A stretch of DNA of 64,000 nucleotides from an uncultured Phascolarctobacterium sp. (GTDB taxonomy: Bacteria > Bacillota > Negativicutes > Acidaminococcales > Acidaminococcaceae). The translations under genes and the position numbers were made by a program. The stretch lies in NCBI RefSeq assembly GCF_900544795.1, contig NZ_UQWM01000001.1. The stretch is one strand, 5' to 3'. Below are positions 1 to 64,000 of this stretch, one piece after another (position 1 is the stretch's first letter; every line of letters begins with the position of its first letter). The notes under the pieces were generated by a model. It did no database searches, was not told the origin of the DNA, and saw only the letters and a list, made by a program, of their open reading frames with translations.

Positions 1-485
1 CTGAAATCCTGAATATTTTGGATCATTGCCGTATAGGTCCAATCATCGTTGATCTGACCGTTGACCCACAAACGGCTACGCAAGTCAGAATCATAACCCT
101 TGCCCTGGTTAGCTTTGGATTTTTGATTTACATAACGGGCACGGATCTCACCAGTGATCTTAACATTATCGGATTTTTTCTCGAGACCGGCTACGCGCAC
201 GCCCAAAGAATCCAGTTCGTCAGCAAATTCAGCAGCCAAACGGTCAACGTTAGCGCCTTTGGCCATAGCCTTAGCTACGATTTGGGCCATTTCATAACGG
301 GTCATCAAGCGATCGCCGCCAAAAGTACCGTTAGGATAACCGTCAACGATACCAGCTGCTGCCAGTTTGTTTACGGAATCATAAGCCCAATGACCTGCCG
401 GTACATCGGAGAAGGGGTTTGCAGCATAGGCAGAAGCAGTTACGCCCAAAGCCAGTGCCATTGCAAGTACTAAAGATTTTTTCAT
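1..485 (-). CDS. SLH-domain outer-membrane porin (OmpM/Mep45-like); N-terminal 161 codons, C-terminus lies outside the window
   Basis: Minus-strand reading gives MKKSL... signal peptide plus an SLH domain nearly identical to the N-terminus of the 2764..3981 paralog. RBS GAGGAGG precedes ATG at 485. The plus-strand ORF 18..473 is its antisense shadow. Confidence 0.8.
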   Translation of the reverse strand, partial: MKKSLVLAMALALGVTASAYAANPFSDVPAGHWAYDSVNKLAAAGIVDGYPNGTFGGDRLMTRYEMAQIVAKAMAKGANVDRLAAEFADELDSLGVRVAGLEKKSDNVKITGEIRARYVNQKSKANQGKGYDSDLRSRLWVNGQINDDWTYTAMIQNIQDF

Positions 486-897
486 GTTTGTTTCCTCCTC
501 GGAAAATTTATTAAGCTTAAGCGGATCATGGCTCAAATAAATAACTCCGAATTTCCTTCAGTGCGAGTTGCCTTGTTTCCTCTACCTGCAGAAATTCATC
601 GCATTATCTGTTTAAGCCAAAACTATAAGCTTTTATATATTCTAAGCATTAGTTTTATTTTTTGCAAGTTTAATTGCTATTTACTTATTTTAACTAAAAA
701 TTAGTAAATTCGTTATTTTATGTATTTTTATTTATTCTTTTTCGGCAATAAACTATTATTTTATTTCTTAAAATTGCATTATTTTAGCAAAAATTATTTT
801 ACTTATTTCCTGCTTAACGCTATAAAAACAGGACGTTGTGTATAACAAACTAATTATGTTAGAATAAATAAATCGTTAATATAAAGGAGGTCTTTCC

Positions 898-1290
898 ATG
901 AAAAAAGAGCTGCTTGCAGCAGGCATTATCCTGGCAGCATGCCTGCCTTCTATCAATACCGAAGCTTCAACTAACCGCATCCTTATATCCACTCCCCATA
1001 GTTATTCGCAAAACATCAGCAATTATACCAACATCACTCTGGGTATGGCTGGCAGGGAACGTAAAGAACAGGAAGCCTGGGATCGCGAAAAGAAACGACG
1101 CGGTAATGAGTACGAATCTGAAAAACAGGAGCGCCGTGACCGCGAACGTTGGGAACGCCAGGAAGAAAAGAAACGTGAACAGGACAAACGCCACCATAAA
1201 AAAAATAATAAACGTAAAAACAACAGTGATTTTGAGCGTCAGCGCAAATGGAAATTCGACCCTTCCCAGTCGGGCGGGCAAGGCGACTAA
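898..1290 (+). CDS. Small secreted ER/K-rich protein (signal peptide, then a highly charged Arg/Glu/Lys region); function unknown
   Basis: Strong RBS AAGGAGG 8 nt upstream of ATG. N-terminal hydrophobic signal sequence. Terminator hairpin immediately downstream. Confidence 0.6.
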   Translation: MKKELLAAGIILAACLPSINTEASTNRILISTPHSYSQNISNYTNITLGMAGRERKEQEAWDREKKRRGNEYESEKQERRDRERWERQEEKKREQDKRHHKKNNKRKNNSDFERQRKWKFDPSQSGGQGD

Positions 1291-1313
1291 AGCAATTCCG
1301 TGCAAAACAAAAA

Positions 1314-1346
1314 CAGCAGGTGAGATTTATCACCTGCTGTTTTTTA
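1314..1346. terminator. Bidirectional rho-independent terminator
   Basis: cagcaggtg-N8-cacctgctg hairpin followed by a T-run on plus and an A/T-run on minus. Sits between convergent genes. Confidence 0.7.
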
Positions 1347-1355
1347 GTAATGAAA

Positions 1356-1895
1356 TTATTTAAGCTGATTTACTTTCTTCAAATAGCTACGGACAGTTTT
1401 AGCGAATTCTTCGCTTTTCCAATCGCTGCGTACAGTCAAGGCTTCTTCTACTTCCGTGTCACCAGAATATTTTTTTACATAATATCTACCGGTAACTTTG
1501 TTTAAAAATGCAAACTGACCGCTCATATCCAGCTTTAAAGTAGGCTCGCGGCGAGGAAACAAAACTTTATCGTCCAGCTTGTCAAGCGACATGGCAATAA
1601 CGATATCCGACCCGGTCTCACGGGCAATACGCTCCAGATTTGCTTTGCTGAAATCAGAGATGTCCCTGGCGCCTACTGCTTTATCCACAACATCTTCCGC
1701 GACCATATCAAACTCAGGGAACTTAAACATATCCATGATCTCTTCCATGTAGATCATACTTGCGGTAGTGTTATCTTCCACATGGTTAGCCAAAGGTATC
1801 ACAGCCAATTTTGCAGCTTCAGCTTTACCTGCTGCCGGCAGCACAAAACAAATAGCCAAAACAGCCATTAGTACAAAATTCATAAATTTTTTCAT
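1356..1895 (-). CDS. Secreted protein of unknown function (paralog A of a tandem pair)
   Basis: 179 aa with N-terminal signal peptide (MKKFMNFVLMAVLAICFVLPAAGKAEA). About 45 percent identical to the 2099..2632 product. RBS GGAGG. Confidence 0.7.
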   Translation of the reverse strand: MKKFMNFVLMAVLAICFVLPAAGKAEAAKLAVIPLANHVEDNTTASMIYMEEIMDMFKFPEFDMVAEDVVDKAVGARDISDFSKANLERIARETGSDIVIAMSLDKLDDKVLFPRREPTLKLDMSGQFAFLNKVTGRYYVKKYSGDTEVEEALTVRSDWKSEEFAKTVRSYLKKVNQLK

Positions 1896-2050
1896 TAAAG
1901 AGCCTCCTCTATACCAGATTATATATCCACTCTGAACATCTTAGCATATTTTAACTGTAAAAAACAAGAGGAGATACAACTTTGCTTTTTTCACAAGTAC
2001 CATTGTTAATTTTTATCAATATCAGTTTAAGAATATAAACAATAAAAATA

Positions 2051-2076
2051 ACGCCGGTCTTAATGACCGGCGTTAT
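2051..2076 (-). terminator. Rho-independent terminator
   Basis: aacgccggtc-N5-gaccggcgtt hairpin with T-run on the minus strand, downstream of paralog B. Confidence 0.6.
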
Positions 2077-2098
2077 TTTATTAAAGCATTGCTTGTTT

Positions 2099-2632
2099 TC
2101 AGCGAACTTTCTTAAAAGCCTCACGTACTACCTTTTGCAGAACTTCGTGATCCCAGTCACTGCGAACAGTAACGGCTTCCTCTATGGTTCTACTATCGCG
2201 CAGGTCTTTGTAATAGTAATCACCGGTGATAACGTTTACAAAAGCAAATTTACCACGCAGGTCCATTTTCAAAGTTGCTTCTTTACGCTGCGGCATCCGC
2301 TTAGCATCCAGTTTATCCAGCTGCATGGCCACTACAATGTCAGCGCCGGTAACCTGAGCTACCCTCTCTAAAGCGGCTTTACTGTAATCAGCAAGGCCAT
2401 TTTCACTGCCGATAGCTTCCAGCACTACATCCTCACCCAAAAGGTCAAATTCAGGATAACGGAACAGCGCCAAAGCTTCCTGCATGTAAATTGTGCCGGC
2501 CACTTCGTCGCCGGCAACATGATTAGCCAGCGGCACAACGGCTACTTTAGCCGCTTCGGCCCTACCGCCTAACGGCAGAGCAAAGCAAATCGTTACTAAC
2601 GCCAAAAGCACATAATTAAAGAATTTTTTCAT
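2099..2632 (-). CDS. Secreted protein of unknown function (paralog B of a tandem pair)
   Basis: 177 aa, signal peptide, collinear similarity to the 1356..1895 product (AKxAVxPLANHV..., DIVxAMxLDKLD..., TVRSDW...). Confidence 0.7.
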   Translation of the reverse strand: MKKFFNYVLLALVTICFALPLGGRAEAAKVAVVPLANHVAGDEVAGTIYMQEALALFRYPEFDLLGEDVVLEAIGSENGLADYSKAALERVAQVTGADIVVAMQLDKLDAKRMPQRKEATLKMDLRGKFAFVNVITGDYYYKDLRDSRTIEEAVTVRSDWDHEVLQKVVREAFKKVR

Positions 2633-2710
2633 TATTTACCTCCTTCAGTAAAAAGCATCTGAAGATATCTTAACACATTTCCTAACAATCAAAAACTGTT
2701 TTGTTGAAAA

Positions 2711-2740
2711 AAGCGGCTGCCTAAGCAGCCGCTTTTAAAT
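2711..2740 (-). terminator. Rho-independent terminator downstream of porin paralog 2
   Basis: aaagcggctgc-N4-gcagccgcttt hairpin with T-run on the minus strand. Confidence 0.65.
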
Positions 2741-2763
2741 TTGCAATATCTAATTCAGTTAAA

Positions 2764-3981
2764 TTAGAAAGTGAAAGTCAAATCAGTCCAGATGATTTTA
2801 TCATCATCTTTGCTGTCAAGTTTATTCTCGGTATCATAATAAGCAACAGTACCAACAATATTTTTAGCAAAGGTGTAATTAACACCCACACCGTAGCCTT
2901 TGAAACCATCGTTATCAAAGGTGTTGGCATCAGTAGTATGTGCCAAGTAGGTTTGACCACCTTGGTTGTAGTAATTAGCCCAAATACCCCAGCTGTTAAC
3001 TTCAGCAGCTTCAGCGCCTTTATAAGCTAAGCCAAATACATAACCATCGTCATCAAGTTTAGCACCAGCAGAGCCAAACTCAGCGGCACCATCAGCGTCG
3101 CCTTTTAAATACATACCGGAAAGAGTAACATCACCGGCGGTATAGGTGAGACCAGCATGCCAGATAGCATTCTCTGCATCTTCGATATCGCCAATATCTT
3201 TAACATTAATGTAACCAGCGGCCAGATTCAGACCTTTAGCAAGATCAGCAGAAACTTCGCCACCTGCATAGTTGCCGAATGTTTCCTTAGCACCGTTCAA
3301 GGAACCCAAAGTACCATCAGTGCCTTTACCAACATAACCAGTTAATTTTACTTTGTCGCCATAGGAAACTTCGATACCGTCAGCACGGGTATCATAAACA
3401 TTTCCGTTAGCGAAGAAAGCATTATAACGACCAGCACGTACTGCAACACCACCGATTTTACCATCAACATAAGCACGTTGGAAATTAACATCTTCGTCGC
3501 CTTTGTCGGTTTTAAAGTCTTGGGTATTCTGCAACATGCCAGTATAAGACCAGTCATCGTTGACCTGTCCTTTTACCCAGATACGGGAACGCAGGTCATT
3601 AGTGTAACCGTTTTTATCGCTGTCAGTATAACGGAAACGAGCTTCACCAGTGATTTTAACATTGTCAGATTTTTTCTCCAAAGCTGCAACGCGAACGCCA
3701 AGGCTATCCAGTTCGTCAGCAAATTCAGCAGCCAAACGGTCAACGTTAGCGCCTTTTGCCATTGCTTTTGCTACGATTTGAGCCATTTCATAACGGGTCA
3801 TCAGACGGTCGCCACCGAAAGTAGCGTCGCCATAGCCGTCAACGATACCAGCTGCTGCCAGTTTGTTTACGGAATCATATGCCCAATGACCTGCCGGTAC
3901 ATCGGAGAAGGGGTTTGCAGCATAGGCAGAAGCAGTTACGCCCAAAGCCATAGCCATTGCTAATACTAAAGATTTTTTCAT
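2764..3981 (-). CDS. SLH-domain outer-membrane porin (OmpM/Mep45-like), full length
   Basis: Signal peptide MKKSLVLAMAMALGVTASAYA, SLH domain (FSDVPAGHWAYDSVNKLAAAGIVDGY), Gly/Tyr-rich beta-barrel region ending TDLTFTF. The true start is the internal ATG with RBS GGAGGAAATAACA; the tracked ORF is extended upstream. Confidence 0.85.
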   Translation of the reverse strand: MKKSLVLAMAMALGVTASAYAANPFSDVPAGHWAYDSVNKLAAAGIVDGYGDATFGGDRLMTRYEMAQIVAKAMAKGANVDRLAAEFADELDSLGVRVAALEKKSDNVKITGEARFRYTDSDKNGYTNDLRSRIWVKGQVNDDWSYTGMLQNTQDFKTDKGDEDVNFQRAYVDGKIGGVAVRAGRYNAFFANGNVYDTRADGIEVSYGDKVKLTGYVGKGTDGTLGSLNGAKETFGNYAGGEVSADLAKGLNLAAGYINVKDIGDIEDAENAIWHAGLTYTAGDVTLSGMYLKGDADGAAEFGSAGAKLDDDGYVFGLAYKGAEAAEVNSWGIWANYYNQGGQTYLAHTTDANTFDNDGFKGYGVGVNYTFAKNIVGTVAYYDTENKLDSKDDDKIIWTDLTFTF

Positions 3982-4551
3982 TGTTATTTCCTCCTTCGGA
4001 AATGTTTTATTTTTATAAAACATTCCGGAAAGGAATCTGCACGCTTCAGTGTGCTTCATGCGAGTTACCTAGTTTCCTCTACTCAGCGCACTATTTTGTT
4101 TAGAAGCCTTCCCCAACGCATTATAAACAGTTATAGAACAGATATAATATAATTGTTTTCCAATATATATTCCCCTGTTTGTGGATATTTTACATTATTT
4201 TCAGAATTATTGCAAGCTATTTCGTAAATTTTATTACTTTAACTGATATTTATCTATATTTTCTAATAATTCATTAGTTTTCACGAGTGCTGCCTGCGGC
4301 TATTTTACAGGCAAAATCTATTTTTACAGACGTCCCTTTTATAAGTTACTTATTAAAGGCTGCCGAAGCGCATACCAAAGCTATTTTCAACATATTTAAA
4401 AAGTTTATAAACCTAATTTGTGCAGCGTTAAAATGGTAAACAAGGTAAACTATAAATACAGAAAATTATCTGCAGCAGCTAGAAAAATCAAAACTTTTTC
4501 GCCTGCCGCAAATACCTGTAGCAACAACCTTTTTAGAAGGAGGGATATTGT

Positions 4552-6297
4552 ATGAAAAAGCAAGAATTATCATGGAAGGCCGGCGGCCAGCAGGGCGAGG
4601 GCCTGGAGAGCCTGGGCGAGATTTTCGCCGCAGCTTTATGCTCTTTGGGCTATGACGTGTATGGTTACCGTCAGTTTTCGTCCCGGATCAAGGGCGGCCA
4701 CACCAGCTACAAGCTGCGCATAGCCAACCACCCTGTCGCCACTATCGCCACCGGCTGCAACCTGCTGATAGCGATGGACCCCGACACACTGGAGGTGGAT
4801 GCGCCTGAACTGACGGCTGAAGGCATTTTAGTTACCGATGCTGCCTGGCTGGAAGGTAAAAACCCAAAGGTACGCACTGTTGCTCTATCCTGGAACGAAC
4901 TGAGCAAAGCAGACGGTACAACACTGCCGAAAAACATTCTGGCTTTAGGCATCACCGCCGCTTTACTGGGCATCGATACTGCCAAACTGCTGCCGCTGCT
5001 GGAGAAGCAATACGGACGCAAAGGCGCAGAGGTAATGGCAATCAATCGTCTGGCTTTAGAAACAGGCCACGATTATATCAAGAACAACTATGCCGACCTG
5101 CTGGGCACTTTTACTATGCCGGAGTTGGAAAACCCTCAGCCGAAGCTGTTTATGCTGGGCAACGAGGCGATCGCACTGGGTGCTTTGACGGCGGGGGCAA
5201 AATTTATGTCGGCCTACCCGATAACTCCCTCTTCGGAAATAATGGAATATATGGTAAAATACGCGCCTGACGAAGGCGGCGTGATGCTGCAAACAGAGGA
5301 CGAGATAGCAGCCTGTACGATGGCTATTGGTGCCGCCTACGCTGGCGCCCGTGCTTTTACAGCAACGGCAGGGCCTGGTTTATCGCTGATGGCGGAAGCT
5401 ATTGGCCTGGCAGAAATGACCGAAACGCCGCTGGTGCTTGTTGATACGCAGCGGGGCGGCCCCAGCACAGGCCTGCCGACCAAGCATGAACAATCAGATC
5501 TAATGGCTGCTATTTACAACACTCACGGCGATACGGGCAAGATCGTACTGTCACCTTCTTCTATTGAAGAAGCGTTTTACTACACTTTCGAGGCCTTCAA
5601 TCTGGCTGAAGAATACCAATGCCCTGTTATCGTGCTGTCCGACCTGCAGCTTTCCTTAGGCAAGCAGTCGGTCACCAGCCTTGATTACGACAAGCTGCAG
5701 ATCCGTCGCGGCAAGTTGATCAAAGAAGGGTTGCCGGAGATCAAATCGCCGGAATATTTTAAACGCTACGACCTGAACGCCGAAGACAATATTTCGCTGC
5801 GCGCCCTCCCGGGCACGCCTAACGGCATTAGCCTGGGTACAGGCCTGGAGCACGACGAAGTGGGCCGGCCTTCGGAAAACAAGGCCATGCGCACAAACCA
5901 AACAAACAAACGTCTGCGCAAAATGCGTGGCGTTATAGATACTTTTGACCAACCGCTGTACGAGGACGCTCCCTATCCGCAAAGCGACCTGCTGATCATT
6001 GGCATGGCAGGCACCAGGGCTGTTATCAGCGAAGTGGCTGACGAGCTGCGCGAAAAAGGCCTGCGGGTCAACCATGTGCAGATGCGTCTGCTGTCGCCTT
6101 TCCCGGTCTGCGCACTCAACCATTATTTGCAGGAAGCAAAAAAAATCGTCGTCGTCGAGCACAACGCTACAGCGCAGCTGGCACGGTTGATTAAAATGAA
6201 TATGCCGCCTTGCCCGGAACTACACTCTATTTTGAAATACAACGGCGATATTTTCTACAAAGAAGAATTGCTGGCCAAATGCAAGGAGGTGCTCTAA
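4552..6297 (+). CDS. korA: 2-oxoacid:ferredoxin oxidoreductase alpha subunit (fused gamma-alpha, KorA-like)
   Basis: 581 aa. N-terminal PorG-like domain then TPP/pyrimidine-binding alpha domain (LGNEAIALGALTAGAKFMSAYPITPSSEI). Same size and layout as Bacillus KorA. RBS AGAAGGAGGG. Confidence 0.85.
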   Translation: MKKQELSWKAGGQQGEGLESLGEIFAAALCSLGYDVYGYRQFSSRIKGGHTSYKLRIANHPVATIATGCNLLIAMDPDTLEVDAPELTAEGILVTDAAWLEGKNPKVRTVALSWNELSKADGTTLPKNILALGITAALLGIDTAKLLPLLEKQYGRKGAEVMAINRLALETGHDYIKNNYADLLGTFTMPELENPQPKLFMLGNEAIALGALTAGAKFMSAYPITPSSEIMEYMVKYAPDEGGVMLQTEDEIAACTMAIGAAYAGARAFTATAGPGLSLMAEAIGLAEMTETPLVLVDTQRGGPSTGLPTKHEQSDLMAAIYNTHGDTGKIVLSPSSIEEAFYYTFEAFNLAEEYQCPVIVLSDLQLSLGKQSVTSLDYDKLQIRRGKLIKEGLPEIKSPEYFKRYDLNAEDNISLRALPGTPNGISLGTGLEHDEVGRPSENKAMRTNQTNKRLRKMRGVIDTFDQPLYEDAPYPQSDLLIIGMAGTRAVISEVADELREKGLRVNHVQMRLLSPFPVCALNHYLQEAKKIVVVEHNATAQLARLIKMNMPPCPELHSILKYNGDIFYKEELLAKCKEVL

Positions 6298-6298
6298 G

Positions 6299-7159
6299 AT
6301 GTCGACCTTAGCTAGTTTCCAAAATCAAGTCAAACCTAACTGGTGCCCAGGCTGCGGCGATTATGCCGTACAAATGGCTTTGCAGCAGGCAGCGGTAAAA
6401 TTAAATCTGGAGCCCCATCAGCTGGCGCTGGTTTCCGGCATTGGCTGCAGCGGCCGCATGGGCGGTTATTTGTACGCTTACGGCATGCACACTACCCACG
6501 GCAGGGCACTGCCCTTCGCCCAGGGTGTTAAGCTGGCCAACCCCGATCTGACCGTTATTGCCTGCGGCGGTGACGGCGACGGTTTTGCCATTGGCACAGC
6601 GCACACTATCCACGCTATGCGCCGCAATGTCAATATAACTTATATCCTGATGGACAACCATGTTTACGGCCTGACCAAGGGCCAGACCTCGCCCCGCAGC
6701 GACGTGGGCTTTAAAACCAAAACTACGCCGACGGGCAATATCGAAACCCCGATCGCTGCTTTGGAATTGGCGCTGGCTTCCGGCGCGTCCTTTGTAGCAC
6801 AGGGCTTTTCGGCCCAGCTGCCGCAGCTGGTCGATCTGATCGTAGCCGCTGTCAAACACGAAGGTTTCTCTTTCGTCAATGTGTTCAGCCCCTGCGTAAC
6901 CTTTAACCATACCAACACTTATGAATGGTTCCGCGAGCATCTGAGCGATGTCAAAGATATCGCCGGCTACGACCCCCATAACAAGGGGCTCGCCGCCCAG
7001 CACATTATGGAGCATGAAGGCATGCTGACCGGACTGATCTACGAAAACGACAGACAGTCGTACGAACAGGCCAGCGGGCTGGCAGCTGCCAACACTATTA
7101 AAAATGTTGAAAAGATGCCCCGAGCCAATTTTGAAAAACTGCTGGAAGGTTTTAAATAA
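6299..7159 (+). CDS. korB: 2-oxoacid:ferredoxin oxidoreductase beta subunit (TPP-binding, KorB-like)
   Basis: 286 aa. CPGCGDY and GIGCSGR motifs and GDGD TPP motif. Translationally coupled to korA (TAAGATG). Confidence 0.85.
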   Translation: MSTLASFQNQVKPNWCPGCGDYAVQMALQQAAVKLNLEPHQLALVSGIGCSGRMGGYLYAYGMHTTHGRALPFAQGVKLANPDLTVIACGGDGDGFAIGTAHTIHAMRRNVNITYILMDNHVYGLTKGQTSPRSDVGFKTKTTPTGNIETPIAALELALASGASFVAQGFSAQLPQLVDLIVAAVKHEGFSFVNVFSPCVTFNHTNTYEWFREHLSDVKDIAGYDPHNKGLAAQHIMEHEGMLTGLIYENDRQSYEQASGLAAANTIKNVEKMPRANFEKLLEGFK

Positions 7160-7171
7160 TGTATTAAAGCA

Positions 7172-7197
7172 AAAAGCCACCCGAACGGGTGGTTTTT
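7172..7197 (+). terminator. Rho-independent terminator after korB
   Basis: agccacccg-aac-gggtggtt hairpin followed by TTTTTT. Confidence 0.7.
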
Positions 7198-7213
7198 TGC
7201 TTTGTAATATTTA

Positions 7214-7271
7214 TTTTAAAATTACTACGTTTGCAGTAATAATTTTAAAACTACTACATTTGTAGTAATAA
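7214..7271. promoter_or_regulatory. Two tandem 29-bp direct repeats, each with an internal inverted repeat (TACTACG/A TTTG C/T AGTA); putative autoregulatory operator overlapping the mntA-hepT promoter
   Basis: ttttaaaattactacgtttgcagtaataa followed by ttttaaaactactacatttgtagtaataa, then a TATAAT-like box at 7275..7280. Confidence 0.55.
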
Positions 7272-7308
7272 TGTTATAATAAAGTAAATTTGGCGGCAGG
7301 TGATGAAG

Positions 7309-7599
7309 ATGCAATACGGTTTAAATGACAAAATCATAATGGCCATCAAAGACCTGGCACAAAGGTACGCGCTGCACAAAGTCATTCTTTTCGGCTCGCG
7401 CGCAAGGGGCGATAACAGGGAACGCAGCGACATTGATTTAGCCGTCAGCGGCGGTAATACCACTGTTTTTGCCATTGAAGCAGAAACCGAGATCCCCACC
7501 TTGCTGCAGCTGGACATTGTAGACCTTAACAAACCTGTACAGGAAGAATTGCTGCAGGCCATAGCCAACGAGGGAGTTACGCTTTATGAAAAAATTTGA
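7309..7599 (+). CDS. mntA: Nucleotidyltransferase-domain antitoxin (MntA-type, Pol-beta superfamily)
   Basis: GSRARGD...SDIDL nucleotidyltransferase motif. About 97 aa. Overlaps the downstream HepT gene by 14 nt. Start taken at the ATG with RBS AGGTGA. Confidence 0.8.
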   Translation: MQYGLNDKIIMAIKDLAQRYALHKVILFGSRARGDNRERSDIDLAVSGGNTTVFAIEAETEIPTLLQLDIVDLNKPVQEELLQAIANEGVTLYEKI

Positions 7600-7975
7600 A
7601 AATTTCTGCAGGGCTTTAGCCAATCTTGAAAAAACTACCGGATATGCACAGCCTTATGACACCGTTGTTCTGACGGGCATGGCAGCTTTATATGAAATAT
7701 GCTTTGAGCAGTCGTGGAAAGCCATGAAAGAACTTTTAGAACAGCAGGGTTTTGCTGAAAACAAAACAGGTTCGCCAAGGCAGGTTTTAAAAACCGCTTA
7801 CCAGTCGGGCATGATAGACGATGAAGAATTGTGGCTGCAGGCTTTACAGGCGCGCAACAATGTTGCCCACGCTTATAACGAAGCCATAGCATTGAACATA
7901 GTCAAAGAAACACAGGAAACTTACATTGCCATGTTCCAAAAATTAAAAACCGTTTTAGAAGAAAACTGGTTATAA
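7586..7975 (+). CDS. hepT: HepT-family toxin (HI0074-type nucleotidyltransferase substrate-binding protein)
   Basis: 129 aa with the R-x4-H-x-Y motif (RNNVAHAY). Partner of the upstream MntA gene. Confidence 0.8.
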   Translation: MKKFENFCRALANLEKTTGYAQPYDTVVLTGMAALYEICFEQSWKAMKELLEQQGFAENKTGSPRQVLKTAYQSGMIDDEELWLQALQARNNVAHAYNEAIALNIVKETQETYIAMFQKLKTVLEENWL

Positions 7976-7983
7976 AAATCAAT

Positions 7984-8008
7984 AACGCCGGGCCATTGGC
8001 CCGGCGTT
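7984..8008. terminator. Bidirectional terminator between hepT and gltS
   Basis: aacgccgggcc-attg-gcccggcgtt hairpin flanked by A and T runs. Confidence 0.65.
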
Positions 8009-8021
8009 ATTCTTATTGGCT

Positions 8022-9215
8022 TTAAAACATATTCAAAAACAGGGTTATAACAAAAGCATTGATAAAGTCGATGAACAGGCTGCCAACCAAAGGTACAATA
8101 AAATAGGCCTTGGGGGCAGGTCCGTAACGGGCGACGATAGCGTTCATATTGGCCATGGCGTTAGGCGTAGCGCCCATACCAAAACCACAACCGGCAGCCG
8201 TGATAACAGCCGCTTCGTAGTCGCGACCCATGGCGTTAAAAATAAGAAAGCGGGCAAAAAGTGCCATCAAGGCCGTCTGCGCCAGCAGCATCACTACCAG
8301 CGGCAAAGCCAGCTCGCTTAGCTGCCACAGCTTTAGTCCCATCAACGCCATCGAAAGGAAGATGGACAGGGCCACGCTGCCCATAACGTCGATTTCTTTA
8401 GAAAAAACTTCGTATTTACCGGTCAGGTCAGCCAGGTTACGAATAATGGCTGCCGCCAACATCGCACCGATATAGGGCGGAAAAGTGACGCCCAAAGATG
8501 TGATCCAGCCGGTGATCCACGAACCGATACCCATGGCGATCAGCAGCTGGCCAATGCCGAACAAGAAATATTCTTTATCGACAGCGTAGGCTTCTTTACC
8601 GACGACAGTGGTTTTATGCACCGGTTCCTGGACACATTCAAAACAAAATAAATTATCTTTGTCGATGAGATAACGGGCAATAGGACCGCCAATAACACTG
8701 CCCATAACAAGGCCGAAGGTGGCCGCCGCAATAGCTACGGTAGCGGCACCCTGCGCACCCATTTCTTCGAGCAGCGGCCCGAAGGAACCGGCAGTGCCGT
8801 GCCCGCCGACCATAGGGATAGATCCTGTAGCCATGCCGATAAGCGGCCCCAGGTCAAAAACTTTGGCCAGGCCGATACCGAGCAGGTTTTGCAACACGAT
8901 GAGCAGTCCGCAGATCAGCACCAGCTTAAAAACGCTGAGGCCGCCTTCTTTAAGCATACGCAGGCTGGCCGTATAACCGATGCTGGTAAAAAACATGGTC
9001 ATAAAAAATCCCTGCAGCGAGGTATCCATTTCCAACTGCCAAAAGCCGCCCGTGGTCATGACCAGATTGAGCAGTGAAAAAAGCACGCCGCCGATGACCG
9101 GCGCCGGGATGCAATATTGGTCAAAAACATTGAACCTGCGCTTCAAGCGCAGGCCAATATAGTAAACGACTACAGCTACGGCAGTCATTTGGTACATATC
9201 CAAATCAATATTCAT
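8022..9215 (-). CDS. gltS: Sodium/glutamate symporter GltS
   Basis: 397 aa polytopic membrane protein collinear with the GltS family (Gly-rich re-entrant loops GGHGTAGSFGP). Confidence 0.8.
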   Translation of the reverse strand: MNIDLDMYQMTAVAVVVYYIGLRLKRRFNVFDQYCIPAPVIGGVLFSLLNLVMTTGGFWQLEMDTSLQGFFMTMFFTSIGYTASLRMLKEGGLSVFKLVLICGLLIVLQNLLGIGLAKVFDLGPLIGMATGSIPMVGGHGTAGSFGPLLEEMGAQGAATVAIAAATFGLVMGSVIGGPIARYLIDKDNLFCFECVQEPVHKTTVVGKEAYAVDKEYFLFGIGQLLIAMGIGSWITGWITSLGVTFPPYIGAMLAAAIIRNLADLTGKYEVFSKEIDVMGSVALSIFLSMALMGLKLWQLSELALPLVVMLLAQTALMALFARFLIFNAMGRDYEAAVITAAGCGFGMGATPNAMANMNAIVARYGPAPKAYFIVPLVGSLFIDFINAFVITLFLNMF

Positions 9216-9257
9216 CAGGTATCACGATCCTTATTAGATGTTCCACCCGCTTACCCA

Positions 9258-10187
9258 TCACAAAAGGTCGATATAGTCACAAGCCGCTAAAGCAGCTTCT
9301 GTACCATCGGCAGCAGCAGTTGTCAGCTGGCGCACCTTTTTGGCGCGGCCGTCACCGGCGGCAAAGATGCCCGGGCACGAGGTAGCGCAGTTTTCGTCAG
9401 TTTTGATATAGCCGTAAGCATCCAGCTCGACTAAAGCAGCAAAGGCTTTGTTATCGGGGATATGTCCAATGGCGATAAAAACTGCTTCAACATCCAAAAC
9501 CTGCTCCGTTTGGCTGACATTATCACGTACGTTCAACGATTCCAGCTTGTCAGTACCGTTGAGCGCCGTAACTTCGCTTTCCAGCAGAAAATGTACGTTT
9601 TTGTGCTCTTGCAGCTTCTCCAGCAGGCGTTTTTCGGCACTACAGGTTTTACTACGGTGGATAAGATAAACATTTTTACTGGTAGAACTTAATACCAAAG
9701 CGTCGTCAAGGGCCGTATTGCCGCCCCCGACCACAGCCACGTTTTTATCCTTAAAAAACGCGCCGTCGCAGGTGGCACAGTAGGAAACGCCGGCACCGAT
9801 GAATTTATCTTCATTATCCAGCCCTAAGGGGCGCACACGCGCGCCAGTAGCTAAAATAACGGTTTTAGCCAGCAGCTCGCCGCCATATTCAGTCTGCACG
9901 CCTTTGTGATAGCCATAATCATGCAGGCCTGTAACCTTGTCATAAGCGATCTCGGCACCCATTTTTATGGCCTGGTTATACAGCGCTTCGGCAAATTCAA
10001 AACCGGCAATGGATTCAAAGCCGGGGAAATTCTCTACATGTGAAGCGTTGATGATCTGACCGCCCTGCAGATACTGCTCGACCAGTTTAACAGATTTACC
10101 GGCCCGAGCCGCATAAACTGCCGCCGTCAATCCGGCTGTACCGGCACCGACGATCAGTACATCAGTCATGATTTGTTTCTCAGTCAT
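9258..10187 (-). CDS. trxB: Thioredoxin-disulfide reductase
   Basis: FAD motif VGAGTAGLTAAVYAARAG, redox CATCDG, NADPH motif GGGNTA. Start taken at MTEKQ with RBS GGTGA. Confidence 0.9.
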   Translation of the reverse strand: MTEKQIMTDVLIVGAGTAGLTAAVYAARAGKSVKLVEQYLQGGQIINASHVENFPGFESIAGFEFAEALYNQAIKMGAEIAYDKVTGLHDYGYHKGVQTEYGGELLAKTVILATGARVRPLGLDNEDKFIGAGVSYCATCDGAFFKDKNVAVVGGGNTALDDALVLSSTSKNVYLIHRSKTCSAEKRLLEKLQEHKNVHFLLESEVTALNGTDKLESLNVRDNVSQTEQVLDVEAVFIAIGHIPDNKAFAALVELDAYGYIKTDENCATSCPGIFAAGDGRAKKVRQLTTAAADGTEAALAACDYIDLL

Positions 10188-10212
10188 ATTTTCACCGCTT
10201 CCCAGCCGCAAT

Positions 10213-10521
10213 TTATTTCAGCATCGCCAAAATAGCTGGCTTCGGCTGTACGCCGACAGATTGTTTTACTGGTTTGCCGTCCTCAAAAACGATTAAGGTC
10301 GGGATAGTTTGAACCTTGTATTCAGAAGCCAGCTCCTGGTTGGCGTCAACATCTACCTTGCAGACTTTAACGTCGGTCAGTTCGCTGCCCAACTGGTCGA
10401 TGATGGGACCGAGCATACGGCAGGGGCCGCACCAGGAAGCCCAAAAATCCACCAATACTTTACCTTTAGCCTCCAGCACTTCTTTTGTAAAAGTTGCATC
10501 CGTAACATGTACAACTGACAT
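10213..10521 (-). CDS. trxA: Thioredoxin
   Basis: 102 aa with WCGPC active site, directly upstream of trxB. Confidence 0.9.
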   Translation of the reverse strand: MSVVHVTDATFTKEVLEAKGKVLVDFWASWCGPCRMLGPIIDQLGSELTDVKVCKVDVDANQELASEYKVQTIPTLIVFEDGKPVKQSVGVQPKPAILAMLK

Positions 10522-10692
10522 AATAACATCTCCTTTTATCCATATATTTTATATCTATCTTAATTGTACCTACTATTGATAATAATTGCAACAAATAATA
10601 ATTACATTATCATTGCTAAAAACTCCATAAAATATTCTTTGGCTTTTAAAACGGCAACAAGCACTTTGCTGTAGGCAAAGTGCTTATTGATA

Positions 10693-12267
10693 TCAAGGCT
10701 GATATATCTTATATTGGTTTTTGCCATGCCTTTTAGCGTCATACAGAGCGATATCGCTTTGCCGGATCAATAAATCCACATCTGCCAGCTGCTCACTGGC
10801 CGCGATACCAAGGCTGGCCGACAGCACGGCAAATTTTTCATTGCGACCGATAGCCCGCTGTAAGTTCGTCAAGAAGCGTTCCCCCAACTCTGCCAACTCA
10901 GACTCATTTCTTGGCCCCAGCACCACTGCTAAAAACTCGTCGCCGCCGATACGGGCGATAAACGACTCGCAGAAGGTCTCACGCAGGACATCAGTCACCA
11001 TGATCAAGGCAATGTCGCCCGTCTGGTGACCATGGATATCGTTGATCTTTTTAAAATTATCCAGGTCGATATAAAAAAGATTGACTCGCTGCACCATATT
11101 TTTCAGCTTGCCCATATATTCATAAAAATGACGGCGGTTATAAAGTTCAGTCAGATGGTCGGTATTGGCGTTATGCAAGATCCTCTTGGATAAGCTGCGC
11201 TCAACAGTCACATCCCTGCACATACACAACACGCCCACGGCCGTACCAAAAACATCATAAATAGGCTGTTCATAGATTTCCATATTTCTGGCACGGCCAT
11301 TGACAAACAGGGTAGCGTCGGCGTAGCCTTTAGCATTGATCTCGCCCATATCAAATAAATTCTTATGCTTCCAGGACGCATATTCCTGCCCTAAAAGTGT
11401 TTCCCTGTCAACGGCGAAATACTGACTGCAGTTTTCATTAGCGTTGATAATGATGCCAGCTTCATTGGTCAACAGCACTGCGAAAGGCAGGTTACGCAGA
11501 ATGACTTCCAATTCCGCACCCATATTTTCCAGATCGGTAACATCCTGGGCAATGCCGACCGTGCCGATCAACTGCTGTTCATCATCAAAAATCGGTGATT
11601 TATAGGTTTTGAACTGACGCATACCGTGCTTAGTCTTGACCTTTTCGTCAAAGACGCAGGTTTTGCGCTTCTGCAGCACGATCTCTTCTGTTTCTAAACA
11701 GACATATTCGCCCTGCTCATATTCTTCCTGCTTGATATCCCAGATATAATAATGGCCGCGGCCTTCAACATCAGCCTTGGTCTTGCCAACCGCGCGGCAA
11801 AAGCCGTCATTGACCTTTAAATGGGCACCCCGGACATCCTTGAACCAGATCAAGTTAGGGATACTGTTGATGGCTGTTTCCAGATAGCTGCGGTACAGGT
11901 TGCGGTCTTTAACAGCCTTGATCGCTTCAAAAAGGCGTTTTAATTTAAAAATAACAAAGGCTTCGCCATAAGGTTGAGCCCAAATATCTGTTAAAAACTG
12001 ATAAGTTTTCCCAGACAGCTGCTGCACCAAAGCCGCAGGCGCACACAAAATCACTTCCGCACCTGTTTTAGCCTGCTGCAGGGCTTGCAGCACATCAGCA
12101 TCCACAAGCTCGCAGATGATAATATCGGCAGTTTTTATCGCCTCATCGGCGTCCTTTTGCAGCAGTACCTGGTGGGCAAAGCCTTCCAGCGGCGGCATAC
12201 TCCGCACAGCGTTATACAAAAAATCGTTCTGGCTTAAAATTAGTATCTCTATTTTATAATGATACAT
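10693..12267 (-). CDS. Diguanylate cyclase with degenerate receiver-like N-domain and two PAS domains (PAS-PAS-GGDEF)
   Basis: 524 aa. RIGGDEF active-site motif. Upstream DxLTxLYNRR...YIDLDNFKKINDIHGH region and PAS segments. Confidence 0.8.
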   Translation of the reverse strand: MYHYKIEILILSQNDFLYNAVRSMPPLEGFAHQVLLQKDADEAIKTADIIICELVDADVLQALQQAKTGAEVILCAPAALVQQLSGKTYQFLTDIWAQPYGEAFVIFKLKRLFEAIKAVKDRNLYRSYLETAINSIPNLIWFKDVRGAHLKVNDGFCRAVGKTKADVEGRGHYYIWDIKQEEYEQGEYVCLETEEIVLQKRKTCVFDEKVKTKHGMRQFKTYKSPIFDDEQQLIGTVGIAQDVTDLENMGAELEVILRNLPFAVLLTNEAGIIINANENCSQYFAVDRETLLGQEYASWKHKNLFDMGEINAKGYADATLFVNGRARNMEIYEQPIYDVFGTAVGVLCMCRDVTVERSLSKRILHNANTDHLTELYNRRHFYEYMGKLKNMVQRVNLFYIDLDNFKKINDIHGHQTGDIALIMVTDVLRETFCESFIARIGGDEFLAVVLGPRNESELAELGERFLTNLQRAIGRNEKFAVLSASLGIAASEQLADVDLLIRQSDIALYDAKRHGKNQYKIYQP

Positions 12268-12574
12268 ATTCTCACATCCAGTTATTTCATTTTCCTCAAA
12301 ATCATTTTATAACAACACTATTCCAACTATATCTTCAACTATATTTATATTAGTTCAAATTATATTTCATTACCTCTGTTTTGTCTACTGCTTAAGCAAC
12401 TAAAGTATACATTATGTTATACTGTTTTTTATGATAAAAAAATCATCCGCACAAGGAGGACTATCATACAAAACCACGCCGCACTTATAGAAACGGCACT
12501 GGCGGAAGCCATGTTTGCAGGCTGGCAGCGGCGAACAACAGTTTTTTTATTTTGTTTACTGGCATACATAGAAA

Positions 12575-12606
12575 AAGAGCTTCCAAGATTTCTCTTGGAA
12601 GCTCTG
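12575..12606 (-). terminator. Terminator downstream of tRNA-Ser
   Basis: agagcttccaag-N6-cttggaagctct hairpin with T-run on minus. Confidence 0.65.
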
Positions 12607-12617
12607 GACTTACAATA

Positions 12618-12709
12618 GTGGCGGAGTGGGTGGGATTCGAACCCACGCACGAGTCACCCCGTCTAACGATTTAGCAAACCGTCCTCTTCAGCCACTTGAG
12701 TACCACTCC
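12618..12709 (-). tRNA. tRNA-Ser (anticodon GCU), CCA encoded
   Basis: Cloverleaf with long variable arm. Anticodon loop TTGCTAA. TTCGAAT T-loop. 3' GCCA. Confidence 0.85.
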
Positions 12710-12809
12710 GTTTGACTTACTAGGCTAGTATACACTATCCTGAGACTTTTTTCAAGAGCCGCCCAGCAAATATTTATTGCTATTATGCCGCTCAATTTGT
12801 TTTTAATAT

Positions 12810-12898
12810 GGCGGAGAGGGTGGGATTCGAACCCACGGAGGCTTGCACCTCGCTGGTTTTCAAGACCAGAGCCTTCAACCACTCGACCACCTCTCCGT
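12810..12898 (-). tRNA. tRNA-Ser (anticodon UGA), CCA encoded
   Basis: Cloverleaf with long variable arm. Anticodon loop CTTGAAA. TTCGAAT T-loop. Confidence 0.85.
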
Positions 12899-12994
12899 GC
12901 TTTTGTTATTATACGGCAAATAAGTATCTGCGTCAAGTTCAGCAGGCAGATTATTGACTGCTCGGCAGCTTTCAGCAGGCTGGTAAATAAAGAA

Positions 12995-13023
12995 AACCGC
13001 CGTCAAAAATGACGGCGGTTTTA
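12995..13023. terminator. Bidirectional terminator after the PFOR gene
   Basis: aaccgccgtca-aaaa-tgacggcggtt hairpin with T-runs on both strands. Confidence 0.7.
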
Positions 13024-13036
13024 GTGTTAAACAGGG

Positions 13037-16000
13037 TTATGCTTTACCTGCCAAACGTTTGTAGTTATTCAAACGTTCCTGAGCATCCTGTTCAGTTTTG
13101 GCGAACAGTGCCTCGGCAGTTTCGGGATATTGTTTGAGCAGGGAAGAATAACGAACTTCGCCCAAAAGGAACTCTCTGAAATCTGCAGTAGGTTCTTTGG
13201 AGTCCAGAACGAATGGGTTCTCGCCTTTCTCTTTCAAAGCCGGGTTGTAACGGTAGTTTGCCCAGTAACCGCAGTCTACAGCACGTTTAGATTCCAGCTG
13301 GCTGCAGCCCATGCCTGCTTTCAAACCGTGGTTGATACACGGAGAGTAAGCAATGATGAGGGACGGACCATCATAAGCTTCGGCCTCGGCGATAGCTTTC
13401 AGGGTCTGGTTTTTGTCGGCACCCATCGAGATCTGCGCTACATAAACGTAACCATAACTCATAGCCATCATGCCCAGGTCTTTTTTCTTAGTCTTTTTGC
13501 CGCTGGCAGCAAATTTAGCAATAGCCGCCGTCGGAGTGGATTTAGAGGACTGGCCGCCGGTGTTGGAGTAAACCTCGGTATCGAAAACCATAACGTTAAC
13601 GTTTTCGCCGGAGGCAAGAACATGATCCAAACCGCCGTAGCCGATGTCATAAGCCCAGCCGTCGCCGCCGAAGATCCAGTGGCTGCGTTTGACGAAGAAT
13701 TGTTTTTCTTTGTAGAGAGCCGCGCATTTTGTGCATTGGCCCTGGTATTTTTCCAAAGCGGCAGTCAACGCTTCAGCACGATCGCGGGTACCTTCGCTGA
13801 CGTCCATATTGTCAAGCCAATCCTGCATAGCGGCTTTCAGGTCAGCCGGGATATCGGCAGCCAAAGCTTCTTTGACCATTTCAGCAACGCGGTCGCGGGA
13901 TTGTTTTACGCCCAGGTACATACCCAAACCATATTCGGCATTATCCTCGAAGAGGGAATTTGCCCAGCTGGGGCCGTGACCTTTGCTGTTAGTGGTGTAA
14001 GGCATGGACGGCGCGCTGGCGCCCCAGATAGAGGAACAGCCGGTAGCATTGGCGATCATCATGCGGTCACCAACAAGCTGAGTAACCAGCTTAGCATACG
14101 GAGTCTCTCCGCAGCCTGCGCAGGCGCCGGAGAACTCGAGCAAAGGCGGCTCGAACTGTACGCCTTTAACAGTATTTTTATTCATCGGATTAGCTTTCGG
14201 TGTAACCTTATGGGCGGTATAATCCCAATTAACAGTTTTAGCCAGCTGGCTTTCCAGGGGTTTCATGACCAAAGCTTTTTCTTTAGCCGGACAGACCTGT
14301 TCGCAGTTGCCGCAGCCGGTGCAGTCGAGCGGGGAAATAGCCATATGGAATTTAAGGCCTTTAGCGCCGACAGCATCTTTATATTCCACGCCCTGCGGAG
14401 CATTTGCAGCTTCTTCTTCCGTCATCAGGACGGGGCGGATAACTGCGTGCGGGCAGACGAAGGAACATTGGTTACATTGGATACATTTATCCATTTGCCA
14501 TTCGGGAACATTGATGGCGATGCCACGTTTTTCGTAAGCGGAAGTGCCGCTGGGGAAAGTACCGTCGACATTTTTATTAAAGGTGCTGACAGGCAGGTTA
14601 TCGCCTTCCAAACGGTTGACCGGGGTCAGGATATTATCGATGAATTCGTTGCCGGTAACCAAAATGTTAGCGTCGCCTTCGGCTTCAGCCCAGGAGGCAG
14701 GCACATCGATCTTCACAATAGCGTTGACGCCGCGGTCGATAGCGCCATAGTTCATATCCAGAACAGCCTGGCCTTTGAGGCCATAGGAATGGTCAACAGC
14801 TTCTTTCAGATATTTGACAGCGTCAGCCACCGGAATGATATCAGCCAGTTTGAAGAAAGCAGACTGCATGATCATATTGATGCGGCCGCCCAGACCGATT
14901 TCCTGCGCGATCTTGACTGCGTCGATAGTATAGAAGTTAACAGCGTTTTTAGCAATATAGCGTTTAACGTTGCCGGGCAGGTGTTTTTCCAGCTCTTCCA
15001 TAGACCAGTTGCAGTTCAGCAGGAAGGTACCGCCTTTTTTCAGGCCGGCAGTAACATCATATTTATCAACATAGGATTGATTATGTACAGCTACGAAATC
15101 TGCAAAATTGATCAGATACGGCGCGCGGATCGGTTCGTGGCCGAAACGCAGATGGGAAACAGTGATACCGCCGGATTTTTTGGAGTCGTAGGAGAAATAA
15201 CCCTGAGCATACATATCTGTGTAATCGCCGATGATCTTGATGGCGCTTTTGTTAGCACCGACAGTACCGTCGCTGCCGAGGCCCCAAAACTTACAGCTCT
15301 TCGTGCCTGCGGGGGTAGTATCGAGCGCAGTGGTCACTGTCAGAGAAGTGTTGGTAACGTCGTCTACGATACCGACAGTGAAATTGTTTTTCGGTGCTGC
15401 CGCGCCAAGATTTTCAAAAACTGCCAAAATCTCAGACGGAGTCAGCTCTTTGCTGCCTAAGCCGTAACGGCCGCCGATGATAAGCGGGGACATTTCGGAT
15501 TCGTAGAAAGCGCCACGCACATCCATGTATAAAGGTTCGCCGAAGGAGCCGGGCTCTTTGGTACGGTCCATAACAGCGATGCGTTTAACAGATTTGGGGA
15601 TAGCGCCCATAAAATGCTTGATGGAGAACGGACGGTAGAGATGGACCGCCAGCAGACCAACTTTTTTACCTTCAGCGTTAAGCTTTTCAACAACGGTCTG
15701 AATAGTTTCGCAGGCACTGCCCATAGCGATGATGATCTCTTCAGCATCGGGTGCGCCGTAGTAGTTGAACAAACCGTATTTACGGCCGGTCAGCTTGCTG
15801 ATCTCGTTCATATATTCTTCCACGATTTCCGGCAAAGCTTCATAATAAGAGTTTACAGCTTCGCGGGTCTGGAAATAGATATCGGGGTTTTGGGCAGTAC
15901 CACGTACTACCGGGTTATCAGGATTAAGGCCACGGTTACGGAAAGCAGTTACCGCATCATAATCAACTAATTTTGCCAGATCGTCATAAGCAAGCGTTTC

Positions 16001-16546
16001 GATTTTCTGGATCTCGTGGGAGGTACGGAAGCCGTCAAAGAAGTTGATGAAAGGAACACGGCCTTTGATAGCAGCCAAATGTGCTACTGCAGACAGATCC
16101 ATTACTTCCTGCACGCCGCCTTCAGCAAGCAGTGCAAAGCCGGTCTGGCGGGTAGCCATAACGTCCTGATGGTCACCAAAAATAGACAGGGAGCTAGCAG
16201 CTAACGCACGGGCAGAAACATGGAACACGCCCGGCAGCAGTTCGCCTGCCATTTTGTACATATTGGGAATCATCAGAAGGAGACCTTGCGAAGCAGTGTA
16301 GGTAGTAGTTAAAGCACCGGACTGCAAAGAACCGTGCACGGCACCTGCGGCACCTGCTTCAGATTGCATTTCCAATACTTTTACTGTTTGACCAAAAATA
16401 TTTTTCTGACCTTGGGCAGACCATTCGTCTACTACTTCTGCCATGGTAGAGGACGGGGTAATAGGATAAATAGCCGCAACATCGGTAAACGCATAAGATA
16501 TATACGCCGCAGCGGTATTACCGTCCATAGTTTTCATTTTTGTCAT
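13037..16546 (-). CDS. nifJ: Pyruvate:ferredoxin (flavodoxin) oxidoreductase, single-polypeptide PFOR
   Basis: About 1170 aa from MTKMKTMDGNTAAAY (RBS GAAGGGGA). Contains domain I, II and III, two 4Fe-4S ferredoxin motifs (CIQCNQCSFVCPHA, CTGCGNCEQVCP) and the TPP-binding domain GGDGWAYDIGYGGLDH. The 776-aa plus-strand ORF 13130..15460 is its antisense shadow. Confidence 0.9.
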   Translation of the reverse strand: MTKMKTMDGNTAAAYISYAFTDVAAIYPITPSSTMAEVVDEWSAQGQKNIFGQTVKVLEMQSEAGAAGAVHGSLQSGALTTTYTASQGLLLMIPNMYKMAGELLPGVFHVSARALAASSLSIFGDHQDVMATRQTGFALLAEGGVQEVMDLSAVAHLAAIKGRVPFINFFDGFRTSHEIQKIETLAYDDLAKLVDYDAVTAFRNRGLNPDNPVVRGTAQNPDIYFQTREAVNSYYEALPEIVEEYMNEISKLTGRKYGLFNYYGAPDAEEIIIAMGSACETIQTVVEKLNAEGKKVGLLAVHLYRPFSIKHFMGAIPKSVKRIAVMDRTKEPGSFGEPLYMDVRGAFYESEMSPLIIGGRYGLGSKELTPSEILAVFENLGAAAPKNNFTVGIVDDVTNTSLTVTTALDTTPAGTKSCKFWGLGSDGTVGANKSAIKIIGDYTDMYAQGYFSYDSKKSGGITVSHLRFGHEPIRAPYLINFADFVAVHNQSYVDKYDVTAGLKKGGTFLLNCNWSMEELEKHLPGNVKRYIAKNAVNFYTIDAVKIAQEIGLGGRINMIMQSAFFKLADIIPVADAVKYLKEAVDHSYGLKGQAVLDMNYGAIDRGVNAIVKIDVPASWAEAEGDANILVTGNEFIDNILTPVNRLEGDNLPVSTFNKNVDGTFPSGTSAYEKRGIAINVPEWQMDKCIQCNQCSFVCPHAVIRPVLMTEEEAANAPQGVEYKDAVGAKGLKFHMAISPLDCTGCGNCEQVCPAKEKALVMKPLESQLAKTVNWDYTAHKVTPKANPMNKNTVKGVQFEPPLLEFSGACAGCGETPYAKLVTQLVGDRMMIANATGCSSIWGASAPSMPYTTNSKGHGPSWANSLFEDNAEYGLGMYLGVKQSRDRVAEMVKEALAADIPADLKAAMQDWLDNMDVSEGTRDRAEALTAALEKYQGQCTKCAALYKEKQFFVKRSHWIFGGDGWAYDIGYGGLDHVLASGENVNVMVFDTEVYSNTGGQSSKSTPTAAIAKFAASGKKTKKKDLGMMAMSYGYVYVAQISMGADKNQTLKAIAEAEAYDGPSLIIAYSPCINHGLKAGMGCSQLESKRAVDCGYWANYRYNPALKEKGENPFVLDSKEPTADFREFLLGEVRYSSLLKQYPETAEALFAKTEQDAQERLNNYKRLAGKA

Positions 16547-16663
16547 TTGATCCCCTTCTTTCTTTTGATTTAGAGTACAAGATATGGGAACCGGCCTTAT
16601 CGGTTCCTGTGATACGCAAAACAAGTGTGCTTCAGGGCATAGTTCACCCTTGCTCACATAATT

Positions 16664-16692
16664 AGTATACACTATTTAATCACTTTTGTAAA
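16664..16692 (-). promoter_or_regulatory. Putative sigma-A promoter of the PFOR gene (TTTACA-17-TATACT), followed by a 110-nt leader with a small hairpin
   Basis: Read on minus: tttacaaaagtgattaaatagtgtatact. Leader hairpin ggaaccg-N7-cggttcc. Confidence 0.45.
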
Positions 16693-16798
16693 TTTGCTTC
16701 GCATGTATACATGTGACAATTATGCAAGTGTTTTGTAAATTTTTAAAACGTGCCAAATGCTTGACGAGTGCTATAATAATGCTACGGAGGTGTTGAAT

Positions 16799-17305
16799 AT
16801 GCAGACGATAGTTAACTACATCGCAAAATCTCTTCAAGCTCGTATTCCCAGAATAAAAATAGATACAGCCATCGATACTGCTTTAGCGCACCTGACTATA
16901 CCGAACAAACACGGAGGCAAACCTATAAAAATCCTGGCCAAAGCCCATGCGGGCATCATGGTCATTTATAACAAAACTCCGCGGCTTTTTGCTCTGGACG
17001 CTAAAGGGATCGATAAACTCGTCTTTGATATCAGTGAATATCTTAAAGGACGCAGCGTTTATCTGGACCTGCTGAAAAGTGACGGCAGTGCTGGCGACAA
17101 GGACTGTATCGCCAATTCTATCGAAGTACAAGCTGAAACCTTTGATATTCTGACAAATTTGATCACCCGCAAAGGGCTTTTAGACAGCGCAGAATTGCAA
17201 GAGGCTTTAAACGAAGGAGACATTGTACGGATCAATTACTGGGATCCGCGCAAAAACTACGGTTACAGGCTTGATGGCGACCATCTTGCCAAAATTGCCC
17301 TGTGA
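16799..17305 (+). CDS. Hypothetical protein, 168 aa
   Basis: TTGACG-17-TATAAT promoter at 16761..16783. RBS GGAGGTG 7 nt before ATG. Terminator downstream. The tracked ORF is over-extended upstream. No family recognised. Confidence 0.55.
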   Translation: MQTIVNYIAKSLQARIPRIKIDTAIDTALAHLTIPNKHGGKPIKILAKAHAGIMVIYNKTPRLFALDAKGIDKLVFDISEYLKGRSVYLDLLKSDGSAGDKDCIANSIEVQAETFDILTNLITRKGLLDSAELQEALNEGDIVRINYWDPRKNYGYRLDGDHLAKIAL

Positions 17306-17316
17306 CCCAATAAAAA

Positions 17317-17344
17317 AGGAACTGCTCAGCAGTTCCTTTTTTAT
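17317..17344. terminator. Bidirectional terminator
   Basis: aggaactgc-tca-gcagttcct hairpin followed by TTTTTT. Confidence 0.7.
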
Positions 17345-17361
17345 TTAAGCTGTAAATTTAT

Positions 17362-18567
17362 CTAGGCTACAAAAGAGGACAATACGGCAGCCTTAGTAAT
17401 GATGCCGCGGAAGACCTTTTCTTCGTCTACTACCGCCAGCGGGAAAGTCGCATTGGCAGCGATCGGCACGATGTCTGCTATCGGCGCGTCCAGGTCGTTG
17501 ACCTGGGGCACGTCGCGGATGATGACTTCGGCAAAACTCTTTTTACCGTCGCGCACAGCCAAAGCCCCGTCCAGGGTAACGATGCCGATAAAGTTCATAT
17601 GCTCACCGACCACATAGGCACTGGAAACGCCGTTAGCACGCATACTGGTCAGGGCTGTGTTGGCGCCGTCGCTGGTTTTAACGATACAGCTGGGCGTAGA
17701 CATGATGTTGCGCACACAAAAGACCTTGCTGGTGTCGACGTTATGGATAAACTTCTTCACATAATCATCGGCAGGGTTGGCCAGCATCTGCTCCGGCGTA
17801 TCGATCTGCACCATGCGGCCGTCACGCAGAATACCGACCCGGTTGCCTAATTTAAAGGCTTCATTGATATCGTGGGTGATAAAAACGATGGTCTTGCCCA
17901 TCCGCTCCTGTATCCGCAGCAATTCAAACTGCAAATCGTTTTTCACTAATGGGTCAAGTGCTGAAAAGGCCTCATCCATCAGCAGGATATCAGGGTCGTT
18001 AGCCAGCGCCCGGGCAATGCCGACACGCTGCTTCATACCGCCTGAAAGGCTGCTGAGCTTTTCATTTTCGTAGCCGGTCAGCCCCACCATATTGATCATT
18101 TCCAAAGCTTTTGCTTCACGTTCTTCCTTACTGATGCCACGCACTTCAAGGCCATAGGCCACATTGCCCAAAACATCGCGGTGGCTTAAAAGCCCCCCGT
18201 TCTGGAAGACCATGGAAACTTTGGTACGGCGCAGCTCCTGCAGCTGCTTTTCAGTATATTTAGTAATATCTTCGCCGTCGATCAGGATCTCGCCCTTCGT
18301 CGGCTTATGCAGCATATTTAAACAACGCACGATGGTGGATTTACCGCTGCCCGACAAACCTATGAGCACGAACAGCTCGCCCCGCTTAACACTGAAGGAA
18401 ACGTCACTGATAGCCGCCATGATCCCGGTGGTCTCCATAACGTCCATACGGCTGGCACCAAGCTCCAGCAGTTTAAAGGCAGCTTTTCTTTCATCCATAA
18501 AATCGTAAGGTCCGAATAGTTTATATAAATTTTTAACTTCTAATACCGTATCTTTATCCTGCATCAT
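17362..18567 (-). CDS. opuAA: Glycine betaine/proline ABC transporter ATP-binding protein with C-terminal CBS domains
   Basis: Walker A GLSGSGKST, signature LSGGMKQR, Walker B LLMDEAFSALD. Tandem CBS region at the C-terminus. Confidence 0.85.
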   Translation of the reverse strand: MMQDKDTVLEVKNLYKLFGPYDFMDERKAAFKLLELGASRMDVMETTGIMAAISDVSFSVKRGELFVLIGLSGSGKSTIVRCLNMLHKPTKGEILIDGEDITKYTEKQLQELRRTKVSMVFQNGGLLSHRDVLGNVAYGLEVRGISKEEREAKALEMINMVGLTGYENEKLSSLSGGMKQRVGIARALANDPDILLMDEAFSALDPLVKNDLQFELLRIQERMGKTIVFITHDINEAFKLGNRVGILRDGRMVQIDTPEQMLANPADDYVKKFIHNVDTSKVFCVRNIMSTPSCIVKTSDGANTALTSMRANGVSSAYVVGEHMNFIGIVTLDGALAVRDGKKSFAEVIIRDVPQVNDLDAPIADIVPIAANATFPLAVVDEEKVFRGIITKAAVLSSFVA

Positions 18568-19421
18568 TTTCCCTCCTTCTGTACCATGCTCTGGGTCAGA
18601 CGGTCAATAATGATCGCGATGATAACGATGGCAAAGCCGGCGATAATACCGCGTCCGGATTCCATCCTGTTGATAGCTATCAGTACTTCCATGCCCAGGC
18701 CGTTAGCGCCGATCATCGCGCAGGTAACGACCATGGCCACAGCCATCATCATCGTCTGGTTGATACCAGTCATAATGGTCGGTAAAGCCTGCGGTATCTG
18801 CACCTTAAACAGGGTCTGCCAGCTGGAAGAGCCAAAGGCACGGGATGCCTCGACGACTTCCGTATCAACCTGACGGATGCCGTGGCTGGTGAGCCTGATA
18901 ACAGGCACTACCGCATAAACAACCGTCGCCAGTACCGCCGGCACTTTACCGGGGCCCAGCAGCATAACGGCCGGGATCATATAGACGAAAGTCGGCATCG
19001 TCTGCATGGCGTCCAATATCGGCCGCACTATCGTATCCGCACCCCGTACTGCCGCCAGGGCCACGCCTATCGGCAAACCGATCAGCAGCGAAAAAATAAC
19101 TGCCGTGATAACGATGGCCAGGGTCTCATTCATCATCTGCCAATAACCGCAGGCGCCTATCAAAAAGAGCAGCCCGCCGTAAAGCACACCGGTTTTATAA
19201 CTGCCCATCAATTTTTTCGTAGCGAAAATAACCAGTAAAATCATCAGCCACCAGGGAATAATATCCAAAGCGCCATTGATGCCATTTATAAACACACTGA
19301 GCATTCTTTTGACGGCGACAAAAAAAGCGCCGTAGTTAATATTGATATAACGTACAAATTCGTCTATAGGTTCTGCTATATTTAAACTGATAGCAGGAAA
19401 ATTCACTAACCAATTAGTCAT
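18564..19421 (-). CDS. opuAB: Glycine betaine/proline ABC transporter permease
   Basis: 285 aa polytopic membrane protein, ProW/OpuAB-like, with EAA-loop region. Overlaps the opuAA start. Confidence 0.8.
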   Translation of the reverse strand: MTNWLVNFPAISLNIAEPIDEFVRYININYGAFFVAVKRMLSVFINGINGALDIIPWWLMILLVIFATKKLMGSYKTGVLYGGLLFLIGACGYWQMMNETLAIVITAVIFSLLIGLPIGVALAAVRGADTIVRPILDAMQTMPTFVYMIPAVMLLGPGKVPAVLATVVYAVVPVIRLTSHGIRQVDTEVVEASRAFGSSSWQTLFKVQIPQALPTIMTGINQTMMMAVAMVVTCAMIGANGLGMEVLIAINRMESGRGIIAGFAIVIIAIIIDRLTQSMVQKEGK

Positions 19422-19433
19422 ATGCCCACCCCC

Positions 19434-20423
19434 TTATTTTTCTTTTAACGCAGCTCGTACTGCCTCGGCTTTATCCTGAGGCAGCCATTGAGCAAGCAGG
19501 TCGTCGTGCTGCTGTAAAAACCACCGTGCAGCCTGATCGTAGGTCGCTTTGTTATCACCGATATACGCCAGGGCCTTGGCCGTCAAAGCGCTGGAAGTAT
19601 GATATTTTTTCAAGAATTCCGTATACTCGGGCAAGCGTCCGGGCAAGCGGCTGTTAGCCGCTACCATGACCACTACCGAAGGGGCAGCTGTTTTGCCTTC
19701 TGCAAAGCCCTGTTCAGTATAAGGCTCGTCTTCCAAAAGCACCATATCCAGCTTGCCGCTGATCCAGGTCGGTTCCCAGTTATAGCCCACGATAGGCAGC
19801 CCTTTTTCATAGGCCGTTACAAAAGCCGTATTTAAGGTTGCCTCGCTGCCGGGTCGAAAATAAATGTAATTTTTATCCAAACCATAGTATTCATATTTTT
19901 TGAACAGCACTTCATCGACGGCCCAGCCGGGGATAGCGCCGTAAATACGACCCTTGGAGGGATTTTCCTCATCGACGAAAATATTACTGTACCGTGCCAG
20001 GTCAGCGACCTTTTTTAGATCTGGCGCTAACGGGGCGATGCCGCGTTGTGGATCACCTTCGATAACATAGCGGGGCACATACAAGCCTTGCCTGTTATCA
20101 TCGAAATTGACACCCAAATCGACAATACCACCCGCCGCCTTATCCGCCTGATAAGTAGCGACATTATCGGTCCACAGTTCCATATTGACGTCCACGTCAC
20201 CACGCACCAGCGCGGCTTCCATAATGGGCGATGAACCATTCATTGTTTCTACTTTTAAACCATAAGCCTTTTCTGCGATCAAACCGGCTACCGCGTTGTG
20301 AAATTTAACGCTATCCCAGCCGGCGTCAGAAAAAACTATGGTTTTTTCATTGCTGCCACCGCAGCCTGTCAAAAGCAGCATACATAACAGCGAACTTAAC
20401 AGCAGCAATATTTTCTTCCTCAT
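19434..20423 (-). CDS. opuAC: Glycine betaine-binding lipoprotein (substrate-binding component)
   Basis: Lipobox LLTGCGGS after signal peptide. ProX/OpuAC-type fold. Start at MRKK with RBS AAAGGGGGG. Confidence 0.8.
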   Translation of the reverse strand: MRKKILLLLSSLLCMLLLTGCGGSNEKTIVFSDAGWDSVKFHNAVAGLIAEKAYGLKVETMNGSSPIMEAALVRGDVDVNMELWTDNVATYQADKAAGGIVDLGVNFDDNRQGLYVPRYVIEGDPQRGIAPLAPDLKKVADLARYSNIFVDEENPSKGRIYGAIPGWAVDEVLFKKYEYYGLDKNYIYFRPGSEATLNTAFVTAYEKGLPIVGYNWEPTWISGKLDMVLLEDEPYTEQGFAEGKTAAPSVVVMVAANSRLPGRLPEYTEFLKKYHTSSALTAKALAYIGDNKATYDQAARWFLQQHDDLLAQWLPQDKAEAVRAALKEK

Positions 20424-20646
20424 CAAAATCCCCCCTTTTCTTTCCGACAACTTTATGTTATCATTGAGTTGTCTCTATCCGCTTTTTTAGTTTAACGCAC
20501 TTGTAAAAACTTGTCAATTTACTTTAATTACTTTTTTACATGGCTAATATCGCCGTCAAACGGCTACCTGCACTACAATAGGGACCAGCTGAAAATTATC
20601 CGTTTCATAAAATTTTATTTATTTTTTACCGCAAAGGATCGATATC

Positions 20647-21276
20647 ATGGCCAACAAACACAAAATCGCAGAACCTATCTACCAGAAAATAGCGATCGAC
20701 ATCGCCGCCAAAATAGCCGCCGGCAAATACAAGGTCGGCGAAAAAATTTACGGACGTTCGATGCTGTCCGCTCATTACGCCGTTTCGCCCGAGACTATCA
20801 GGCGCTCCATGTTCATGCTGCAGGACCTTGGCATCGTAGCCATCGAATCAGGCAGCGGCAGCACCGTCCTCTCGGCCGAGCGGGCCGCTCAGTTGGTAGG
20901 GCGCTTCCGCAACATCTCTACCATAACTGAACTGAAAAAAAATATCGAGACCTTATCGGCACAGCAGAAAAAGCAGCAGGACGATATTTTGGCCAATGTA
21001 CACCATCTGCTGGAATATATCGAAAAATTCCGTCTGGCTTCACCGATCCTGCCCTATGAAGTAAAGATCACCAACGAGTGCCGTTTTTTAGGCAAAATGA
21101 TCTCGGAGATCAACTTCTGGCAAAGCACCGGTGTTACAGTCGTCGCCATCCGCAAGGGCGAGCAGCTGATCGTTTCACCCGGCCCCTATGCCTTATTTGA
21201 ACCCGGTGACGTGTTCATTATGGTGGGACCGGAAGACAGCCACAGCAAGGTACAGGATTATCTTTATGCACAATAA
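20647..21276 (+). CDS. GntR-family transcriptional regulator with C-terminal TrkA-C (RCK_C) ligand-binding domain
   Basis: N-terminal winged helix (EPIYQKIAIDIAAKIAAGKYKVGEKIYGRSMLSAHYAVSPETIRR). C-terminal TrkA-C-like segment (GVTVVAIRKGEQLIVSPGPYALFEPGDVFIMVG). Divergent from the opuA operon. Confidence 0.7.
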   Translation: MANKHKIAEPIYQKIAIDIAAKIAAGKYKVGEKIYGRSMLSAHYAVSPETIRRSMFMLQDLGIVAIESGSGSTVLSAERAAQLVGRFRNISTITELKKNIETLSAQQKKQQDDILANVHHLLEYIEKFRLASPILPYEVKITNECRFLGKMISEINFWQSTGVTVVAIRKGEQLIVSPGPYALFEPGDVFIMVGPEDSHSKVQDYLYAQ

Positions 21277-21277
21277 T

Positions 21278-21315
21278 ACAAACACCCCGTATCTAAATAG
21301 ATACGGGGTGTTTGT
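21278..21315. terminator. Bidirectional terminator
   Basis: acaaacaccccgtatct-aaat-agatacggggtgtttgt hairpin, 17-bp stem. Confidence 0.7.
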
Positions 21316-21316
21316 A

Positions 21317-23341
21317 TTATTGTCTTATTTTTATAGCATTACCTTTTAACACACGCCATGCAGTTACTTTTTTAGCGGCCAAAGCCATCTTCTTGATGTC
21401 CTGCGCTTTCTGTAACACCTTGCTCTGATCAGCGGGCAGTTCTTGCTTATCAATCTGATCCAGCTCGCCTAAGGTACCATCGCAGGCCCAAAGTCGATGA
21501 TTAAATGCCTTATTAAAATGTTCATCAAACAAGCTGGGCAAAATACTTGCATATTCCTGACCCGGCTGCCCCAGCATTTCCATCAGCGTTGGTATCAGCT
21601 GGATCGGACAACCCACTTTATTCGCTTGGAACCAGTCTTTTTCAACTCCTTGCCCGTAAAAAATCATCGGCACCACTGATAAAGTACGCAGGTCTTCTGC
21701 TCTTTTAAACGAAAATCTTTCCGAATGGTCGCCTGTGATAATAAAAAGTGCCGAAGGGATTTTTTGTTCAACCTTCTGAACGAAAAGACCCATAACATGA
21801 TCCGAATACCAGAAATGACCCAGTTCATTCAAAGTTTCATCGTCACCAGCTATACTGTCGGGCAACATATTTTTCACACGCTCTTTGTCAAAACCTTTAG
21901 CCGCCACGTCAATAGTATAGGGAGGATGATTGGACGTAGTCATTATAAAATGAAAAATCTTTTCCTCTCGATGTTCCCCAATATACTGCTCTATATGTTC
22001 AAATAATGCTTCATCAGGACAGCCCCAGGCATCACCTTCTGCGTATTTTATTTCATCGGCACAACGAAATTCATCAAAATTCTGTGCTAGGACAAAATCC
22101 CCCAAGTTCTGCCAATCCTTAAATCCGCCATACCAGAAAACTGTTTTATAGCCCAAATCCTTCATCATTTTGCCAAGCCCGGTAGCATAACCAGTCTTAT
22201 AGCTTTCCGGCTGATAATTCTCATATAAATAGGCATCTGCCAAACCTGTAAGATAACCGTTGATAGCAGGCATCGTCCCCGTGCCATGTGCCAAAAATGT
22301 ATTTACCGAAGCGCTATGCGGGGATTGCAGCAGCTTTTCGCTTTCTGCTGCCAAACCCAATTGTACAAACTCAGGTAATAAAGGCCATACGCCATAGCTT
22401 TCACCCATGATCATAACGATTTGCTGCGGCTTCTGCTGCATTTTTGCCTGCACCACTTTTTTACTAAAAGCCTGTTCTATTGTTGCAGCCTGCGGATCAC
22501 CGCCTAAAATACTGATCTGCTTAACTATTTCTGCTTGTGTCAGGTTTGTGCCCGCCGTTTCCCTCAAACACCTGTTGCTGATATAGACTCTGTAAAGAGC
22601 TTGTCCGTCGTCTAAAACCGCCTCGTTAAGCAGGTTAGAATTTAATCTGGCAGCATTTTCCCAAGAAATAGACCCGGCATAATTAAAAGAGGCGCCAAAC
22701 CGGATAAAAACAAAGAACAATGGTAAAAATACAACTAAGGCTGCACAGGCGCAGTACATTTTTTTAGTTGTCACAGCAAAGGTTTTTTCCGGCAGCGAAA
22801 CTGCAGTGCCAGTCTGCTTTACTGCTGACCAATTCTTGGTGCGCAGCAGACGCAGCAAAAAATAAATCAAAACTGCTGCAACTGCAAAAGCGAGCGGCAA
22901 ACGCAACAAAAGCTGATATTCTTCGACCCCTGTAGCCAAAATAGCCTGCCAATCGTCATGTATACCATTGATCAGCATCATATTAAATCCGGAGTTAAAG
23001 ATTTTATAATAGGGAATACGTGCAAAAAACAAGATTGTAAAAACACAAACGACCAGACTATGCCAATAGCGTCTAATTTTAGCAGCAGGCCAACAAGGTA
23101 ATAATAATTGCACTATCGTTGAAAAGACTGCGCCAATGAATACCATCAGTCCCGCTGTTTTAAGGCTCAACCTAAAGCCATACCACAAAGTGGCCACAAT
23201 ATCAACCGTTGCTACTCCTGCTAACTGGCTTTTAAAAACCAGCAAAAACAATATCCTAAACACCATCAGCAAAATGATCAAAAACGCAAAAGCCTTTAGA
23301 TCCTGCTGTAAACCGATAATAAAATTATTAAATCTTTTCAT
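21317..23341 (-). CDS. LtaS-like sulfatase-family membrane protein (phosphoglycerol or phosphoethanolamine transferase type)
   Basis: 674 aa. Five N-terminal TM helices followed by a sulfatase domain (IVMIMGESYG, TTSNHPPYT). Confidence 0.7.
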   Translation of the reverse strand: MKRFNNFIIGLQQDLKAFAFLIILLMVFRILFLLVFKSQLAGVATVDIVATLWYGFRLSLKTAGLMVFIGAVFSTIVQLLLPCWPAAKIRRYWHSLVVCVFTILFFARIPYYKIFNSGFNMMLINGIHDDWQAILATGVEEYQLLLRLPLAFAVAAVLIYFLLRLLRTKNWSAVKQTGTAVSLPEKTFAVTTKKMYCACAALVVFLPLFFVFIRFGASFNYAGSISWENAARLNSNLLNEAVLDDGQALYRVYISNRCLRETAGTNLTQAEIVKQISILGGDPQAATIEQAFSKKVVQAKMQQKPQQIVMIMGESYGVWPLLPEFVQLGLAAESEKLLQSPHSASVNTFLAHGTGTMPAINGYLTGLADAYLYENYQPESYKTGYATGLGKMMKDLGYKTVFWYGGFKDWQNLGDFVLAQNFDEFRCADEIKYAEGDAWGCPDEALFEHIEQYIGEHREEKIFHFIMTTSNHPPYTIDVAAKGFDKERVKNMLPDSIAGDDETLNELGHFWYSDHVMGLFVQKVEQKIPSALFIITGDHSERFSFKRAEDLRTLSVVPMIFYGQGVEKDWFQANKVGCPIQLIPTLMEMLGQPGQEYASILPSLFDEHFNKAFNHRLWACDGTLGELDQIDKQELPADQSKVLQKAQDIKKMALAAKKVTAWRVLKGNAIKIRQ

Positions 23342-23522
23342 TGCATCCTCTTAATCGACTTTCAGCATGATTCTTACCGCTCATACTTATGTTATTTTAT
23401 GGCTTTATCTATGATATACGTCCCAATTATAATCCAAAGTCTATTTTTAAAAATTTTAATATTTGTATATGTTCTTCAAATTATAATTCTAACCCATTGC
23501 TATATAGAAAGCAACTTGCGCT

Positions 23523-23590
23523 AAAAAATAAACAACAGTCACATAACCTAAAGCTTCTAAGTTATCAGACTGTTGTTTATTTTTATAATT
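23523..23590 (-). terminator. thiC terminator, long hairpin
   Basis: aaataaacaacagtc-N38-gactgttgtttattt, 15-bp stem. T-run on minus strand. Confidence 0.6.
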
Positions 23591-23600
23591 ATTTGCTTTA

Positions 23601-24899
23601 CTATTTTTTGCGATGCTCTTCCAGGTACTGCCCCACGATCTTGACGGCGCAGTAATCACCACACATAGAGCAGGCTTCATCCTCGGCCTTATTCTTTTTA
23701 TTGCGGTAGGCCTGAGCCTTGACCGGATCGAGGGCTAAACGGATCTGCTCCGGCCAGTCCAGGTTTTTACGGGCCACAGCCATCTCCCTGTCCCAGGCGA
23801 TGGCCTGCGGCAGACCTTTAGCAATATCGGCCGCATGGGCGGCAATACGGGTAGCGATCACCCCTTCGCGCACATCGTCGATATCGGGTAATCCCAAATG
23901 CTCGGCCGGCGTCACATAGCACAAAAAATCGGCGCCGCTGACTGCCGCCAAAGTACCGCCGATAGCGGAAGTGATATGGTCATACCCGGGCGCCACATCA
24001 GTCACCAGCGGCCCCAGCACATAAAATGGTGCACCGTGGCACAGACGTTTTTGCAGCTGCATATTGGCGGCGATTTGGTTATAGGGCACATGGCCCGGCC
24101 CTTCTACCATCACCTGCACACCCCTGTCCCAAGCCCGTTGGGTCAGCTCACCTAAATTCAGCAGTTCCTGAATCTGCGCCCGGTCGGTAGCGTCAGCCAG
24201 GCAGCCCGGCCGCAACCCGTCGCCCAGACTGATCGTTACGTCATATTCAGCGCAGATATCCAATATTTCATCGTAATATTCATACAAAGGGTTTTCCTTA
24301 TCGTTGTGCAGCATCCAGCCGGTAATAAAGCTGCCGCCACGGCTCACCACGTCCATGATCCGCCCCTCGGTCGTCAGGGCATGCAGCACCTGCCGGTTGA
24401 TACCGCAGTGGATGGTCATAAAGTCTGCCCCATCGGCCGCCTGCTGACGGATGACTGCAAACAGATCCTCTTTGGTCATTTCTACAACAGCGCCACGTTT
24501 TTTGATAGTCTCGACCGTAGCCTGATAGATGGGCACCGTACCCACCATAACTGTCGATGCGTTGATAATAGCCTTACGGGAAGCGTCGATATTATCCCCT
24601 GTCGAAAGATCCATCACCGCATCGGCACCAGCTTCGATAGCGGCACGCAGCTTGGCAAGTTCCGGCTCCGGGTCTGGATAAGCGCTGGAAGTACCAATAT
24701 TGGCATTGACCTTGACCGACAAGCCCTGTCCCACACCGCGCGGCACCAGATTTTTGTGTCTGCTGTTGCAACAGATCGCTATGGTGCCTGCCGCCACACC
24801 CTCTCTGATAAACTCCGGCGCCAAATCCTCCTGTGCCGCTACCTGGCGCATCGCCTCGGTAATGATGCCCTGACGGGCCAACTGCATCTGTGTTGCCAT
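23601..24899 (-). CDS. thiC: Phosphomethylpyrimidine synthase ThiC
   Basis: Collinear with radical-SAM ThiC; C-terminal CSMCGDYC cluster motif. Start at MATQMQ with RBS AAGGAG. Confidence 0.9.
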   Translation of the reverse strand: MATQMQLARQGIITEAMRQVAAQEDLAPEFIREGVAAGTIAICCNSRHKNLVPRGVGQGLSVKVNANIGTSSAYPDPEPELAKLRAAIEAGADAVMDLSTGDNIDASRKAIINASTVMVGTVPIYQATVETIKKRGAVVEMTKEDLFAVIRQQAADGADFMTIHCGINRQVLHALTTEGRIMDVVSRGGSFITGWMLHNDKENPLYEYYDEILDICAEYDVTISLGDGLRPGCLADATDRAQIQELLNLGELTQRAWDRGVQVMVEGPGHVPYNQIAANMQLQKRLCHGAPFYVLGPLVTDVAPGYDHITSAIGGTLAAVSGADFLCYVTPAEHLGLPDIDDVREGVIATRIAAHAADIAKGLPQAIAWDREMAVARKNLDWPEQIRLALDPVKAQAYRNKKNKAEDEACSMCGDYCAVKIVGQYLEEHRKK

Positions 24900-24904
24900 G
24901 ATCA

Positions 24905-25050
24905 ATTCTCCTTTCAAAATAAAAAGCCAATCTCCCGCAGGAAATTGGCTTTTGCTCGCGCTTGTGCCACTTCCCTACGCCGGTATTATCCGTAAATCAG
25001 GTTCTAAGGGTCGGCCTTGCGGCCTCTCAGCATAATGCGCCCCCAGTGGA
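24905..25050 (-). promoter_or_regulatory. TPP (THI-box) riboswitch with terminator-type expression platform
   Basis: Minus strand reads GGGGCGC...CTGAGAGG...ACCCTTAGAACCTGATTTACGGATAATACCGGCGTAGGGAA, then terminator hairpin agccaatttcc-N4-ggagattggct plus U-run. A TTGCTA-17-TAAAAT promoter lies at about 25060..25088. Confidence 0.85.
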
Positions 25051-25107
25051 TAGACTTATGATATTAAATTAATTTTAGCATTTTACACCTACAATAGCAA
25101 GTAAAAC

Positions 25108-27338
25108 TTAAATTTTATCGCCAGCCTCATAAACATGGTAGCCGCCTTTACCGCTTTTTTTGACAACATAGGCGGCCATATCAGACAAATGGACAAGGAC
25201 GTCGAAGTCGCGCCCATGCTCGGGGAAGAAACAGATGCCAACGCTGGCCGAAACAACGATGCCGGAATATTCAGCCTGTAATACGCCGCACAGAGCTCCA
25301 GCCCGTTTGACAGTTGCCTCGCGCGAAAGGCCCGGCGCGTAAATATAAAACTCATCGCCGCCAAAGCGGCCGATAACATCGCCGGTGCGGAAGAACTGGC
25401 GCAGCTTCGCCGCCATTTCCTGCAGCACTTTGTCGCCAACCTGATGCCCCAGTGTATCATTAACTGTTTTAAAGTTATCCAGATCAGCAAAGATGAAGCT
25501 GCCAAAAGTAGCCTGCTGCAGCAGCGGTTCTACCACGGTTTTAAAACCTGCTTTATTATAGACGCCAGTCAGTTCATCAAGCCTGCTTTTATCCTGCAGC
25601 TCGGCCTTTTCACGCATTTCCTCATCTATATTATCCAGCTTGCCTACCAGGCGGATCACCGTATCATGCTTGATGATGCAGTTGGCCCGAGCCCTGAACC
25701 AGTGCTGCTCGCCGTTAGCATAGCCAAGCAGCAGTTCCGCACTATCCGAATGTTTTTCTCTGATGATCTTCTCGACGAAACTACTTACAGCGTCGATATT
25801 TTCAGCCTCCAGAGGCTGCTGTGCTACCGGCGCAACGCCGCGCCTGCCAAATTTCCAAAAGGCTCAAAACCAAAGATCGCCCGGTATAAAGGCGACCAGG
25901 CGATATGCCTTTGCAGCACGTCTACGTCAAAAATTATTTCGTTCGAAGCTTGTACCATCAGGTCGTAGCGTTCCTTCTCCAACGCCAGCTCCTGGATGAT
26001 GCGTTTCTGCTCGCTGATATCGACGATAAGGCAGTACATGAGCAGTACGCCGTCCTTATCCACGCCCACACTGCCACGAACCAGAGCCGGTATATAATGG
26101 CCATCCTTATGCAGCAGCCGCATTTCCAGGTCGATTTTATCGTCAAGATGCCATTCACCCGTCAGCAGTGCTTGAAATTTAGCCATATCTTCATCATAGA
26201 TCAAATGGGCCTGTAGCAGCGACGGTACTTTTTCCAGTTCAGCGCGGCTATGGCCGATCAGCTTCAAAAAACCATCATTGGCGTAGCGAATACAGAAGCC
26301 TACCTCATTGACTAAAGTCAGCACACCGCCGTTAATATTGTCGCCGATCTGGCGCAGCATCTCTTCTCTTTCCCTGATCTCGCGCTGTACTTCTTTATTT
26401 TCCAGCCATTTTTTCGCCCCATAGGTGCTAAGCAGCCAAACCAGAAAAGCAAGTCCGACATTCAGGAAAATGATTTTAGTACCGATCCAGCCCCCGACCC
26501 TGTCGACCTCTAAAATACACTTGGTGTTTGGCAGATCGATATTATACGTACGCCCGCCATACATAGCCATAGCCTCGTGGTTAGAAGCGGCGATGGTAAG
26601 CCGGCTGCCGTTTTCCAGCTTGTAAAGGTGATACCTGTGTTGCTGCCCGTCCAGGGCGGCAAAATTTATATTCTGCAAAGCGTAATGCTTACTATCAGGG
26701 TTCATGCTCAATGTAATGGCCACAAACCCCCAGGGAGAACCGTCCTGATTTCTGACGGCAACGAGGCCTGTCAGCACCAGTTCCTGATCCTGCACCCGCC
26801 TGAACGGCCCTTCGATGACCAGCTCGCCCTGCTTCTGATAGACCTTGCTGATAGCATCATCTCTGCCAGGCAGCGACATCAGATCGAGTCCCAAAGCACT
26901 CTTGTTTTCTTCATAAGGGTAGCAGTAGGAAATAACGCTTTTAGCAGGCACACCATCAACAACAGGCCCTTCTGCCCGTGCCAGAGAAACATTCTTGATC
27001 AACGTCATATCATCGAAAGCCGCACAGACGCTGTCCATTCTGGCAATGCCGATCTCCGACATATTCCGGTAACCTTTTGCGTTTACAGCTATTTTGTTAC
27101 CCCGCGCATCCAGCATCACCTGTTCGATCAATTCTCTTAAAACAAAGGCGTCATCGTAAAGGTCCATCAGCTCGTAACGAATCTGCGAACCGTAGCTTTG
27201 CGCCAAAAAAGCAGCCCGCTCACGGGTATATTTATAAGTATTATAAAGACTGACGCTTGCAGCAGCAGCGCAAACCAGTGCCGCAGTTATACTAAGCAGC
27301 AGCAGGTATTTGATATTATAAATACGTTTTTTCGCCAT
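25108..27338 (-). pseudogene. Sensor diguanylate cyclase (TM, periplasmic sensor domain, TM, PAS, GGDEF) split by a frameshift between 25827 and 25863
   Basis: The upstream frame (25824..27338) ends ...FGFEPFGNLAGAALRR*. The downstream frame is open from 25863, continues the PAS domain (SDSAELLLGYANGEHWFRARANCI) and the GGDEF domain (RFGGDEFYIY). The frames overlap around an A4 run at 25857..25860. Confidence 0.7.
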
Positions 27339-27455
27339 GTCGGGCCTTCTTCCAACAATATTCTAACCTCACTTTTATTATAGCTTATTTCATATCATCG
27401 GACATCATTTTTATTTATTTTCCAAATATTTTTAGTCATTGGCACATATTCGCAA

Positions 27456-27495
27456 AAAAAAGCCTGCCGACATTATTTGTCGGCAGGCTTTGAGC
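27456..27495 (-). terminator. Terminator of the encapsulin operon
   Basis: agcctgccgaca-aataa-tgtcggcaggct hairpin with T8 on minus. Confidence 0.75.
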
Positions 27496-27502
27496 TTAAC
27501 GA

Positions 27503-28342
27503 TCAGCCAAAAATTACCACTGCATCCTTACATTTGATGCGCAGCAAAGCTGTCTCAAATACGCGGAACTCATGATTAAGTTTAGCAGAGCCCAAATAAC
27601 CGGTAATAAGATCCTGGCCAATGACAATGTCCATATTCTGCGGTTCGGCGCAGACCAATACGGCTTTATTGAGACCCAAAGCCGGAGTCATATATAATCC
27701 ACCGCCCACCAGGTTTTTGATGCGTTCACTTTCAAGCAATCCGGTGCTGACCTGCAAACGCTGTAATTGAGCGTAAAGATCAGGGCTGACTGCCAAAGCG
27801 TAACGGCCTCTCAAATTCTTGTCCGCAAAATGCTGCAAACCTTTAACTACGTCACTAAAAGCACTCTCGTCTTTGCTCCAATCGGATTTTTTAACTTTGA
27901 AAGCGCCCTCGACAGTAGCCAGGCCTTCATAACCGGCTTTAGGGTTACCGGCAAAAATCATCAGGTCTTCTTTTTGAGCACAGGCATTAGCGGCTGCGCT
28001 TACTGCGGCCAAATCGATAGGCATACCGATCATTTTAGCCTGTTCCATATCTCTCCAGGATAAAACGAAATCCCTGTAGATCATGGGCAATTCTTTAAAG
28101 CTGCGTCCGGTAACTTTTACCGCTTCCTCTTCTTCACCGAAGAAATCGACGCTGCCTTTTTCAGCCGGGGTCAGCACATCTACATTCACGCTTTGAGCGC
28201 CTGCGCCCAAAGGACCGTAGATCTGCAAAAACTTACGGCCAACCAAAACATTTCTTGCCGCATTGACAGCGGCGCTATCGATAGCCTGCCATTGTTCGGC
28301 AGACAAGCTTACGTCATCACGCATTAAAAATTCCATAACCAT
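27503..28342 (-). CDS. enc: Family-1 encapsulin nanocompartment shell protein (linocin M18 / HK97-fold)
   Basis: 279 aa, collinear with T. maritima encapsulin. LSAEQWQAIDSAAVNAARNVLVGRKFLQIYGPLG matches LTEKQWQEIDNRA...YGRKFVDVEGPYG. IVIGQDLITGY matches LILGQDLSIGY. Confidence 0.85.
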   Translation of the reverse strand: MVMEFLMRDDVSLSAEQWQAIDSAAVNAARNVLVGRKFLQIYGPLGAGAQSVNVDVLTPAEKGSVDFFGEEEEAVKVTGRSFKELPMIYRDFVLSWRDMEQAKMIGMPIDLAAVSAAANACAQKEDLMIFAGNPKAGYEGLATVEGAFKVKKSDWSKDESAFSDVVKGLQHFADKNLRGRYALAVSPDLYAQLQRLQVSTGLLESERIKNLVGGGLYMTPALGLNKAVLVCAEPQNMDIVIGQDLITGYLGSAKLNHEFRVFETALLRIKCKDAVVIFG

Positions 28343-28347
28343 ACCTC

Positions 28348-28725
28348 CTATTTATCCAGCAGACTGCCAACGGTAGTCGCTTTATTGGTGACTTCCGTTT
28401 TGTCATCGGCAATGCCGGCCGCTTTCATTCCTAAACCTTCCAGCATTTCCTTAACTTCGCCTTCGCCGGAAATAAAATGCTCGGCTTCTGCCGGGTCCAA
28501 ATAACGCAGCAGGGTCATCAGTTCGCCGACATGGGCTTTTTCTTCATCACGGATATCGGCAATAACCATTTTTGCCACTTCGTCATCAGTTGCCTGTACA
28601 TGGGCGTCATACAGGTAAATAGCTTCCAGCTCACCTGCAATATCCAGACGTACGGCTTGGATAAGTTCCTCTTTGGTTAATTTTCTGTTGACATTACCTT
28701 GAAACGGGTTTGCAAAATTTGGCAT
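28348..28725 (-). CDS. encFtn: Encapsulated ferritin-like protein (EncFtn) with C-terminal encapsulin targeting peptide
   Basis: About 125 aa. Ferritin-like di-iron ligands in the E-x-x-H arrangement (ELEAIYLYDAH, EEKAHVGE). C-terminal tail TVGSLLDK resembles GSL-type cargo-loading peptides. Immediately upstream of the shell gene. Start at MPNF with RBS GAAGGTGG. Confidence 0.8.
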   Translation of the reverse strand: MPNFANPFQGNVNRKLTKEELIQAVRLDIAGELEAIYLYDAHVQATDDEVAKMVIADIRDEEKAHVGELMTLLRYLDPAEAEHFISGEGEVKEMLEGLGMKAAGIADDKTEVTNKATTVGSLLDK

Positions 28726-28958
28726 TACTGCCACCACCTTCCTGATTTTGTTTGTTTGCAGTGTGTAATCGCAACAAATAAGAATTATCTTTTACCATAT
28801 TATAGCACTGTAAATTTAAAAAAGCAATTAACTTTTCGCATAGTACTGCGTGACGGAAAACTTCTCCGTACTTTTATTATAACACCGCTGCTGTTTTCTA
28901 CAACCCAAAAACCAGCTCCTTAAAGTATTTTTTGCTAAGATAATCACTTACAAAAACT

Positions 28959-28988
28959 AAAAAACAGCCGCCCCACGCGGAGCGGCTG
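28959..28988 (-). terminator. Terminator downstream of the DUF554 gene
   Basis: cagccgc-N10-gcggctg hairpin with T-run on minus. Confidence 0.6.
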
Positions 28989-29000
28989 TTTTGCTGCGGC

Positions 29001-29684
29001 TTAACTAAAGCAGCGCAGCAGCAGGACCCATATGGGCGGCACCAAAAGTGCCGGCAGCATATTAAGGGTCTTAAATTTTTTCAATTCTAAAATAGCCAAG
29101 CCAGAGCTCATAATAAAGACGCCGCCAATAATGGATATCTCCGTCATCAGCTCCGCCGTTAAAAAGGGTGCCAACCAGCCGGCAAACATATAAATGGATC
29201 CCTGCCAAACGAACAGTACCAGGCCAGCCAGGCCGATACCGATGCCATAAGCCGAAGCCAATACCATCGAAGCGACAAAATCAAGTGTCGCATTAGTAAA
29301 AAGATAGGTATTATTGCCGTACAACGCACTTTCGACAGGACCCAAAATAGATAGAGTACCGATGCAGAACAGCAGGATCGCCGTCGCCAAACCCTGCCCC
29401 AGGTCAGAGCCGCCTTTAAAGCGTCCGGCCAGCCCTTGGAAACGTCCGTCGATATCCAGCGCCGTACCAAGCACGCTGCCGATAGCCAGGCTTAAAATGA
29501 ACAGGACCGGGAACTTACTGTGCGGCATATTGCTGACCACAGCATTGGCGCCAAGGCCTACCGTTGCCAGACCTAAAGCGTCAAACAGGGCCTTTTTATA
29601 ATTTTCTTTGATGCCCCGTCCAAAAACACTGCCCAGCAGGCTGCCTGCCAGAATAGTGCTTGTATTGACGATAGTACCCAGCAT
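29001..29684 (-). CDS. DUF554-family membrane protein
   Basis: 227 aa, Gly/Ala-rich polytopic protein typical of the YdfK/YqgA family. Confidence 0.6.
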   Translation of the reverse strand: MLGTIVNTSTILAGSLLGSVFGRGIKENYKKALFDALGLATVGLGANAVVSNMPHSKFPVLFILSLAIGSVLGTALDIDGRFQGLAGRFKGGSDLGQGLATAILLFCIGTLSILGPVESALYGNNTYLFTNATLDFVASMVLASAYGIGIGLAGLVLFVWQGSIYMFAGWLAPFLTAELMTEISIIGGVFIMSSGLAILELKKFKTLNMLPALLVPPIWVLLLRCFS

Positions 29685-29751
29685 TGCCTCATTCCCCCAT
29701 TGATAACATTTTGTACCTTTATATTATATGCTTTTCGGCGGCAACAAACAA

Positions 29752-32469
29752 CTACAACAGTTCGCCGTAACGTTTGATATAAAGTTTTTTCATTACCGTG
29801 GCCAAAGCCATGTAAGCCAGCGTGATAGCGGCCAACCAGCCGAAATAATCAGCAGGCAGCGATGCTAGCCCGATAGCGTGACCCGCAGCGGTAAAGGGTA
29901 TCACTGTCAGTACTGCAATGCCAATAAAGGTGAGCAGCGTGACCGGGGCCGACGCATGGCTTTGCAGGAAGGGGATCTTCGGCGTTCTGATCATATGGAT
30001 GACCAGAGTCTGCGTCCACATGGATTCTACGAACCAACCGGCCTGGAACACGGCGATATACAGCGCCTGCTGCGCCGGATCGGTCAGTTGATGGAACAAG
30101 AGTCCTCCTACAGCCGCCGGGCAAATGATGAAATACATCAGCGCGTAGGTCGCGATGTCAAAAACTGAACTGGTCGGCCCGATCCAGATCATAAAATTGC
30201 TGACGCTGGAAGCATCCCATTTTCTGGGCCGGGTCAAAAATTCCTTATCCACGTTATCCCAGGGGATCGCCGTGCAGGAAATATCATAGATCAAATTAAG
30301 CAAAATCAGATGGATGGACGCCATAGGCAAAAACGGCAGGAAGGCGCTGGCAATCAGGACCGAGAAGATATTGCCGAAGTTGGACGAAGCCGTCATCTTG
30401 ATATATTTGATCATATTGGCATAAGTTTTGCGGCCTTCGATGATGCCCTTTTCCAGCACCAGCAGGTCTTTTTCCAGCAGGATAACGTCAGCAGATTCCT
30501 TGGCGATATCGACTGCCGTATCGACAGAGATACCCACATCGGAAGCCTTCATGGCCGCCGCATCGTTGATACCGTCGCCAAGATAACCTACAGAATGGCC
30601 ATTTTCACGCAGCAACCGCACGACCCTGGCTTTTTGGGCCGGGGCTAATTTGGCAAAAACAGTGGTAGTTTCAGCCGCTGCTGCCAGTTCTTCATTGCTC
30701 ATGGCCTCCACTTCACTGCCCAGCAGCATTTTTTCTATGGACAGCCCCACATGGCGGCACACACATTTAGTGACCTTCTCGTTGTCGCCGGTCAAGATCT
30801 TCACGGCAACACCGTGCTCCTGCAGCGCTTTGATGGCTGCGGCCGTAGTTTCTTTCGGCGGGTCGAGGAAAGCCAGATAGCCTATCAGTACCATCTCGTT
30901 TTCATCGGCAACCGAAAAAGCGCCAACAGGCGACGGATTAGTTTTTTGGGCTACAGCGATGACGCGCATCCCATCCTCGTTCAACTCGTCCACCTTCTCC
31001 ATCACGATTTTTTTCATGGAAGCGGTCAGCGGCACTACTCGGCCTGCATATTCTACGAAAGCTGAAATATTGAGCATTTCTTCAACGGCACCCTTGGTTA
31101 TCATCTGGGTCTTGCCATTTTTATCTTCCACCACCACGCTCATGCGGCGGCGTTCAAAATCAAAGGGTATTTCGTCCACCTTGTTATAAAAGTTTTCCAG
31201 GTCGCCCAGCTGGTCGTGCTGCGTTTCCTGTTCCAGCTTCGTCCTGCTGATAATGGCGATATCCATCAGATTTTTCAACCCGGTCTGGTAAAAGCTGTTC
31301 AAAAAAGCGTGCCGCAAGACCCGAGGCGCTTCGTTGCCTTCGATATCCAGATGGTATTCCAGCACTACCTTGTCCTGGGTCAGCGTGCCTGTTTTATCGG
31401 TGCAGAGGATATCGATAGAGCCTAAATTTTGGATAGAATTAAGATTTTTGATGATGACTTTTTCTTTAGACATCGATACCGCGCCCTTAGCCAGGCAGGT
31501 AGTAACGATCATCGGCAGCATTTCCGGAGTCAGGCCGACGGCCACCGAAATAGCAAACAGGGCGGCGTTCATCCAGTCGCCTTTGGTAAAACCGTTGATG
31601 AACAGTACCACCGGCACCATGACCAGCATAAAGCGGATCAATACCCAGGAAACGGAATTAACGCCTTTTTCAAAGCTGGTTTTGGGTGGCTTGCCGCTCA
31701 GTGCTCTGGCCATCTCACCCAGCAGCGTATCGTTACCCGTAGCCACAACAACGCCGACGGCAGTGCCGCTGATAACATTGCTGCCCATAAAGGCCAGATT
31801 GGAATTTTCGGTAATGGCGGCAGCCACTTCTGCCTGACACAAGTATTTTTCTACCGGCTCACTTTCACCGGTTAGTGCCGACTGGCTGACAAACAGGTCT
31901 TTCGCAAAAATGATGCGGATATCAGCCGGCACCATATCGCCTGCCGATAAATGCACGATATCGCCTACCACCACTTCGTCCAGCGGTATTTCCTGCTGCC
32001 CCGTTTCCAACCGCTCTACACAGGTAGTAGTTTCGATCATCGCCGACAGCTTGGCTGCCGCGTTGCCGCTTCTGGTCTCCTGCACAAAACGCAACAGTCC
32101 CGAAATCAGTACCATCGTCGTAATGATGATCACAGTGATGGCGTCTTCCTCGCCCGGATCGGACAGATAAATATCCGTAAAGCCCGACACCACAGCCAGC
32201 ACGAATAAGATAGCCGTGAACGGATTAACAAAAGCCTTGCAGATACGGGTAAACAGCGACTCCTTCTTGCCGTGGGTCACCACATTGTCGCCATAGCGAT
32301 CACGCACGCTTTCCACCATGCCCGTAGGCAGCCCTTTGCCTGTAGTGCCCAGCTGCCGCAAAACAGTGTTTACATCATGGCCTGCGGCAAAACGCAGCCT
32401 TTCGCTGACCTGCTCACGATGCAGGATCTCCTGCGGGTTATTTTTAAAAAACAGTAATTTCTTTTTCAT
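29752..32469 (-). CDS. mgtA: Magnesium-importing P-type ATPase
   Basis: 905 aa. DKTGTLT phosphorylation motif, [14 protein letters not shown] hinge, about 10 TM helices. RBS GGAGGTAG. Confidence 0.9.
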
Positions 32470-32704
32470 TGTCTTCTACCTCCTTACGGTTAATAATGCG
32501 TACTTTCAGGAAAGTAGGACATACAACGAAAAGCCAAAGCATCTATATGTGATTGTCGTGGAAGAACAGACGCCCTGATGGCAGACTGCTTCCTCTTACT
32601 TCGCCTTTTGGTTTTATGCCCCTACTGCCTCCTGCGTCCATTCTTCTCACCTCACTTATTTCTAAAAATATTTATTATAAAATCCTGCGGTGGGCCGTGG
32701 AAAT

Positions 32705-32742
32705 ATAAAAAACCCGCGTCAATGCCTAAACAAAGACGCGGG
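32705..32742 (-). terminator. Intrinsic terminator of the M-box expression platform
   Basis: cccgcgtc-N14-gacgcggg hairpin followed by T6ATATTT on minus. Confidence 0.65.
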
Positions 32743-32764
32743 CAATAAATATACACCCTTACAG

Positions 32765-32925
32765 TTCAAATCAGAACCGGCCCTGTTCAAGCTTTAACTC
32801 CACAGGGCGATGAAACTGCGTTAGATTATGCCTTGTTTTCGACATAGCCTGTTCAAACCTGCTCATGGTGTCTCCACCACTCCGCGGCAGCAGTCCGTAT
32901 CCCTATGGTAGCCTCACCTACCAGA
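32765..32925 (-). promoter_or_regulatory. M-box (ykoK-type) magnesium riboswitch in the mgtA leader
   Basis: Minus strand reads TAGGTGAGGCTACCATAGGGATACGGACTGCTGCCGCGGAG...ATGTCGAAAACAAGGCATAATCTAACGCAG..., matching the conserved M-box cores GTTAGGTGAGGCT, ATACG, CTGCTGCC and ATGTCGAAA. Confidence 0.8.
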
Positions 32926-32974
32926 ATATCCAGCTTCTATATTATACATTAAGCTATTTAAGTTTGTCAACACT

Positions 32975-33355
32975 TTATTTTCTTAAATTTTCTTCTTCAA
33001 ATTTCAAACATCTTTCTTCATAACCGTCGATCTTATTGTCAAGCCGTTCCAATACTGCCTGCATTTCAACTATTTTAAGAGCAAGCTGCTGGCGCTGTTC
33101 TACTAAAAGTTCTTTGCGGGCACCGATCGTGTCCGCTCCCTGATTGAACATGGCCACATACTCGATCAGCATTTCGACCGGTATACCAACACCACGCATA
33201 CATTTGATAAATTCGACCCAATTACAGTCGGTCTCATCGTAAGTACGGATACCGCTGCTACTGCGCTTTACCGGCGGGATCAGACCGATCCGCTCATAAT
33301 AGCGCAATGTATCTGCTGGCAAACCAAATTTTTTACTCACTTCGGCAATCGTCAT
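32975..33355 (-). CDS. adhR: MerR-family transcriptional regulator, AdhR/NmlR-like (conserved Cys, aldehyde or electrophile stress type)
   Basis: 127 aa. MTIAEVSKKFGLPADTLRYYERIGLIPPVKRSSSGIRTYDE...FIKCMRG aligns closely with B. subtilis AdhR, including the single conserved Cys. RBS GAGGAGGTG. Confidence 0.8.
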   Translation of the reverse strand: MTIAEVSKKFGLPADTLRYYERIGLIPPVKRSSSGIRTYDETDCNWVEFIKCMRGVGIPVEMLIEYVAMFNQGADTIGARKELLVEQRQQLALKIVEMQAVLERLDNKIDGYEERCLKFEEENLRK

Positions 33356-33380
33356 GGGGCAGCACCTCCTCGTTGCCTTT

Positions 33381-33411
33381 ATTCTAACACTTAGAGTTAA
33401 CTCCAAGTCAA
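33381..33411 (-). promoter_or_regulatory. MerR-type promoter-operator (TTGACT, 19-bp spacer containing a palindrome, TAGAAT) upstream of the merR gene
   Basis: Minus strand reads TTGACTTGGAGTTAACTCTAAGTGTTAGAAT; near-perfect dyad ACTTGGAGTTAACTCTAAGT. Confidence 0.75.
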
Positions 33412-33441
33412 GCAGAATTTGTCACTGCACCGCTCAACGGC

Positions 33442-34590
33442 TTATTCACCAAAAACAGCTGCTGCCTGCCGCATATTCTCGATCACCGCTACCTTAAAGG
33501 GGCAGCGCTTTTCGCAGGCACCGCAGCCTACGCACTCGCCAGCCTTATGGGCCAGTACTTTATAATGCTCCCGCACGGTCTCCGGAACGCCATTTTGCGC
33601 CCTGGTCAAATTCAAAAACTTGGTTACCGTTGCCACGTCGATGCCTTTGGGACAGGGAGCACAATGGCCGCAGTACATACAATGCCCTTCCCAGTTGATC
33701 TTAGGGAAGGAAGCAAAAGCCGCCGCGTAATCTTTTTCAGCAGCGGTCGCCGTAGTATAAGCAATGCACGCCTTCAGCTCGTCCACCGTGTGTGAACCAG
33801 CCATCACTGCCGCCACGCCCGGGCGGGTCAGCGCATAATGCAGGCACTGATTGACCGTCAACGCCTTGCCCGCCGGTGAAAGTTTCTCGCTTAAAAGGTC
33901 ACCGCCGCCAAAAGCCTTCATGACGGTGATGCCCACGCCTAAACGGCTACATGCTTCGTACAGCGCTTCTCTTTCCGGATCCATATTTGAAAGCTGCTGC
34001 TCATAGTTTTTTCCGTCCCACAGGTCATAGCAATCTTCACCGCCCGGCTGTAGGTCATAACAGGGATTAACACTGAACATCAATACGTCGATCAGACCGC
34101 TTTTGACTGCTTCCAAAGCAGCTACAGGGTTATGGCTACTCAAACCGATATGTTTGATTTTTCCCTGCACCTGCATTTCTCTGGCATACTCCATCACAGG
34201 GCCATTGGCTACTTCGTACCAATCCTCTAAGGCGTCCACATAATGGATCATCCCAATGTCGATATAATCGGTCTCCAGCCGGGCCAGCAGATCCTCGAAG
34301 CTATCACGCACTTCCTTCAGCACACGGGTTCGTTTATACTGGCCATCCTGCCAGATAGTACACAGATGGGCCTGCAAAATAAATTTGCCGCGGCGGCCTC
34401 GCAGCCATTTGCCTAAACGGCTGCGCATCTCCGGCTGCGGAGCATACAGGTCGATACAATTGATGCCTGCTTGCTCTGCCGCTAACAACAAAGGTTCCAT
34501 CAAAGCTCCTTCGCTAGCAACAAAGCCCTCACAGCCTAAAGCTATGGCGCTGACTTTCAGGTCGGTACGTCCTAATTCACGATATTCCAT
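33442..34590 (-). CDS. Aldo/keto reductase fused to a C-terminal 4Fe-4S di-cluster ferredoxin domain
   Basis: AKR fold at the N-terminus (LGRTDLKVSAIALGC). C-terminal CMYCGHCAPCP and CVGCGACEKRCP motifs. Confidence 0.8.
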   Translation of the reverse strand: MEYRELGRTDLKVSAIALGCEGFVASEGALMEPLLLAAEQAGINCIDLYAPQPEMRSRLGKWLRGRRGKFILQAHLCTIWQDGQYKRTRVLKEVRDSFEDLLARLETDYIDIGMIHYVDALEDWYEVANGPVMEYAREMQVQGKIKHIGLSSHNPVAALEAVKSGLIDVLMFSVNPCYDLQPGGEDCYDLWDGKNYEQQLSNMDPEREALYEACSRLGVGITVMKAFGGGDLLSEKLSPAGKALTVNQCLHYALTRPGVAAVMAGSHTVDELKACIAYTTATAAEKDYAAAFASFPKINWEGHCMYCGHCAPCPKGIDVATVTKFLNLTRAQNGVPETVREHYKVLAHKAGECVGCGACEKRCPFKVAVIENMRQAAAVFGE

Positions 34591-34634
34591 TCTTCTCGCT
34601 CCATTTCTTTACTAAACTCCAGCTCATCTGCTTT

Positions 34635-35384
34635 TTAGCGCAACGCCAGTGTCAACAGCAGGTACAGCAATGGCTGATGCAGCAGATAAACGGCCAGCGA
34701 ATGACGGCCACAGCGGCTCAAACAGGCGTTGCCACGGCCAAAGGCATCAGGCAACCTGCCCTGGCGCGCACTGATACGAAAAGCATAATAACCGGCCAGA
34801 TATAAAAACAGCCAGGGAAACAACGAAAAATAATCGCTGGAAGCAAAACCAGCTTCCGTAAAGCCCAGATAAGTAGTCAGTTTATTTTTATACAGCACCG
34901 CCGGTAGCCGTGCCATGTTCCATTGTTCAAAGCCTATATAGCCGTCGTTGATATTACGGGTCAGCACAAACAATGCGGCATTGGCAAAAAGTCCCCAACC
35001 AGGACGCACTTTAGCCGCCCACCCTTCAACGGCAGCCAGCAGCAGCATCGCCGAACCCAGAAAAAACAAGATCCCGAAAACAACAGCCTGCTCGGGCACA
35101 AAAACGTGCGTTATTACAGCTACCAGCACCCCGCCAGCTATGACATGCAAGCCGCGCCTTACGGGACGCCGCCCCAGTGGCCAGCAAAAACCAGAAAGAA
35201 AGATGAACAGCCAGCAAAAACTTTGCTGCCACCAATAACAGGCAGCACTTTGGAACCAGGGCAATTCTACCTGAAACAAATACACCAGATCCCAGAAAAA
35301 ATGATAAACGATCATTCCCAGCAGCAGCAACCCCCGCAGGCTGTCTAAAAAATCATACCTGGCGCCACTATTTATCCTCTCCAT
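34635..35384 (-). CDS. DUF1624 / acyltransferase-3-like integral membrane protein
   Basis: 249 aa, about 7 TM helices. N-terminal RYDFLDSLRGLLLLGMIVYHF typical of the family. Confidence 0.5.
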   Translation of the reverse strand: MERINSGARYDFLDSLRGLLLLGMIVYHFFWDLVYLFQVELPWFQSAACYWWQQSFCWLFIFLSGFCWPLGRRPVRRGLHVIAGGVLVAVITHVFVPEQAVVFGILFFLGSAMLLLAAVEGWAAKVRPGWGLFANAALFVLTRNINDGYIGFEQWNMARLPAVLYKNKLTTYLGFTEAGFASSDYFSLFPWLFLYLAGYYAFRISARQGRLPDAFGRGNACLSRCGRHSLAVYLLHQPLLYLLLTLALR

Positions 35385-35412
35385 CTAACAGCCCTTCCTT
35401 CGCGGTAAAGTT

Positions 35413-35943
35413 TCAGCGAAGCACTTTGTCCAGCCAGTTTACTATGGCAGTTTGTCCCGACGCCGCGTCAGAACCACGGACCGCCAGTCCTTCTTTTAGC
35501 TCGGCTCCCGGGCAAACCAGTGCAATATCCTTCATACTGCGCCCCAAGCCGCTGCCCTCGTGCGTGCAGAAGGGATAGATGGTTTTGTTATGGAAATCGA
35601 ATTTTTCCAAAAAGGTCAGCACCGCCATCGGCAGCGTCCCCCACCAGATGGGATAGCCTAAAAATATCCCTTCATACTCTGCCAGCGAGGGTGGATAAAC
35701 GGCCAGCCGAGGGCGGGAACCATTACGCTGTTCCTTTTGGGCAATGGCACTCATTTCCTGATAACTGTCCGGATAAGGAATGACTGTTTCCAGCTTCACC
35801 GCCTCACAGCCAGTCTGCTGCACCAGTATCTCGGTAGCCAACTGCGTATTGCCTATGGCCAGTTCGACAGTTTTACCGCCGCTGTAATTTTCTCCGGCGC
35901 GCGAAAAATAAACGATCAGATTTTTTTCTTTATTAAAACTCAT
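35413..35943 (-). CDS. Flavodoxin-family protein
   Basis: About 176 aa. NLIVYFSRAGENYSGG FMN-binding start and PIWWGTLP motif. Start at MSFNK with RBS AAGGAG. Confidence 0.75.
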   Translation of the reverse strand: MSFNKEKNLIVYFSRAGENYSGGKTVELAIGNTQLATEILVQQTGCEAVKLETVIPYPDSYQEMSAIAQKEQRNGSRPRLAVYPPSLAEYEGIFLGYPIWWGTLPMAVLTFLEKFDFHNKTIYPFCTHEGSGLGRSMKDIALVCPGAELKEGLAVRGSDAASGQTAIVNWLDKVLR

Positions 35944-35960
35944 TTTCCTGCTCCTTTTAC

Positions 35961-35991
35961 AGCATAACACTTAAAGTTAACTCCAAGTCAA
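35961..35991 (-). promoter_or_regulatory. Second copy of the MerR-type promoter-operator, upstream of the flavodoxin gene
   Basis: Minus strand reads TTGACTTGGAGTTAACTTTAAGTGTTATGCT; 27 of 29 identical to the site at 33381..33411, same 19-bp spacing. Confidence 0.7.
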
Positions 35992-36063
35992 GAGTTCACT
36001 TGTTTTTTGTTTGTTCTCTCTATATTATATAACACTCGGAAACAGATATTTCTTAACTGCAAT

Positions 36064-36100
36064 AAAAAAAGCTTTCGAGTATACTCTCGAAAGCTTTAAC
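36064..36100 (-). terminator. Terminator after the tRNA cluster
   Basis: agctttcgag-tatact-ctcgaaagct hairpin with T7 on minus. Confidence 0.75.
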
Positions 36101-36107
36101 TGTTGAT

Positions 36108-36193
36108 TGGTGCGAGTGACAGGAATCGAACCTGCACGTCGTAAGACGCTAGATCCTAAGTCTAGTGCGTCTGCCAGTTCCGCCACACTCGCA
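36108..36193 (-). tRNA. tRNA-Leu (anticodon UAG), CCA encoded
   Basis: Long variable arm. Anticodon loop CTTAGGA. GTTCGATTC T-arm. Confidence 0.85.
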
Positions 36194-36207
36194 AACAGAC
36201 AAAAAAA

Positions 36208-36283
36208 TGGTGATCCACCCGCGACTCGAACGCGGGACACCCTGATTAAAAGTCAGGTGCTCTACCGACTGAGCTAGTGGATC
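36208..36283 (-). tRNA. tRNA-Lys (anticodon UUU), CCA encoded
   Basis: GATCCACTAGCTCAGTCGGTAGAGC...CTTTTAA anticodon loop...GTTCGAGTC. Confidence 0.85.
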
Positions 36284-36287
36284 ACAT

Positions 36288-36363
36288 TGGCTGGGGCGGC
36301 TGGACTCGAACCAACGCATGCGGGAGTCAAAGTCCCGTGCCTTACCGACTTGGCTACGCCCCA
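36288..36363 (-). tRNA. tRNA-Gln (anticodon UUG), CCA encoded
   Basis: TGGGGCGTAGCCAAGTCGGTAAGGC...CTTTGAC anticodon loop...GGTTCGAGTCC. Confidence 0.85.
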
Positions 36364-36388
36364 AGATTTGGAAATATTGGATAAATTG

Positions 36389-36466
36389 TGGGGTGACTGG
36401 AGGGGATCGAACCCTCGAAATAACGGAGCCACAATCCGCCGTGTTAACCGCTTCACCACAGCCACC
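36389..36466 (-). tRNA. tRNA-His (anticodon GUG) with encoded G-1, CCA encoded
   Basis: Extra 5' G pairing with discriminator C. Anticodon loop TTGTGGC. GGTTCGATCC T-arm. Confidence 0.85.
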
Positions 36467-36571
36467 AAATTGGCCAAACTTTATAGCTTGGCGACGAATG
36501 TTATTCTACCATAGCCACTAATCTATGTCAATCTTTTTTATAAATTTTTTTACATTTTTTTGCAGTTTTTC

Positions 36572-36952
36572 TTACTTGCAAACAGCTATAGCTTCGATTT
36601 CTACTTTTACACCTTTAGGCAGCCCGGCAACCTGCACGCAGGACCGCGCCGGCGGATTAATGGGGAACTTTTCACCGTAAATACTGTTAACCGCGCTGAA
36701 GTCTTCTAAATCGGTCAGGAATACCGTAGTTTTAACTATATCGGCAAAGGTCAGGCCCGCTTCAGTCAAAACGCCTTCCATATTCTGCAGCACTCTGATG
36801 GTCTGTGCTTCAACACCTTCGTCTACAACTTCGCCGGTTTCGGGGATCAGCGCGATCTGCCCCGACATATAGAGCATGCCGCCCACCTTGATAGCTTGAG
36901 AATAAGGGCCGATAGCGGCCGGTGCATTTTTAGTACTGATAACTTCTTTCAT
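36572..36952 (-). CDS. ridA: RidA-family reactive-intermediate (enamine/imine) deaminase
   Basis: About 126 aa, YjgF/L-PSP fold (GPYSQAIKVGGMLYMSGQIAL...). RBS GGAGG. Confidence 0.85.
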   Translation of the reverse strand: MKEVISTKNAPAAIGPYSQAIKVGGMLYMSGQIALIPETGEVVDEGVEAQTIRVLQNMEGVLTEAGLTFADIVKTTVFLTDLEDFSAVNSIYGEKFPINPPARSCVQVAGLPKGVKVEIEAIAVCK

Positions 36953-36992
36953 TTTAAAGCCTCCATTCAATGATCTTATTTAAGTTTTGCGT

Positions 36993-37901
36993 TTATTTTT
37001 TGCTGTCTGCGTCAAAATAGGCCTTCGCCCAGGCCAAAGCCGTTGGGGTCTGGGCCAGCCCGCCTTCAGCCGTTTCTTTCAGTGTACAGGGCAGACGGTC
37101 ACCGACCGCTTTCATGGCGTCGATAGCTTCGTCAGCCGGGATAAAGCTGGTGATGCCGGCCAGAGCCAGTTCAGCCGCCAGCAAAGCCTGTGCCGCCGCA
37201 CCGCCGTTACGCTTGATGCAGGGCACTTCTACCAATCCGGCAACAGGGTCGCAGACCAGGCCCAACATATTTTTAAAAACCATAGCCACTGCGTGCCCGA
37301 CCTGCTCGGGCGTACCACCCAGCACGTCTACAGCCGCACCAGCAGCCATAGCGGCGCCGCTGCCACATTCGGCCTGACAGCCACCCATAGCCCCTGACAA
37401 AGAGGCACGGTTAGCAATGACCAAGCCGATGTTACCTGCCACCACCAATGCCTCCGTCATCTGCTGAGGTTCAAGTGCATAATGTTTTTTTAAAGCCAGC
37501 AATACGCCCGGCAGTACGCCGCTGGCGCCTGCCGTTGGAGCCGCCACGATGCGGCCCATGGCTGCGTTGCACTCGCCCACTGCCATAGCGTAAGCAACGG
37601 CGTCATTGACCACGCCGCCCAGAATGTTTTTATAACCGGCTTCCTGCGGCGCTGCCTGCAATTTTTTAGCAGCGCCGCCGGTCAGACCGCTGTGCGAAGG
37701 CACGCCGGTCAAACCAAAGGCCACCGATTCTTCCATAACCTGCAGCATCGCCGCCATCTGTTCCAAAACAGCGTCTGCCGAAAGCTCCAGTTCTTCACTG
37801 CTGCGCTCCAGCAGATAGGTATGTAAAGGCACCTGCCGTACAGTAGCTTCGTCGATCCATGTTTTTAAAGAAATTTTTTCGTTGATCACGGCACACCTCA
37901 C
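36993..37901 (-). CDS. sdaAA: L-serine dehydratase (4Fe-4S dependent) alpha subunit
   Basis: 302 aa, collinear with SdaAA (catalytic subunit with Cys ligands CxxxxC...). Confidence 0.85.
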   Translation of the reverse strand: MRCAVINEKISLKTWIDEATVRQVPLHTYLLERSSEELELSADAVLEQMAAMLQVMEESVAFGLTGVPSHSGLTGGAAKKLQAAPQEAGYKNILGGVVNDAVAYAMAVGECNAAMGRIVAAPTAGASGVLPGVLLALKKHYALEPQQMTEALVVAGNIGLVIANRASLSGAMGGCQAECGSGAAMAAGAAVDVLGGTPEQVGHAVAMVFKNMLGLVCDPVAGLVEVPCIKRNGGAAAQALLAAELALAGITSFIPADEAIDAMKAVGDRLPCTLKETAEGGLAQTPTALAWAKAYFDADSKK

Positions 37902-38563
37902 AAAACATTGCGGATAAACCGCACCGACTGCATCGGTTCTAAAGCTGCAACTAAATTGACGATCGGTTCCGGCACGACCTGGTCACACTCGATGACCATG
38001 GTAGCCATTCCACCCTTATTGGCGCGGAAAACACGCATACCGGCAATGTTGATACCCGCACTGGCCAGCGCGCTGCTGACCAGCGAGATCACGCCCGGCT
38101 TGTCTTTGTGCAGGGTCAGGATCGCCGGGAAACGGCCGCTTAATTCCACAGCAGCGCCGTCGATGGAGGTAACCAGTACCTGCCCACCGCCGATAGAGGA
38201 ACCGATAACTTCGCACTGCCTGCCATCGGCCGCCGTCAATTTAAAATACACCGTATTGGGATGGGTAAGGTCGCCTAAATTGATAGTCGAAAATTCGTAT
38301 TCCAGCCCTTGCTCGGCAGCAAACTCTTTGGCCTGTGGGATGCGCGCGTCATCTGGCAACCAACCCATCAGCCCTGCCAAAAGCGCCATATCCGTACCAT
38401 GGCCGCGATAAGTCTGGGCAAAGCTGCCATGCAAAGCGATCTGCGCTTTGACAGGCCAGGCACCCAAAATGCTAATCGCCAGCAGCGATAAGCGCACAGC
38501 ACCCGCCGTATGTGAACTGGATGGCCCGATCATCACCGGGCCGATAACGTCAAATATATTCAT
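37898..38563 (-). CDS. sdaAB: L-serine dehydratase beta subunit with ACT-like domain
   Basis: 221 aa. SdaAB-type N-terminus (PSSSHTAG) and C-terminal ACT-like regulatory domain. Overlaps the sdaAA start. Confidence 0.85.
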   Translation of the reverse strand: MNIFDVIGPVMIGPSSSHTAGAVRLSLLAISILGAWPVKAQIALHGSFAQTYRGHGTDMALLAGLMGWLPDDARIPQAKEFAAEQGLEYEFSTINLGDLTHPNTVYFKLTAADGRQCEVIGSSIGGGQVLVTSIDGAAVELSGRFPAILTLHKDKPGVISLVSSALASAGINIAGMRVFRANKGGMATMVIECDQVVPEPIVNLVAALEPMQSVRFIRNVL

Positions 38564-38590
38564 ACTAACCTCGCTTTGTTCAGTACCGGC

Positions 38591-39025
38591 CTATTCCACG
38601 TTGTCTAAAGAACGATGGGCCAGCCCCACACACAATTCATTGAGATTCAACACGCCCACCGCCATATAAATAGCGACGCACAGATGCTCGCCGCAGCGGG
38701 CGATACCGATCTTGCCGCCCACATTAAACCCCAGGGCCTTGGTTTTGACCTGTTCCAGCGCCGCATGGGCAGCGCCAGCCACCGCACCGGCACCCACATG
38801 GGTATCGGAAACCAGCCCCTGCCTTTGGGCAGCGACAACTGCCCGTTCCACGATCTTAACGATGGAAGGTATAAATTCGCCGCCAAAATCCACTGCCGTC
38901 GAACGGATGCCCTGCTCGGCCAGCTCCTGCTTGACGCGCTGCTCTTCAGGCCGCGAACCAGTCACAGCTATTTTTAAGGCCGCACGGCCAATTTCGATAC
39001 TGGTGAGTTTGCTGTCGGTCATCAT
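38591..39025 (-). CDS. HutP-family RNA-binding regulatory protein homolog
   Basis: 144 aa, size and secondary-structure-like pattern of HutP (PF09021). Embedded between the transporter and sdaAB genes. Confidence 0.55.
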   Translation of the reverse strand: MMTDSKLTSIEIGRAALKIAVTGSRPEEQRVKQELAEQGIRSTAVDFGGEFIPSIVKIVERAVVAAQRQGLVSDTHVGAGAVAGAAHAALEQVKTKALGFNVGGKIGIARCGEHLCVAIYMAVGVLNLNELCVGLAHRSLDNVE

Positions 39026-39026
39026 A

Positions 39027-40448
39027 TCAAGCCTCTTCCTCTACTAATTCCGGCACTTTGATAGGAGTTTTATCGATAACGGCCACCAAAAGGAACGTCA
39101 CGATGCAGATCAGCCATTCAAAATAAATAACATGCTGCAAAACGTGTAAAGCCGGTACAAACTCCCACACCACCAGGCCCAGCAGGCCTACCAGCGTAGT
39201 ATAAAACGCACTGCTGCGGCGGCATAAGCCCGGTGCGAACACCGTAAACAAAAAGACGCAGGTCAGCGCCGTCGTCATAGACAGACCGGCGATCATGGTC
39301 TTTAAAATACCTGCCGCATTAAAGGCGAACCACAAAGTCACCAAACCAACGGCAAAAATAGTGATGCGGTTGACGGTAACAAATTTATCATCGCTGACAC
39401 CGGGATTGATGAAGCGTTTGTAAATATCCTGGCTAAACAGGGTTCCGGCACCCAAAAGGATCGTGCAGGCCGTAGAAACGTCTGCCGCCCACAAAGCCGC
39501 CAAAGTAGTACCCGAAGCTACAGGATTCAGGCTCATAACCACCTTCGGCAGCGCCATGGTAGCCGTGATATCGGGGAAGGAGACCTTAGCCACGATACCC
39601 AGCAGGGCACATAAGAAGCCGATAGGGAAAATCAAAATGCCGCCTAAAATAAAACCCTTGCGGGCAGTTTTGGCATCACGGGCACCGCATGCGATCTGTA
39701 CTGGGCCCTGGGCCGTGATAGCCTGGGTGATCATAACGATGAACCAACCAATTATAACGGCCATCGGGATACCTGCCAGCGGGTCCAGCCAATCCATATT
39801 TGTAGGCAGCTGCGCTGCAATAGCATCGATACCGCCGGCATTGCTGACAGCGGTGATACAGGAATATAAAATACCCACATAGATCAGGATAACGCTGACG
39901 ATATTAGACAGCCCGGAAGACCACAGCCCGCCGATGAGTGTGATACCGATAAAAACTACGGCGCTCACAATCATACCAGCCTTAAAACTGAAAACATCGG
40001 GCAGCAGGGCTGCTAAAATAGCGCCGCCGGCCAGATATTGCAAAGCCGTAATGACGGACATGATGATAACAAGACCCACGGCGCTGATGACGCGACCCTT
40101 CGTGTCATAATATTTCTCAAAAAATTCAGGGATAGTCGAGATCTTCATAGCGCGCAGCTTGCCTGCTGCCACCAGTCCCATCACGATAGCGCCTGCCGAC
40201 CAGGCCGCATTATACCAGCCCGCCGCCATACCTACCCGGAAAGCATTTTCAGCTACGCCGACAGTAGAGGCCGCACCTACGGCCAGCCCTGTGATGTTGA
40301 CCGCGATCAGAGCCGTACCTAACTTACGGCCGGCAAATAAATATTCAGCCGAGCCTTTATCCGCCCGCCGCTTGACATAAAAACTGATACCAAAAAGAAG
40401 CGCGATATACACGCATACGATAAATAATTGAATAGACAAATGCCACAC
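39027..40448 (-). CDS. Sodium:solute symporter family (SSS) transporter, probable serine or amino-acid uptake
   Basis: 473 aa, about 13 TM helices. SSS-type N-terminal region (SAEYLFAGRKLGTALIAVNITG). First gene of the serine operon. Start GTG at 40448 or TTG at 40439. Confidence 0.75.
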   Translation of the reverse strand: MWHLSIQLFIVCVYIALLFGISFYVKRRADKGSAEYLFAGRKLGTALIAVNITGLAVGAASTVGVAENAFRVGMAAGWYNAAWSAGAIVMGLVAAGKLRAMKISTIPEFFEKYYDTKGRVISAVGLVIIMSVITALQYLAGGAILAALLPDVFSFKAGMIVSAVVFIGITLIGGLWSSGLSNIVSVILIYVGILYSCITAVSNAGGIDAIAAQLPTNMDWLDPLAGIPMAVIIGWFIVMITQAITAQGPVQIACGARDAKTARKGFILGGILIFPIGFLCALLGIVAKVSFPDITATMALPKVVMSLNPVASGTTLAALWAADVSTACTILLGAGTLFSQDIYKRFINPGVSDDKFVTVNRITIFAVGLVTLWFAFNAAGILKTMIAGLSMTTALTCVFLFTVFAPGLCRRSSAFYTTLVGLLGLVVWEFVPALHVLQHVIYFEWLICIVTFLLVAVIDKTPIKVPELVEEEA

Positions 40449-40765
40449 TACCTTTCTACGCTGCTACATTGCTGCTTAATAAACTACCTGCGTCCCCTGG
40501 ACGCGCCTACCATACTACCCCCCTGCCCGCTTCAAATATACTACATTATATCAAGTTTCTTTGGTAAAGTGAAGTAAAACAACTTAAGAAACTGCCTGCA
40601 TCTGCTTTCCAAATCCCCTTTACAAAAGCTTTATAAAAGGCGAGCCAGGTAAAATTTTTCTTACTTGCCCGCCAACAACAAGGATTTTAGCTTTTTATGT
40701 CGAATGTAAAAAAGATTACAGAAGATTTATTCTGTCTATTTTCCTGATAAGCGAGGCTTAAAATC

Positions 40766-41011
40766 ATGTACTCTTATAAAACCAGCGGCACCTGTGCCCA
40801 GCAAATCAACTACGATATCATCGACGGCAAGATCCACAATGTGTCTTTTGTCAGCGGCTGCCCCGGCAACCTTAAAGCCATCGGTATCCTTATCGAAGGC
40901 ATGCCCGTTGAAGAAGTGGCAGCCAAGCTACGCGGTATCCGCTGCGGCAACCGCAGCACCTCCTGCGGCGACCAGCTGGCCCAGGCTTTGGAGCAGCACA
41001 TCAATAAATAA
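40766..41011 (+). CDS. TSCPD-domain (TIGR03905) four-cysteine protein
   Basis: 81 aa. VSFVSGCPGN and RSTSCGDQLA motifs characteristic of the family. Confidence 0.7.
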   Translation: MYSYKTSGTCAQQINYDIIDGKIHNVSFVSGCPGNLKAIGILIEGMPVEEVAAKLRGIRCGNRSTSCGDQLAQALEQHINK

Positions 41012-41056
41012 ACGTCAACTAAGCATGGTAAACTTGAAGGAAAGGAGTGAACTGCA

Positions 41057-42007
41057 ATGTATAAGATCCTCAAAAGCACGCCCAACGGTATTGACGAGCT
41101 GGAAATGGAACAACTGGAAAAAGGCTGCTGGATCGACATTGTCAGCCCCTCTCCCGAAGAACTGCACGAAATAGCGGACGCCACCAATATCCAACTGGAT
41201 TTTTTGACTGCCGCACTTGACGAAGAAGAAAAATCGCGTATCGAAACGGAAGACGACCAGATCCTGATCCTGGTCGATATACCATTCCTGCGCAGCAACA
41301 AAGACTATGACACTCTTCCTCTCGGCATTATCATTTCCGAAGATTTCATTGTCACCGTTTGTCTGGAACCCAACGCCGTTGTAGCCGATTTCTCGTCCTA
41401 CAACCACCGTTTTTTCAGCACCTTCAAAAAAACGCGCTTCCTGTTCCAGATCCTCTACAAATCAGCAACTCTGTATCTGAAATATATCCGTATCATTATC
41501 AAGCGGACCGATGAATTAGAGCAGCATCTGCGTAAGTCCATGGAAAATTCCGAGCTGTTCAATTTGCTGGATCTGCAGAAATCACTGACCTACTTCACCA
41601 CGTCCCTGCGCAGTAATTACATCGTGACAGAAAAACTGCTGCGGCTGCGTTCCACCAATCAGTCGGGACATTTGATCAAGCTTTATGAAGAAGATGAGGA
41701 CCTTTTGGAAGATGTCATCATCGAATACAAACAGGCTATTGAGATGGTTGAGATGTACAGCCACATTCTTAACAGCATGATGGAAGTATTCGCCTCCATC
41801 ATCAGCAACAACCTGAACTTAGTTATGAAATTCTTAGCTTCCGTAACCATTATCCTGGCCATACCGACGACCATCGGCGGCTTGTGGGGTATGAACGTGC
41901 CAGTGCCCATGGAGGGCAACGAATTCGGCTTCGTCACCATCACCTCCATCGCCCTGCTGATTTCGGTGGGTACAGGTTACTGGCTGTGGAAACGCCGTAT
42001 GTTTTAG
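41057..42007 (+). CDS. corA: CorA-family magnesium/cobalt transporter
   Basis: 316 aa. Cytoplasmic funnel domain, then two C-terminal TM helices with the GMN signature (GLWGMNVPVP). Confidence 0.85.
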   Translation: MYKILKSTPNGIDELEMEQLEKGCWIDIVSPSPEELHEIADATNIQLDFLTAALDEEEKSRIETEDDQILILVDIPFLRSNKDYDTLPLGIIISEDFIVTVCLEPNAVVADFSSYNHRFFSTFKKTRFLFQILYKSATLYLKYIRIIIKRTDELEQHLRKSMENSELFNLLDLQKSLTYFTTSLRSNYIVTEKLLRLRSTNQSGHLIKLYEEDEDLLEDVIIEYKQAIEMVEMYSHILNSMMEVFASIISNNLNLVMKFLASVTIILAIPTTIGGLWGMNVPVPMEGNEFGFVTITSIALLISVGTGYWLWKRRMF

Positions 42008-42022
42008 TTTTAGGAGACCATT

Positions 42023-42253
42023 ATGTCAAAAATATTAGCAGAACAATTATTGGCCGGTATCATTCTCGGCGATAACGACAATCAGGAATATATTTACCTG
42101 CCTGGCGGCGAGGTGGGCAGCGATAACCCCTGCTGCGTTTTTGAAAGCAGGGACGGACGTCAGGACCTGCAGCTGGAGGCAGCCGTCGAGCAGGTCAAGC
42201 GACTGCACTTAAAACCTGTCAGCCATCCGGAAATGGGCCGCCGTTCCTATTAA
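42023..42253 (+). CDS. Hypothetical small protein, 76 aa
   Basis: RBS GGAGA 6 nt before ATG. Co-oriented 15 nt after corA. Terminator downstream. Confidence 0.5.
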   Translation: MSKILAEQLLAGIILGDNDNQEYIYLPGGEVGSDNPCCVFESRDGRQDLQLEAAVEQVKRLHLKPVSHPEMGRRSY

Positions 42254-42267
42254 ACATTACTAAAAAC

Positions 42268-42302
42268 ACAAAACCCACCACGCCAAGCGCGGTGGGCTTT
42301 TT
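42268..42302. terminator. Bidirectional terminator
   Basis: cccaccacgcc-aagc-gcggtgggc hairpin followed by TTTTTT. Confidence 0.6.
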
Positions 42303-42314
42303 TATTGCCACTTT

Positions 42315-43858
42315 TTACTTTTGCAGCCACTGCCGTAAAAATTCCTCCGGAGGCAAAGGCCGTGAAAAATAGTAACCCTGCCCCTGCTGACAGCCAAACT
42401 CCTGTAGCAGTTCTAATTGCTCTTTGGTCTCGATGCCTTCGGCCAAAGTCAGCGTGTCGCCGAACTCCCGACACATGAAAATGCCTGCTTTAAACATGAT
42501 CTGGGCCTTGGGGTTATCTACCAGATCGTTGACCAGGCTTTTATCAAATTTCACCGTATCAAAATTTACCTGAGCCAGCAGTTCTTTTTCCAGCAGGCCG
42601 AAGCTTTCGGTGATCTCCACGTCTATCAATTTAGTATCGATACCGTACTGGCTGCAGATCTCTGCACCGCTTCTGATGATATTCTCAGCCATCAGGGTGA
42701 CCCGCGAAACGTTGACCGAAACCTTAAAGGAAGCATGCCCCTGTTCCTGCCATTTTTTTAGTAGCTGGCAAACGCTTTCCAGAACAAAGGTATCGACATA
42801 ACTGATCAAGCCGTTTTCCTCATATTCGGGAATAAACTTATCAGGCGTCACCATCCTGCCGTTCTCGTCAAACTTGCGCACCAGTGCTTCAGCACCTTCC
42901 AGTGCTCCTGTACGCAAATTTATCTTCGGCTGCAAATACACGGTAAAATGGCCTGAGGCAATCTCATCCTGCAATTGATGGGCTCTTTCGGCCCGATTGT
43001 TATAATCTGTTTCCATATCCTGATAGCTTACAAATTTTGTCGCTTCCATCACAGCGTTGGCCTGCGACACTTTTTTGTAGATATCGGCGCAGCTATCGCA
43101 CCACAAACGGCCTACGGAAACCCCAAACTCTATACCTTTGCTCAGTTCGCCCTTCAGCTCTTCCACCTTGGCCTCAAATTCTTTCTTGGTACAACCCACC
43201 AAAAGACCCACAAATTCATCACTGCCGATGCGGAAGGAATCGGTACCAAATAAACGCCTCACGATGTCCGCCAGCTTGATCAGCGCCTGATCTCCTGCCT
43301 GATTGCCTTTAGCAGCATTGATATACCGCAGCCCGTTAAGGTCCATATCAACGATACCAATACTGGTATTTTTCCGTTCAGCCAATTCTTGCAGTGTCAG
43401 ATTATATTTTCCCTGTTATACAGGCCTGTCAAAGTATCGGTCCAGCGCAGATGCAGTAATTTTTCTTCCACATATTGCTTCTGCCGTTCCAGTTCATCCT
43501 CCTGCAGATTATACAACACTTCAAACCGCAAGCGGCGGTCATTATGCTCCAATAAAATACTTTTGACCTCCAAATACCGCTGTATGTAAGGCTGATAAAC
43601 TTCCTCTACAAAAAAATTCTCTGTTTGCAGTGACGCGTTATGGCAGAACTTGCACCGTTCATCCAGTCCCTGCAGTACAGTATAGCATTTGCAGCCATGA
43701 TAGCTTTCGTCATCTACCGGCCGCTGCAGCATCTCTTTGGCATATTTGTTCATATAAATGATCTCATCCGTATCGATGTCGATCAGATATACCGCTCTCG
43801 CATCCTCTGTCCTTACTATCTGCGGCAATTCATCAAAACCTATCAGTCTGCCGTCCAT
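42315..43858 (-). pseudogene. PAS, degenerate GGDEF, EAL c-di-GMP phosphodiesterase split by a frameshift near 43398..43412
   Basis: The upstream ORF (43397..43858) ends ...TDTLTGLYNRENII*, i.e. inside the start of a GGDEF domain. The next frame continues LQELAERKNTSIGIVDMDLNGLRYINAAKGNQAGD...GSDEF, then an EAL domain (EALVR, DVEITE). A T4/A4 homopolymer sits at the junction. Confidence 0.7.
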
Positions 43859-44057
43859 CCATACACCTCTTTATCTCGGCCTGTTTAGTTTGCACTTTTA
43901 TCTAACTTAATAAACAATACCTTATCGTTTAAGTTTTTTATCATCTTAAAAATTTGCATCTTTTTTATCTCTCCCTATTATAGCACATCATTAGTTATAT
44001 TCAATCTTTTCCGTCTATCAGGAATGTTTTATATTTTATTGCAATAAAAAAGCGCTG

Positions 44058-44089
44058 CGGCAATGCCGCAACGCTTTTAATTTTTACTT
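44058..44089 (-). terminator. Terminator after the usp gene
   Basis: gcgctgcggc-aatg-ccgcaacgc hairpin with T-run on minus. Confidence 0.65.
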
Positions 44090-44536
44090 TTACTTTATTA
44101 CGATCACAGGTACGCCTGCGTCTTCAACAACTGTTCTGCTGACGCTTCTTTTCAGCATCCCCTCCAGGGTGCCGAAACCCCTGCTGCCCATAACTATAGT
44201 ATCGCAGCCTTCGCGGCGGCCCAGCTTAATTATCTCCTCGGACGGTCTGCCGCTGATAGCCAGCAAATAATCGCAGGGCACTTCCTGCTTATCCATCAGG
44301 TGTTTCGCTGCTCCCAGGACCTCATTGCCGATCTGCATCACAGGTCCATTGGCACTGTAAACGAGTTCTTCTTCAAGAGGAGCCCCGCCGACAGCGTTGA
44401 TACCCGGTTTGACTATCGTCAAAATGACCAGGTGCCCGCCAGATAATCTTGCTAAAGCAGCCGCGTATTCCATCGCACGCCAGGAATGTTCACTTCCATC
44501 AATAGGTACGAGAATCTTTTTGAGCATCTTCATCAT
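44090..44536 (-). CDS. Universal stress protein (UspA family)
   Basis: KILVPIDGSEHS N-terminal motif and C-terminal G-x2-G-x9-GS ATP-binding motif (MGSRGFGTLEGMLKRSVS). Confidence 0.8.
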   Translation of the reverse strand: MMKMLKKILVPIDGSEHSWRAMEYAAALARLSGGHLVILTIVKPGINAVGGAPLEEELVYSANGPVMQIGNEVLGAAKHLMDKQEVPCDYLLAISGRPSEEIIKLGRREGCDTIVMGSRGFGTLEGMLKRSVSRTVVEDAGVPVIVIK

Positions 44537-44564
44537 CCTTCAGCCAAAACTTATTGTCCCGGTA

Positions 44565-45011
44565 TTATTTTACGATCAAAACAGGCACCGTTGCATACTG
44601 CGATACCTTGGAGCTGACGCTGCCCAGGAAAAACTCGGCGATGCCGCTGAGTCCACGACTGCCTAAAACGATAGCGTCGGCCTCTGCTTTTTTAGATAAA
44701 GCGATGATACGCTCAGAGGGATGACCGACTTCCATATCGTATTCAACTTTATGAGGATAGGAACCAACCATTTCTTTAGCCAGCTCTAAAACCTTGTCGC
44801 CAACTTTTTCAAGTTCGCTGTTGCCCTGGTTGATCGTTGCATGATCGAGAGGAACAGCCAGCAGAGCCGCGTTATTATAAGGCTGGATAACATTCACAAC
44901 CAAAATTTCGCTTTCAAATTTCTTTCCCAGCTCCAAAGCGCTGTTCAATGCGCGCCAGGCAGTTTCGGAACCATCTACAGGTACTAAGATCTTTTTAAAC
45001 ATAATACGCAC
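44565..45011 (-). CDS. Universal stress protein (UspA family), tandem paralog
   Basis: KILVPVDGSETA...LGSRGLSGIAEFFLGSVS motifs. Confidence 0.8.
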   Translation of the reverse strand: MRIMFKKILVPVDGSETAWRALNSALELGKKFESEILVVNVIQPYNNAALLAVPLDHATINQGNSELEKVGDKVLELAKEMVGSYPHKVEYDMEVGHPSERIIALSKKAEADAIVLGSRGLSGIAEFFLGSVSSKVSQYATVPVLIVK

Positions 45012-45116
45012 CTCCTGCTATCTTAACTACAGCTAAAATATTCAAAATCAATAATATACTTATTGGTTTCAATGTTAGTTTCTCTTTTTTACAGCAAAAC
45101 TCCTGCAAAAGAGCAA

Positions 45117-45467
45117 TTATTTAACTTTATTTTTTTTAGCCTGGTGTTTCAGCGATTTTTTGCTGACCTTCTTCATTTCAGACGGCGCCGGAGCATCATC
45201 CATACTGCCGCCCTTGCCGAAACGGTAATAAAGCAGCATCAAGCCCAAAAGCAGCATGGGCATACCGCCAACCACATAGCGGTATTCCGCCGGTACGGTC
45301 ATGGTTATAAAATCGTAGCCGATAATAGCCAGCGGAACAAGAATGATCTGACCGTAGCGGCTGGCAGGGCCTTCAGTGCCCAGAAAACGGATCACCAGGC
45401 CGTAAGCCAGAAAGGCCACGGCAAAAGATACAAAAGACATAAAGCATAAGAAAATAAAAAATTCCAT
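45117..45467 (-). CDS. Small membrane protein with Lys-rich C-terminal tail; function unknown
   Basis: 116 aa, about 3 TM helices. Follows the ABC permease gene. Confidence 0.5.
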   Translation of the reverse strand: MEFFIFLCFMSFVSFAVAFLAYGLVIRFLGTEGPASRYGQIILVPLAIIGYDFITMTVPAEYRYVVGGMPMLLLGLMLLYYRFGKGGSMDDAPAPSEMKKVSKKSLKHQAKKNKVK

Positions 45468-45482
45468 AACAGCTCTCCTCGT

Positions 45483-46430
45483 TTAACGTTCTTCCCTGTC
45501 GTAAGGTTGACCCAATGCCTGCGGCGCCGCCAGGCGGCCGCCTTTGCGGGCCAGTACCAAAATCAGCACTAAAATAGTAAAAATATAAGGCAGCATATTG
45601 AGAATAAAAACAGATACCGGCAGACCGATCACCTGTAAATGGAAGCCCAGCGCGTCGATGCCGCCGAAAAGGTACGAGCCTACCAGCGCACGCCACGGAT
45701 CCCACAAAGCAAAGATGACCAAAGCCACAGCTATCCAGCCCCGGCCGGCCGTCATATTCTCCAGCCAGCAGGGAGCATAAGCCAGCGACAGATACGCTCC
45801 GCCCAAGCCTGCCAAAGCCCCGCCGATGACCACGTACAAATACCGCAGACCGAAAACATTGACGCCTACCGCGTCGACTGCCGCCGGGTTTTCACCCAAG
45901 GCCCGCATAAACAGGCCCGGACGAGTACGGTACAGATAAAAGGCCGTCGCCGCTACCAATAGATAGCTAAGATAGACCAAAAGATCCTGCTTAAAAAGCA
46001 CAGGCCCGATAACAGGCAGCTCGCTAAGCCCAGGCACCGCCAGCTTGGTAAAAGACACACTTGCCTGCTGACCTACATAATCAAGTCCCAGATAACCCGA
46101 CAGCCCTGTCCCGAACAGGGTCAGAGCCAAACCACTGACGACCTGGTTAGCCCGCAGAGTAATGGTCAGATAAGCATGGATCAGCGCCATCAGCGCACCG
46201 GCGACCAGTGCCATAGCCACACCGCCAGCCAGACTACCCATCTGCTGGGCAGCAATAAAACCGGCGCAAGCGCCTACAAGCATCATCCCATCCACACCTA
46301 AATTGGTGATACCGGCCCGTTCAGAGATCAGCTCGCCGAGGGCCGCAAATAAGATCGGCGTTCCCGCCGTGATGGAAGCGGCTAAAATGGAAATGAGCAA
46401 AGCTTCATTCATGCTCCTCGCCTCCTTCAT
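45483..46430 (-). CDS. ABC transporter permease (BMP / nucleoside-type, YufQ-like)
   Basis: 315 aa polytopic protein; overlaps the upstream permease gene. Confidence 0.75.
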   Translation of the reverse strand: MKEARSMNEALLISILAASITAGTPILFAALGELISERAGITNLGVDGMMLVGACAGFIAAQQMGSLAGGVAMALVAGALMALIHAYLTITLRANQVVSGLALTLFGTGLSGYLGLDYVGQQASVSFTKLAVPGLSELPVIGPVLFKQDLLVYLSYLLVAATAFYLYRTRPGLFMRALGENPAAVDAVGVNVFGLRYLYVVIGGALAGLGGAYLSLAYAPCWLENMTAGRGWIAVALVIFALWDPWRALVGSYLFGGIDALGFHLQVIGLPVSVFILNMLPYIFTILVLILVLARKGGRLAAPQALGQPYDREER

Positions 46431-47481
46431 CCTTCACTAAGCGTAGCTGATAACTGGTAAAAATGTCAGCGCCGACCACAAAGAACAAGATCGCCCCCTG
46501 GAGCATCGTCGCCACGGCGGAAGGTATACCCAGGGTCTGCACCATAAAACCGCCCACATGGATAATGGCGAATAAAAACGCCACCACGATGATCGCCGCC
46601 GGATGCAGACGCGCCAGCCAGGCCACAATGATCGCCGTATAGCCATAACCGGGGCTAATACCCGGCTGCAGCTTGCCAACGATGCCACTGACCTCGATCA
46701 TGCCGCCCATACCGCAGATCGCGCCGCTGAGCAGCATGACCAAAAGTACGTTACGGGGGATATTGATGCCGGCATAACGGGCCGCAGTCGGATTGGAGCC
46801 GATGACCAGCGTTTCATAACCCCAGCGGGAATCACGGAAGACCACCGTCAGGATAGCCGCTAAAACAAAAACGATAATAATGCCTGCATGCACACGCAAA
46901 TCGCCGAAGGTCGGCAGCAAAGCAGCCTCACTGAAGGCCGCCGTCAGCGGAAAGTTCAGCCCTTTGGGATCGCGCCAGGCACCGTAAACTAAATAATTGA
47001 CCCATAAAATAGCAATATAATTCATCATCAGCGTGGTTATCAGCTCGCTGACCAGCCATTTTGTTTTGAACCAACCGGCCAAAAGCCCCCACAACCCACC
47101 GGCCACCGCACCCAAAAGCAGCATGCCCGGCAGCATAATAAATGAGGGCAGGTCAGGAAAGGTGAGCGGCAGCCAACTGGCCGCACAGGCACCCATATAG
47201 AACTGGCCTTCCGCACCGATGTTCCAGATCTGCATCCTAAAAGCAATGGCTATGCCCAGTCCGCACATCGCTAAAGGTATCATCTTGACTATGGTTTCTG
47301 ATATACCGTATTCAGAGCCTAAAGCGCCGCTGAACATGGCATAATAAACTTCCAGAGGGTCGCGCCCGGTCAGGGCAAAAAAGATGCCGCAGAAAACCAG
47401 CGCCGCCAAAGCGGCAGCAATGGGCACCAGCGTCCGCATCAGCGGACTGGGGGCCAGACGTTTTTCCATCATCAGCTTCAT
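46405..47481 (-). CDS. ABC transporter permease (BMP / nucleoside-type, YufP-like)
   Basis: 358 aa polytopic protein. Confidence 0.75.
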   Translation of the reverse strand: MKLMMEKRLAPSPLMRTLVPIAAALAALVFCGIFFALTGRDPLEVYYAMFSGALGSEYGISETIVKMIPLAMCGLGIAIAFRMQIWNIGAEGQFYMGACAASWLPLTFPDLPSFIMLPGMLLLGAVAGGLWGLLAGWFKTKWLVSELITTLMMNYIAILWVNYLVYGAWRDPKGLNFPLTAAFSEAALLPTFGDLRVHAGIIIVFVLAAILTVVFRDSRWGYETLVIGSNPTAARYAGINIPRNVLLVMLLSGAICGMGGMIEVSGIVGKLQPGISPGYGYTAIIVAWLARLHPAAIIVVAFLFAIIHVGGFMVQTLGIPSAVATMLQGAILFFVVGADIFTSYQLRLVKDEGGEEHE

Positions 47482-49007
47482 GCGTCCGCACCTCCACCAT
47501 CAGTGATACCGGCCATCAGTGCGCCGATCTTTTCCGTATCCATCTCGCTGACAGGGAACTCACCCAAAATCCTGCCCGCAAACATTACGCCGACACGGTC
47601 GGCCAGCTTGGCGATCTCCTCCAGCTCCTCTGATACTAAAATAATTGCCGTCTGCTCCTGCTTCAGCTGCAATAGCAGCTTGTGCACTGCTTCGATAGCG
47701 CCGATATCCAGCCCGCGCACCGGGTACAGAACTATCATCAGCTTCGGCCGGGCAGCGATCTCGCGCCCTAACAGCAGTTTTTGCAGGTTGCCGCCGCTCA
47801 TCATTTTAACAGGCTGGAAGATGGAGCCCAGCTTCACGTCAAAATCTTCCACAATGCGTTTCGTCGCCGCAATAGCGGCCTCGCGCCTGATGCGCCAGCC
47901 CTTGGAAAATTTGCCGTCGTATTCTTTTAGGATCACGTTATCGACCGAGCTCAGGTTAGGCACCAGCCCCATCCCCAGACGGTCCTCAGGCACATAGCTG
48001 ATACCGGCTTCGATCATGGTCTTCGGTTTTTTATTGGTCAGATCGTGCCCGTAAAAAAGCACCTTGCCGCCCATAGAAGGGCGCAGCCCGGCCAACACCT
48101 CTGCCAGCTCACGCTGACCGTTGCCCGATACCCCGGCGATACCATAGATCTCGCCCGCCCGAACCTTTAGATCAACATTGTTCAGCGCCACCGTGTTCAT
48201 ATCGTTAAGGGCCGAAACCTGCTCCAGACGCAGCACCACTTCGCCGCAGTGTTCGCAGGTTTTTTCGTAAGTATTCAGCACCTCACGGCCTATCATCATC
48301 TGCACCAGCTGTTCGCGCCGCATATTGGCTTTAGCGGCACTGCCAGTTACGCAACCGCCCCGCAGCACTGTTACCCGGTCGGCCAGCTCTTCTACTTCGT
48401 TCAGCTTATGGGAAATAAAAACTACGGCGCAGCCGTCGTCAGCCATTTTCCGCAGATTGACAAAAAGCTCCCTGGTCTCCTGGGGCGTTAAAACCGCCGT
48501 CGGTTCGTCCAAAATCAGCACCTTACTGCGATGGTACAGCATCCGCAAAATCTCGACCCGCTGCTTTTCGCCCACACCCAGCTGCCACACATAGGCCCGA
48601 GGATCGACCTGCAAGCCATATTTTTCGCCCAGGCTTTCGATATCGGCGATGATCTGCTCTGCCTGCAGCAAAAAGCCGCCCTTATCTTGGCTCAAAACGA
48701 TGTTTTCCGCCACTGTAAAGGATTCGATCAGCTTAAAGTGCTGATGCACCATGCCGATACCGCTGGCAATGGCGTCGGCCGGTGAAGCGAACTTCACCTC
48801 GGCGCCATTGACCATGATGCAGCCCTCCGTTGGTTTATACAAACCTGTCAGGATGCTCATCAGCGTGCTTTTGCCGCTGCCGTTCTCACCCAGCAAAGCG
48901 TGGATCTCGCCCGCATGTAATTCCAGATCTATTTTATTGTTGGCGATAACGCCGGGAAACCGCTTCGTTATCTGCCTCATACTGATAAGAGGCGAAGTCA
49001 TAACCAT
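47478..49007 (-). CDS. ABC transporter ATP-binding protein with duplicated ABC domains (YufO/NupO-like)
   Basis: Two Walker A motifs (GENGSGKST, GVSGNGQRE), LSGG-type signatures, Walker B ILDEPTAVL. Confidence 0.8.
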   Translation of the reverse strand: MVMTSPLISMRQITKRFPGVIANNKIDLELHAGEIHALLGENGSGKSTLMSILTGLYKPTEGCIMVNGAEVKFASPADAIASGIGMVHQHFKLIESFTVAENIVLSQDKGGFLLQAEQIIADIESLGEKYGLQVDPRAYVWQLGVGEKQRVEILRMLYHRSKVLILDEPTAVLTPQETRELFVNLRKMADDGCAVVFISHKLNEVEELADRVTVLRGGCVTGSAAKANMRREQLVQMMIGREVLNTYEKTCEHCGEVVLRLEQVSALNDMNTVALNNVDLKVRAGEIYGIAGVSGNGQRELAEVLAGLRPSMGGKVLFYGHDLTNKKPKTMIEAGISYVPEDRLGMGLVPNLSSVDNVILKEYDGKFSKGWRIRREAAIAATKRIVEDFDVKLGSIFQPVKMMSGGNLQKLLLGREIAARPKLMIVLYPVRGLDIGAIEAVHKLLLQLKQEQTAIILVSEELEEIAKLADRVGVMFAGRILGEFPVSEMDTEKIGALMAGITDGGGADA

Positions 49008-49025
49008 GCTCCGTTCATTATAAAA

Positions 49026-50420
49026 TTATTTTTCACCGCTGATCCTGGCACCTATCTGGCGCGCTACATGGACGCCGCTGGCACTGGCCTGTGACAAGCC
49101 TCTGGTGATGCCGGCGCCGTCGCCGACGGCAAACAGGTTGGGGATTTTCGTTTCCAGCTTGTCATCAAGCTCCAGCCGCGCGCTGTAGAATTTTACCTCG
49201 ACGCCGTACAGCAAGGTATCGGCGTTGGCCATGCCCGGTGCCACTTTATCCAGCGCATAGATCATTTCGATGATATTATCCAGATGACGCTTGGGCAGTA
49301 CCAGGCTCAAATCGCCGGGAGTCGCTGCCAGTGTCGGTTTGGTAAAGCTTTTTTCCAACCGCCGCTCGTTAGTACGGCGTCCCTTGATCAGGTCGCCGAA
49401 ACGCTGGAGCAGCACGCCCCCGCCCAGCATATTGGAGAAAGACGCGATGCGCTTGCCGTACTGATGGGGTTCGGTAAACGGCTCGGTAAATTTGTTGCTG
49501 ACCAGCAGCGCAAAATTGGTGTTATGACTGTGCAGCTTGGGGTCACGGAAGCTATGGCCGTTGACAGTGATGATACCGTCGGTATTTTCCGCCACCACAT
49601 AGCCGTTGGGATTCATACAGAAGGTCCGCACCAGATCGTTATACTGCCGGGTACGGTAAACCAGCTTCGCTTCATACACCTCGTCGGTGATATGCTTAAA
49701 GACCTGCGCCGGCACCTCTACCCGCACGCCTACGTCCACCTGGTTATTGATGAACGACAGACCCAGCCCACGGCACTGGTCTGTAAACCATTCCGCACCG
49801 GCACGTCCCGGAGCAGCGATCAGATAGTCACAACGGACATCGGGCTTGTCCTCACCACGCACGGTCAGCTCGAAGCCTTCGCCGTGGCGTTTGATGGTTT
49901 CTACATGGGTGTTGCAGCGGATCTCCATCCGCTCTGCCAGATATTTATAGATATGCTCCATAATGATGAGGTTATTTTCTGTACCCAGATGCCGCACCTT
50001 CGCATTTAAAAGATGCAGGTCGTGGCCCAAAGCCAAACCGCCGATCGTACTGTTTTTGGTGCTGAAATATTCGCCGGGTGCACCATGACGGCAATTAAGC
50101 TCGTCCACATAATCGATCAGCTCGATCACATCCTTTTCGGGGATGTATTCGTTGAGCCAGCCGCCGAATTCCGTCGTAAAATTATATTTACCATCGGAAA
50201 AAGCGCCGGCGCCGCCGAAGCCGCGCATAATGTCACAAGGCACGCAGCGCAGACAGTGGTCAACTTTTTTCGACGCCAGAGGGCACTCACGTTTCTCGAT
50301 CGGGTTGCCCTCCTCCAGCATGATCAGCTTGACCGTCGGATACTTCAGGGTAAACTCATAGGCCGCAAAAACAGCGGCGGGACCGCCGCCAATGATCGCT
50401 ACATCGTAGTTCTCGTACAT
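49026..50420 (-). CDS. FAD-dependent oxidoreductase (COG2509-type)
   Basis: Dinucleotide fold YDVAIIGGGPAAVFAAYEF. Second GxGxxG-like region GDGAGITRG near the C-terminus. Confidence 0.7.
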   Translation of the reverse strand: MYENYDVAIIGGGPAAVFAAYEFTLKYPTVKLIMLEEGNPIEKRECPLASKKVDHCLRCVPCDIMRGFGGAGAFSDGKYNFTTEFGGWLNEYIPEKDVIELIDYVDELNCRHGAPGEYFSTKNSTIGGLALGHDLHLLNAKVRHLGTENNLIIMEHIYKYLAERMEIRCNTHVETIKRHGEGFELTVRGEDKPDVRCDYLIAAPGRAGAEWFTDQCRGLGLSFINNQVDVGVRVEVPAQVFKHITDEVYEAKLVYRTRQYNDLVRTFCMNPNGYVVAENTDGIITVNGHSFRDPKLHSHNTNFALLVSNKFTEPFTEPHQYGKRIASFSNMLGGGVLLQRFGDLIKGRRTNERRLEKSFTKPTLAATPGDLSLVLPKRHLDNIIEMIYALDKVAPGMANADTLLYGVEVKFYSARLELDDKLETKIPNLFAVGDGAGITRGLSQASASGVHVARQIGARISGEK

Positions 50421-50455
50421 AAAGGACCTCCGTTCATAATGTTGCTTCTATAAAA

Positions 50456-50977
50456 TTATAAATCGTACTTTTTACTTTCATCCCCCAAAGGCTCATCTTT
50501 TTTGGGGTCGTTTTTAAACAAATCGATATTTTTCTTTGCTTCACGCAAAGCGTCGTCATAAACAGTTTTAAAAGGGCTCAGGTCTGCCGGCTTACCGGCC
50601 TTCAGCCACTCGGTCACCACTCGTCCCAAAGCGTAGGTCGTGCCCACGGCTACAGGTATCTGTAAGGGTGCAAAAGGTATCAAAGTCGTCAGCGTACTGC
50701 CTACAAAATAAGCGCCTAAAGAGCTCAGCAGGCTTACTGCCGCCTTTTCGCCTATTTCCTCTTCATAAACGCCGCCTAATTTTATTACCAGGTACACATC
50801 ATTGGCGATCAGCGCCATCGTACCCACCAGCGGTGCTACCACGATAACGCCGGCGCGGGCTGCCGCCCAGCGGCATAAAGCCTCAGCTTCTTCCTGACGG
50901 GACCTGTCATCGATAACGGTCACTTTCGTTTGTTCTGTATCCATTTGCATGACCTCCTTCAAGGCACAATAAACCAC
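50456..50977 (-). CDS. Hypothetical protein (possibly DUF697-like)
   Basis: 173 aa with a Gly/Ala-rich hydrophobic core and charged termini. No confident family. Confidence 0.4.
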   Translation of the reverse strand: MVYCALKEVMQMDTEQTKVTVIDDRSRQEEAEALCRWAAARAGVIVVAPLVGTMALIANDVYLVIKLGGVYEEEIGEKAAVSLLSSLGAYFVGSTLTTLIPFAPLQIPVAVGTTYALGRVVTEWLKAGKPADLSPFKTVYDDALREAKKNIDLFKNDPKKDEPLGDESKKYDL

Positions 50978-51100
50978 TTATTATAATTCGCAATATTCCT
51001 GAAAAATCCTGCCAAAAGCACCGAATAAATCCGGCGCGGCACAACAAAACCGCAGGCCTTTCAGCCTGCGGTCTCCAGTAGCGTGTTTTTATGATGGCAG

Positions 51101-51481
51101 TTAAATATTTTCGGCTGCTTTTTTCGCAAGCTGCTGACGCATATACTCGGTTACCAGCACCGTGCTTTCTTCAAACAGCACCAGCGCGTGCTCGGCTTTC
51201 TTTTCCAAAAAGGGGATCAATTTTTCCAAATTCTCTCTGGTATCGACGATAGTGACCAGCACAGGCAAATTGGAAACACCGGTGAACAGTGACACCGGAC
51301 GGCGGTCGATGCCGCGCACTTCGGTAGCATAGCCTTCGATACCTTTGATAACAGTAGCGCCCGCTATTTTCAATTTTCTCGCCTCGTCCAAGATAGTCCT
51401 GTACAGAGGTTCATCGCCGACGATAACGTCTTCGCCAGTATAAATTTTCAGCATCCAGCATTTTCTAAATTCTGCCGTCAT
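51101..51481 (-). CDS. DUF190-family (PII-like fold) protein
   Basis: MLKIYTGEDVIVGDEPLYRTILDEARKLKIAGATVIKGIEGY matches the DUF190 signature. Confidence 0.55.
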   Translation of the reverse strand: MTAEFRKCWMLKIYTGEDVIVGDEPLYRTILDEARKLKIAGATVIKGIEGYATEVRGIDRRPVSLFTGVSNLPVLVTIVDTRENLEKLIPFLEKKAEHALVLFEESTVLVTEYMRQQLAKKAAENI

Positions 51482-51687
51482 GGTAAATCACGCCTTTCCG
51501 TAAATTATTCTTCTTCTGTTACTTTAATTATAGCACGGTCTTTCTGAAAAAGCATACGCTTTAAGGCAGCAGCAATAAATAATTTTTGTAACACAAATTG
51601 CACTTTGGCTCTGCTTGAAAATTAGGCCTCAGCCCGCCCGTAAATTTGGTATAATAAAACAAATACCATACACTCAGGAGGTACGCC

Positions 51688-52851
51688 ATGTCTGTTACCT
51701 GTCAGGACCTACTGCCTTTAAAATATTTTGACCGCATCAAACTGGTGGCCGGGCATAACGGCCTCGACCGCACCGTCACCTGGCCCTATGTCGGCCAGAC
51801 TTCCACCGTTTCCCAATGGGTGCACGGTGGCGAATTGCTGTTTATCACCGGCATCGCTCACAGCGCCGACAAGCTGAAAGGCCTCATCTGGGAATGTATC
51901 CAGAAAAAACTGGCCGGCCTGGTCATCCTCGTCGGCAACGAATATATCAATGCTATCCCGGCCGAACTACTGGAGCAGGCTGACGCCGCCGACTTTCCCC
52001 TGTTCGAGATGCCCTGGGACGTGAAGCTGATCGACGTGACACGCGAGATCACCGACCTGATCATGCGCGATAAATTCGAGGTCAAAAAATCAAAAAACTT
52101 TTTAGGCCGCCTGCTCTTTGCCTCCGACGTAGACTACCAGCAGATGCTGGACACGGCAGTCATCAATGATATCGAGCTGCTGGAACATAAATTCATCACC
52201 ATCTTTAATTTGGGACGTCCTACCGCCGAGGCTGTAGAAGACGCAGTGCACGACAGCACTGAAGACAAAATGCAGCACTCTATCGACAACCTGTGCAAAG
52301 ACAACCGGATCCCCGTAGTGACCCTGGTCTACGGCAACAACGTCATTTGCCTGGTCAGCGCCGCCACCACCGCCAAAGCCGCCGAGGCTGCTGCCTATAT
52401 GGAAACGGTCCACGGGCTTTTAAAGCAGATCTACAGCGGCAGCGACCTCTATATCAGCTTTGGGCGAGTCTACACGGCTATCGAGCAGATCAAAGACAGC
52501 TATCAGGAAGCGCAGAAAGCCCTTTCACTGTGGAAAAAAATGAACCGTGCCGAGCACATCGTCTATTATTCGCGCTTGGGACTGTACCGCCTGCTCTTTA
52601 AAATCGAGGACAAAGAAGAGATCCGCGAATACTACCGCTATAACCTGAACGTACTGCTGGAGACCCTGCGTCAGTACCTGTACTGCAACGGCAATCTGGT
52701 CAAGACCTCGCAGGCCCTGTTCATCCACCGCAACACCCTGCTGTACCGGCTCAACCAGATCCGTGACCTGCTGGGCAAGGATATCGACGACGCCCTGGTA
52801 CGGCTGAACCTGTTCAACAGTATCGTCGCCAAAGATTATTTGGGCGAATAA
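51688..52851 (+). CDS. PucR-family transcriptional regulator
   Basis: C-terminal PucR-type HTH (KTSQALFIHRNTLLYRLNQIRDLLGKDIDD). Confidence 0.75.
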   Translation: MSVTCQDLLPLKYFDRIKLVAGHNGLDRTVTWPYVGQTSTVSQWVHGGELLFITGIAHSADKLKGLIWECIQKKLAGLVILVGNEYINAIPAELLEQADAADFPLFEMPWDVKLIDVTREITDLIMRDKFEVKKSKNFLGRLLFASDVDYQQMLDTAVINDIELLEHKFITIFNLGRPTAEAVEDAVHDSTEDKMQHSIDNLCKDNRIPVVTLVYGNNVICLVSAATTAKAAEAAAYMETVHGLLKQIYSGSDLYISFGRVYTAIEQIKDSYQEAQKALSLWKKMNRAEHIVYYSRLGLYRLLFKIEDKEEIREYYRYNLNVLLETLRQYLYCNGNLVKTSQALFIHRNTLLYRLNQIRDLLGKDIDDALVRLNLFNSIVAKDYLGE

Positions 52852-52859
52852 AAACAAAA

Positions 52860-52905
52860 AAGAATCGGCCCCCCAAGCAGTAAGCTGGCCGATTCTTTTT
52901 TCTTT
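52860..52905 (+). terminator. Terminator after the PucR gene
   Basis: gaatcggcc-N16-ggccgattc hairpin followed by T-run. Confidence 0.65.
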
Positions 52906-52950
52906 ATTTGTAGGAGGATTTGTAAGTTTGTTCAAAATTAAGATGCAGTA

Positions 52951-53628
52951 TCAGCCTTCCGGAATGGTAACGACCTCTTCGGGCGGCTTTTTTTCTTTAG
53001 CCAGCGACAGGGTCACCACGCCTATCATTATCAGGGCACAAGCCATGATTTTGATGGTAGTAACAGTTTCGCCCAAAAGCAGCACGCCGCAAATGATACT
53101 GGTGATCGGCTCGAAGGTAGTCAAAATAGCTGCCGTCGAAGCGCCTACATGTTTGATGCCGATTTGCAGCAGCGACAGAGCCACTACAGTGCAAAGCAGC
53201 GCGAATACTATAGAAATATACCAGGCCTCAGGCGTCAAAGTCGTCAATGTCAGTTGGCCAGTACCCATACCGAAGATACCCATAGCGATGGACGACATCA
53301 GCGCCACATAGAAGGTGATTTTAAAAACAGGCTGGTTTTTAAGCCCGCTCTTGTCCATGTAAATGATGTAAAAAGCATAGGTCACACCGGAAGCTACTGC
53401 TAAAAACAGGCCCATGAAGGTGCCGCCGCCAAAGCCGGCGCTCATATCGACACCGAAGAAGAAACAGGCGATGCCCGAGGTTGCTATCAACAGAGCGAAA
53501 AACTTCTGCATACCCAGTTTCTCTTTGTAAAACATTACGCAGCCCAAAGTAACGAACACCGGATAAATAAAGTGGATCGTCGTCGCTACGCCCACGTCGA
53601 TCAGGGAGAAGGAAATAAACAGCATCAA
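52951..53628 (-). pseudogene. EamA/DMT-family transporter lacking its N-terminal segment (about 225 of about 300 aa)
   Basis: Seven TM helices corresponding to the C-terminal two-thirds of an EamA protein. In-frame stop 12 codons upstream of the start. No upstream TM-encoding frame. Confidence 0.5.
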
Positions 53629-53639
53629 GGTAGTAACAG

Positions 53640-53802
53640 CATCGAAGCAGGCAAGCCTGCCAACTTTATCGTGCTTAATGCCAAAGGAGAATTTGAGGCT
53701 GTCTGCAACCGTGTTTCCGTAGCCTGCTCCGTCCGCGACGGCGAATTCCTTTTTGAACGCACACCCGAAGTCATCAATACTGCTAACAGCTTGTTGAAAT
53801 AA
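53640..53802 (+). pseudogene. C-terminal remnant of an amidohydrolase-superfamily gene (cytosine or guanine deaminase / SsnA-like tail)
   Basis: ...IEAGKPANFIVLNAKGEF...RVSVACSVRDGEFLF resembles the conserved amidohydrolase C-terminus (GKxADLVVLD....V..V.V.G..V). No upstream remainder. Followed by a perfect terminator. Confidence 0.35.
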
Positions 53803-53811
53803 GCGCTATAT

Positions 53812-53850
53812 GGCAAAAATCCTGATAGAAAATTCTATCAGGATTTTTTG
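53812..53850. terminator. Bidirectional terminator
   Basis: atcctgataga-aaat-tctatcaggat perfect hairpin flanked by A5 and T6. Confidence 0.7.
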
Positions 53851-53924
53851 CTTTTGTTCTATGAGTTTTTATTGTTCATTTCTTTTGGCGGCAAAAGACG
53901 GATAATAATGTACCTGCTCTGCCA

Positions 53925-53970
53925 AATAATAAAACAGGGCAGATCTTCATCGATCTGTCCTGTTTTATTT
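53925..53970. terminator. Orphan hairpin terminator in non-coding DNA
   Basis: cagggcagat-N8-atctgccctg with flanking A and T runs; no adjacent gene end. Confidence 0.45.
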
Positions 53971-54175
53971 GCAAATCCACATAAAAAATACATGTATACA
54001 TAAGCCGTTATGGCAGGACTTCCAGTATCTTTGCAGAAGTATTTATATACAAAGAACAAACAAGTAATCACTTAAAATTCATCACTCTCACCTGACTATC
54101 GCGGAGTGTTACTACTACCGCCTGTAACATTTCCGATTTAACTATAGATGCGGATGTTTTAAGGAGGGATTTACC

Positions 54176-54616
54176 ATGATGAAAAAGATTCTTGTACCGT
54201 TTGACGGTTCTGAAACCGCGCATCGCGCACTGGATTTTGCAGCAGGCCTGGGGCAGCCCTTTGGCAGTGAGATCATGGTGGTCAACGTTATCGTGCCCTA
54301 TGACTTCACCAAAGTACCGCCCAGAAAACCCAAGAATGCTATCGAAGAAGCTGAAATGGCTGCTAAAGAACCCGAACCGACACCGCTCGACATTGCTAAA
54401 GTGCTTTTAGACAAACTTGGTTACACCAGCGCTTCCTACAGGCTGATCGTAGATATCGACCCGGCTGAAAGGATTTTGGAATATGCCAAAAACTCCGAAG
54501 TCGATATGATCATCCTCGGCAACAGAGGCATGGGTATGCTGGCCGAGCTGCTGATGGGCAGCGTGAGCATGAAGATCTCCCAATATGCAGATTGCCCCGT
54601 AGTGATCGTGAAATAA
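54176..54616 (+). CDS. Universal stress protein (UspA family)
   Basis: KILVPFDGSETA...LGNRGMGMLAELLMGSVS motifs. RBS AAGGAGGG. Confidence 0.8.
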   Translation: MMKKILVPFDGSETAHRALDFAAGLGQPFGSEIMVVNVIVPYDFTKVPPRKPKNAIEEAEMAAKEPEPTPLDIAKVLLDKLGYTSASYRLIVDIDPAERILEYAKNSEVDMIILGNRGMGMLAELLMGSVSMKISQYADCPVVIVK

Positions 54617-54654
54617 TTAACATACAAGTTCCCGTCTAGTGAAGGCGGTAATCC

Positions 54655-54700
54655 CTTGGAAAAGGCCCCTCACCCACTGGAGGTGAGGGGCCTGGTGTTT
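54655..54700. terminator. Bidirectional terminator
   Basis: ggcccctcaccc-N7-gtgaggggcc hairpin. Confidence 0.7.
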
Positions 54701-54707
54701 TCAGATG

Positions 54708-55529
54708 CTATTTGGCCGTCAGCGCATCGTTCATACTGCCGCTGCGAAAGCCCTCTAAATCTAAACTGATATAGGTAAAACCCGCTGCCTTTAATGCAGC
54801 TACTACTTTTTGGCGCAGCTCAGGCTGCGCTATTCTTTCGATAGCGACCTGCGGCACCTCAATGCGCGCCAAGCCACCGTGATAGCGTACCCGCATCTCG
54901 GCAAAGCCTAAATCAAGCAGCGCCTGCTCTGCCGACTCGATCATTTGCAGCTTAGCAGCAGTGATCGGCTCTCCGTAAGGAATACGCGACGCCAAACAGG
55001 CGTAAGAAGGCTTGTTCCAGGTGAACAGCCCAAACTCCTGCGAAAGCTGGCGCAGCTCGTCCTTAGTAAGCCCCACCTGCCGGAAGGGACTTTGGATACC
55101 AAGTTCCGCCGTCGCCTTCATGCCGGGGCGGTAATCGCCCTCGTCGTCAACATTGGCGCCGTCAGCCACATTGGCGCAGTGGTGCAGTGCCGCCATTTCC
55201 TGCACTGTTTCAAACAAAGCCAGCTTGCAGTAATAGCAGCGTTCCGGGCCGTTCTCGGCAAAGCCGGGGACAGCCAGCTGGTCGACGCCCACTTCGATAT
55301 GGGGCACCTGCAACTGCTGCAACAGTCGGGCCGCATCTTTGGCCTCGTGGGCCGGGTAACTGGGCGTAAGCACCGTAACGGCCAGCACCTGCTCCTTCCC
55401 CAACGCCTCACGGGCCGCATACAGCAGCAGCGCCGAATCGACACCGCCGGAAAAGGCTACGGCCACACTGCCGTAGCCGCGCAGCAGTTCCAGTAGATTT
55501 TCGTATTTTTTTTGTACTTCTGCTTGCAT
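54708..55529 (-). CDS. larE: PP-loop ATP pyrophosphatase of the LarE family (ATP-dependent sacrificial sulfur transferase-like)
   Basis: SGGVDS PP-loop in VAVAFSGGVDSALL; size and conserved Cys region (SYACLASR) as in LarE/TIGR00268. Confidence 0.6.
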   Translation of the reverse strand: MQAEVQKKYENLLELLRGYGSVAVAFSGGVDSALLLYAAREALGKEQVLAVTVLTPSYPAHEAKDAARLLQQLQVPHIEVGVDQLAVPGFAENGPERCYYCKLALFETVQEMAALHHCANVADGANVDDEGDYRPGMKATAELGIQSPFRQVGLTKDELRQLSQEFGLFTWNKPSYACLASRIPYGEPITAAKLQMIESAEQALLDLGFAEMRVRYHGGLARIEVPQVAIERIAQPELRQKVVAALKAAGFTYISLDLEGFRSGSMNDALTAK

Positions 55530-55544
55530 TTTACACCGCCTGTC

Positions 55545-57026
55545 TTAATTTTGACGATTGACCAGATCTTCGATAGCATTTTCGCGCAAGGACGTTTTCA
55601 TGATTTTGCCCGTACCGTTTTTGGGCAGCTGCTCGCAGAAAAAGAAATATTTAGGCACCTTATAGTTGGCCATTCGTGCCATCAAAAAGCGCCGCAACTG
55701 TGGTTTGGTAGCCTCCTGCCCTTCCTTCAGCACTACATAAGCGCACACAGCCTGGCCGCGCAGCTTGTCGGGCACACCCACTACGGCATTCTCCTGCACC
55801 GCAGGGTGCGTATACAGGGCTTCTTCCACCTCGCGGGGATACACATTCTCGCCACCGGTGATGATCATATCCTTAAGCCGGTCCACGATAAAAATATAAC
55901 CCTCGTCATCCCGATAGGCCAAGTCGCCCGTATGCAGCCAGCCACCGCGCAAAGCGGCGGCAGTTGCTTCGAGGCGGTTTAAATAACCCAGCATCACATT
56001 AGCGCCCCGGACGCATAACTCGCCCACAGTGCCATTAGCAACAATCTGGTCGTTGTCGTCGCGGATCTCCACCTGTACGTTAGGCAGCTGCGGCCCGATA
56101 GAGCCGATCTTGATTTTTTCTGCTGGGTTGACCGTACAGACAGGCGACGCTTCCGAAAGGCCGTAGCCCTCCTGGACCGGTTTCCCGAATTTCTTTTTAA
56201 AATCTTTGGCCAGCTTTTGCGGCAGCGAAGCCCCACCGCTGATAAAAAAACGGACCGATGCCAACTGCTCAGGTTCGGCTCCCTTTTCAAACATCTGGAT
56301 CATGGTAGGAACACCGGCAAATTGATCGATTTGATATTTTTTGATCAAACGCAAAGCGTCGAGTAAAGTGTAATTTTCCTGCACTACGATACAGCCGCCG
56401 TGCAGCAGCGGGCCTGAAACAGAGACCGTCCAGGCAAAGCAATGGTACATGGGCAGTACGCACAGGCTCTTGTCCGTCGAATACATCAGCACCCGCTCAG
56501 TAAAGTCGTGGGCGTTGGCCACTAAATTGCGGTGCGACAGCATGGCGCCCTTGGGGTAGCCGGTGGTGCCGCTGGTATAAATAATCGTGCAGTTGTCGTT
56601 TTCGTCCAGCTCGGCTGCTGCGTAAGCGTGTTCCGTCGTCTGGCGCAAGTCGTCAAAATCAAGCTGTACCAAAGGCCCGCAGCCCCGTTCCGCTAAAGCG
56701 GCGGCCAGCTCCAGCTTCTGCCGTGCCACCATCACCTTCATATCGGCGTCCTGCACGATATAGGCTACTTCGGGTGCAGCAAGCTGAAAATTGAAGGGCA
56801 CTACCACGCCACCGGCCTTGATGATAGCCAGATAAGCAATAACGAACTCACTACAGTTTTTGCTTAAAAGGCCCACCTTGTCGCCCTTACGGACACCGTG
56901 GCTTTGCAAATGCGCCGCCCACAAGGTGATTTCTGCGCGCAGCTGGCCGTAGGTCAGCATTTTATCCTGACAAACGAGGGCTGGAGACTCGGCCGGGTGC
57001 TTATTTATAATCTCATAAAATAACAT
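55545..57026 (-). CDS. Long-chain fatty acid--CoA ligase (AMP-binding enzyme)
   Basis: AMP-binding signature IIYTSGTTGYPKGAMLSHRNL, GYGLSE, C-terminal lid. Start at MLFYEI with RBS GGGGAGAG. Confidence 0.85.
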   Translation of the reverse strand: MLFYEIINKHPAESPALVCQDKMLTYGQLRAEITLWAAHLQSHGVRKGDKVGLLSKNCSEFVIAYLAIIKAGGVVVPFNFQLAAPEVAYIVQDADMKVMVARQKLELAAALAERGCGPLVQLDFDDLRQTTEHAYAAAELDENDNCTIIYTSGTTGYPKGAMLSHRNLVANAHDFTERVLMYSTDKSLCVLPMYHCFAWTVSVSGPLLHGGCIVVQENYTLLDALRLIKKYQIDQFAGVPTMIQMFEKGAEPEQLASVRFFISGGASLPQKLAKDFKKKFGKPVQEGYGLSEASPVCTVNPAEKIKIGSIGPQLPNVQVEIRDDNDQIVANGTVGELCVRGANVMLGYLNRLEATAAALRGGWLHTGDLAYRDDEGYIFIVDRLKDMIITGGENVYPREVEEALYTHPAVQENAVVGVPDKLRGQAVCAYVVLKEGQEATKPQLRRFLMARMANYKVPKYFFFCEQLPKNGTGKIMKTSLRENAIEDLVNRQN

Positions 57027-57195
57027 AACTTCTCTCCCCATTGCAGCGGCCTCGCCGCCCAATTTCACCACCACCCTGATTTTTGGCAGCAGTATATGAT
57101 TATTATACTAAATAAAAGCCCACTTGCACAATGCTAAAAATCAGGTTAAGATGTAGTATGTAAAATATAACTTCCCAGAAAGGCAGATTTAATAA

Positions 57196-57588
57196 ATGAA
57201 AATTGAGTTAAGACCCGGTCTTCAAGGACGAGCCGAAGCAATCGTCGATACCACCAATGTTGCAGCAGTTATGGGCAGCGGTGATCTTGATGTTTTTGCC
57301 ACTCCGGCCATGATAGCCCTAATGGAGCAGGCCGCCTGCAATGCAATTGTTCCATGTCTGGATTCCTCAACCAGCAGCGTTGGCATCAAAATGGATACTA
57401 CACATGAGGCAGCCACACTACTAGGTAAAAAAATTATTGCCACGGCCAAGCTGGTAGCCGTTGATGGACGCAAACTGACCTTTAAGGTAGGCGCCTGCGA
57501 TGACCACGGCCCCATCGGCACCGGTACGCACGAGCGTTTTCTGATCGACGCTGCAAAATTCATGGATAAGCTGGCGGCAAAGGGTTAA
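57196..57588 (+). CDS. Hotdog-fold thioesterase-family protein (FlK-like)
   Basis: 130 aa. Pattern GTGTHERF typical of this thioesterase subfamily. Divergent from the acyl-CoA ligase. Confidence 0.6.
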   Translation: MKIELRPGLQGRAEAIVDTTNVAAVMGSGDLDVFATPAMIALMEQAACNAIVPCLDSSTSSVGIKMDTTHEAATLLGKKIIATAKLVAVDGRKLTFKVGACDDHGPIGTGTHERFLIDAAKFMDKLAAKG

Positions 57589-57596
57589 AGACCCAG

Positions 57597-57632
57597 TGAC
57601 GCAAAAACTCCCGCTCGGCGGGAGTTTTTTTA
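57597..57632 (+). terminator. Rho-independent terminator
   Basis: aactcccgc-tcgg-cgggagtt hairpin followed by T8. Confidence 0.75.
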
Positions 57633-57700
57633 TTGCACAAAAAACGCCTCCGCAGCAGCTGCTCCGAAGGCATTTTCGTTATTATCATACTTGCTGCGAT

Positions 57701-58267
57701 CTATTCCCGCAATTGGGCAACATCAGGCATAGCCACGCGCAAGGGCTTCCATAAAACAGCGGCGATAGTATAATCTATCAGCGAATGCAGCAGCGTACCG
57801 CCACCCACCAAAACTAACACGCTCATCAAATAGCCTGTTTCCAGCTGTTCGGGCTTAAACATATAGCCCGCCATAAAAAACGGCGACACCACTGCCACCT
57901 CACAGGCTGCGTGCACTAAAGCCAGCCCCCCATTAAATACCATGGACGAGGCCGGTTTTTCGATGATACTGGGTATTTTTTTGATCAGCAACGCTCCGAT
58001 AATGGCAAATACGATATGACTTGCCGCACGCAAAGCAATGATCAGCGGCGTGGTAAGGAAAAAGCCCAGGGTAGTACCGATGCAAACGGCTACCGCCACT
58101 GCCGGCGAAATAAACATAGCCAGAAAAATAGCCACATGGCTGGCCAGCGTAAACGACATGGGCCCCAGCACTATTTTAGGCATGAACATGGGAATGACAA
58201 GGCCAACGGCGCACAACACGCCCGCTACAACCAGCTGCAAAATCTTTTTATTCTTCATTTCGTACAT
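57701..58267 (-). CDS. ECF-transporter S (substrate-capture) component; substrate unknown
   Basis: About 185 aa, six TM helices, typical small S-component architecture. Confidence 0.55.
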   Translation of the reverse strand: MYEMKNKKILQLVVAGVLCAVGLVIPMFMPKIVLGPMSFTLASHVAIFLAMFISPAVAVAVCIGTTLGFFLTTPLIIALRAASHIVFAIIGALLIKKIPSIIEKPASSMVFNGGLALVHAACEVAVVSPFFMAGYMFKPEQLETGYLMSVLVLVGGGTLLHSLIDYTIAAVLWKPLRVAMPDVAQLRE

Positions 58268-58337
58268 TACCTTCCTTCAAGCAGAATAGCAGCTATGGCA
58301 ACGCTCCATGATCCAGCAATGCAGCTGTTGATATATT

Positions 58338-59099
58338 TTATTTGAGCACGGTTTGTAAAAACGTCTGTAAGCGTTCATTTTTGGGATTGGTAAAAATATC
58401 TTCAGGGCGGCCCTGCTCCTGCACCTTGCCGTCCGCCATAAAAATAACCTTGGTCGCCACCTCACGGGCAAAGCCCATTTCGTGGGTCACTACCACCATC
58501 GTCATTTTTTCTTCGGCCAGCTCGCGCATAGTGCGCAGCACTTCGCCCGTCAGCTCCGGGTCAAGTGAAGAGGTCGGTTCGTCAAAAAGCATGATCGAAG
58601 GCTTCATGGCCAAAGCACGGGCGATAGCCACACGCTGCTGCTGCCCGCCCGAAAGCTTACGCGGATAAACGTCCGCTTTTTCGGACAAGCCAACCTTTGC
58701 TAACAGCTCCCTTGCTTCCCGCACCACTTCGTCCTTATTGCGCTTCTGCACCTGCAATGGCGCTTCGATCAGGTTTTCCAGCACCGTCATATGTGGAAAC
58801 AGATTGAACTGCTGAAAGACCATGCCCATTTTGCAGGCGATGCGGCGGCTGGCGTCACCGGGGGCGTATTCCACCTCGCCGGTGCTGTTAGTATCGGCCA
58901 GCAACTCACCGTCGATAATAACAGTGCCCTTGTTGATGGTCTCCAGCTTATTAAGACAGCGCAGCAAGGTGCTTTTACCGCTGCCGCTGGGCCCGATGAC
59001 GGCGATAACTTCGCCCTCCTCCACATCAAGGTCGATGCCCTGCAGCACCTCCAGCTCCTGGAAACTTTTATAAATATTGCGTGCTTCGATTTTTTTCAT
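58338..59099 (-). CDS. Polar amino-acid ABC transporter ATP-binding protein
   Basis: Walker [10 protein letters not shown], signature [14 protein letters not shown], Walker [12 protein letters not shown]. Confidence 0.85.
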
Positions 59100-59111
59100 G
59101 GTCTACTCCCA

Positions 59112-59762
59112 TCAATCGTACTTAGAAAATCTTTTTTCCAGCTTGTCGAATCCATAGGTCAAAACCAGCGTCATCAGCAGATAAAAAACACCCGCTACCA
59201 AAAACGGCGTGATGCTGAAATCGCGCTGCACCAGATTACGGGTAGTGCGCAGCAAATCGTTCATCGCCAGTACATAAATCAAAGAAGTATCTTTGACCAG
59301 GGTAATGGTCTCGTTGCTGACCGGCGGCAGGATGATGCGGAAAACCTGCGGCAAAATAATGCGGCGCATGGTCTGCACATAATTCATGCCCAAAGTGCGG
59401 GCAGCCTCGTACTGGCCTTTGGGTATGGCCTGGATACCGGCGCGGAAGATCTCGCAGAAATAGGCGGCGTAATTGAGCACAAAAGCAAAAATAGCAGCCT
59501 GAAAATCGTCCAGCCTGATACCAATGACCGGGATAAAGGGCAACCCGTAATAAACGAATAAAAGCTGCAGCATCAGCGGTGTACCGCGCAGCAGCCAAAC
59601 ATAAACGCCGACGGCGCTACGCAGGCTGCGGAAGGATGAGACCCTCGCCAGCGCAAGCAATACACCCAGCGGTATCGACAAGACAATAGTAACGAAAAAC
59701 AATTTTAAAGTTTCGATCGTCCCTACCCACATCTGTGGCAGGATGGAAATAATATAGTCCAT
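59112..59762 (-). CDS. Polar amino-acid ABC transporter permease (HisMQ family)
   Basis: 216 aa with EAA-type loop (EAARTLGMNYVQTMRRIILPQ). Confidence 0.85.
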   Translation of the reverse strand: MDYIISILPQMWVGTIETLKLFFVTIVLSIPLGVLLALARVSSFRSLRSAVGVYVWLLRGTPLMLQLLFVYYGLPFIPVIGIRLDDFQAAIFAFVLNYAAYFCEIFRAGIQAIPKGQYEAARTLGMNYVQTMRRIILPQVFRIILPPVSNETITLVKDTSLIYVLAMNDLLRTTRNLVQRDFSITPFLVAGVFYLLMTLVLTYGFDKLEKRFSKYD

Positions 59763-59837
59763 TATGAGTCTCCGTATCTGATTTTAAAATAATTAGAGTA
59801 AAAGGGCCGACAGCTCATGCCATCGGCCCGGAGCTTA

Positions 59838-60608
59838 TTAATATTTAGTGATGTCAATGCCCATCCATTGTTCGGAAATCTTTTTCATAGTGCCGTCTTT
59901 TTTCATTTCATCCAGCGCTTTATTGATTCTTTCGCTGTATTCTTTATCATCTTTGCGGAAAGCAACTGCCACGACTTCGTCGCCCATATTTTCTTCCAAC
60001 GCTACATATTTATCAGGATGTTTGACCATGTAGTAGCGTGCCAGTACGGCGTCAACTACCATCGCGTCGATACGTTTAGCGTCCATATCCATATAAACTG
60101 CCGCAAAGTCAGGATATTTCCTGTAATCTTTCAGAGAAGTCCTCAAAGCATCATCTCTGTCAAGGATATAAGAACCGGTGCTGTCGTCCTGTACTGCCAA
60201 AACCTTACCTTTAAGGTCAGCGATCTTAGTGATCTCGGAATCTTTAGGAACAACTACCAGCTGCGCATTGACCATGTAAGGTTTGGAAAGAGTATATGCC
60301 TGTTCACGCTCGGGATTAACCGTAAAGCAGTTCCAGATCGCATCGATGCGTTTACCCTTGATCTCGGCTTCTTTGGAAGCCCAGTCGATAGGTTTGAACT
60401 CTACTTCCATACCTGCGCGCTTGCAGGCTTCACGGGCCAGGTCGATGTCATAACCGACGATCTCGTTCTTTTCGTTACGGAAGCCCATCGGTGCAAAGTT
60501 ATCATCAAGCCCTATCACCATTTTTTTCGGTCCGTCACTGCCGCAGCCTGCCACCAAGGACAAAGCCATAAGCAGAGTCATTGCCAAAAGTAAAAATTTC
60601 TTCATCAT
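59838..60608 (-). CDS. Amino-acid ABC transporter substrate-binding lipoprotein
   Basis: Lipobox LVAGCGS. Family-3 SBP fold. Confidence 0.8.
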   Translation of the reverse strand: MMKKFLLLAMTLLMALSLVAGCGSDGPKKMVIGLDDNFAPMGFRNEKNEIVGYDIDLAREACKRAGMEVEFKPIDWASKEAEIKGKRIDAIWNCFTVNPEREQAYTLSKPYMVNAQLVVVPKDSEITKIADLKGKVLAVQDDSTGSYILDRDDALRTSLKDYRKYPDFAAVYMDMDAKRIDAMVVDAVLARYYMVKHPDKYVALEENMGDEVVAVAFRKDDKEYSERINKALDEMKKDGTMKKISEQWMGIDITKY

Positions 60609-60777
60609 ACATCCCCCTCTAAGGTGTTTTTGTTGCTACGCTTTTGATTATACTTTAGTTCGCTAAATTTGTAAAGGGGTAAAACAAGTTTTTTTGAAAT
60701 TTTTTGCAGGAATTTGCCGGCAGGCTGCGGAACTATATTATTGGGATTAGTTTATAATTATGAGGGAGGGTTCAATT

Positions 60778-61128
60778 ATGATCGTAACAGAGAGAAAAAC
60801 AGACGTCTTTAACCAACGCGCAGGCGGCAAAGGCGAAACCATTATGGAACACATCGTGGACGAAAAGCTTTACGGCGGCAAGATCATCACCTACGCCCGC
60901 GTCATTTTAAAACCGGGCTGCTCGCTGGGGCTGCACAAGCATGTAGGTACCAGCGAAACCATGTACCTGCTACAGGGCACCGGACTTTATAACTATAACG
61001 GCAAGGAAAGCACGCTGCACGCAGGCGACGTAACCTTCTGCCCCGAAAACGAAAGCCACAGCATCGAAAACATCGGCAACGACGACCTGATGATCATGGC
61101 GCTCATCGTCAACACAAAAGAAGAATAA
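60778..61128 (+). CDS. Cupin-domain protein
   Basis: Cupin motifs (G-x5-H-x-H: SLGLHKHVGTSE; later HAGDVTFCPENESHSIEN). RBS GAGGGAGGG. Confidence 0.7.
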   Translation: MIVTERKTDVFNQRAGGKGETIMEHIVDEKLYGGKIITYARVILKPGCSLGLHKHVGTSETMYLLQGTGLYNYNGKESTLHAGDVTFCPENESHSIENIGNDDLMIMALIVNTKEE

Positions 61129-61139
61129 CAGGAAGAACA

Positions 61140-61180
61140 ATAAAAAACAACACGCAAAATGCGTGTTGTTTTTTTGTTGC
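61140..61180 (+). terminator. Rho-independent terminator
   Basis: acaacacgca-aaa-tgcgtgttgt hairpin followed by T-run. Confidence 0.75.
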
Positions 61181-61210
61181 CTAGCAGTATTATAGGAACG
61201 TAGAAATAGC

Positions 61211-62494
61211 TTAAAATTCGAACCTCAACCCGGCGTTGATGCTCCACTTTTTGTTGATGTCGCCGCCAAAGCCGCGGGTCACCTCGCCGTAGAAATTACC
61301 GGTCTTGCTGATTTTGACGTTGCCGCCCAGGCCCAGCTCAAACCAGGTATCGCCGTAATCGTTGTGTTTAGTTAAAATATCGTTCGTACCGCCTGCGTCC
61401 GAGGTCAGCTGCAAGTCGCGCTCACCGGCAAATTCATGCAGCAGGTCGGCCTTCAGGTAAATATCGCTGCCACCAGTCACCTTCTGCCCCAGCACAAAGC
61501 CGATGCGCCCGATAGCGCTGTTCATGCCGTCGATGTGGCCGTTGGCACCCCGATCGGTGGTGTAGCTGATGCCACCCAACCTGCCTAAAGTGAATTGGGC
61601 GTTAGGCTCGAAGAACAGGCCGCTCTCCAAATCCAAACGCTTGCCGTATTCCACGCTGACGCTGTAGGCATGCTCTTTGTATGCGGCTTTATCCGGGAAG
61701 TCGCCGTAGGATTCCAAATCGGTCGACACGATGCCGTAGCGGGCCGTAACATTGGTATAAGTACCGCTATCGCCAGTCCACACGCCGTACAGGCTCAAGG
61801 TTTTTAGCTTGTCCTTGCCACTGCCATTATCATAGCTGCCAGTGCCATCGCCATAATCCATAGCCACGCCGTAAATGCTGTTGGCGTTGGTGGCCTTGTC
61901 GTAGCCAAACTGGTACATATTGTAGCGGCCTTCGTAATTATTACCGCTAAAGCGGCCCGCCTGGGTACGCGCCCACACGCCGTCGCTTTGCTCGCTGCCG
62001 CTGGCCAGCGCGCCCAAACGGCCGCGCAGGCTATCGTTAGTATTGCGCCACAGGGCATAGCTGTTATCGGCCGCATCCAACAATACTGCTGTATCGTTAT
62101 TGACAGTTTTAGCCAGCTTTGTCAAATACCATAGTGAGCCGTCCTGCTCCAGGGTCGGGTCAACATCCCATAGGCCGCCAAAATTGGCCTTTGCTCCCGT
62201 AAAGGTCAGCTTGCCGCTGTTATCGGTAACCAAAAGCAGCTTGTGGGCGCCGGTCACTTCCGTACCGTTAATACTGCTCAAATCCCTAACGGAAATACCG
62301 TAGCTGCCCGTGCCAGTGTTGCCACCGCCCACCGTCAGCGTATCACCAGTATTATTGGCCAGGTCAGTATCCATCAGCAGCTTGCCGCCGCTGCCCTGCA
62401 AGTCGCTTACCGTCAGGCTTTGGTAGGTAGGCGTTGCCCCAACACGCACGCTGCGGCCAAATGTATAGATGAAAGCACATACCTTTAAATACAA
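61211..62494 (-). pseudogene. Autotransporter beta-barrel translocator domain with a short passenger remnant; 5'-truncated (no signal peptide)
   Basis: C-terminus ...WSINAGLRFEF typical of autotransporter beta domains. Gly/Thr/Ser-rich passenger repeats at the N-terminus. The frame is closed 13 codons upstream, with no signal peptide. Confidence 0.6.
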
Positions 62495-62495
62495 A

Positions 62496-62522
62496 ACACC
62501 GACTGCAATGCAGCCGGTGTTT
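62496..62522. repeat. 27-bp hairpin repeat, copy 1 (aacaccgactgcaatgcagccggtgtt)
   Basis: 24 of 27 identical to the copy at 63689..63715. Followed by T-run. Confidence 0.7.
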
Positions 62523-62614
62523 TTATATTTCAGTTAAGATATTGTTTTCACAGCTGTATGTTACACTAACTGCTCTGTTGCATTATGATAACTACACTAT
62601 TTCTTTTAAAGCCA

Positions 62615-63565
62615 TTACCAGTGCAAAAAGTTGATTACTACCTGAATCATAATCTCTTTATCTTCCGGTCTTGATTCGGCTATCATCAATGTTATAGCAA
62701 CAATCGCGCTATCACTGATGATTTTTTTCTGTTCTTTATAAAGCACTTTGTTTTTATCAAGAAAATATAAAAACAAGCCGGCGGCAATTCTTTTACAGCC
62801 GTCGTTAAAAGGATGATCTTTAATAAGAAAGTACAAAAGATGGGCTGCTTTCTCTTCTAATGTAGTATAAGCATCCTTCCCACATACGCTTTGATAGACA
62901 GCTGCTAAAATACCCTGCAGTTTACCATGTTCTTTTTCCTGTCCGAAAATATCAGAAGTTTTACTGAAATCCATCCGCCTGATGAAGTCTACGCATTCCG
63001 TTTCCTGCAATATATATATACACTCACTACCTTCAGGAACAATTACACACTGATGATCATAGGCGTCAAGCAATTCCAACGAGCGGGAATACTCCTGCAC
63101 TACCCGCAACACCTCGTCTGATTCTATACTATTGGTGCTGGCAATGATATGCGACTGAATGGCTATAGTTTTATTTAAGGCAGCTAATTTCTTTTCATTA
63201 ACTGCATAACCGTCAATAATATATTGTTTTAAAACATTAGTCGCCCATTTACGAAAGGCGATGCCCCGTTTACTGTTTACGCGATAGCCAACGGAAATGA
63301 TCACGTCGAGATTATAGCTTTTTTGCTTTCTTCTAACAACTCTTTTTCCTTCTTGACGAACCTGTAAGAAATCCTTACAAGTTGACCGCTCTTCCAATTC
63401 ATCATTGTAAATATTCTTTAAATGCATTGTAATATTTTGTGCAGTAGTTTGAAATAACTCTGCCATCTGCGCTTGCGTCAACCATACTGTATCCTCATCA
63501 GGCGCAATATTTACTTCTAATTCCAAACCATCATCTTGAAAGATGATAACATTATTATCAAGCAT
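62615..63565 (-). CDS. RhuM-family virulence protein fused to a Fic/Doc-family domain
   Basis: N-terminal RhuM-like region (LDVIISVGYRVNSKRGIAFRKWATNVLKQY). C-terminal Fic-type motif HPFNDGCKRIAAGLF. AT-rich relative to its neighbours. Confidence 0.7.
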   Translation of the reverse strand: MLDNNVIIFQDDGLELEVNIAPDEDTVWLTQAQMAELFQTTAQNITMHLKNIYNDELEERSTCKDFLQVRQEGKRVVRRKQKSYNLDVIISVGYRVNSKRGIAFRKWATNVLKQYIIDGYAVNEKKLAALNKTIAIQSHIIASTNSIESDEVLRVVQEYSRSLELLDAYDHQCVIVPEGSECIYILQETECVDFIRRMDFSKTSDIFGQEKEHGKLQGILAAVYQSVCGKDAYTTLEEKAAHLLYFLIKDHPFNDGCKRIAAGLFLYFLDKNKVLYKEQKKIISDSAIVAITLMIAESRPEDKEIMIQVVINFLHW

Positions 63566-63688
63566 TTATCCCATCTCCTCAGTCATTGGCTATCAACTTA
63601 TATATAGCATTTACGGCACTTTTTAGAATTATATTTGTTATAAAAATTATCGCAGCAGCAATATTGACGTCGATATAATACTTACACA

Positions 63689-63715
63689 AACACCGGCTGC
63701 CTTGCAGCCGGTGTT
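63689..63715. repeat. 27-bp hairpin repeat, copy 2 (aacaccggctgccttgcagccggtgtt); also the terminator of the MATE gene
   Basis: Perfect 11-bp stem. Direct repeat of the copy at 62496..62522. Confidence 0.7.
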
Positions 63716-63730
63716 TGATTTATTGCGTTT

Positions 63731-64000
63731 TTACACTTGTTCGCGTGCCAGCTTCCGTTGCAGCCACAGCATCCGCAGGGTCAAAAACACGGCCGAGAAG
63801 AACAGGCCGATATCGAGGCTTTGCCAATAGGCCACAGGCCCATGCCCCATAACGAAATCTAAAAAGCAGCCCAGGGGCAGGCATACTACCCAATAGGCGA
63901 AAAAACCGGAATAAAAAGTGGCTTTAACATCTTTATAGCCGCGCAGGATGCCCTGGATAGGGGCCGCTGTAGCGTCGAATAATTGGAAGAAAATGGCGTA
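63731..64000 (-). CDS. MATE-family efflux transporter, C-terminal 89 codons (partial at window edge)
   Basis: Minus-strand frame open to the window edge, ending ...LWLQRKLAREQV*. Hydrophobic TM segments consistent with a MATE C-terminus. Confidence 0.5.
   Translation of the reverse strand, partial: YAIFFQLFDATAAPIQGILRGYKDVKATFYSGFFAYWVVCLPLGCFLDFVMGHGPVAYWQSLDIGLFFSAVFLTLRMLWLQRKLAREQV

What the first reader, a model, noticed from the sequence alone, without database searches (positions are those of the whole stretch)
62496..63731. RhuM/Fic gene bracketed by 27-bp hairpin direct repeats, next to a 5'-truncated autotransporter
Two near-identical hairpin-forming 27-mers (62496..62522 and 63689..63715, 24 of 27 identical) flank the AT-rich RhuM/Fic-family gene, 1.2 kb apart. 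The upstream copy doubles as the terminator of a MATE gene. The downstream copy abuts the start of an autotransporter ORF that lacks a signal peptide and most of its passenger domain. The arrangement is consistent with insertion of a Fic cassette at a terminator hairpin with duplication of the target, accompanied by deletion of the autotransporter 5' end. No integrase or transposase is present, so the mobilisation mechanism is unclear.
Basis: partly seen in the sequence, partly recalled or inferred. Interest (0 to 1): 0.6.

Follow-up and report, generated by a model that had tools for sequence, protein, structure and literature searches.

The report
Fic defence gene inserted at terminator
A foreign, AT-rich single gene (a RhuM/Doc-type candidate anti-phage toxin) was inserted just behind the terminator of a transporter gene in a gut Phascolarctobacterium-like bacterium, copying that terminator to its far side. 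The broken autotransporter next door comes from a separate later deletion, so this is a fairly ordinary but well-documented gene-insertion scar.

Summary
Two stable 27-nt hairpins (24/27 identical) lie 1194 bp apart and occur nowhere else in the 64-kb window. They bracket a low-GC RhuM-N/Doc-like Fic gene.

Comparative data support an insertion. A sister lineage has MATE followed by one orthologous hairpin and no Fic. Three other lineages have MATE directly facing the cupin gene.

The upstream copy is the native MATE terminator. About 38-50 bp was duplicated.

The arrangement is not recent or private. Every contig of this species that spans the site carries Fic, or a deletion derivative, between the same hairpins.

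The autotransporter truncation is a separate event. Other strains share Fic, both hairpins and 37 further bp, then carry different genes. The window's junction looks like a microhomology (ATACATT) deletion from a roughly 990-aa autotransporter operon that is intact in the sister lineage.

The gene matches PADLOC candidate PDC-S23 over its full length.

Homologues elsewhere are mostly solitary insertions. A minority are bracketed by locus-specific 36-90-bp (one 315-bp) repeats: a different terminator, a tRNA-Gly 3' end, a gene 3' end. One lies next to an integrase.

The insertion mechanism is unresolved. I favour integrase-type integration with later loss of the recombinase.

The parts
63731..64000 (-). 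3' end of the MATE efflux gene. It runs off the window; the stop codon is at 63731-63733.
   Evidence: Translation. The region is 100% identical to the complete 451-aa MatE gene of L001.
63687..63717 (-). Upstream hairpin H_up (27-mer 63689-63715). This is the native MATE intrinsic terminator and the left copy of the direct repeat.
   Evidence: It is orthologous to the single hairpin in the Fic-free sister lineage L111.
63646..63673 (-). Promoter-like site for the Fic gene: TCGACG, 16-nt spacer, TG-GATAAT.
   Evidence: Consensus scan. This is inferred, not shown.
62522..63688 (-). Low-GC inserted cassette lying between the two hairpins.
   Evidence: GC is 0.33-0.41. The segment is absent from L109, L110, L111 and L124.
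62615..63565 (-). RhuM-N / Doc-like Fic gene, 316 aa. It matches the PADLOC phage-defence candidate PDC-S23.
   Evidence: Pfam. PADLOC E = 3.7e-123 over the full length. The profile hits the Doc structures 9vzc and 3k33. The motif HPFNDGCKR is invariant in 23 homologues.
62493..62523 (-). Downstream hairpin H_down (27-mer 62495-62521). This is the right copy of the repeat and the likely terminator of Fic.
62458..62492 (-). Segment after the hairpin that is shared by all structural variants of the locus. It partly resembles the sequence after the single hairpin in L111 and ends in the ATACATT deletion junction.
61211..62457 (-). 3' remnant of an autotransporter gene: the C-terminal part of the passenger plus the beta-barrel. 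It is probably a pseudogene.
   Evidence: Pfam. It aligns to residues 288-711 of the 711-aa P0146. It is 75.6% nt identical to the 3' part of the >=975-aa autotransporter of L111.
61142..61174 (.). Perfect 15-bp-stem hairpin between the autotransporter remnant and the cupin gene. It marks the right edge of the variable region.
   Evidence: Homology to the other variants resumes at 61128 or 61159.
60778..61128 (+). Cupin gene, the conserved right flank. In the basal arrangement it directly faces MATE.

Best explanation
What it is. The 1.17-kb low-GC segment is a horizontally acquired one-gene transcription unit. It has a promoter-like site and a RhuM-N/Doc-like Fic gene.

How it got there. It was integrated immediately 3' of the native MATE terminator in the ancestor of this Phascolarctobacterium-like species. 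The event left about 38-50 bp (the terminator hairpin plus short flanks) as a direct repeat on both sides.

What the hairpins do now. H_up still terminates MATE. H_down terminates Fic, and in other strains it also terminates a convergent sigma-factor gene. The two copies exchange sequence by gene conversion.

The autotransporter. The cassette is fixed in the species and sits at the edge of a gene-flux region that once held an autotransporter-glycosylation operon. In the window's strain a later, independent deletion removed everything from 37 bp past H_down to the middle of the autotransporter. That deletion probably used ATACATT microhomology.

Mechanism of insertion (inferred, about 0.45 of my belief). 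I favour tyrosine-integrase-type integration of an element that carried the gene next to its att site, so the repeats are attL/attR-like. The recombinase part was later lost, or the recombinase acted in trans.

Protein function (inferred from family membership). It is probably a single-protein abortive-infection-type toxin, with a Doc-like kinase domain controlled by the N-terminal RhuM domain.
For: Shown:
- The repeat, its uniqueness in the window and its stability.
- The low GC of the cassette.
- A single orthologous hairpin without Fic in L111-L113. Window homology ends just after the hairpin, at 63684.
- MATE directly facing the cupin gene in L109, L110 and L124.
- Both hairpins present in all Fic-bearing contigs, whatever follows them.
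- Variants share sequence up to 37 bp past H_down.
- Variant B is a 752-bp microhomology deletion derived from the window's arrangement.
- The autotransporter is intact (>=975 aa, with a signal peptide) in an HTH / TibC-like / methyltransferase / autotransporter operon in L111.
- H_up is identical to H_down in L003 (37/38 bp) and nearly so in L006.
- The protein belongs to PDC-S23 and is Doc-like.

Supporting the integrase-type route:
- Homologues are bracketed by a 36-bp tRNA-Gly 3'-end repeat (L091) and by an 85-bp copy of the 3' end of a TauE gene (L108).
- A 78%-identical copy lies directly upstream of a tyrosine integrase in an IMG/VR contig.
- About 5 of 80 homologue loci have an integrase relative within 4 kb.
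Against: - No recombinase lies in or next to the cassette in any contig of this species.
- No conserved sequence or terminal inverted repeats occur at cassette ends across loci.
- The closest homologue (87% aa) sits at a different locus, between duplicated terminators of a completely different sequence. An integrase model explains this only by assuming separate element lineages or separate decay events.
- Immediate neighbours of 124 homologue flanks are almost all unrelated housekeeping genes.
- The single hairpin in L111 could be a scar of precise loss rather than a never-occupied site.
- The simple terminator scan did not call either hairpin on the minus strand, because the T-run is absorbed into the stem or interrupted.
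Confidence: 0.7

Rival explanations
1. Recombinase-independent duplicative insertion. A break or a stalled fork at the palindromic terminator was repaired by copying foreign DNA and re-priming upstream of the hairpin (template switching or microhomology-mediated repair). This would create a target duplication of variable length.
For: - Repeat lengths differ widely between loci: about 38-50, 41, 36, 85, 86 and 90 bp.
- The repeats are always local sequence.
- There is no conserved cassette end motif and no recombinase nearby.
- In L003 the repeat is 37/38 identical with fairly sharp edges.
- Two of the targets are perfect hairpins.
Against: - The tRNA 3'-end and gene 3'-end targets are classic integrase sites.
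- One close homologue lies next to an integrase.
- I know of no direct precedent in bacteria (from memory).
- Repeat copies are 10-18% diverged in several loci.
Confidence: 0.3
2. One reading: one event inserted Fic at the hairpin and at the same time deleted the 5' end of the autotransporter.
For: In the window the downstream hairpin lies only 37 bp from the start of autotransporter homology.
Against: - Variants C, D and E have the same Fic, both hairpins and the 37 bp, followed by other genes (sigma factor, HTH, methyltransferase or restriction-modification islands).
- Neither variant A nor variant C can be derived from the other, so both come from a fuller ancestor.
Confidence: 0.05
3. The hairpins belong to the mobile unit itself. 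They would be ends of a hairpin-recognising element, such as an IS200/IS605-type palindrome-associated element or integron attC sites, mobilised in trans.
For: The two hairpins are in direct orientation at both ends of a one-gene unit, and there are no terminal inverted repeats.
Against: - H_up is orthologous to the terminator of MATE in a lineage that lacks the cassette.
- The 87%-identical homologue has entirely different hairpins.
- The stems are perfect and short, with no attC core motifs (GTTRRRY / RYYYAAC) or extrahelical bases (seen directly in the sequence).
- The hairpin pattern occurs only 5 times, singly and in unrelated contexts, in 185,579 species genomes.
Confidence: 0.03
4. There is no insertion-linked duplication. 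The two hairpins are independent terminators that look alike by convergence, by membership of a genome-wide repeat family, or by gene conversion alone.
For: - Gene conversion between the copies does occur.
- Similar hairpins occur as ordinary terminators in unrelated genomes.
Against: - There are 0 chance matches in shuffles and only 2 copies in 64 kb.
- Similarity extends beyond the stem into both flanks.
- Bracketing repeats recur at homologue loci (4/59 against 0/140 control genes).
Confidence: 0.03

Closest known systems
Phage 'morons': autonomous promoter-gene-terminator units inserted between genes (concept of Hendrix and colleagues, recalled from memory)
   Same: A single accessory gene with its own promoter-like site and terminator. 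Its base composition deviates from the flanks, and it is inserted at a gene boundary without disrupting the neighbours.
   Different: This unit is chromosomal rather than in a prophage. It is bracketed by a duplicated copy of the neighbour's terminator, and morons are not defined by flanking direct repeats. Full-length homologues are rare in phage records (1 of 53 hits).
Integrase-less, att-flanked islets: cis-mobilisable elements (CIMEs) of streptococci and cargo-only modules in tRNA-linked islands such as tycheposons (from memory)
   Same: Flanked by direct repeats derived from the 3' end of the target, with no recombinase in cis. They sit next to other island material. One homologue (L091) sits in a tRNA-Gly 3' end with a 36-bp repeat.
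   Different: Here the repeat is a protein-gene terminator hairpin. The content is one gene only, no cognate integrase is identified, and mobility has not been shown.
pdif modules of Acinetobacter plasmids (from memory)
   Same: Small gene modules bounded by ~28-bp partly palindromic sites and lacking their own recombinase.
   Different: pdif sites are conserved XerC/XerD-binding sequences. Here the bounding sequence is locus-specific and differs completely between the window and L026. It is also the neighbour's terminator.
P1 Doc toxin / Fic-Doc family
   Same: The C-terminal domain hits PF02661. It hits TIGR01550 DOC_P1 below its cutoff and Doc crystal structures by profile. The motif HPFNDGCKR aligns with HIFNDANKR of Doc.
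   Different: There is no Phd-type antitoxin gene. The domain is fused to an N-terminal RhuM domain, and Cys replaces the motif Asn in all 23 aligned homologues.
PADLOC phage-defence candidate PDC-S23, and RhuM-DOC fusions noted in R-M neighbourhoods (Anantharaman et al. 2013, PMC3710099)
   Same: Full-length HMM match. [quoted passage not shown]
   Different: Here the gene is solitary and not embedded in an R-M operon. Defence activity is untested.

Membership tests
Fic/Doc (PF02661), Doc-like branch | Domain model match above the curated cutoff | tested here: met
   40.7 bits against a cutoff of 24. The A1 profile hits Doc structures 9vzc (E = 3.8e-4) and 3k33.
Fic/Doc (PF02661), Doc-like branch | Catalytic motif HxFx(D/N)(A/G)NKR | tested here: inconclusive
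   The motif is HPFNDGCKR, with Cys in place of the Asn. It is invariant in 23 homologues. The consensus motif is quoted from memory.
Fic/Doc (PF02661), Doc-like branch | Adjacent Phd-type antitoxin gene | tested here: not met
   Only 117 nt of non-coding DNA and the hairpin lie upstream. No small ORF partner is present in any locus.
RhuM (PF13310) | Match to the family model | tested here: met
   86.6 bits against a cutoff of 33.7. However, only profile positions 1-70 of 252 match, so only the N-terminal module is present.
PADLOC PDC-S23 (candidate single-gene defence) | Full-length HMM match | tested here: met
   E = 3.7e-123, residues 3-315.
PADLOC PDC-S23 (candidate single-gene defence) | Protection against phage | not testable with these tools
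   Needs a phage challenge experiment.
Rho-independent terminator | GC-rich stem-loop shortly after a stop codon, followed by a U-run | tested here: inconclusive
   Stems of 12-14 bp at -25 kcal/mol, starting 16 nt after the MATE stop. The tails are UUUGUGU (H_up) and UUUUGUAUUU (H_down). The simple scan called H_up only on the plus strand.
Type Va autotransporter | Signal peptide plus passenger plus C-terminal beta-barrel | tested here: not met
   The barrel is complete and the Pertactin domain is partial. About 290-575 N-terminal residues are missing compared with P0146 and the L111 autotransporter. This is a remnant, not a functional member.
Integron cassette / attC | Imperfect 57-141-bp attC site with RYYYAAC / GTTRRRY cores and extrahelical bases, and a nearby integron integrase | tested here: not met
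   The hairpin is a perfect 27-31-nt palindrome without these cores. No integrase relative is in the window.
Genome-wide palindromic repeat (REP-like) | Many copies per genome | tested here: not met
   Two copies in 64 kb and two per 17-kb related locus. There are only 5 single unrelated hits in 185,579 species genomes. The whole genome of this organism was not available.
IS200/IS605-type hairpin-ended element | The hairpins are part of the element and travel with it | tested here: not met
   H_up is present without the cassette in L111. The closest homologue has different hairpins.
Classical transposon | Terminal inverted repeats and a short target duplication of fixed length | tested here: not met
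   There are no terminal inverted repeats. Repeat lengths range from 36 to 90 bp across loci.
Integrase-mobilised islet (att-flanked) | Direct repeats made of the 3' end of the target | tested here: met
   The repeat is the MATE terminator plus its flanks.
Integrase-mobilised islet (att-flanked) | Cognate integrase in cis, or demonstrated excision | tested here: not met
   There is none in any contig of this species. Excision is not testable here.

The most novel reading that the evidence does not exclude
RhuM-N/Doc single-gene cassettes may be an unrecognised kind of recombinase-less mobile unit. They would insert at 3' boundaries of genes, terminators and tRNAs and duplicate 36-90 bp of local sequence, which would explain how a stand-alone defence gene spreads to hundreds of unrelated housekeeping loci.

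Evidence so far:
- Seven independent loci have locus-specific bracketing repeats.
- In the 600-bp flank test, 4/59 homologue loci scored high against 0/140 neighbouring control genes (Fisher p about 0.007).
- 119 different Pfam families occur among 124 immediate neighbours.
- There is no conserved end motif.
Probability: 0.2. Interest if true: 0.7.

Novelty: new variant of a known kind. Interest (0 to 1): 0.4.

Why it matters
- It is a clean natural example, with occupied and empty sites, of how a single candidate anti-phage gene enters a bacterial chromosome. The gene lands behind a terminator, and both the host gene and the newcomer end up properly terminated.
- It shows that the neighbouring autotransporter pseudogene is a product of ordinary island decay.
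- Single defence genes are often found without any mobile-element signature. If the recurrent locus-specific flanking repeats reflect a distinct insertion route, that would bear on how such genes move.

Tried and rejected
- Hairpin pattern across one genome per species: only 5 unrelated single hits. The one Acidaminococcaceae hit is the terminator of an unrelated transporter. So this is not a repeat family, but the scan also did not recover this species' own genome.
- Rfam at a permissive threshold on 61000-64000: nothing near gathering scores.
- PDB sequence search with the single protein: no hit. Only the profile reached the Doc structures.
- Literature searches for PDC-S23 and for terminator duplication at insertions: nothing relevant.
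- Conserved motifs or inverted repeats at cassette ends across six repeat-bracketed loci: none.
- Possible extension of the repeat into the last ~30 nt of MATE: only about 50% identity in AT-rich sequence, so I judged it not significant.
- L088's 315-bp repeat contains a small hydrophobic ORF and looks like a pre-existing repeated module rather than a target duplication.
- A possible 25-bp repeat around an integrase-plus-Fic unit in L038 scored 17.5, which is within the control range.
- The exact 122-aa cupin ORF was not on record. The 116-aa version was.
Full report
**Observation**

All genes at this end of the window read on the minus strand. In order they are:
- MATE (stop codon 63731-63733)
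- hairpin H_up (63689-63715)
- a 316-aa RhuM/Fic ORF (63565..62615)
- hairpin H_down (62495-62521)
- a 427-aa autotransporter ORF (62494..61211)
- a perfect hairpin (61142-61174)
- a convergent cupin gene

The two 27-mers are 24/27 identical, or 26/29 when extended, and lie 1194 bp apart. They are the only matches in 64 kb at up to 3 mismatches, and none appeared in 100 shuffles. Each folds into a 12-14-bp stem at about -25 kcal/mol, with z near -6. The segment between them has GC 0.33-0.41, against 0.50-0.57 outside.

**What the genes are**

The Fic ORF combines the first 70 positions of the RhuM model with a Fic/DOC domain. Evidence on its family:
- It matches the PADLOC phage-defence candidate PDC-S23 over its whole length, E = 3.7e-123.
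- It reaches TIGR01550 (Doc of P1) below that model's cutoff.
- As a profile it hits Doc crystal structures.
- Its motif HPFNDGCKR is invariant in 23 homologues, with Cys where Doc has Asn.
- Anantharaman et al. (PMC3710099) noted that RhuM-like domains are often fused to DOC and proposed a toxin role in defence loci.

The autotransporter ORF has a complete beta-barrel and part of a Pertactin domain. It aligns to residues 288-711 of a 711-aa homologue, starting at its residue ~10. Names attached to homologues of the autotransporter and of MATE point to Phascolarctobacterium (Acidaminococcaceae).

**The locus in the same species**

Exact-protein look-ups returned about 20 gut-metagenome contigs that are 99-100% identical in the flanks. 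In every one that spans the site, Fic or a truncated Fic lies after MATE. In all ten loci retrieved through Fic, both hairpins are present. What follows differs between strains:
- **Variant A:** the 427-aa autotransporter remnant, as in the window (L006/L015, an independent sample).
- **Variant B:** a 752-bp deletion joining Fic codon ~147 to the autotransporter remnant through ATA(T/C)ATT microhomology (L012-14, L016-19).
- **Variant C:** a sigma-70/ECF-like gene on the opposite strand, an HTH gene and a methyltransferase.
- **Variants D and E:** the same sigma gene followed by islands. These carry an Eco57I-like enzyme or a 1688-aa helicase/nSTAND protein, plus a primase fragment and an excisionase-like gene.

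Variants A, C, D and E are identical up to 37 bp beyond H_down (...CATCTATACATT) and then diverge. So the first ~12 codons of the "autotransporter ORF" are not autotransporter sequence. The truncation is also not tied to the hairpin. The junction heptamer ATACATT would encode the Y-T-F that precedes the conserved FGRS, and so is probably native autotransporter sequence. This suggests a microhomology deletion (inferred).

**Sister lineages: empty sites**

MATE orthologues at 87-90% aa identity were traced to contigs.
- In L109, L110 and L124, MATE is followed by a single lineage-specific terminator and then directly by the convergent cupin gene.
- In L111-L113, MATE is followed by one hairpin, AACTCCGGCTGtttagaAGCCGGAGTT. 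Next come 260 bp and an intact operon: HTH, a TibC-like glycosyltransferase, a methyltransferase and an autotransporter of at least 975 aa with an N-terminal signal region.
- Nucleotide homology between the window and L111 runs through MATE and the hairpin to 63684 and then stops. It resumes inside the autotransporter at 75.6% identity.
- The alignment shows that the L111 hairpin and its flanks are orthologous to H_up on the left. On the right they resemble the sequence after H_down at least as well as the sequence after H_up.

From this I conclude three things. H_up is the native MATE terminator. Fic is an insertion (or indel unit) bounded by the repeats. About 38-50 bp was duplicated. Strictly, L111 could represent precise loss by recombination between the repeats. 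Either way the cassette is the unit of change.

In L003 the two copies are 37/38 identical, and L006 also has an H_down-type upstream copy. Most contigs differ at 3-4 positions, and the pattern does not follow the island variant. This indicates gene conversion between the copies, or a once-perfect duplication.

**Is the hairpin a repeat family or an element end?**

A scan of one genome for each of 185,579 species found only five single, unrelated occurrences. The one Acidaminococcaceae hit is an ordinary terminator of a different gene. The hairpin has none of the attC hallmarks, and there are no terminal inverted repeats. The closest non-identical homologue (P0002, 87% aa, 81% nt over the coding region only) lies in a different genome between an unrelated ORF and a DUF401 gene. 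It is also bracketed by a duplicated terminator, 41 bp long, but of entirely different sequence (AAAAAAGGCCGGACTGTTAAGTCCGGC...). So the repeats come from the target and not from the cassette.

**Survey of homologues**

Eighty metagenome loci with 48-66% identical homologues were fetched. With 600-bp flanks, 4 of 59 testable loci had bracketing repeats scoring at least 30. None of 140 neighbouring control genes scored 18 or more (my Fisher estimate is about 0.007). The bracketed cases are:
- a 36-bp repeat of the 3' end of tRNA-Gly, with only Fic inside (L091)
- an 85-bp copy of the 3' end of a TauE gene (L108)
- a 90-bp structured repeat (L085)
- a 315-bp repeat that looks like a pre-existing small-toxin module (L088)
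- an 86-bp repeat around P0005 (L120)

No motif is shared by cassette ends. The immediate neighbours of these genes fall into 119 Pfam families among 124 ORFs and are mostly housekeeping genes. Only a few are IS110 transposases or serine recombinases.

On the other hand, a 78%-identical, frameshifted copy lies directly upstream of a tyrosine integrase in an IMG/VR contig, beside MazF-like and repressor-like genes. About five of the 80 loci have an integrase relative within 4 kb, and the window has none. In phage records the N-terminal domain is common but the full-length protein is rare.

**Interpretation**

Shown:
- a foreign one-gene unit lies behind the MATE terminator with the terminator duplicated
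- it is fixed in the species
- the autotransporter truncation and the other variants are later, independent rearrangements of a decaying autotransporter operon and island hot spot

Inferred:
- Both hairpins act as terminators.
- The protein is a Doc-like toxin used in defence.

The insertion route is unresolved. I favour an integrase-type event, in which the gene rode next to the att site of an integrative element whose recombinase part was later lost or which acted in trans. The reasons are that tRNA and gene 3' ends are typical att targets and that integrase-linked relatives exist. A repair or template-switch duplication at the hairpin remains a serious rival. It is supported by the variable repeat lengths, the lack of end motifs and the absence of recombinases at nearly all loci.

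**Verdict**

The links to the autotransporter deletion and to recency are not supported. The case is a well-resolved example of a known type of event with one less ordinary feature: recurrent, locus-specific bracketing repeats around a recombinase-less single defence gene. That feature deserves a systematic survey.

Noticed in passing
L111:8830-14472 (also L112, L113): A sister lineage carries an intact operon after MATE: an HTH regulator, a TibC-like (TibC_1st + Glyco_transf_9) glycosyltransferase, a Methyltransf_21 protein and an autotransporter of at least 975 aa with an extended signal region. This suggests a glycosylated autotransporter adhesin system in a Phascolarctobacterium-like Negativicute. 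The window's remnant and variant C are decay products of it.
   Followed up: partly
L003:9100-16951 / L011:9497-18351; L020:9075-17922: In other strains the space between Fic and the cupin gene holds alternative islands. One carries a 1342-aa ResIII + Eco57I-type enzyme with unknown 316-, 321- and 587-aa proteins. Another carries a 1688-aa helicase/nSTAND/DUF559 protein. Both have a primase fragment and an HTH_17 excisionase-like gene, inserted into the HTH_3 gene. The site is a defence-island hot spot.
   Followed up: partly
window 63218 and 62460-62466; L012-L014, L016-L019: Variant B is a 752-bp deletion through ATA(T/C)ATT microhomology. It fuses the first ~147 codons of the RhuM/Fic gene to the autotransporter remnant. 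It is the commonest arrangement among contigs sharing the window's cupin allele, so Fic is often inactivated in this sub-lineage.
   Followed up: yes
window 61142-61174: A perfect 15-bp-stem, A/T-flanked hairpin (AAAAAACAACACGCA-ttt-TGCGTGTTGTTTTTT) lies between the autotransporter remnant and the cupin gene. Homology to all other locus variants resumes at or just inside it, so it marks the right edge of the variable region.
   Followed up: partly
L091:1592-2751: A 1.05-kb insert containing only a RhuM/Fic homologue and its own terminator sits in the 3' end of tRNA-Gly(UCC). It has a 36-bp direct repeat and lies between a hydrolase and a thioredoxin gene, with no integrase.
   Followed up: partly
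L088:48-362 and 1701-2020: A 315-bp direct repeat (~93% identical) flanks a Fic homologue. Each copy contains a promoter-like site, a terminator and, on the opposite strand, a small hydrophobic ORF (MSTYETLSLMIAFGVLVVMIIGT...) that resembles a type I toxin module.
   Followed up: no
L127:3048-7156 (IMG/VR UViG_3300017814_000152): A frameshifted RhuM/Fic copy (78% identical in the best segment) lies between a MazF/PemK-like gene and a tyrosine integrase at the end of a viral contig.
   Followed up: partly
L001:2180-4479 (just beyond the window's right end): Upstream of MATE, all related contigs carry a HerA/DUF87-type ATPase followed by a barnase-barstar (Ribonuclease/Barstar) pair and an ABC-F protein. 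This block is conserved even in the Fic-free sister lineages.
   Followed up: no
window 62615-63565 (residues 251-259): The Fic/Doc motif reads HPFNDGCKR, with Cys at the position of the usual Asn. It is invariant across 23 homologues down to 58% identity, so this is a conserved variant of the Doc active-site loop.
   Followed up: partly
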